A stretch of 63,998 nt of DNA, the filler included, from Perkinsus olseni (lineage: Eukaryota): the NCBI GenBank assembly GCA_013115125.1. It is 12 parts of 12 records of this genome, joined end to end, with 100 filler letters (N's around TTAATTAATTAA, not from the genome) between each part and the next. Parts side by side here need not be neighbours in the genome. Positions count along the whole stretch, not along the records: positions 58,852 to 63,998 come from JABANN010001214.1; 11 more parts are not named here. The stretch is one strand, 5' to 3'. A program made the position numbers and the translations under genes. Shown piece after piece: positions 1-63,998 of the stretch; the first letter of the stretch is position 1, and every line of letters starts with the position of its first letter. A model generated the notes under the pieces. That model was not told the DNA's origin, searched no databases, and saw only the letters and a list, made by a program, of their open reading frames with translations.

Positions 1-216
1 GTTTTTTTTAATTTTTTTGGGCGTGCGCCAAGTTGTTCGTCCAGTTGAGTGTTCGTCCCATCGATTAGGCACCACATAAGGCTGGACGGAAAATGGATGC
101 GGAAATACTGAAAAATGGAAAATGACGTGCGCGAGGATCGAACCGGGAGCCTCCTTTTCGTCGTCGTCGTCGTCACAGCTGTCGTGACAGGTGATGAGTC
201 GTTGTTGTAGTATTTT

Positions 217-3200
217 ATGGGCAACTTGTTATGCCCTTTTCCTTGTTATTATCCTCCTTGGTCATATAAACAACATCAGGAAGAAGAGGAATAGTGTAAT
301 AAGAAGTACTGTATCACCATAACTGTATTGCCATTATCATAGTACTACTAATGGGGATTATTGATGATGCCACGACCAATAAGAAGAACAAGATGATGAG
401 TGATCAACCCTACCATGGCCATACATTCAATGCTGATGATGATCCCCAACGACAATCTAGTCGGACGGTAGTAATGATGATGTGGAAGGGTATTCATTAT
501 ACCCACTTCAGGATACCAATGATATTAACAATGAATCACCCCCACCACTGTCATCATCATCTGGCATTGGTAGTATCTTGGTAGTAGTTGTCGTATGTGG
601 TAGTAGTTAGTATATTAGTAGGTCATGTAGCGGTGTTGTCCAGTAAAGTGGATGTACCTGATGGAGGTAGTAATGATGGGTCATGACAGGAGTACCAGCA
701 GCACTATACCCCCATCAGATGGCCGCCTGAGATCATCATCAACCCCTCATCAACCTGATGCCACCCTACCCAGTCTTGTCATGTCCCATGGCAGTGTGGA
801 GAAGCGATCATCTTCAACTAATAGCCTCACAGCGATGTATTAAGAGCACTATCGGGGATATCAGTATTGAGTATGTTAGTATTATGTTAGCTACGAAGTC
901 ATCAGATCTTTCAATAGTACTACCGGCAGCAGGGACGATGCCCGAATGAAGAAGGGTAAATGTAGAAATCAGGATGCCTACTGTAGTGCATACTCATAAT
1001 GACTTCGTCGTCTCACTCTATTCTACTCATCCCCTCAGTTGTCGTCTCTCGTGACGGTCTAACATTAGTTGGTGTATTTGATGGTCATGGAGGGACACCT
1101 TCATCATCATCAGGAGATGGAGGAGGACTACAACAACAACAACAACTCAGCCATTATTTGGCAAGTGTAGTTCCTGACGTCTTCTATGAGGTAATCAAAA
1201 GGTCCCCGGTACAATCCTCCCACCCTACTCCTATCTTAGACCCTATCTAAACTAATACCCGGTGAGGTTAACGTGTCTACTCTTAGTGCCCCAGCGTCCA
1301 GTGAAGCTGATGATGGCTACGGGTAATACTAGTTCATGTGCTGTACTGCTCATGATGATGATGTAGTAAATGTCTTTGGTAGTCTATACTCGAAGACTGA
1401 TAAGGGCTGTTTGAGGAGGGATGATGATAAGGACTCTTCACCACGACCACCGACCATCATTGCAGCACTCAGCTGTAGTGTATCATTCACATTAGTCCTC
1501 TTCATGTATCGTATTAGGTACTCTACGGATATGTGAGGAGAGGGCCATAACATCAGCGGATGTTGATACTGCCAACGGAGGGAGTACATTACCATCTGCT
1601 TCTATTAGTACTGCTATATTACCTAGCAGGTACGGCGACTCTGGTCTGCATAGACGAAGCCTCGGCTCTAGTAGGAGTTGTACAAGTTGGTGATTCACAG
1701 CTTGCTATATTACAACAACCAACACCCACCACTACAACAACAACAACAATGACACATGATCACTACAACCCAGTCACACCCGAACCACTCTTTACCCAAC
1801 CCCACACGGTCAGTAGCGCCACCAATCTTCCAATTTGCAGGATACAAGGATCTTCAACTTGGGATATTTTTCCGTAGGTTCGCGAACGAATAGATGAACG
1901 ACAACGTATCGTGAGTTGTGGTGGAGTTATATATAAAAATAAAGCCGTTGGGGTAGAACCCACGCCTCTTTCATTGAGAGTCGACTACGCATCTTCAGGT
2001 CGCAGTAACAAACATAGCCATCACCCGGAGTTTAGGGGATACGGTGATGCGGTCAGATGGAGTAGAAGGTAGAGATTCTAATTTTGATGCGGACCTCGTA
2101 AAGTTCGCCAAGAAGAAGGGTTGTACCGGCCTCATTGCTTCACCTGAGTGGTAGTACTGCATCATCGTCGTCTGCTGATGATGATGTGGCTGATATTAGG
2201 TATGTATGGTGTCCTCGACGAGAGCATGGTGGCCTCTATTGGGCAGCAACAAATGCCCCAGTACAGCTCCTAGGCATACCAACATCCCACCATATCATTA
2301 GTGCATCAACGGACTCATTTCCGAGGTAGTAGTAGTAGTAGCACCCTGCTGGGAAGTGAGGGTATCCAAACACTCCAGTCGGTCCAGTGGGTTCGACGAT
2401 ACACCTCTTGCGAGTACTACTACTAGTAGTAGTAGGGAAATCTATGTCATGGTAGCATCTGACGGCCTTTGGGATATCATAAGTGAGTCTTCACTACCAC
2501 TGATGACTGCGGATGACGGACCCGACCAGGTCCTAAGACTATGGAAGATAAGATTAGGAGTCTTGGACCATCACCCACGCCGACACAAGTGGATCATCTT
2601 GTACGTCGTCATCATCATTATCATGCTATGGGGAGTATACTGTTAGGTAAAGTCATCGTGTATACCGAATGCCCCGCATGATGATACGACATGGGTGCTC
2701 TTGAGGATACCGATACAGACATCAACAGCAGTAGCAGCAGGGAAGGGCGATTATAATAACAATGAAGAGGATGGAGAGGATCCTTTTGATACATCAGCAG
2801 TACGGCAGCATTGGACATCCCATAGTAAGCATCATCATCATCATCATCATACGCCCACTACTACTACCGCTACTACTACTACTATCATTGTGTATGCTAG
2901 GTTCCCCTATTAATAGACCGGCTACATTGTCAACGTTGGATGCTTTATTTACACCCCAAGATGGTGATGAGGATGAACAGCAGCAGCAGTTCCTAGCAGG
3001 ATCACAAACTGACCGAGGGCGGTGAGTCAAGTGCTACTACTATCAGAAGGGCAGTTGGTGATGGTAGATCAATATCAAGCCCCGATGGCTTCCGTCGAGG
3101 AGGCCGAGGAAGGAAGCATCTGCCGCCGCCGCCATCAACACTACCAGCGGGCTCCTCGTTAGACCAGCTATTTGCACCACTTGGGGAGAGGCTATCGTCG

Positions 3201-3530
3201 ACTAGCGTGGCCCCTCCTCCTCCTCCTGCTGCTACACAACAGCGCAGCAGCAGCCGGTGGGGGAGATTAAAACACTTGAGGGATCCTCGACATCATTAAT
3301 GTCTCCACCTGCTACAGACGTAGGGTGTATATGCTCCTCCTGCTCCTCACCGTCATCATTACTTCTTGCCACTTTAGGTGACTCCCCTGCAGGGATGGTT
3401 AGGCCCTCGGGCTCTCGTTGTTGCAAGCTGACCTGCTGTCCAGTTCACCGATCATACATCATCAGTAGCAGTAGTGGTAGGGAGTAGTGGATTCGATACT
3501 ACTATCATCATGCATTTTTTGAGGGTGTGA
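217..3530 (+). CDS. Multi-exon PP2C/PPM-family protein phosphatase (boundaries approximate)
   Basis: PP2C motifs in order across exons: LVGVFDGHGG (~1065), AGTATL...QVGDSQL (~1627-1705), ERQRIVSCGG (~1900), IAITRSLGD (~2015-2040), YVMVASDGLWD (~2445-2475). Possible MGNLLC start at 217. Introns are microsatellite-rich. Confidence 0.75.
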
Positions 3531-4280
3531 TAAGGTATCAGAGAGTGACACAGTTATCATCATCGTCATCGTCATCATCATTGCGATGAGTTGTTGTTCT
3601 TGTTATAAACTTACCTTCGTCATCTAAGTTCAATGCTCATCATCATCACTATCATCAGACTTTTTATTATTTCATCCATTTCAGCCATTGTATACTAGAT
3701 AATATTCACCCTCACACGTACCCCCTCTTCCCAGCAGACAACAACATCGACAACTACCACTTGCTTCGACACCTTCTTTATGATCCACTTACCATCCCTT
3801 CCCGAACTTCTACGCTACTCCCTAGTATCCCTGTCCAACACTACTACTGCTTACAGCTTGCATACTGCCACTTCATCAGTATGTTCACAGCATAGTCTAT
3901 TATCGTGCACCATCATCATGCTCCTCCTCCTCCTCCTCCTCCTCCTCGGTCGCGTGTTATTGTATGCCCCAGCTATCCTCCTCCTTGCCCTCCATCATGC
4001 CGCTATCATCATCACCTTCTTGCTCTCTTCTCTAACCTTATGCTAGTGTGCTCCATTGTCAGCTTTACATATCCTGGCAACCTGCCTCTAGCAGTATCCC
4101 TCAGCACCATTCACTACTACTACTGTAATATCGTTACCAATAATGGTGATGGCCTGACTCCTGCCACCTCCAGACTGTTTTTATACCATATTATCATTAT
4201 CAAGGACTTCTGTTGAACACTACACAACCCTACTTCTGCTGCTGCTGCTGCATTCTCTATAGTTATTATTATCATCTACC

Positions 4281-5239
4281 ATGGGTAAAGCCAAGAAAAC
4301 TCGTAAGGTCTCAGTGGCGAAGAAGATGATGAATCCCAATGATACTCGTCTCGTGTAGGTCGTGAATCATGCGGTGTTGTATGAAATCGTTGTTGTCGAT
4401 GTCAGGAAGAAGACTGTTGGTATGGAGAAGCAAGCTAAACTGCGGGATAATAAGAATAAAGTCAAAGAGATGTAATACCTGAAGTATCTATCATAGTAGT
4501 AGTATCAGGCTACCTTTTTCTTATTATGATCAGTCCTAAGATATCCTCAGCGATGTTCTTTCAAGCCAATAATAACCTCAAACCCCCCTATCAGGTGAGT
4601 CCTTCCTATGCGTGTACATTTAGTAATTATCAACGACATTAACTACTCGCGTCCACTTCTCACTGTATTCTTATAGGTACTTGTCGATACCAACTTCTTC
4701 AACTTCTCTATTCAAAACAAGCTGGACCCCATGCAAGCCCTCATGGATTGTCTTCTAGCCAAGGCCGTGCCATGTGTAACTGATTGCGTCATTGCGGAAA
4801 TGGAGAAGTTGGGCCATCGTTATCGGTAATAATAGTGATAGTCCTATTGTAATGATCATCATTATTGAGTATGATTAGGTTGGCCCTGCGGTTGGCGAAG
4901 GATCCTCGGTTCACTCGACTTACCTGTGATCATTCAGGGACTTACGCTGATGATTGTTTAGTAACAAGAGTTGAACAACATCGTTGTTACATAGTGGCTA
5001 CTAATGATAGGGATCTACGACGTCGATTAAGGAAGGTGAAGAAGGGATAGGCCACCATCATCACTACTACAACCACTCGCCACTTTCCTATAGTCATTAT
5101 TATTCAGATACCTGGAGTACCGATTATTAGAGTCCAACGTGGGAAGTACGCTGTTGAAAGGATGCCTGAGAGTATCTCCGCAGTACCACTCAATAAATCA
5201 ATCATAGCCTCCAAGAAGAAGAAGAAAAGCAAGAAATAA
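4281..5239 (+). CDS. FCF1: rRNA-processing PIN-domain protein FCF1/UTP24, multi-exon
   Basis: Spliced translation: MGKAKKTRK...[23 protein letters not shown]...[34 protein letters not shown]...[36 protein letters not shown]...KKSKK*. GT-AG introns. Confidence 0.95.
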
Positions 5240-5240
5240 T

Positions 5241-5307
<67 letters not shown>
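5241..5307. repeat. (AAC)n microsatellite at contig end
   Basis: Pure AAC run of about 22 units. Similar runs at 37633-37675 (AAC) and 40252-40306 (ATC). Confidence 0.95.
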
Positions 5308-5407
5308 NNNNNNNNNNNNNNNNNNNNNNNNNNNNNNNNNNNNNNNNNNNNTTAATTAATTAANNNNNNNNNNNNNNNNNNNNNNNNNNNNNNNNNNNNN
5401 NNNNNNN
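5308..5407. other. Artificial contig linker. Also at 10713-10812, 16086-16185, 21457-21556, 26812-26911, 32158-32257, 37503-37602, 42825-42924, 48145-48244, 53449-53548 and 58752-58851
   Basis: Identical N44-TTAATTAATTAA-N44 spacer (stop codons in all six frames). The segments between linkers fall steadily in length from 5307 to 5203 bp. Confidence 0.98.
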
Positions 5408-5460
5408 TATCGTGAGTCATTGATAACCAAACCCCACTCTAGTGGATTCTTAGAGGAATC

Positions 5461-5581
5461 TGTAATTAATATTATTGAGCATTACGCTCTACTAGCACAG
5501 CTTGTGTCCGATCTATGAAAGATATCAATTAAGGGACACATCCGCGCACAATTAAGGAAATAAACACAGTGGATCACCACA
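5461..5581 (-). repeat. Putative short LTR (about 121 bp, TGT...ACA)
   Basis: On minus it starts TGTGG directly after the polypurine tract and ends TTACA. Its 3' end recurs at 10694-10712. The 3' boundary is uncertain and could extend about 20 bp. Confidence 0.65.
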
Positions 5582-5598
5582 CCTCCCCCAGTTGACTA

Positions 5599-8500
5599 TC
5601 AACTACTAGGAGCATTCGCTGCTACAATATTTCGAACATGCTCCAAAACAACAGGGGAATCAGGGTCACCATCCAATTGCAAACCAACACTTCTCTTATG
5701 AACTTCGACAACTTTATAGCGGGCCTTGTCCTTAACGGCGGGGTTACAACGGCGAACCCAACTTCCAACAGAGAAAGACTTGAGATGGCCTTGAGGTTTT
5801 TTATCTTCCAAGTCCATAGTCTTCTGCATCACCAAGTCATCGACAGCAGCAAACTTTCGATCAAGAATGCTATTATAAGGTCGCTGGAAGAACGTCTCGA
5901 ACGCCGTTAGACCATTATCTAGAGGGACCAGGTTGACACACCGGTTAACATAAGCCAAATGGACCGACCACTCCCGCTTCTCAGCACGGCTCATCGTAGA
6001 GAACTTAGCCTTAACTGAGCCGATACATCGCTCAGCCTTACCATTCGAAAACGGCGAATGTCGGGGGACACCGCTCCAAGACACTCCTTGACTGGACAAC
6101 AGAGCGCGAAAGGTACGGGAAATATATCCTCCTCCGTTGTCACTCTTGAAGTGATGACACCACCCAATGCGCTCGCAGACACCACTCACAGCCCGGCAGA
6201 GTTCACGAGCTTCTAGCGAGCGTAGAGGAACCAACCAACAAAAGCTTGACAGGGCATCCACCAGAGCGACAAAATATCTAAAGCCAAACCGGTCTTTAAC
6301 CAGCATATCCCCAATATCAGAGTATACCGTACACCAGACCCCATCCAAATCAGCAGTAGAGTCACCATAAGAAGAGCGGCCTCCAGAGGATGCGAGCTTG
6401 ACCCTCTTCTCAACACACTGTGGACACTCCTTAATAATAGTCGCAGCAGCCTGCTTGAACTTAGGAGCCACGAAGTCTCTAGTAAACAAATACTGTACAT
6501 ATCTCAGCGAACAATGTCCATTCGTCTCATGGTAGTGTCGGGCAAAATCAGAGAGCAAGGTAGGGTCATTCGGCAGAAGGACACAAAATCTAGGCGGAAC
6601 AGCTTCACCGTCTCTAAAACGACACTCCACTACCAGTCCGTGCCTGTCCAGCGCATACCAACGACCTTCATTCTTCAGTAATCGTCTAAGGTAATCATTC
6701 TTGGACTCGTTCGACAGGAAGTCTCTCAATTCAGAGATAAAGGAGTCGCCATCCTGTACAGACCATAACCACTTCACTACTTCATCTGGCTTTGCAGAGT
6801 CGATGTCCATCACTTGTGAGCAAACTTCAACAGGACCATTAATATCCGGCTCCTCCCCCAGTTCCTCGGAAGGGGCAGCAGTCTGTAAAGCCTTCAAATC
6901 AGTCGATGGAGTCGAATCAGTAGTAGTATCTTCCACAGAGGAAATACCCCAAGAATTCAGCAGACGGCTTAAATCATCAGCCGCGGAATTATCAACACCC
7001 GCAATCTTTTCAAAAACTAAACGGACATTCATCTGATCAAATAAATGACGAATGTCTTCAAGAGTATTCAGCATTCTCCTCAAAGCTAGGCGCTCAACAC
7101 TCTTAGCATAAATGTGGTTGTCTCTCAACCAAGAAATGGCAGATTTACTGTCACTTACTATGGTCAACCGAAGAGGAGCTTCTCGATCCGCAGTGAACTC
7201 TTCCAACAAAGGCAGGTTGGCCAACAGTCCTTGAAGTATACACCATGCTTCTCGTCGATTCACATGCCAGGCAGACTGTGACTTGGAGAATGGCTTCGCA
7301 CGAGACGACTCGAATGATCCAAGTTTAAAGATATAACCGAAACCAACTGAGCTGGCATCACACTCGAGAGTAGCATTATCACCGGACGCACTGCAGTGTT
7401 GACATGGTCGTTCAAAGTCATCCTTCACTATTGAAATCAATTTATCAAGTTGACGAACATGATCATCAGACAAATCTAATTTTGCATCCCAATCCCCTTT
7501 ATAGGAGCCAACGATGCTTCTCATTACATCAACAGCAAGACGAGAGCGAGCATGACCAACCGGATAATCTGTAAGGAGACCAGCCAAGGCAAAATAGTGC
7601 CTTTTTGATCTCACCGGAACGCGACAGAGCTCGTCGAAACGGGCAGTGTTACGCTTACAAAAACACTTGAGAACACCATCCTCAATGCCCCAAAGTGAGC
7701 CTAAATGAGTCACTCTCTTCTGGCCAGAGTCCGGAGTCAAAATCTCCTGTTTTGACTCTGGAAAGCTAAATCCGAATTTCGAAGCAGTCTTCACCAGCAT
7801 CTTCTTAAAGGCCATAACATCACAGTAACTTCCCGACAGGGTGATGTCGTCGAGATAGACCCAGGCCCTATGGACCTTCCTACTTCCGCTCACAACATCG
7901 TACCGTACCGAGTGGAACCTTGAAGATAAGCTTGCCGTGTACCGAAGAAGGTAGTCCATCGCAAATTCTAACGATGATGGACCAGAACATAGGCCAAAAA
8001 TTACGCGATTACTGGAGTACGAGACTCCAGCAACGCGTAAGGGCAAACGAACATTTGTTCTCAATCTATAGAATGCTCGAGAACAATCGAGGGTACAGAA
8101 ACTGTCCCCACGGCGGTAGGAACCAAGAAGACGAGAGGTAAGCGTAGTAACATCAGCACTGAGATAACCGGCTCTTTCCGAAATAGAATTCACTCCTCGA
8201 CAGTCACAGCAGGGCCGTATGGGAGTACTTTTTCCGGGTTGTCGTACCGGAAAAACCGTTATAGGAGGAAAGGGAGAGACGTCGGAGACAGCATTCTCAT
8301 CATCATCATCTTCAACAGGCTCTTTCCGCCACCAGCTCTTATCAGTATAAGAGCCAATTTCATCGTGAAACAGCTTCTTCTCCTCAGGGGACAAGCGCTG
8401 AATCAGCTTACCAGAATAGTCACCGGAGCGGGTAAGGCCATCGATAGGACGCATAGCGCCCTGTAGATCCAATTCAAAACAATAGACTTGTTCTTCAGTA

Positions 8501-10653
8501 TCGCGTGGTTCATCAGGTCGTAGCTTTCGCACTCTCATCCTATACGCTGGAGCGCTACTCAAATGGAACCACCGATCATCTTCTGGATCACAAGTATCAT
8601 CAAATTTCTTGACCGGAGTGAAGTTTTCGTCAATAGTACCGATACGAGCCAGCAGAGGGGTCTGTTGGCCCTCCTCAGCCAAAGCGTCGGAAGAACAGAT
8701 GATTTTGTTGTTACCAGCATCAATGAATACTCCAAGTGCAGCTATACCCTCCCATCCAATGAATAAACCCGGAGACAGCGAGGGAACAATATGGAATGGT
8801 AGTTGGCGGAGAGAACCATCATAGCAAATAAGTAGCTGGACACAACCATTGGAGCTAACCTTAGTACCATCAGCGAGGGTCACTGAGTGTCTGATTTCCT
8901 TGTTGACCGAGCAGGGATACCCAGCATCCTCAAGTGATGTAAGTAAGGACCGTCCAATGAAGTTAAAAGTAGCTCCTGTATCAAATAGTGCGGCCTTCTC
9001 AATGCTCTCATGAGAAGTTGTCACTGACAAGGGAGGCAAGCAAATCTCCACCTTCCTAATAGCCGAGCCAATATCGGTGGACTGGTTGCTCTGAGAAGAT
9101 TCATCACAGAGTACCATCGCCGAAGCCTTAGGGTCAGAGGACGGTGTCGTAGCAGGAGATTTTGAAGGAGCCGGTTTACCATTATCCGAAGATTTACCAT
9201 CTGATAATTTCGTAGGCATACTTTCATTCGACCTTAGCCTAGCTTCCTTCAATGCTAGCTTTGGACAGTTAGCCTTCACATGACCGGCTTCTCGGCAATA
9301 ATGACAGATCTTATCAGAAGTCAAATTAGGCGCAACCGTACCCCCACTAGTCACATTGGATGGTCTCAATGTCGTTGTAACAGATACTGGAGTTGCAGTA
9401 GCAGAAGTAGTGGTGGTATTAACTGAATCAGATGGTAATAAGCCATTCTGCGATCGTCTAAATACACGCTCTTCTGATATAAGTCTTGATACTAAGTCGT
9501 TCAAAGAGGAAACACCCGTACCAATCAAAGTCGCTGCACTCAATGTCCATCTAACATTAACCGCCGAAGCAAATTGCAACGCAGATTGAGAGTCATCAAT
9601 CTCATTACCTAAGCATCTGGCCTCCTCCTGAGCGTTCTCGAACCGTTGGGCAAAAGCAGAGAGCTGTTCAGTTTTTCCTTGACGAAGCTGAAGCAGAGAG
9701 TTCCATGACTCAAGTTTACCGAAATCACCGCGACCATAGGCAGTTAATAAGCTACTAACTTCACGGCGAAGTTCAGATACCAACTCAGCATACGTACGAA
9801 TAGCAACTGGATGAACGACCGCTCTAGCTTCTCTACTAACTTGGCGTTTCAACATCTCTCTATACTCGAGAGCAGACCAACATTCCTCATTAGCCAGATC
9901 ACGGAGATAAACCAATACCCTGCGGATGGAGCGAGAATCGTCCTTCCCAGAGAAACTACCTCCTTGAAGAAGCTCAACATTACTAACAGTCTTCCTAGCA
10001 TCCCGCCGATCTTGAGATGTGATGGGGCCTCCAACACCAGAGAAAACCGGCAGCAGACTGTCTATGCCAGAAGGCGTTGCTTCAGAGGCTTGGCCTTTTG
10101 ACAATGAAGTAGAACTCGGTTCAACCTTAACCGGTTGCACAGCTGGTTGGCTCCCAGAAGAAGAAGAAGGGTTCTGAGGAGTCGGAGAAGACTGTCGATA
10201 GTAAAAAGGAAACCTGTCGGGAAAAGAGGGTTCGAAGATACTCGCTTTGTCAAAGTTCAAGAACTTCAACGCAGTGATTTTTCTCGCCCTAATATCCCTT
10301 TCACGAGAGGCCTCAATGGAGTCGGACAACCCAAGGTCATCGATAAAGTGTGGCCAAACGTAGTCAAAGAAGTTAGTCAATAAGACCTCACTCGGCTTCG
10401 AAGAAAGCATTGTCTCCAAGTAATACTCCCCACAACGCCAAATAAAGTCACCAGCCGAATCAAGAGTAACCTCCTTCTCTTTCAACGCGCCACCAACTAT
10501 CGCCTGAAATTTGGGCATAATAATCCCAAGCCTCAAAGGCTTGCCCAAACATAAAGACTCAACATTGTCTAACACCAAATCATCAATCTCACTCAAGGGT
10601 AAGTCGTCGTTGTCTGAATTAGATGCAGCCCGAGGTGCCATATCGTGAGTCAT
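5599..10653 (-). CDS. Gag-Pol polyprotein (Gag-CCHC, aspartic protease, RT, RNase H, integrase), 1684 aa
   Basis: CHYCREAGHVKANC zinc knuckle; ALFDTGA protease; TLDCSRAFY and VYLDDI RT; LECDAS and SDSK RNase H; HETNGH...CPQC plus D, SDNG and NGKAER integrase. Order PR-RT-RH-IN. Confidence 0.95.
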   Translation of the reverse strand: MTHDMAPRAASNSDNDDLPLSEIDDLVLDNVESLCLGKPLRLGIIMPKFQAIVGGALKEKEVTLDSAGDFIWRCGEYYLETMLSSKPSEVLLTNFFDYVWPHFIDDLGLSDSIEASRERDIRARKITALKFLNFDKASIFEPSFPDRFPFYYRQSSPTPQNPSSSSGSQPAVQPVKVEPSSTSLSKGQASEATPSGIDSLLPVFSGVGGPITSQDRRDARKTVSNVELLQGGSFSGKDDSRSIRRVLVYLRDLANEECWSALEYREMLKRQVSREARAVVHPVAIRTYAELVSELRREVSSLLTAYGRGDFGKLESWNSLLQLRQGKTEQLSAFAQRFENAQEEARCLGNEIDDSQSALQFASAVNVRWTLSAATLIGTGVSSLNDLVSRLISEERVFRRSQNGLLPSDSVNTTTTSATATPVSVTTTLRPSNVTSGGTVAPNLTSDKICHYCREAGHVKANCPKLALKEARLRSNESMPTKLSDGKSSDNGKPAPSKSPATTPSSDPKASAMVLCDESSQSNQSTDIGSAIRKVEICLPPLSVTTSHESIEKAALFDTGATFNFIGRSLLTSLEDAGYPCSVNKEIRHSVTLADGTKVSSNGCVQLLICYDGSLRQLPFHIVPSLSPGLFIGWEGIAALGVFIDAGNNKIICSSDALAEEGQQTPLLARIGTIDENFTPVKKFDDTCDPEDDRWFHLSSAPAYRMRVRKLRPDEPRDTEEQVYCFELDLQGAMRPIDGLTRSGDYSGKLIQRLSPEEKKLFHDEIGSYTDKSWWRKEPVEDDDDENAVSDVSPFPPITVFPVRQPGKSTPIRPCCDCRGVNSISERAGYLSADVTTLTSRLLGSYRRGDSFCTLDCSRAFYRLRTNVRLPLRVAGVSYSSNRVIFGLCSGPSSLEFAMDYLLRYTASLSSRFHSVRYDVVSGSRKVHRAWVYLDDITLSGSYCDVMAFKKMLVKTASKFGFSFPESKQEILTPDSGQKRVTHLGSLWGIEDGVLKCFCKRNTARFDELCRVPVRSKRHYFALAGLLTDYPVGHARSRLAVDVMRSIVGSYKGDWDAKLDLSDDHVRQLDKLISIVKDDFERPCQHCSASGDNATLECDASSVGFGYIFKLGSFESSRAKPFSKSQSAWHVNRREAWCILQGLLANLPLLEEFTADREAPLRLTIVSDSKSAISWLRDNHIYAKSVERLALRRMLNTLEDIRHLFDQMNVRLVFEKIAGVDNSAADDLSRLLNSWGISSVEDTTTDSTPSTDLKALQTAAPSEELGEEPDINGPVEVCSQVMDIDSAKPDEVVKWLWSVQDGDSFISELRDFLSNESKNDYLRRLLKNEGRWYALDRHGLVVECRFRDGEAVPPRFCVLLPNDPTLLSDFARHYHETNGHCSLRYVQYLFTRDFVAPKFKQAAATIIKECPQCVEKRVKLASSGGRSSYGDSTADLDGVWCTVYSDIGDMLVKDRFGFRYFVALVDALSSFCWLVPLRSLEARELCRAVSGVCERIGWCHHFKSDNGGGYISRTFRALLSSQGVSWSGVPRHSPFSNGKAERCIGSVKAKFSTMSRAEKREWSVHLAYVNRCVNLVPLDNGLTAFETFFQRPYNSILDRKFAAVDDLVMQKTMDLEDKKPQGHLKSFSVGSWVRRCNPAVKDKARYKVVEVHKRSVGLQLDGDPDSPVVLEHVRNIVAANAPSS

Positions 10654-11996
10654 TGATAACCAAACCCCACTCTAGTGGATTCTTAGAGGAATCTGTAATT
10701 AATATTATTGAGNNNNNNNNNNNNNNNNNNNNNNNNNNNNNNNNNNNNNNNNNNNNTTAATTAATTAANNNNNNNNNNNNNNNNNNNNNNNNNNNNNNNN
10801 NNNNNNNNNNNNGAATGTCACCAATCTGGCCCGCGATGGTCTTGCCAGCAGATTGTGCTGCCACAGCACATCTGGCCAAACCATCGGCCTCTTCCCACTC
10901 TCCCGAAGAGAAAGCGATTTAATTCTCAGAGGATCTCGCCTTCTCTGGGAGGCGGTCAAAGATACTACATGAAGGGCTGAAGATAACATCTTCGGACATT
11001 GTCCGATTAGATTGTTGACCATCATCAAGGAGTCCTTTGAAGGACCGCTTATTGACTTTTATCATCTATAGGTGATTGAGTTGAGTACTAGTGTTAGATT
11101 CCTGCTCACGGGATGTAGAACTTCGAACGCAGCCGTGATCATCGAGGCGGTCACCCGGGCGGATTTTGAACTATTGATGTTGCCACATGAACGTTGTGGA
11201 TACATCAGGAAAAGCCACAACATGCATACTCAGATAAGGCGTAGCCAGGCTCGGTTCAAGTATTTATGTCATCGCAAGAACTTACCCGCGGGCCTGAGGC
11301 TGAGTCGCCGCTGCTGAGACCAAAGCTTGGCCGCCAACTCGGTGTCGTCCAGACCAAGGCCTATTAGCAGTGCGCTTAGGCTCACGAGCTATGTGCGTAA
11401 GTCGTGATTTACTGAATCAGGTTTTGCTAGTTCACAATTTTGTGAACCCCTGAACGCCCACGCTGCCAATATCCAGGCAGGAGGGTCTCGATAGGACCGA
11501 TCCCTGACCAAATATGCGGCAAAGAGTATGTCCAGCGCCGTCAAACTGATGGCCGTTGAGGCACAGGATAGTCTCATGAGTAACTCATGATGAGTTCACA
11601 GGTCCATGAATGCGTTGACATCGCCCAATCTCGTTCTCACGTCACGCTCACTCAGAACGCAACGTTGTTCCGAACTACTCGACAGATAATCGGTCCCGAT
11701 TCATCTAACGAACTCATCGAAACGGTTCAACACCTATCTGGTCTGGTCAGGAGTCGGTGATTACACATAATAGTCATGTGACTCGCGGTTGGTGACTGAC
11801 AAATGGAAAATTAACGGATCCTTGCCATCTAGCTTTCCTTCGAGCTCGGTAGAGCCTCTTCTACAGTTGGAATTTCCCCAGCAGGAGCACTTTGAGCACG
11901 GCGATTACACCGCGCTGAGGCAGCAGCTGTGAACAGATAGACAGTAGATGTCGAGCGATAAACCTCCCTAATCACTCGGCCGGTAGTTCCTTTCCT

Positions 11997-12762
11997 ATGA
12001 CCCGACAGACTGCCCTGCTATGTTCTCTAACCATAATCGCCACCATAGCAGCATCGTCATACCAAGCTGTTATTGGTCCGGAAGGTGCGAGCCCCCATCT
12101 TTCAACCAGGCTGAACATGATTTTCTACGATGCAGGGACAGAGTTAGAGGTAAGTCAGCCTCAGGGTCGAATGCGTCTCGCTATGCGTCACTGGCGAGTG
12201 AATCTCTCGCAGACCGTAGTAGGATATTTCGAGCCACCGGGATCGGAGCAAGTCACGATTACCGACGTGGCACATGTGGATTATTCTTGGGAGTGATGGT
12301 TCTCAGTATGAATGCCCCACATTGTGGTTTCCTCAGGAGAGATAGCTGCCTCGAATTCACAGTAGTGGCTGATGAAGATGTCGTGAGAAAATACAATACA
12401 TTGTTAAATGATGAAGTCTCCAAGAATAAGACAATCAGAGAGAGGACTCCCCCTTCACTGAAAACCCAGGCGATGCGCAGGTTCGGTTCAGAAATCCTGA
12501 AAGAATACGAGGAACTTTTCTCTCCCGACGGAAGCGCACTCTACACCTGGAGCCGCGCGGATTTTTGGAGCGCAAACTGGGTAAGGTTATAGAACGCGGA
12601 AGGTAGCTGTTTATCGCTTGTTAACTTCTCAGCACGTTCATTACAAGGTCTTCTTGAGCAGGCCGAGAGTCGACCAGCCTTTCAGGCTCACAGCTCTGAG
12701 AGCGAAGCTTACTCCAGACGACGGAAGGAACTGCACGTAAGCTGAACGACACGAGTCAAGTT
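11997..12762 (+). CDS. Hypothetical secreted protein, spliced
   Basis: Hydrophobic signal-like N-terminus MTRQTALLCSLTIIATIAAS. Probable short introns at ~12293-12336 and ~12581-12632. Confidence 0.55.
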
Positions 12763-37632: not shown

Positions 37633-37675
<43 letters not shown>

Positions 37676-38199
37676 TGAAAAGAGGTCATGCTACTGATGC
37701 TTACCTTATGGATTCGTCCGATAGAGGATTCTTCTTGCTGAATCTTAACCATGAGGGTGAAGGGAATGAACTATACTAGAAGTGATATTCATGTATTACT
37801 ACGACCATCATCAACATCATCATCCTCGAACACCACTAACCCTCATCAGGCTCAGCTTAGGTGTGCTAAGCGGGCACTCTTAGGTCAATTTCAAATCTCG
37901 CTCGCCCTAAAATAATTGGCTGTGGCGCTCAGCTGTTGCGGTGGTCGTTGGTCGTGGTGACGTGCGCAGTGGGAGGGGGTGGTGTTCCTGACGCTTAGTG
38001 ATTGATCGATATAAGTAGAGGGTAGCATGCTAGGAGTACATAGATGCTGGTCGTAATGGTGGACGGGCCTTCCTATGTTGTTAGGCCTCTTATTAGTATG
38101 ATGATGGTCATACTCATACTCACGGCTTGGGTAGGAGTGCTACTAGGCAGCATACAGGTAGGGGTGGTAGTAGCAAGAGGAGGATTACATGTGGTTTAG

Positions 38200-39659
38200 G
38201 GATGTACTACTACTACTACTAAGGAAGAGTATAAACACCACCAAGAGGAAGGAAGAGGCTTTGATCATGATCATTTATCGATATCTGAGGCTAAGAAGTC
38301 AGCTCTTGAGGAGGCCATATTGGGACAACAACAGGAGCAGCATGGCACTGATGACGATAATACTACCAATACCGCCAACAACATATCGAGCAGTAACCTT
38401 CCTTAGTAAGAAGCAGCATACGAATGGGTTAGGATGGCTATGGACATGATCTCAGTACCATCACTGTACATGATAATGGTAGACCTCTAGTAGGTTCACA
38501 GGATGTTAATCATTCCCGTACTTGTGAGGTAGTAGTATTATTATTAGCATTATCGGATGATCTCGTGTGGCTGCGGTACTCAGCTCAATATTCACGATAA
38601 TTATGGTACTGGATGGTATGCTGGCCCGTGTACATTACTCTATTCATATCATCATCATCATCATGAATATGTCCTTAATCGTATTAGATGTGATGGTGAA
38701 GAGTATGATGGGGATATTACCCCTAACGATCCTACCACAACAACAACAACAACAGAAATATCACGCTTTGGTGGTCTACTGCATGACTGTGAGACACTAG
38801 CCACTGTACTTAACAGGTAATAACTAGTAGTGGGGCTGCTGTTATCACTTGGTGCTGTTAGATACTTAGTCCTGCGTAGATCGGCATCAGCAGACATACG
38901 TCTCATGACACTGATCGCTAGGACAGCAGCAGCAGGAGGAGGAGGAGGGGGGGCGAGTGGAGACCAAGATGGGGGGGATCTTTGTGCTATTGAGATAGTA
39001 GTATCCACCATAATCACCAACAACATCATCATCACTTCTGCTACTGCTGCTGCTGCTGCTGCTGCTTGTTGTTGTATCAGTCACGTTCTGGTCCGACATA
39101 TGCTGTACTGACGAGGAAGATGATGGATGAGGGATGGTATATTGAATATATGATAGTTCATGTAGGACGGACTTTTCACAATAATACTGCTCATGATGCT
39201 AATGCTCATCATCATCAGGACTACATCGTAACTGGGAGTCTTGCCACGCGTTTACCCCATCTAGCCCTTACATCATCATTCACTAATATTCTATCTAAGG
39301 TACTAGACTACCACTACTGATGATGATGCTGGTGGTGTTGTCTTAGAGCGATTCCTTGGGCTGCTCCCAGTTGAGAGTATTATTAGGAGTCACCTCTGAT
39401 GATGATGATGAGGAGGAGGGGGCAGCATACTATGTTGTACCATGGCTTGGTATAACCGATGAACAGTACTACTACTATTTGTGAGGTAGTGTCGTTGTTG
39501 ATGTTGTTGTTGTTGTCAGGATACCAATAGCCCATGCCATAGAGTATTATAATGTTCTGAAGTTACTACCTACTCATCATCATAAAGATGCAGCATACGC
39601 CTTATTAAGGAAAGGGGGGATACCCGAAGCACGAGCAGCAGAGGCAGTGAGGATGGGCT

Positions 39660-39690
<31 letters not shown>

Positions 39691-40251
39691 GAGCTGCTAT
39701 GGCTATTACTATGAAGGATAAGATTAAAGATATCACCGCTTACATCACTGTAAGTGGAGAGTGAATCCCGCTCTATCAGCATCATCATCATTTTCGTTAT
39801 TAGCCATTACTCACCAAACTCATCATCCCTATTACTAAACATGAAGACGGACATGATGGTGGTGGTGGTGGTGGACTGATGCAACAGGACGACAAGAAGA
39901 GTGATGGTGATCACTGCAGGTTTGGTATCCGCGGCACAGGTTTAGAGGTAGTATCTACCTAGTCATCAGCATCATCATCGTCATTAGCCATCTTATACTG
40001 CCGCTCAGTTTACTACTATAACCCATACTGCCGGTACTGGTACTGGTAGTCCTGGTGGTGGTAACTACCTTTCGGGAGTGTACTGTGGTCAAGAGCCTCT
40101 ACATGATGATAACGATGCTAGAAGATTCCTCATGGACTTCTTCAATACGTAAGTAGGCTCATCGTCATCATCAGCATAAGCCGTATTATCGTATTACTCA
40201 ATCACCGACAGTTGTAGCATTATTCTCTTCATTGTTCTTCTTGCTGTCCCT

Positions 40252-40306
<55 letters not shown>

Positions 40307-40450
40307 GATCATTATCCTATCATCATAGACAAGGACCACTTCTAGATGAACTCAGCACCAGCACCAGCAGCAGTCCGCAGTCCTCTGCCTCTCTCCAATG
40401 CAACAGGGCCGGCATATTCCTCGATATGATGATAAGACAACGAGTACCGT
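38200..40450 (+). CDS. Unrecognised multi-exon gene in microsatellite-rich DNA
   Basis: Alternating open segments and GT...AG introns (e.g. ISRFGGLLHDCETLATVLN, YLVLRRSASADIRLMTLIAR). Boundaries approximate. Confidence 0.4.
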
Positions 40451-40936
40451 TATTCTATGGTAATATGATGTAGCAGGTGGTGGTTATGGGGATACTTTCT
40501 TCTTCTTCTTGCTGTCATTACTCAGCTCATCCTGCCATCAGTAGTAATATCACGGGGTGCATGCCTTTGCAGCCTACTAATGATGAGGAGTAGTAGGAGA
40601 ATAAGACAATGCTGCTTGAGTAGGAGGGGGACAAGAAGAAGTTAAGGCAAGCTAGCCTCAGCGTCATGCTACTACTGCTCTTCATGTTGATACTAAGAAT
40701 GAGAGCAACGAGGATGATGTTGAACAAATGGTCATAATTGTTATTGAGTTCGTTAATGATCATGAGTCGCCAGTACTATTGCTGCTCTACTGTCCTCTGA
40801 GAGGAGTGGAAGGAGTGGTACCAGCTGATGTCTTATCAATTGTATAATCCATTATGTCGTCCTGTAGCTATTACCACTTATTATAAATTATCTCTACCCC
40901 TGATCAATGCTGATGCCCTTGAAGAGCTATCGTCCG

Positions 40937-41254
40937 ATGATGACCCTTCTATTTGCCATTTCGGCATGGTTCATGGAATCTATCGCCTACGACAACAACA
41001 ACACTCATCACATTGTTGCTGCTCAAGCAGCGACAACAACAACAACAATAACAGCCAAAGCTGAACTACAACCTGAGCATCATGCTCATGATGATAATAT
41101 CATCATTGATAAAAGAGAAGAAGGGAGGTGAGTTATCGATCTAACCGTTATCACTGCTGCTCATGATCATTGGTAGGTATGTCCAGCATCCTCGCCGCCG
41201 ACCTGGCAAGGTGGCTTCTCATACTACAACTACCCCCACCACTCATACTACTAC

Positions 41255-41292
<38 letters not shown>

Positions 41293-42824
41293 CCGATAAG
41301 AAGAATAACAGCAGCAGTCTTATAGACTTGATGGAGAGACTGATGAGAAAATCTGAGGAAAAGCATAAGAAGAGATTTCTACCTTTCGTCGTTGCTGGCA
41401 TTGCACTCGCCGTGAAGAAGTCCCAAGCTCGTAGTAAGAAGAAGGCGCAAAAAGCAGCAGCAGCATCATCAGCCACTACCAAGTTTGAGAGTAGCGGAGA
41501 CAAGACTATCGATGAGATGATGAAATGGGTGAAGGAAATGATGACTGAGTATTCCAAAGGAGAAGGACAGTAAGTAGTAGCATTAGTATGGCAATATTAT
41601 TTTTCAACAGTATAATGATGATGATGTTGGTGATAATGATGATGATGCTGATGATGATATGATTATTATTATGCCTTCCCTTCAGACGGAAGTCGATTGA
41701 TAATGTCATGGCAAGCGGGAATCGAGGTGCTGTTCGAACTACGGGTGGTCAAGAGTTTGCTATTGCTAAGAGAGCTCAAGCCAGGCTGAAGGACAGATTC
41801 CCTCGCTATATCAAAGCTGTCCTCGATTAGTAATCACAACAACAAAAACGGTCAGCATCTAGCAGCCACTTGCTGCTGCTTTTTCAGTGTCAACCAAACT
41901 GAATCATTCTACGAGAATGCCCGGTCAGTTATTAGCGAGGTCCGCTCCCAAGTCCTCCCTAGAGGGTAAGATCATCGTATTTATCATCACCGCCCCAGCA
42001 GCAGCAGCATGAAGAGGAGTATATAGTGTGTTGTTATTATTATTCTGGCTCGTTATCTCAGGCCCAGAGGATTAATGAAGCTTCGTCGTAAACTAGGTGA
42101 GCGGATAGTAGAGGAAAAGGGTAAAGTGAAGAAGGCTTTTGTGCATATTTTCGATGAATTGAAGGATATAGAACGTAAGACTGGCAAAGAAGTATCGAAG
42201 ACTACTAAAGTGTTGAATCAAATGATTGCTAAAGCTATGGGTGAATCTTTGAGAGATGTATCACGCCAGGCTTCCCAATTAACGAGGCTTTGTTTTTCTG
42301 CGGAAAAAGAGATTGGCAGAAAGTTTAAGACGTTGAGGAGAAGTGTGGGGAGTGAACAAAAGAAGTTGGTACGGAGTGTGGACAGGATGGAGAGAGATTT
42401 CAAAGCAGATGAGAGAGATTTTCAACGTTATGGCGAGAGGTTCTCAGAAGAGACAGCGAAAGGAGAACAAAAAATAGAGAAAGTCACACGCGGTATGAAT
42501 GATAGAGCAGAAAGGACTGAAACCGAGTTGGCTCTATATGGCAATGACTATACCGCTAAAGGGGAGATGAGAATCAATCAAACTCTCCCACGAGCTATAA
42601 AATCAACGGATAGGATGATCGATTCGGCAATGAAGACTTTTGATAACGGAGTTAAACAGGAGGCACGAGCAAATGTGAGAGATGTTAAACAATTAGAGAG
42701 AGAGATTGACAAGGAGATTAAAGATACTCAAAGGAATGCATCGATGGCTAAGAATGAAGCCACAAGGATGTTTGATGGGGCATTGAGAGGGTTCGATAGG
42801 AACGTTAAAGAGTTATCACGAGGA
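40937..42824 (+). CDS. Large coiled-coil protein with a signal-like N-terminus, 3'-truncated
   Basis: MMTLLFAISAWFMESIA start, several short introns, and a long K/E/R-rich helical exon from ~42062 that is open to the contig end. Confidence 0.65.
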
Positions 42825-42924
42825 NNNNNNNNNNNNNNNNNNNNNNNNNNNNNNNNNNNNNNNNNNNNTTAATTAATTAANNNNNNNNNNNNNNNNNNNN
42901 NNNNNNNNNNNNNNNNNNNNNNNN

Positions 42925-45676
42925 CTGCATACTGATATCATTGACTGGCGACACGTTGGCGTTGCGCTAGTACGGGACACTCGCACGAGTCACAACAATA
43001 ACGGATACCTTCGGCAGAAACGGAGAGAAACAATAGTGGCACCATCATTGATTGTCCATGAACTCCCTCAAGAGCATGGTCGCGAATGAGCCGGCTGGCA
43101 GATGGAACTACCAACAAGCGGGATGGCTCCCGCCTTCAAAATCCAGTTCAAGACAAGCCAGCCCACTTCTGAAAGAATGTTGCAGCTTGTGTCGGTTCCA
43201 TTGCTTTCCTCAACTGCGCGCAAAGAAGTAGGTCGCACAACGAGCGGTCGAAAGTGAATGTCTATCCTGGCTTTGAAACCCAGCGTCCGAGAAAGATCGC
43301 AGCTTTCGGGGTTCTTGAGGACCGATTCGGTTATCTCTCCTTTCTGTAAAGAATTCTCGAGCATGCAACGATACCTGTTGTTCTAGTTATGAGCGTGAGG
43401 TTGTCATCGCAGCGACCATACATTTCATACGGTGCGAGACCGAGGTTCGCTAAGGTTGATGAGTCGCCCTCTATCAAGTGCCCCAAGTAGGTAGAATGAC
43501 GTCCCGTAACGTGTAGCTGAGACGTCAGCCAGAGATGCCAGTCAGCTGCATAGCGACCAGCCGGCGAACCAGGACATCACGTGCAGAAGCTTCTACTCGG
43601 AGTCCCGGTAAATCAAACCCCTTCCACACACCCAGCTTTGCTGTCATTCGTCCCAACCTGCTGCGGCTCATTCGAGCCGTCGCGCAAGACAAGATCGCCC
43701 GGCATAACGCTGAGACCACCTCGGCAGATACGGCTGAGGAATCAACATGACGGACCCTCTATTTCACCTGTCTCACTCCGAAGCTAGCTGGTTCCATAAG
43801 TATGATTGGTACGCACTCAAGTAGAGCAGCAGAACATTCCGTGGGATACCGCCTCTCAGTGCCACTCGGTAGCGGTCCGACCCACGATTCTTAGCAAATT
43901 GCAATAAAATATTCGCCCAACTGAGACAAGGAAGGAAAATTACAACAAAATTTCACGGGTGTGTAGCTCAGTGGTAGAGCGGCTGACTGCAGATCAGGAG
44001 GTCCTCGGTTCAAATTCGGGCGCGCCCTTGTACTCTTCGCATCGATTGATTACATTCTTGCGTTGGTGGACTTCTTCAAGACTATCAAGGGCTCTGTCGT
44101 ATCCTGACTCCACTGTCGCACAACCTGAGTATTTTAAGACCGGTACCATGGAGAGTAGAAAGGAACCCATGGCCGCCGACGGCCCCTCCACCGCAGGGCT
44201 TGCTTTGGGAACATACGGTATATTCAACGAGCTGGGCATGTCACATATCGGGCTTGGTCGCTTCTCTGCCGGCTTACCCCGGCTGCGGCTGTGCGATCAC
44301 TGCTCACTGGAGACATGATCAGCCGTAAGGCTTTTTTATACTGGCCTGATATGATAGCGCCGCCAATGTCGATCTGACATTCGTCGATTCTGCGAACGAT
44401 GTAGCCCCACGGCTAGTGGCACCCGAAGCAGCCTTGAAAGTGACTTACGTTACAATGCCTTGTCACCTCATGGTTCGGATTGATGCCGAAGCGCTGTAGT
44501 CCATAGTAGATGATGGAATCACTGCTCTCGAAGGAGGACAGCGCTTCCACGACACCGCGTTTCGCACCTCTTATCCGTACTCGAAAACAATTACTGAAGC
44601 GAACTCACAATCACAAGCAGAAGCACACTCACATCGTGCACTCCTACCCGAGAGAGAGGCCCTCGCGTAGTTTCGATGGACCCGTGTTGACGACAAAATT
44701 ATCGACCTCACACTTTTCCCTCGGCCCGGCGCTGATGTCATCAGCGCCTCGCGTATTTGTTGCTCGTCGTGGGTTGCCGGTAGTGTCATATACCTGGCAA
44801 AGATCCACCATACGTATTGGAGCCTCGGACAATGAGGAGATGGCGCTCACGCGCCTTTTCTGGTAGGTCGCTCCGAAACGATCTTTTGTCCCTCGATAAT
44901 GAAGACTGTTATTTGGTAGCTGCAGTTTTTGCTCTATGGCACGCTGAAGGGCGCTGGTGTCCCAACCAGTCTTTTTCAGCACAAATTTCCAACGATGGGA
45001 GTTGAAGAGCCCAACGGGGGAGTGTTTCCTTTTCCAGCTCAGCAGCACCTGCACCGGTCGCTGGGTGATTTGATGTTCATTCACCAACTGAGAGAAGAAC
45101 AAGCCACCCACAGTAGTCTCCTTCATCGTGGACACTTCGAGGTTCTCGAAATGCGTGATCAATTTTTGACGGAATACCTCAGCATTGCTTCCACGGTTGA
45201 GTCGAATCGTCGTACCACCGTCACTGAATCTAAATTGAAGTCATAGCAAAAAGCGCAACCGACAGCTGCTACCCTCTAAGGACAAACCGCATGAGTTCTA
45301 TCGCCTTCTCCCGCGGCATAGTGTCGAGGAGACACTTGTTTCTACTGGCCTCTGCAGCTGCGTAAAACAGCACTTCATGAGATAAGATCTTCATCGGTAT
45401 CACAGCGAGGGTCTGCGGTCGGAACGAGGGTTCTGTCGCGTAGCCGTGAGCGGCGGCGCGTCACCTTCCGGATCGTCCAGGCTAGCGCTCCTCGGATCTT
45501 GTGCACTGTCTCTAGGTCATCATCACCATCAACCCGCGGGAAACGGCATAGCAGCCCCCGAGCATTGCGGGTCGACTTCTTTAACTAGAATTAGGAGACT
45601 GCACAAAAAACAGACCGGGCCCTGAAGTCCATTACGGCTGCGCGGTCGAGGAACTTTTGTACTTCTGAAACGGCAT
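42925..45676 (-). CDS. PUS7: TruD/Pus7-family pseudouridine synthase, multi-exon
   Basis: FVLKK..WDT, YRGTKDRFGATYQ (catalytic Asp motif), IYYGLQRFG (~44485-44513), IPRNVLLLYLSAYQSYLWNQLAS (~43780-43848), FRPLVVRP. Ends approximate; could be a PUS7-like paralogue. Confidence 0.85.
43957..44028 (+). tRNA. trnC-GCA: tRNA-Cys (GCA)
   Basis: GGGTGTG/CGCGCCC acceptor stem, TAGCTCAGTGGTAGAGC D-arm, CTGA-CTGCAGA-TCAG anticodon arm, GGTTCAAAT T-loop, and the U73 discriminator typical of tRNA-Cys. Confidence 0.93.
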
Positions 45677-45716
45677 GTGCACCACAATGGCGCTCCAAGA
45701 AGGGTGCCGCACTCAT

Positions 45717-47300
45717 ATCACCAAGCTCGTATCTGCATGACACCAGCGGAGAGGTGATGCACGGCGTTGGCTTTTGGAGGGGTTCTGAACTCTTGAACCC
45801 GAGTCCCTTAGCGTCCGAGGCCCCAGTCTTAGATCTTGAAACAGTCGAGTTTTCCTACCCTTCATCGAATGCCATGAGTAGACCGTGCGTCCTATCAACT
45901 GCCTTGAATCATTCAAAATTCAAGTTGAATGTCGCTCGTGAATCAATTGCAGGACCCGAGCTGACGCGAAGGTGTACAGCCATCGGTGGGATCGCGCTTC
46001 AGTTCCTTCTACCCACCCCGAATGGTCGGCGCACCGTCTCTCTACCGCCGTCCAAGACTCAGTAACCGGTTCAACGCGTAAGCGTGCCACTTTACCATCC
46101 ATCCCTACTTCTCTCACCTCCCAGTCAGTCATCTACACAAAGCCCTTCACATGCTGCTTGAGGCTACGACAAGCATTTAGTCGCCTGGCCTCTGAGAAAT
46201 CCTCCGCTTTCTTTCGGACTGATGTATTCCTGTATGCCAACTCGGTCGCTGAACCTTCGGAATTCCTCACAATTCGTCTCCTCTGCAGTGAGCAGCCGAT
46301 GTATGCCCAAGGCCCGTACGAATTCTCCTCCGACCCCATCCTGAAATGCCCATCACCGAGTTTATGCGCAACCACATTGCCTCACTGCCAATCCCAACGA
46401 AGGGCGTTCCCACCTGTTCTCCTATCGATCTCGGGGCCTTTCCCGCTCGGGATAGCGTGCCGAGCGATCGTTTTCCCCGAGAGGATAGAGAAGAGGTGAG
46501 CCCCGTCCACATTTCTTCCGCTGATGGCTTGAGCCCCACAACAAGCATCCTTCTGCAAATGAGTTTCGTGAGGACTACTTGTGAGTTTTGCGTGTAACTT
46601 GACAACCAGTCCTACGATAAGGTCGGCCACATAGCGTCGCCGATCCCTTCTCAACTAAAACGCAACAACTGAGATCGGCGACCTGACTAGATTGATCTGA
46701 TAATGATATCTCAATCGGATGATCATGGAAGAGATAATCTGAAGCATCGACAAGTGCTGAGGGCCATAGCTTGGCCCGAGCAAAATACGCATGCTTATGG
46801 CAGCATTCGGTCTTGACCATCAAATCTCATAGACACGATTCGTGCGGCACGAACAAGAGAACAGTGGAGGCGCCTCACAGGCAGAATAGAGGCGGAGCGG
46901 AAGTCATCAGCCCCTCCATGCATGGTTCTATGGAAAGATAAACGCAATATAGCAACACTCCTACTCGCAACTGAACATAATAGCTAACATGAAGCAATTT
47001 CATTCAGTCGTTCAAACATCCTACAAAACGTGCCAGGGACCCTTGCCGACGTCTACTGGTGGTTCGCTCTTGGCCGCTGGAAGAAGAATAAAGGTGAAGG
47101 AAGGATGGATTCAATCGAGTGGATGGTATCAGGTAGTCGAGAAAGAGACTGAGAGGGCGAATCCACGAAAGGCCTCATTCACGGCAGCGCACAAGGAGCA
47201 CTTGGAAGTGCTCCAATAGCGAAGTAACTATTGAAAGAAGTTCTCAGCCGCGATTTTCTGGATTTCCCTTCTGGTATAGAAGAAGAATAAAGGAATGGCA
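45717..47300 (-). CDS. Unrecognised multi-exon gene; related fragment at ~58900-59760 (+)
   Basis: Exon HAYFARAKLWP (~46762-46796, minus) recurs as HAYFARAELWP (~59293-59325, plus). Boundaries approximate. Confidence 0.4.
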
Positions 47301-47340
47301 GGAATGGTCGTTCGGATTGAGTCTTGCTCAATTGAGTATG

Positions 47341-48144
47341 TTACTTACTGCGTTGAGGGAAATATGCCGACTCCACAATTGAGGAACAAGACAGGCCGAC
47401 AACTGGGAAAGTGAGCGTTAGGCCCGCACATTGTCCGCATTGGGACCACCGGGCCTCGCGGCCACCATACGGCCAGGCGACTCCAAACCACCATGAGGGC
47501 AATGTTGGAGTTTGTAAGGTTCTTGGTAGGGCGAACCAAACCACAATAAGTAGATAGGCGATGCGGCCACGTGAGACATAGCTGGGTCCTCTTCATTGAT
47601 CATAATGGTATCGCATGCGACACAGGTTATTTACAATACTACACTTGGTTTTTTTTCTTTATTTTTTCCTTTTTTTATTTTTTTATTCTTTTTATTGCTG
47701 TTTTCGACCATATTGCACAGGCACATTGCAGCCAAGCCTGATGCTTCTCTCCCATAGTGCTCGATTTTTTGCAGTACTGGGTCTTCCACCAATATCTTTC
47801 ATATCCTGTTTAAGCAGATCTAGCCAAGTTTGACGGGGTCTACCAGCTCGTCGAGTACTGTTGGTATGTACTCTCGGGTTCCAGTTGAGTAAGTTGTTGA
47901 CATTGTTCTCACTTGGTGCCCTCAGTAGATGTCCATACCATCGCAGCCTTCTCGCGCGCAGCTCATTAGAGCAGCCTAGCGTTCGAGCTTTGCAGCAGAG
48001 CTCGCGAGATGTCATTCTTGTCATAGGGGAAATTCGTAAGACTCTTCTCAGACATATGTGATAAAATGTTTTATACATTTGCTCTTCATCTTTGTTGATC
48101 GCCATCGTCTCCGATCCATAGAATAGTGAGGCGAAGACTATTGA
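47341..48144 (-). mobile_element. 3' end of an RTE/RTEX-like LINE (ORF2 C-terminus, 3' UTR, short GTAA tail)
   Basis: CLRRVLRI, RRLRWYGHLLR, RRAGRPRQTWLD, AKNRALW. Ends GTAAGTAA on minus. 48073-48144 is the reverse complement of 63927-63998. Confidence 0.88.
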
Positions 48145-49959
48145 NNNNNNNNNNNNNNNNNNNNNNNNNNNNNNNNNNNNNNNNNNNNTTAATTAATTAA
48201 NNNNNNNNNNNNNNNNNNNNNNNNNNNNNNNNNNNNNNNNNNNNAAGGCCGGTATTCTTATTGACACTACTCTTACTCAGTGTTGAATTACACTGATGCG
48301 GTGAATCGCCACTTTACAGGTTAGAAACTGAAGTGGCGATTGCTGAAGATTTTTCCGTTTTTTGTTCTTCTTCGTTTGTCTAATGTTACCTCTGGAAGCT
48401 GGATAGTTTTGTTGCGTGCTCTTCATCACTCTCCCATCACTCTCCTCCGGAAAAAAAGGAATCGAGGTGAATGGGCCTGAAAATGTTGCTGGCAGATCTT
48501 CTACGGTCTGGGAAGGATCAAATCGTTCGTCGAATCTTCGAAAACGGCGAGGGTTGACACTGGGCAGGGTTCATCGAACTGGGAGAAACTGTGAGCCCGA
48601 CTGCGATTCAAATCAAGGCGGGTATTCTCATCACACTGATGAAGAGGTCCGTCACGTTATGTCTAAAACAGGCACGGCTCTCTTCTTCTAGCTGGATCCA
48701 CCCTGTTCAATCATACGCTTCTTGATGTTCACCGCCCGTCTAATAAAACTCCAGAGGAAGTCGAATTTCGTTGAGTAGTTATCGCCGCCACCCCTCACGA
48801 CAGATGTACTGGACGGTTTGCTCAATAGTGAGGGATATTTTTTCGAAAGGTGCTTCAATAGAGTACATAGGTGGAGAGCATCGTAGCAGATGGTTCCCTC
48901 ACTCCAGTTTTGCTTCGATGAGTCGCAAAGGTTTCCGCGAGAGACAGGCACTACAAACCGCAGCTGTGCGATCTGTGGCCAGGGAAAAAGCTCTAGCCGA
49001 ACGCAACCGGACGTAAAGCTTCCGACACTGTGTTGACCGCCTTGAAATCTCGAAGCACCAGAGTGAAAAATTCAGAATGGTATGCACGCCGAATGACAAG
49101 CATCATAGACCTGTTAGTAACTACGGAATGGGCATCTTCCATAATCTTCCTCTGGCGTCAATGCCCGGAGCCATTCACCGTGGGTGCTAGTCTAGACACA
49201 GGTATCGCGCAATTGACGACTTCGAGTGCTTCAAGTCTCGCGTCAGGATTCCCTCTCGGAGAGACTGGGAGAACTCTGAGCCGGGTGATTCTTCGCCACC
49301 CTCTCATGTAGCCTACATCGAATTTCTTCAGTCGCCGTTGACGCATTGACGAGAAAACATCTCAAACGCCCTCCAAGTCCCCTACAACTGTAACCACCGC
49401 CGTCTCGCTCCGGTGACTAGCAGGATGGCTCAGGTATGACTACGGTGACTTGAACAGCGCAAAGGCAACCCGCAGCTCAGGAGAGAGGATAGCGCCCAAG
49501 GACGCTAGGGTAGATTGACGACGGGACGGATGTCAATTTGTCCTAGCGCATCACGAAGGTACGGAAAGAGCGACCACGGGCAGCACAGTACATCCCGGAG
49601 GCCGGGTGAGTCTCGTGAAGCGATATCAGTGGCGCGGGGATTGACTTGTTGTAGTGGCGATAATTTTCAGTTCTCTCTGGCTGCTTATAAGCTGAGAAGT
49701 TCCTATTACAGTTACGGGTTCAGCTTGCTCGAGCCGATTCTGATGGCGAGGTTACGGCCTCGCGCTGAATTGCATGGTGGATCGACATCATCGGCCGTGC
49801 AAGAGGAACGCTGTCGCTCCCCAGTATTACGGCAGGTGACAAACAACCGCTCCTCAAGAATTGCGGTTGGTTCGCGAAAGGCTGGAATAACCTATAATGC
49901 GAATCCACGAGGGGCTGCATGTTGATAGGTGCCACCAACAAGGAGTCGCGGCGCTCGGC

Positions 49960-50780
49960 TATCTGTGAAGTTGGCAGCTGCGGCGAGGTTTACTCTGGAC
50001 GACGCGATAGAAAAGATTGAAAAGCAGAAAACGTCAGGCGATCGGTGTTGAGGCCGTAGACGAAGTTTCAGGGTCCGCGAGAAGATCCAGTACCTGAGAG
50101 AAATCCTCCGTCAGAAGCAGTGCATCGGTCATAGCAGAAGAGCAAGGGCAAGCCGACAACAACGGTGAGGGCTGCTTACTATCTCAAGAAGGCTCGGAAT
50201 TGCTCATTAATGTAGTATCGATGAAGCCTGCAGCAGAGGGGAGTATTTCCCTGTCGTGAGGAAGACGACAGAAGTGAGCAGGAAGGGGCGATCATTAGGT
50301 TAGGTCGGCGAGCGTGAGTCGGCAACTAACTCCTCCCGAGCTCCCATCAAGGTTCTCTCCAACGAAAAATCTTCTACTCGCTACATCCCGAGAGTGCCGC
50401 CTTCTGTTCACTTTAGCATGCCATGATTGAGCCCCTTTCGTTCTTAGTGAATCTGATGGTAACCTCGCCCAAGAAGTTTAGAATTTCGCGTCCGCTCCGT
50501 TTAGTCCAGAAGTTCCCTCTCCCACCATCTCTTGCAGTCCGCCTCGCAGTGGACCGGCCCATCGTCGCATCCTTTGTGCGCCAAGCGTATCGCAAGAGCC
50601 TTTCTCAGACGCAGCAGGAGCGGCTGGCGGATCTCATCGAGGGTGTGCTCGAGGATGTGTTGGCCAGGGATGCTCAGTTCTGCGAGGAAGTAGAATCGTT
50701 CAGCATCATCAGCGGACGCCGTGCTAGAGTGAGCTGAGCACTTTATGAGCGGCTCTCACCGCAGTTCCAGGCTAATCAAA
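49960..50780 (+). CDS. Unrecognised spliced coding region
   Basis: Coding-like exons (ARFTLDDAIEKIEKQK; QERLADLIEGVLEDVLARD) between GT-AG-type introns. Confidence 0.35.
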
Positions 50781-53548
50781 CTGCATCGACTGGAGTCAAA
50801 AGTGAATGTGAAAGGCATCCAATAGAGGTTGGTAGTCGTCTCTGATTTTGTTGCTAGTTGGAAAGTCTCCTCTAGGTTTTAACCACAGAATCATTTGGGG
50901 GGCTGCTACGACAAGTCCCTCGCGAAGCTCTGCTGGCATGTCTCGATGATGGTCTGGTCGCTAGATACGACTCGAGCAAGTGATGTCTCGGTGTACATCA
51001 GTCAGCGCTTCTTTATTGTCCCAGTTTATGGGTCTGGTAACGGACATGCTTCGCACCGTCAGCCCGTAGGACTCATTGCGGCAGCCGTGTCTAGTAGAGC
51101 TTTTAAGGGCACGCCAATCACTCCCGGCTGCTCCTTTATCCATCCGAATGGCTCATTCTCAGTTTGATTCCACCTGATGAAGCCAACGAGTCCGACAGCC
51201 CAGAGGATACCGCCGCTATTATTGAAGAATTTGAGAAATTGCTCAACGAAAAATACAATACAAGTTGATGTTATCGGTCTCCCAGAATGTTGAGTTCCCC
51301 GACGCCCTCCAGATGGAGAGAAAAAAACCCAGTGATAGATTTCTACCGGCGAGAGATGAGGTCGAAGATACTGTATGCGCACGCGTGCGTTGACGATGAT
51401 GTGGCCTTTTGTGTGAGCTTATGGGGCGGCCAAGGTGACTTAAAGTCACTGACTTTCCTTACCGGTTCTGGCGACGAATGGACCGCCAGTCCTCGGCGAT
51501 CATAGCCCATGATTATCATAAAATAATACTGAGATTATCAACTGTGACCCACGGGCTAGACTGCAACGGCGAGCTGGGCTCAGTTATCGTTAGCCGTTGG
51601 TCCATGCAACCAACTCTGTAGAGAAATAGCAAGTATTGATACCAGTGATGACCCTTAGTCTTTCCTCTCTTTTTCCAGATGGCACCTATGCTTTTATCAC
51701 AGTGATGGTTCAAGGAATAGCTTTGAGCTCTTCCCGACGTTTCTTGAATGGCGACTGCGCGTTGCGGCGTTCCTGAGGCCTCGAGTCCGGATGGGTACTT
51801 GAAGGTATCCATCGAGTGCCGAGAGCCGTTAGCCAAGCGATCAAATTTCCTTCGTCGCTGCTTCTCGAACGCTACTCGATCAGTGACTGTGACAGCGATT
51901 GGTCGACTCGTCATTTACCTATTATCAGGAGGAGTCGGCCGTGCCATCTCATACGGTCGGCGCGGAGCTACTTCGGTGTGGATCGGAGCAGGATGGGCCG
52001 TGAGTTTACATGCCTTCCCTCTTCGAGTCTTCTTCTGTGATTTCTCTCGGCCCTCATGGGACGAGTAGCTTGGTTCACGAGTGGCTCCAGCTATCCACAG
52101 CGTATATTATGCTAGGGTGGAAAGTTTTGTGGACAAGTTCATCGGCACGGTATGGATTGCAATGATGGAGAACAAGTGGGGCTCTGATGCTCCGGATGGG
52201 GGGCAGCGCTCAAGCAACCCTCCTGCGTGGATAGTGAGTTTGTCGGCAGTCGGAGGTCCTTCGTTTCCCTCTCCACAGAATGCCAGCGGATGCCTGGGAG
52301 AGATTCCACTCATCCGTGGCAATGCGTCAATGGCGTCAATGCTTCGCTTTTCCGGCAGAATTAGATGGACCGCAGAAGATGCGTTCTCGCCTATGCTTCA
52401 TCGTGGCCCGATGTGGCGGTCTCATATCTACACAGCCGTATGATGTAAGGCTATATTATCCACAGCTGCCGCGCGGAGCAGTGCGGCTTTAGGAGTGCCC
52501 CTCGGCGAAGGAGTTGGTCTATGGTATGTTCGATAGTCAGGGCAGTCGATTCGCTGGAATCGTTGACGCTGCAAGAGACGGCGAGTACTCCAACTTCGAG
52601 ACCCGAGTCAAGGAGCTGCTGGCCTCTCGTGGAGAGTCTAGTCTCCTCCCGCTCGTCCTCAAGAGCCTCTACGTGGCGCTAGGAAGTGGCCGTCAACGCT
52701 GGCGAGGGCCTGTGAGGGTGAGCCACGTTGCTGGGGCTAACGGGGCTGTGCTAGCAATAGCGTTATTCTCAGCGCATTTGCGGACATGTTGTTCAAGCTG
52801 CGGCTGATGATGCTGGTGGGAGGCCTTTCGAGGAGAACTTTCTTTCCCCCTTTTGAGCGCTTCTTAGAACACTCGAGCAGCCCAAGAGCCAGGGGACACC
52901 TAGAAGCTTCACCGAGTTCAAGGACAAAGTTCGCGTGGGAAATGCCTCTTATCGTCAAAGTCAGCCGAGTTGGATGGCGTTCTTCTCAGGAGATTCTCGT
53001 CCTCCCGCCCAGCTCGTCTACACGGGAGTGCCACGTGCAATGCAGTCGGCGCTGTCGTCGAGTATTCGATGCTGCTGACCCCTTGAGGATCCGACCCTCA
53101 AAGGTTATTCTAATTCAATAGTTATCTTGTTGTCACCGCATGAAGTACTCGGAGTTGTTTCGTCCACGTGACCATCATTAAAGCTCTACAATGCTGTATG
53201 CTGATCATCTGCCGCCACCTGTAGCCTTGGGTTGCCCCTGGGAAGCTCCTACCGATACCACAGCTCTGAACCAACGGAGAGATCGCCGCCGCACACGATA
53301 GTAACGCTTAGTATTGCCGGTCCTTGGATATAAACTGTTCAGTGCGTCGTCGCAAATGGTGCAGTTGTGGCTGCGTGTGATGGCAGTCACTCCCTTGGTG
53401 TATTGCGCGCACGCCAGGGCCAGTTCTACCATCTCTATAATTATCAGANNNNNNNNNNNNNNNNNNNNNNNNNNNNNNNNNNNNNNNNNNNNTTAATTAA
53501 TTAANNNNNNNNNNNNNNNNNNNNNNNNNNNNNNNNNNNNNNNNNNNN

Positions 53549-53800
53549 CACATTCATCGAGTAGAGCCATTTCTTCAGACGATGAAGTTGTCCTTTTTGA
53601 AGCCATGGTGTACCCGGGGTGAAGCCATCAGTTACAACGCAGGCTGGGTAGGAGATGTCACCGAATAGTTGTTGGAGCACAATGATCACCTGGTTGACAG
53701 TACAATGGGTGACCGGTCTTAACCAGGTATAATGCGTCACCCCACAGGTGATGCTCAAAATTCCCCTGAATACAACAGAGGAACCAACGAACTTTCCTTT
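53549..53800 (-). mobile_element. Retroelement integrase-core fragment
   Basis: ILSITCGVTHYTWLRPV...VIIVLQQLFGDISYPACVVTDG matches the rve core pattern up to the second Asp. Confidence 0.6.
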
Positions 53801-53819
53801 CCCAACCTGAACCAACAAT

Positions 53820-55090
53820 ATGACTCGCCCATTACTTCTGTCGATGAGAGTTCTCTCCGTGCTACTACTTGCTCGGTCGATCTTCGCGCCGAAAATCCAG
53901 GCTAAGCTTCCGGCCGGGCACTACACTAGTCGGGAGGAGATCCGCGGTCTTGGTGACCTGCAACACTTAAAGGCTCATATCAGGGAGTCCCTCGACGCTG
54001 AGGGGCTGTTGTCGTTGCATGTGACGATGATAAATGACGCCGGATTCAGTTTTGAGATGTCTCGCTACGCTGTTATTAAGCGCTACAATGGCTGGCGTGA
54101 ATTTACAGTGAAGGGGGTCTAGGGGTGGACGGCGGTGTCTTCAAGAAAGTGCTACTTCGCCGAACGGGCAGCCTGGCTGTCATTCTACTTCTCCGAGGTC
54201 CGCCAAGCTATACGAATTCCGTATCATGCATGGGTCAACCCTGGATACCGTCTTTGTCCCATTGGTGGTTCCTGGGTCATGTTCCTTGGGTGGGAGAACT
54301 CCTCTAGTCTAACTCACCCAGTGAAGCTGATAATTGATACGACCGAGGACCTTGGCCTGCCTTCGCCCGCGCCAGCTTATTACCACAACGGTGGTAATGG
54401 CAGTAACCACCCTGAATACGTTTCGGCGATCATCACCAGCCCACAGTCTCGGGGACGGCAAGTGCAACTCAACATCTGGTCCACCAAGGGTCCCCGCAAG
54501 CCCTCCCTCCAGCTGCCCGATTTGTCCCTGGAGCTTTCCTCGGGCAGCTGCTGGCATCTTCAAGCTGATCATGATCGAGTCAGGATAGAAGGTCCCCTGA
54601 AGTCGACCGGTGATGATTTCGGCTTCATTGTCATTCTGCAAGGCATTCGTCTGTGCCCGAGAGCGGCGCCAAACGGGACAGTTTGGCTGTTGAAGCTCTT
54701 GCAACCTCCCCGGGTGATCGACCTGGTCAGGGAGGAACTACAGATGGTTCAAAATCTCTTGAGAGAATGCTTCCGCCGAGTGCCACAGCTTAAGGGGTAC
54801 TTAGGGATTTACTTTGATGGATTTTTTGCTCTTCATTGTTTATTCATTTAGATTTTTCAGATGGTGTTGCATGTAAACGGTGTCCGGTAGACGAAGGAGT
54901 TCCGAGTTTTTCCGTGAAAGTCAAGGGTGACCTCAAGATTCCGTTCGATCGACTCAGCTGCCGATGTTAGCACAGCATCATCGATCGAGTCTGACATCCG
55001 TCTCTCGAGTAGCTGTCCGAGGCCTCGCCAACTCGAGCGAAGCGGCCAAGTACGACGCCGCGCCATTCGGTCCGCAAGGCGCCGGTCGGA
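53820..55090 (+). pseudogene. Lineage-specific secreted-protein gene with an in-frame TAG at 54120-54122
   Basis: Signal-like MRVLSVLLLARSIFA. ORFs 53820-54122 and 54135-54851 are in the same frame. Probable intron ~54797-54860. Confidence 0.5.
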
Positions 55091-58000
55091 CTGCCGCCAA
55101 GGGTGGCGCTAGCTGGGAGAGCGACCCTCGGTTTCAGGTGATGCGGGCGAAGTGCGGTATCAGCTGTATCTTGCTGTCGATCTCAATAGCTCTCGATAGT
55201 TCTCCTCGCCCCATGAGCTCGTCAGGCACACAAGAAGCTTGATCAGGGCAGGATGCCGCCGAAGGACTGGAAACTGGGCCCTTACGCGGCTAATAAATTT
55301 TTCGTCAGCCCGTCCAAGGTGATGAGGGGTCGGGGGGTTGAGAGTTTCCGTGTTTATTCTGAGAACAACTTCTATCGGCAGTGGTAAATTTTATTTACTT
55401 GTGTTCAATAGACCGCCTCTCCTGAAGTCCAAGAGCGCTCTCCTGATCGTCTTTCCTACGTTAAGTTAGATCGTGGAAGGCAATTGAGCGCCCCACTATT
55501 GTCAAGTATTTGGGCTGATAAAACTGAACCGCTGTGTTGCTGTTGTGCGATCATTCTTTGGGTTATTTGATACCACAACTTTCTCCGCTCCTGACCAGAG
55601 CGCACTTTGAATGGTGAAATAATTTCGGTGGGAGCGAGAAAGAAAGCCGAAAAATACATTATTAATAGTGAGAAAATTTTCGGTGAAGCACTTTGTCCGA
55701 CACTGTTCTTGAAAATTCTGCTGTACAGGCGATCACCCGTTAAGTAAGAGGTCCGATGTCGATTAATTCAACCATTCTCGGTGATATGGTTATCGTGATT
55801 TTCCAACCTCATTTGCTCGGTCGTTTCAGGACCCTTCTGGGTTCACCATGAATGTGCTGATACTCCTTGCGTTCGTCTACTCGGTGTCCTGTCTCACGCC
55901 TGGAGAGAGCTTCTACAGCCGAAGGTGGTTGCCCTTCTCGCGGCGTGCGAGGGCGGATAGGTCCTGAGTTTAGGAGACGCCTCATACGAGAACGCATTCG
56001 TCAAGAATACGATTTGCCAGTCGGCTGGGATGACGATATTGAAGTGAGTATCTTAGGCTGACTCTGGCATTCACGCGTTCGCTGTAGGGGGAGGAAGCTC
56101 CTCTGACCCCCTCTGGCTGGGGGACCATCGATTTGGTCACGAGCAACGCGGTCGGGCAGAAGGATGAGGATGAGAAGGTCATCGTGGTGGCGCGGAAGAG
56201 AAAACAGCAGCCTTAGAGGGGTCCAACGGGCGGGCGCTGGAGAGGCTGCGTTAGCCGTTAGTCGCGACATGTTTGATGAGTTTCAGTTGGTGATAGTGCC
56301 TTGTGTTGGGCTATGGGATCAGTGGTACCACCTGGGTGAGATCGGGAGGGGTGATCAGAATGGCTCTGCAGGACTTCAACGGTTGGTTAGTTGAGTCGGG
56401 CGAGCATCTTGTTGTTATCCCGCAGGCCTAGGGTTCATTCCGCAGGGTCTGCATTTTCGCCACCATCGCCCGTCGACTATGAGTTTGGACACGGCCTTCC
56501 TGCAACTGTCATTCACCCTTCCGGGCCGATACACCCTACCGACCGTCAGCTCTCTGCCGGCACTCAAGGTGACCCCTCATGAAAGCACCATCGTCGAACC
56601 GAGAACTCCCGTTCGGTCTTAGGCTGTTGCCTCTCAAAAGGCTTGGAAAAGCTGCTCTTCCTCTGTGAATAAAACTCCTTCAAGGACAATCAAACCTGCC
56701 AACTTTAGTCGAGTACAGTGGGAGGCGGAGGCCTTCGCGGCGCCCCACTGCGGTCGAGTTGCTAACGAGGGCACGAAGATGGTTGTTGACGAAAGGGGGG
56801 TGAAGCAGCGGTCACAGCAGGCTCTTGGTCCACAGCGTTTGCTCAGTTCCCGAGGACGATCAGAGTTTGCAGTCAGCATCCTAGTGACACTTCTTGGTGG
56901 TGGAAAGACAGGTTCGTCGAACTGGGCGTGTATTGATAGTCACTGGGTTGATGAGTATCTTGCCACTAGCCAATCGTTAGTATCAAAGCATGCGATCATT
57001 CGACTCGAATGTAAAGTAAAATCTTTATAGTTAAGAACCTCAGATAAGCAATCTAAGCTCATTACTCGAGACATTGAGCGCGTGAGCTCCGCCGAAGCAA
57101 ATACAGTCTTTAGGTGGCGGGGACTGTGTAACATACGGTATGCCATATCGGGTATGCCATATCGGGTATGGACATTTTATTAGTTTACCCACTGGTCTAC
57201 ATTCTGTTAGCTTACTCACTGCTAGTCCACATGTATTTCTCTATTATTCATAGCGAAGATTAGTGTCTTCAATTTAATTACTAAGTAGGTCTTTGTTATT
57301 ATAAACCCTTTTCCTGCTTAGTAAGGATAGAACTGTATACGTAAGCGCCAAGCACATCCCGCTGGCCCAGGTTGCGTGCGAACTAGGGGAACGACTCCAA
57401 GAAATCAGCTCAAATGAAAATGGCTAGTTTGCCGCTGTCAACACCCCTTCCACAAGAGCGATGGCCCATGTGCCAATTTCCAGGTGTAATGAGTGTCGTA
57501 ATATCTACAACGCTCGAGTCGACGCTCTGACGCCCGTCAGTTCGGACGTTCGGACCCTAATCGGAAGCCTGAAAGCGGCTGCTCCCGAGTCAATGGTGAG
57601 TGTTGTAATCCATCGGTCATGATCAGTTGCTTTCAGGAGCGGCACTCGTCAATGCGCTGTTTATTAGAGTCAGTGTCGTCTAGCCCGGCCGATGCGGCTT
57701 TACGACAGGCACGAATTCGGGCTCTGCAAAAGTCAACCTTGGATGCGCCGTGACTTACCTCAGGGCTCTTTCTTCCAGGTACCCATATAATGTTGCTCGT
57801 AGAGGGACAGACACCAACCCAACCTCCTTCACTGGACGAGTAAGATCTCCAGGAAATGTCTTTGTGTTCCTTGCCTCGGTCAGGTGCTTAGCATACAAAA
57901 CAGAGGTTTCCGAGCTCTTAGACGGGAGTTCACCAGGCCTGCTGTACCATGGCATTGATCATTCCTTTGATGTGTTCCACTTCCGTTACTTGCGTTGTCA

Positions 58001-58379
58001 GTGTTGCGCACACGAACGACACACGCAAACTCATCCACCTCCGAGCATCACACTTTTTGCCGCATTTTTACCAACCAAAACCGAAAGCGAGAGCATTTCG
58101 GGTAGTTTTTCAAACCCGCGGAGCGGAAATGAGCAGTGCAAAGAATGTCCTGAGATTGATCTTCACCCGTTGAACGCGGCTGCAAAATTGCTTGTGAGTT
58201 ATAGAGGTAGTTGATTGAGCGCCTCCCTCAGTCCCAGCGTGAACACGATGAACTCCATTCCCGCGGTGGAATGCTACAGCGTCGGTTGGTACTACTCAAC
58301 ATCCTAATCACTTCATGAACCCGATCGAAAGATCAGTCGCACACAGGAGTCAATGAGAATTATATGGTTGACAAGGAAA

Positions 58380-58751
58380 TCAGGAGCTCTCGCAACTGCA
58401 CGGCTGTTCAGTTCCCCAGCACAGATTAGGGAGCTTGTAAGTCATACAAAAACTGCCTGTCGCAACGGACTCGCAGTACTGGTCGCAAGCTCGAGGGCCC
58501 GTTGAAGTTGTTGAGGCTCCAGTTGTAATTTCAGAACTGGTATCAACCTCAGTGGTAGTGCTGGCAGGCTCCTCAGTGGTAGTGCCAAGCTCCTCAGTGG
58601 TAGTGCCAGGCCCCTCAGTGGTAGTGCCAGGCCCCTCAGTGGTAGTGCCAGGCCCCTCAGTGGTAGTGCTGGCAGGCTCCTCAGTGGTAGTGCTGGCAGG
58701 CTCCTCAGTGGTAGTGCTGGCAGGCTCCTCAGTGGTAGTGCTGGCAGGCTC
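58380..58751 (-). CDS. C-terminus of a mucin-like protein: (EPASTTTE/GPGTTTE)n plus a 6-Cys module
   Basis: 24/21-bp repeats at 58548-58751 read on minus into CDQYCESVATGSFCMTYKLPNLCWGTEQPCSCESS*. Confidence 0.8.
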   Translation of the reverse strand, partial: EPASTTTEEPASTTTEEPASTTTEEPASTTTEGPGTTTEGPGTTTEGPGTTTEELGTTTEEPASTTTEVDTSSEITTGASTTSTGPRACDQYCESVATGSFCMTYKLPNLCWGTEQPCSCESS

Positions 58752-59795
58752 NNNNNNNNNNNNNNNNNNNNNNNNNNNNNNNNNNNNNNNNNNNNTTAAT
58801 TAATTAANNNNNNNNNNNNNNNNNNNNNNNNNNNNNNNNNNNNNNNNNNNNCCTATGCCCAGTGCCATCACCTCTTGTGCTCGGATGAGTGTGCGTCTCT
58901 TCCTGAAAATAAAACCTGTGCAGCCTGCTTAGACACCTTCCACTGCAGAGACGGGATCTTGAGCTGCACAGGCCTGGCTAAACTACCTCCTCTCGCGACG
59001 AAAGAGAGTGACAAGTGTCTACCGAAGGGCCATCGTCAAGGGTAGAGTATTGAGCGGAATGTCTTTGGTGAGCTCATGGGATGGCTTTTGCATATATGTC
59101 GCTTCGTTGTCTGTCTCTATTCATCGGTCGCTATCTGTCGGCGATATCCAGCGGTAAGTGCTATTATGGATGATCTAATTTGGTGCTCGTCCACCGGGGT
59201 CGGTTGCGGAAATCAGTCTTAGTCAGTCAGACTGACTCGGTCTTCCTTCGCAAGGAAGTCCAGCATTTGATCTGATTGAACGCCGCATCAGGCATGCGTA
59301 TTTTGCTCGGGCCGAGCTATGGCCGTCTTTTTACTCGATACATGGGTCACTGAAGGCCCGATCTAGACTTGAGTACGGTCGCCTTTGTGAGAGATGGAGG
59401 ATACTCCATAGCCCGTACATGGTCCGCACGTGTGCACAGAGGCTGTTATGGGCCGTGGTTAGGCCTTGTGTCTCTTCAGGCTACTGTGTAAGCCTGGATC
59501 CTTTACTTACTATCAAATGAGAGAGAGGCTGAGAATGGCTATCCTTACATCATTCATTGTAGATGCGCTGTCTTGCCATTAGCTATGCCCTGTACACAGT
59601 TGCACTCATACACTACAGGCTTCTCGCGCCTCAAGGAGCCTTTCGTTGGGATTCAATACAGGCACACAACAACGCCGTGAAACCCTGCCTTCATTTCCTT
59701 CGTATATGCGTGCATCCCTATTAATAGTCTACTATTTCGTCAAGGACAGTAGCTGGTGTGCTAAGGGGATGCTAAGATTCAGGCTTTTTCTACGT

Positions 59796-62700
59796 TTTTG
59801 AGCCTAATATGGCAACGTGTTCGGCAGTCGGGGCGCGAGCATCGTATCTTATCGCAAGTTGGGTAACCCAACCTTGACAAGATTCCCTCTTCACCCCACC
59901 CAAGAGAGTGATACGTAGCCATCTTGGCTCAAGATCTATTCTTCGCACACTCCCTTCCGCATGCCCGTCTCGCAAAGCGACCTCGTCCAACTACAGCAGC
60001 AGATCGCCGATTTATCTGCTGCAGTTGCAACCAAACAGGATGCCCAAGTTATGAACGACCAAAATGATAATGTACTGGGAGTCAAGGATTGCCTGGGGCT
60101 TCTAGAGAGTAAAGTGAAAGCTATGGAGGATAGAATGAACATGGGTATATCTAATCTACATATGAAGATCCAGAACACCGACCAACGTCTAGCCGATATT
60201 GATGCGAAAGTCAACGGATGCGTTGAAGGAGAAAATGGATATACAAGCTACAATGATGAAGGATATGTACGGTCTCCTCAATAATATGATTAATCGCCCG
60301 AGCCGCGAGCCTACTGAAACTGAGATGCCGGCAGCAGTAACAAACCCCAGGGGACCGCTGCCATCAACTGACACGTCATTCTACCCAAGCAACTCAGTAA
60401 CCAACTTCGACTACAAACTGAACGCGAAGATCGTTGTATTCGGCATTCCGGAACCTGACTCCACGCCCACCATCGGCTCTACAGAGAAGACTGAGTCACG
60501 ACCCACTGTTCGAGCACAGAGAGAGAAGGTATTCAATGATGCAGCGGCAAAGTATGCACCGGAAACTCTACGTAGCGCGAAACGTCTCGGTACTTATCAG
60601 CCAGGGACGGGTGCCCTATCTGTGTCCAATTCTCTTCGCCGGATACCGCTAGAAACTTCCTAAGAGACAATGGGAGCTCTCTTCGCGGACAAGGTATCGG
60701 AATGAAGTGGTGGCGCCCACTGAGGCCCAAGATCGGCACTTCGGCTAACACTATCAATACCATGGCGGCCAGAATAGAAGAGCTGGAGGCGCGCATGAGA
60801 ATGGAACCTAGGAGATCAAGTGAACAAACCATTCCTATCTCAATGGATACGGTTTTTCGGAATTAACTACCAATAGATCTGTGATACGAAATGAAGCTGC
60901 TTCACTGGTGAATCATGTGGATAAGAATGTGACGTCGAGCCCATCTACCTACTGTATGTCTTCACTGATACAATATCTGACTCTGTAGTCATCAACGTTA
61001 ATGAGACTCACTGTACCATTTCTTCTAGTAATGAAGCAATGTACCCTTCATCTGCTCTCTCTCGTAATATCACTGACGATTCGAGTGTCGTAGAGACTAG
61101 TGCTCGCTCTTCAAAAAGAAACACAAAAGAAATAAAAAGAGGCCATAAGTTTTCAAAAGAAAACAAAAAGAAAGTCAAAAAGAGGGGAAAGAGTCCCAAC
61201 AAAATGAATGCCGAACCCCCAAATCATACTAGTGATAGTCATCTCGATCATAGGTACACCCCAGCAACATCTGCGGGATACTCCGCCATCGACCACGGGA
61301 ACTCGCAAAGATCACGAGCCGAAGACTACACAAGCCGCTGCCCATTACTAGGGCGCAGGAACCCTTTCAAGGTGGGAACCCTGAATGTCCAATCAGGAAG
61401 GTCACAGAAGAGGTTTGAACACCTCATGCGGATGATTGATGAGACTAATAATGATATATTGATCCTCTGCGAGACTCACTGTCGACCCCCGGAGCATGTT
61501 GGCGAGAAGAAGGTAATCAATGCGGATGTAGAAGAAAGTATCAAGGCCATACTGTCACCCCGTTCACAAGCAAATTTGATGTGGCAAAAATCATTTGGGC
61601 ATCGAATCCTCACAATGAGACTACATACGAAGTGGTTCCGCATAACTATCATCGGAGTGTATTGGCCTGCGCAGACTGCCTCACGTCCTCAGCAGGAGCA
61701 TGATGCATTTGCAGCGTCGCTGTCAAGTGTACTAGATGAAGTTCCCGAGAGGGACTTGCTAATACTTATGGGCGACTTTAACTGCACAGGATAGAACTGG
61801 AACATGCTATCTAATCTAATTGAAGCCTTCGATCTATGCATACCGCAACTGAGGAAGTTCCAACACCTCAAGAAAGTACCTGCATGGCATCCACCTGGAT
61901 CTCCAAGTGGCCACGGAAATGTCATCGACCTCTTGACTGTGAGAAAGCGCCAGATTAACATGATTGAGAAGATGTTCATAGAAAAGCCACAGTACGTGAA
62001 TACAGATCACAAGATGGTTATTGCGAAGTTTGGGCTACATATATGCCGGAAATATATGGGAGACCAATCTGGGAAGCGGGGTACAACGAAGATGTTCTCT
62101 GACTTGTCGAAGCCATAGCTATTATCATCACTAGAAAAGAACATGATGACCCATCTGGATCAGGTCCGTGATGCTATTGAAACAGGGGATTTAGATACGA
62201 TATGGCAGCTCTTCAAGGATGCACTACNNNNNNNNNNNNNNNNNNNNNNNNNNNNNNNNNNNNNNNNNNNNNNNNNNNNNNNNNNNNNNNNNNNNNNNNN
62301 NNNNNNNNNNNNNNNNNNNNNNNNNNAGGGTAGTAGCCGTATGCTACAAAATGCTCACGGGACATCTAATCATGCCTCGACTAGAAGACCCGCGGTGCGC
62401 CAGAAAGAAGAGGAGCGAAAGAAGCTACGAGCCTCAATGCGGGAGGCAGTAGACGATATCCGAGGCTTGTCAATACATGATCAACGGTCGATATGGGCTA
62501 TTCTCCGGAGGAAAGCAGGCATCAGAGGGGCCCAAACATCTATGCCAGAACAGCTGGGGGCGAAGGATTTTGCTACCTACATGAGAGAATTATACTCTCT
62601 TGATGAAAGCCTATCCGCTGCGCAGCACGCTCCAATTAATGAGACCTCTACAAGCGCCGCTCTCAACTATAAGAACTCGCTGAACCACCCTCACCCATTG

Positions 62701-63998: not shown

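Follow-up and report, generated by a model that had tools for sequence, protein, structure and literature searches.

In the Perkinsus olseni DNA analysed here, a spliced leader (SL) sequence at positions 59914-59933 (+) stands directly ahead of a LINE-type retrotransposon, and we interpret it as the relic of a trans-spliced LINE mRNA that was fixed in the genome by reverse transcription. We assign this reading a probability of about 0.75. All positions refer to the window, that is, the whole stretch of 63,998 nucleotides under analysis, joined from 12 parts. The observations that carry the interpretation are an exact SL without a splice donor, the LINE domains and tail that follow it, and homology with another copy that begins at the SL. 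The mRNA of the element would gain the 22-nt SL by trans-splicing, as other Perkinsus mRNAs do; target-primed reverse transcription would then reach nearly to the capped end, and SL positions 3-22 would become DNA immediately before a short leader and the start of ORF1. The upstream sequence of some 120 nt (118 nt at 59796-59913) would be flank of the insertion site and lie outside the element. Its complementarity to the SL would be fortuitous, or would stem from a decayed, unrelated SL-like sequence on the opposite strand, with no masking or cleavage of the leader. A preliminary description of this DNA had named the relic of a trans-spliced LINE mRNA as an alternative, and of the readings considered it agrees best with the evidence.

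The spliced leader sequence ahead of ORF1

The match to the Perkinsus SL is exact over 20/20 nucleotides and is the single exact site in the window; judging by 100 shuffles of the window, 0 occurrences of the 20-mer are expected, be it exactly or with up to 2 mismatches. It is identical to positions 3-22 of the 22-nt PmaSL1 as printed in the available text of two articles (PMC3101222, PMC9399869). Positions 59912-59913 read TA where the published SL has AC, and the first two SL bases are absent. Directly after the match comes ATCT, a GT donor is absent, and the first ATG past the SL, at 59961, lies 27 nt downstream and opens ORF1 of the LINE, the intervening leader (59934-59960, +) being free of ATG. 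In these respects the preliminary description, which had reported a 20-nt exact match 27 nt before the ORF1 ATG and no splice donor, was correct. What the genomic DNA holds is SL exon sequence without an SL intron or donor, and an SL that lacks its first two bases and continues with ATCT instead of GT fits a relic derived from cDNA, as opposed to an SL RNA gene. For P. marinus, more than 100 loci with intronless SL copies are on record and were shown not to be SL RNA genes (PMC3101222, available text). Elsewhere in the window, a second SL-like site with 2 mismatches lies at 16281-16300, which makes two strong SL sites in 64 kb.

Where the retrotransposed unit begins is indicated by a contig from another sequencing run (X9 contig 25; 1029 nt, depth 30.4). 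It aligns with 23 mismatches over 895 nt and is about 97% identical over ORF1. The alignment starts at base 57 of the contig, which corresponds exactly to 59914, and the first 56 nt of the contig are unlike the window. The one other DNA copy examined (1/1; n=1) therefore has a different upstream sequence, and the 120 nt that the preliminary description expected family copies to share are not shared by it. This copy also carries a 10-nt insertion, GATCTTAGTT, after 59932, at the junction of SL and leader. Over 59643-59868 both X9 and X7 have a depth of 0, gaps in the cover of X7, X8 and X9 being no evidence of absence. Low-depth colinear contigs cross the SL in X7 (59885-60247, depth 5.8) and in X8 (59784-60052, depth 2), runs that we guess to be RNA, so that some transcripts, or contaminating DNA, contain the upstream stretch.

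Among metagenomes, the SL 20-mer was found at 63 loci, 0 of which continue with the leader of the LINE, and a tblastn search of 7 translated LINE pieces against these loci gave 0 matches at E<=1e-3; the loci served solely as controls for the test of upstream complementarity given below. An 18-mer spanning SL and leader has 7 matches in prokaryote genome contigs, none with the remaining SL upstream and hence attributable to chance, and 0 in viral contigs.

The body of the LINE and its ends

The SL heads a decayed LINE of about 4.5 kb that comprises ORF1, an AP endonuclease, a reverse transcriptase and an A-rich tail. ORF1 (59961-60866, +) has a coiled-coil-like N-terminal region and a possible RRM, a combination that would mark an L1-type ORF1, and is interrupted by two frameshifts near 60222 and 60615. 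Relative to an intact protein of 406 aa (P0001) its frames run 0, +1, 0, and the X9 copy has 8 additional nt after 60221 and 16 after 60614, at the sites of these frameshifts. The N-terminal sequence MPVSQSDL also opens ORF1 in 2/2 other database proteins (P0001 and P0003), and a near-identical ORF1 protein is labelled Perkinsus olseni by its source. Searches with ORF1 returned no Pfam family and no match among PDB sequences; a structural match of residues 147-267 to Transposase_22 clusters in the Atlas stays under the bar of the tool.

ORF2 (61039-63998, +) is broken by stops, frameshifts and a gap of 99 N at 62228-62326. The AP endonuclease at about 61375-61785 (Pfam Exo_endo_phos, E 1.6e-6) and the reverse transcriptase at about 63185-63610 (Pfam RVT_1, E 1.2e-8) both score above the Pfam cut-off; for the 150 C-terminal residues of ORF2, Pfam yielded no family. 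With its endonuclease upstream of the reverse transcriptase on one strand, the element is an AP-endonuclease-type non-LTR retrotransposon. Its end is found on another contig of the window. Positions 63926-63998 and 48072-48144 share an identical overlap of 73 nt through which the reading frame runs, and judged by this overlap the stretch 47649-48144 (-) is the remainder of the LINE that starts at 59914. It holds the C-terminus of ORF2, a stop at 47692-47694 and the A-rich tail at 47649-47691.

A degenerate target-site duplication possibly adjoins both ends of the element, with a weak 5' candidate at 59900-59913 (+) and a 3' candidate at 47635-47648 (-), right after the A-rich tail. When the 14 nt before the SL are compared with the 14 nt after the tail in an anchored manner, a fraction of 0.00135 among 20,000 random pairs resemble each other at least as closely; when the 30-nt flanks are compared locally without an anchor, the score is not significant, being equalled by 29% of random pairs. 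The two candidate copies have no exact k-mer of at least 7 in common, although the element copies differ by only about 3%.

The complementary stretch upstream and the enclosed spacer

A stretch upstream of the SL, which the preliminary description had presented as complementary to it, does pair as described. In the minimum-energy fold this 'anti-SL' (59796-59821, +; 26 nt, in flanking DNA) forms 23 pairs with 59910-59934, interrupted by three 1x1 loops, and the duplex of SL and anti-SL alone amounts to -27.8 kcal/mol. The fold of the whole 168 nt reaches -48.9 kcal/mol (z -2.24), a stability attained by 4/200 shuffles. Across the 64-kb window on both strands (12,430 windows of 40 nt, about 125 kb), an equally good partner of the SL exists at only two unrelated loci, 27211 (-28.9) and 38411 (-28.7), and 0/50 environmental SL controls have an equal partner in the upstream 200 nt (best -27.3, median -18.65). 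The pairing is rarer than chance, roughly at the 0.3-2% level. Such a pairing strength above chance expectation counts against the relic reading, which offers no mechanism for it.

The 88 nt enclosed by the helix (59822-59909, +) had been described as a structured RNA, a view that the folding energies do not sustain: the fold of -22.2 kcal/mol shows no excess (z -0.58), and 53/200 shuffles fold equally well. HDV-like ribozymes occur at the 5' ends of LINEs. An Rfam scan of 59000-60600 at E<=10 revealed no ribozyme, its only hit being a 13-bit ALIL noise match at 59295-59333, and at the gathering threshold the whole window yielded no ribozyme and one tRNA only; the hammerhead core CUGANGA is absent from both strands of 59700-60060, HDV-like folds being able to escape the Rfam and motif scans used here. 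In addition, an ATG at 59809, inside the anti-SL, starts a uORF of 22 codons, so that the upstream stretch would make a poor leader.

When the flank 59630-59913 was searched by sensitive blastn in the remainder of the window and in the 63 metagenome loci, only chance 11-14-mers came up, and a comparison by eye of the minus strand beyond the anti-SL with the start of the P. marinus L-type intron, as given by primers, found GTAGA alone in common. An origin of the inverted SL by twin priming or snap-back was considered and rejected, the sequence to the left of the anti-SL not being the reverse complement of the leader; it is also contradicted by the direct part, which begins at the SL itself.

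Alternative explanations

The anti-SL could itself be an SL relic, older than the first and on the minus strand, left by a separate RNA that was retroposed leftward. Two SL-headed retrocopies would then stand head to head, 92 nt apart, and the hairpin would be a by-product. Read on the minus strand, 59821-59796 is indeed SL-like, aligning to the SL with 17/22 matches and one extra base (about 77% identity), and SL relics are common: over 100 are on record for P. marinus (PMC3101222, available text), and the 64 kb analysed here contain two strong ones. However, some 5 further sites in the window equal or nearly equal the DNA-level score of 23, no minus-strand ORF of at least 60 aa lies to the left, and the abundant RNA contigs on that side stop some 170 nt short of the anti-SL, at 59618 and 59629. 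An independent relic within 200 nt is itself only about 1% likely. We regard this origin as unlikely. In the mimic proposed in the preliminary description, the element itself would encode the SL together with the anti-SL and the enclosed core, and this core, by its structure or by cleaving itself, would mask the SL or release it. We consider this very improbable: the upstream sequence is missing in 1/1 other copy, the core has a z of only -0.58 and contains neither an Rfam ribozyme nor a hammerhead core, the uORF falls within the supposed leader, and the present copy, with its broken ORFs, is a pseudogene. On the other side of the balance are the helix, which is real and nominally improbable by chance, and the colinear contigs of low depth that span the region in the presumed RNA runs.

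Two further accounts accept the SL as it stands and place the element differently. The SL might head an ORF1-type gene only, one that was retrocopied from a LINE ORF1 mRNA or else domesticated, with the endonuclease and reverse transcriptase part as a separate neighbour. Both in X9 and at the locus of P0001 the ORF1 part lacks the window's ORF2 after it, so that the SL-headed unit could be ORF1 alone. The depth of 30 in X9 is confined to 59914-60809, falling to about 3 and then to 0 past 61111, X7 contigs span only 59885-60682, and residues 287-406 of P0001 are without any match in the window. Gaps between contigs do not prove absence, however, and the ORF1 stop (60864-60866) is separated from the ORF2 ATG at 61039 by 172 nt on the same strand, with no A-rich tail between them, which is the usual bicistronic layout of a LINE. 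We hold a solitary ORF1 unit to be quite unlikely. The other account, also raised in the preliminary description and unsupported by our results, holds that an SL RNA gene was the insertion site of the LINE, in the style of CRE, SLACS or NeSL, the SL being host target sequence. It agrees with the complete 3' end of the SL exon next to the element, and the 3' flank opens with CCAAG and then GTAG, a faint echo of an exon end before the start of an intron. Yet the first two SL bases are absent, the other copy likewise begins at the SL despite its different upstream flank, and the endonuclease is of the AP type. The start of the P. marinus SL intron is not present in the 3' flank. Allowing up to 3 mismatches, a motif from P. 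marinus primers that joins exon end and intron start occurs 0 times in the window. For the intron part by itself the count is 5, with 4.69 expected, and all 5 lie away from the element. These results carry the proviso that the intron of the host species may differ; according to the available text of PMC3101222, P. chesapeaki has an SL intron unlike the P. marinus one. Of all the explanations weighed here, insertion into an SL gene strikes us as the least credible.

Relation to known systems

Slamovits and Keeling reportedly described, in 2008, relic SLs on recycled cDNAs and retrogenes of dinoflagellates. Dinoflagellate relics of this kind, on recycled cDNAs and retrogenes, are also covered in the available text of three articles (PMC7245778, PMC12014239, PMC3942190). 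As in those relics, the SL described here is encoded in DNA at a retroposed 5' end, is intronless and 5'-truncated, and the explanation proposed for it is that a trans-spliced mRNA was reverse-transcribed. In contrast to them, the retroposed RNA would be the retrotransposon's own mRNA and not that of a host gene, and the relic is single, without tandem truncated relics.

The elements CRE1/2, SLACS, CZAR and NeSL-1 carry a restriction-enzyme-like endonuclease and are sited inside SL RNA genes. They share with the present element the position of a LINE beside an SL exon in a trans-splicing organism, and differ from it in that here the endonuclease is of the AP type, the SL is 5'-truncated and the flanks show no SL gene. 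A further parallel is offered by the trypanosomatid L1Tc/ingi elements, which also inhabit an SL trans-splicing host and must define the 5' end of their own mRNA. Their 5' module, Pr77, serves as an internal promoter, and the transcripts it yields are unspliced (PMC1874656, PMC8190864, available text). Unlike Pr77, the sequence upstream of the SL in our window contains no conserved 5' module that we could find and no ribozyme signal. A literature search returned no description of SL-headed LINEs in the text it covered.

If the relic reading holds, the mRNA of a retrotransposon in Perkinsus is itself trans-spliced and takes the SL into new insertions. The relic would then be a precise marker of full-length 5' ends for this LINE family, and some of the intronless 'SL-like' loci of P. 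marinus, which are unexplained, could plausibly be identified as such relics. The relic reading also does away with the idea of an SL mimic that is masked or cleaves itself. We speculate, as a tentative extension that we hold to be possible but doubtful, that the element has no promoter of its own and that the AG of the SL relic is re-used as a trans-splice acceptor in read-through transcripts. This would rebuild a capped mRNA from the first base of the element, remove foreign upstream RNA such as the uORF at 59809, and allow the mRNA to be recopied into the next insertion; re-use of this terminal AG would make the element independent of a promoter, and the P. marinus 'SL-like' loci might in part be such 5' ends.

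These P. marinus loci (Zhang et al., 2011; PMC3101222) resemble the present site in being of the PmaSL1 type, in having no recognisable intron downstream and in not being SL RNA genes, as far as the available text describes them. Compared by that description only, they are mostly arranged in tandem arrays with variable downstream regions, and the available text draws no link to retrotransposons (PMC3101222). The 'PmaSL-L1-like' primers printed there continue past the SL with ATCTTAGT, which equals the bases after the SL in the X9 copy (PMC3101222, available text).

The spliced leader as the probable first bases of a LINE

The 20-mer at 59914-59933 is the only exact match in the window to the 22-nt Perkinsus spliced leader (SL), and none is expected by chance (none in 100 shuffles). 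It corresponds to positions 3-22 of PmaSL1, the 22-nt leader of Perkinsus marinus (PMC3101222; PMC9399869); bases 59912-59913 are TA, where the SL has AC. ATCT stands directly 3' of the match, where an SL RNA gene has GT, and the next ATG lies 27 nt downstream at 59961, so that the preliminary description of an exact SL, lacking a splice donor and placed 27 nt before ORF1, was accurate. The SL is real and is of interest mainly as a marker.

Behind it lie ORF1 (59961-60866), an Exo_endo_phos domain (about 61375-61785; E 1.6e-6) and an RVT_1 domain (about 63185-63610; E 1.2e-8), all with broken reading frames. The contig carrying them (58852-63998) contains a 99-N scaffold gap at 62228-62326, and its last 73 bases match, base for base in reverse complement, the terminal stretch 48072-48144 of a different contig, across which the minus-strand reading frame runs on to a stop at 47692-47694, followed on that strand by an A-rich tail (47649-47691). 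Domains, continuing frame and tail therefore identify an AP-endonuclease-type LINE of ~4.5 kb.

The ORF1 family has no match in Pfam or PDB sequences. A protein search retrieves an intact relative of 406 aa, P0001 (98% identical; labelled by its source a hypothetical protein of Perkinsus olseni), and a partial one, P0003 (95% identical), both starting with MPVSQSDL. The Atlas structural clusters nearest to residues 147-267 of P0001 are L1 ORF1p (Transposase_22) and RRM, a likeness below the search tool's bar that can serve as a lead only. Relative to P0001, ORF1 of the window changes frame near 60222 and 60615, where a contig of the public run X9 has 8 and 16 extra bases; this marks the window copy as a pseudogene. 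One contig of run X7 (depth 2, side 28) omits the 52 nt of 60453-60504, whose ends, CT..AC, read GT..AG on the minus strand; an antisense RNA spanning ORF1 may have a short intron here.

Contigs of four public runs were compared with 58852-62227 at a likeness of at least 80%. In X1, the probable source run, one contig covers this entire range and nothing else falls on 59643-62227; the window copy is therefore single at that likeness. X9 comes from a different sample and is guessed to be DNA; its contig 25, of 1029 nt and depth 30.4, shows 23 mismatches in an alignment covering 59914-60305 and 60307-60809. This alignment begins only at contig base 57, the preceding 56 bases being unlike the window, and homology therefore begins at 59914, the first base of the 20-mer. 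Depth is 0 over 59643-59868 in both X9 and X7. The 120 nt upstream are missing in the one other DNA copy compared (1/1), an outcome that the preliminary description had itself named as refuting its model.

The 14 nt that directly follow the A-rich tail and the 14 nt that directly precede the SL are alike, both beginning with CCAAG, and this likeness was matched by 0.00135 of 20,000 random anchored pairs. Because the match requires two indels and shares no exact 7-mer, which is poor for copies only ~3% apart, it lends weak support to a putative target-site duplication. Short high-depth X9 contigs match only 59873-59916 (44 nt), the immediate 5' flank of the LINE, with 25 unlike bases before it and unlike bases after 59916; they may derive from the edge of a repeat or from an empty site related to this one.

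The SL is most probably a relic of a trans-spliced LINE mRNA. In the proposed course, the LINE mRNA receives the SL by trans-splicing and reverse transcription halts two bases before the capped end, so that new copies would begin with SL positions 3-22. Reuse of the relic's terminal AG as a trans-splice acceptor is a tentative, rather doubtful addition; it would be invisible in contigs, and a read end would depart from the genomic sequence at just two bases. Low-depth contigs that run colinearly through the SL occur in two runs guessed to be RNA, X7 (59885-60247, depth 5.8) and X8 (59784-60052, depth 2); they may be DNA, or RNA of read-through or antisense origin, and they count against the relic reading.

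A real helix, probably in the flank

In the minimum-energy fold of 59796-59963, the anti-SL (59796-59821) is joined to 59910-59934 by 23 pairs with three 1x1 loops; the fold has -48.9 kcal/mol, where shuffles give -39.7 +/- 4.1 (z -2.24; 4/200 as good). The duplex alone reaches -27.8 kcal/mol. Among 12,430 40-nt windows on both strands of the whole window, only 27211 and 38411 reach this value or a better one, besides the reverse complements of the two SL relics, which puts the chance of such a partner within a 200-nt upstream interval at roughly 0.003-0.006. As a second control, 63 environmental loci with the exact 20-mer were considered; 200 nt of upstream sequence are available for 50 of these, and none reaches -27.8 (best -27.3, median -18.65). 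By these measures the pairing is genuine and nominally unusual, although it was spotted before any test was set up. Compared with the SL simply as DNA, the anti-SL does not stand out: about five other sites equal or come near its score of 23.

The enclosed core (59822-59909) folds no better than shuffles (-22.2 against -20.4 +/- 3.1 kcal/mol; z -0.58; 53/200 as good), so the SL/anti-SL helix accounts for all of the excess stability seen in the 168-nt fold. Rfam yields no ribozyme at E<=10 over 59000-60600, where a 13-bit ALIL match elsewhere in the range is the only one, nor at the gathering threshold over the whole window, where the tRNA gene at 43957-44028 is the sole match; no hammerhead core occurs on either strand of 59700-60060. 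An ATG at 59809 within the anti-SL opens a 22-codon uORF and none lies between the SL and ORF1, so a working mRNA more plausibly starts at the SL than in the upstream stretch. The pairing proposed in the preliminary description stands, but in the flank and not as part of the element; the evidence lends no support to a leader that is structured or cleaves itself.

Rival origins and known SL relics

Had the LINE inserted into an SL RNA gene, the SL would be host target, and SL intron sequence might be sought in the 3' flank. With up to 3 mismatches allowed, a motif of exon end and intron start is absent from the window, the 3' flank included, and an intron-only motif occurs 5 times (4.69 expected), in no case close to the element. 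Both derive from P. marinus primers, and the intron of Perkinsus olseni may differ, as noted for P. chesapeaki (PMC3101222); we nevertheless regard this origin, raised earlier as an alternative, as very improbable. A unit of ORF1 alone, headed by the SL and lacking this ORF2, is somewhat less remote yet still unlikely. X9 depth, 30 up to 60809, is about 3 past that point and 0 past 61111, and no part of the window matches the C-terminal 120 residues of P0001, so some copies carry ORF1 without this ORF2; against this, only 172 nt separate the ORF1 stop from the ORF2 ATG, with no A-tail between, and the bicistronic LINE is kept as the preferred reading.

The original paper on dinoflagellate relic SLs is reportedly that of Slamovits and Keeling (2008). 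Dinoflagellate retroposed genes are well known to carry such relics (PMC7245778; PMC12014239; PMC3942190). In P. marinus, more than 100 intronless SL-like loci were shown not to be SL RNA genes, and the 'PmaSL-L1-like' primers read SL followed by ATCTTAGT (Zhang et al., 2011; PMC3101222), as does the X9 LINE copy. The literature covered contains no link between these loci and LINEs; supplements may hold more. A second SL-like site in the window (16281-16300, 2 mismatches), 96 nt into another contig, continues from 16301 with ACCTTAGT, near to the ATCTTAGT of the primers; the ACCTTAGTTG following it (site 16281-16310) is 9/10 identical to the 10 nt after the SL in the X9 copy and likewise close to the primer continuation. 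No LINE ORFs follow this second relic; two paralogous small ORFs lie downstream (16855-17340 and 18719-19225).

Surroundings of the locus

The window is not one genomic stretch: it comprises 12 contigs of ~5.3 kb, joined at 11 places (5308-58851) by 44 N + TTAATTAATTAA + 44 N, so distances and neighbourhoods across spacers are meaningless; the SL locus lies on the last contig. The left part of that contig (58852-59629), devoid of ORFs of at least 100 aa, is covered by very abundant contigs from the two runs guessed to be RNA, ending at 59618 (X7, depth 1964) and 59629 (X8, depth 122). Two short repeats upstream of the LINE (59276-59327 and 59523-59611) are matched at 90-95% by many contigs of all runs, with unlike sequence on both sides; in X9 their depth reaches about 35,000. 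Tandem arrays (periods 30, 59, 62 and 37 nt) and a 379-nt inverted repeat (99% complementary, 325-nt spacer) occupy 21497-22505, 26912-27221, 28600-28895 and 34106-35188. The contig at 5408-10712, whose first 72 nt (5408-5479) are identical to its last 72 (10641-10712), may be circular or end in a repeat.
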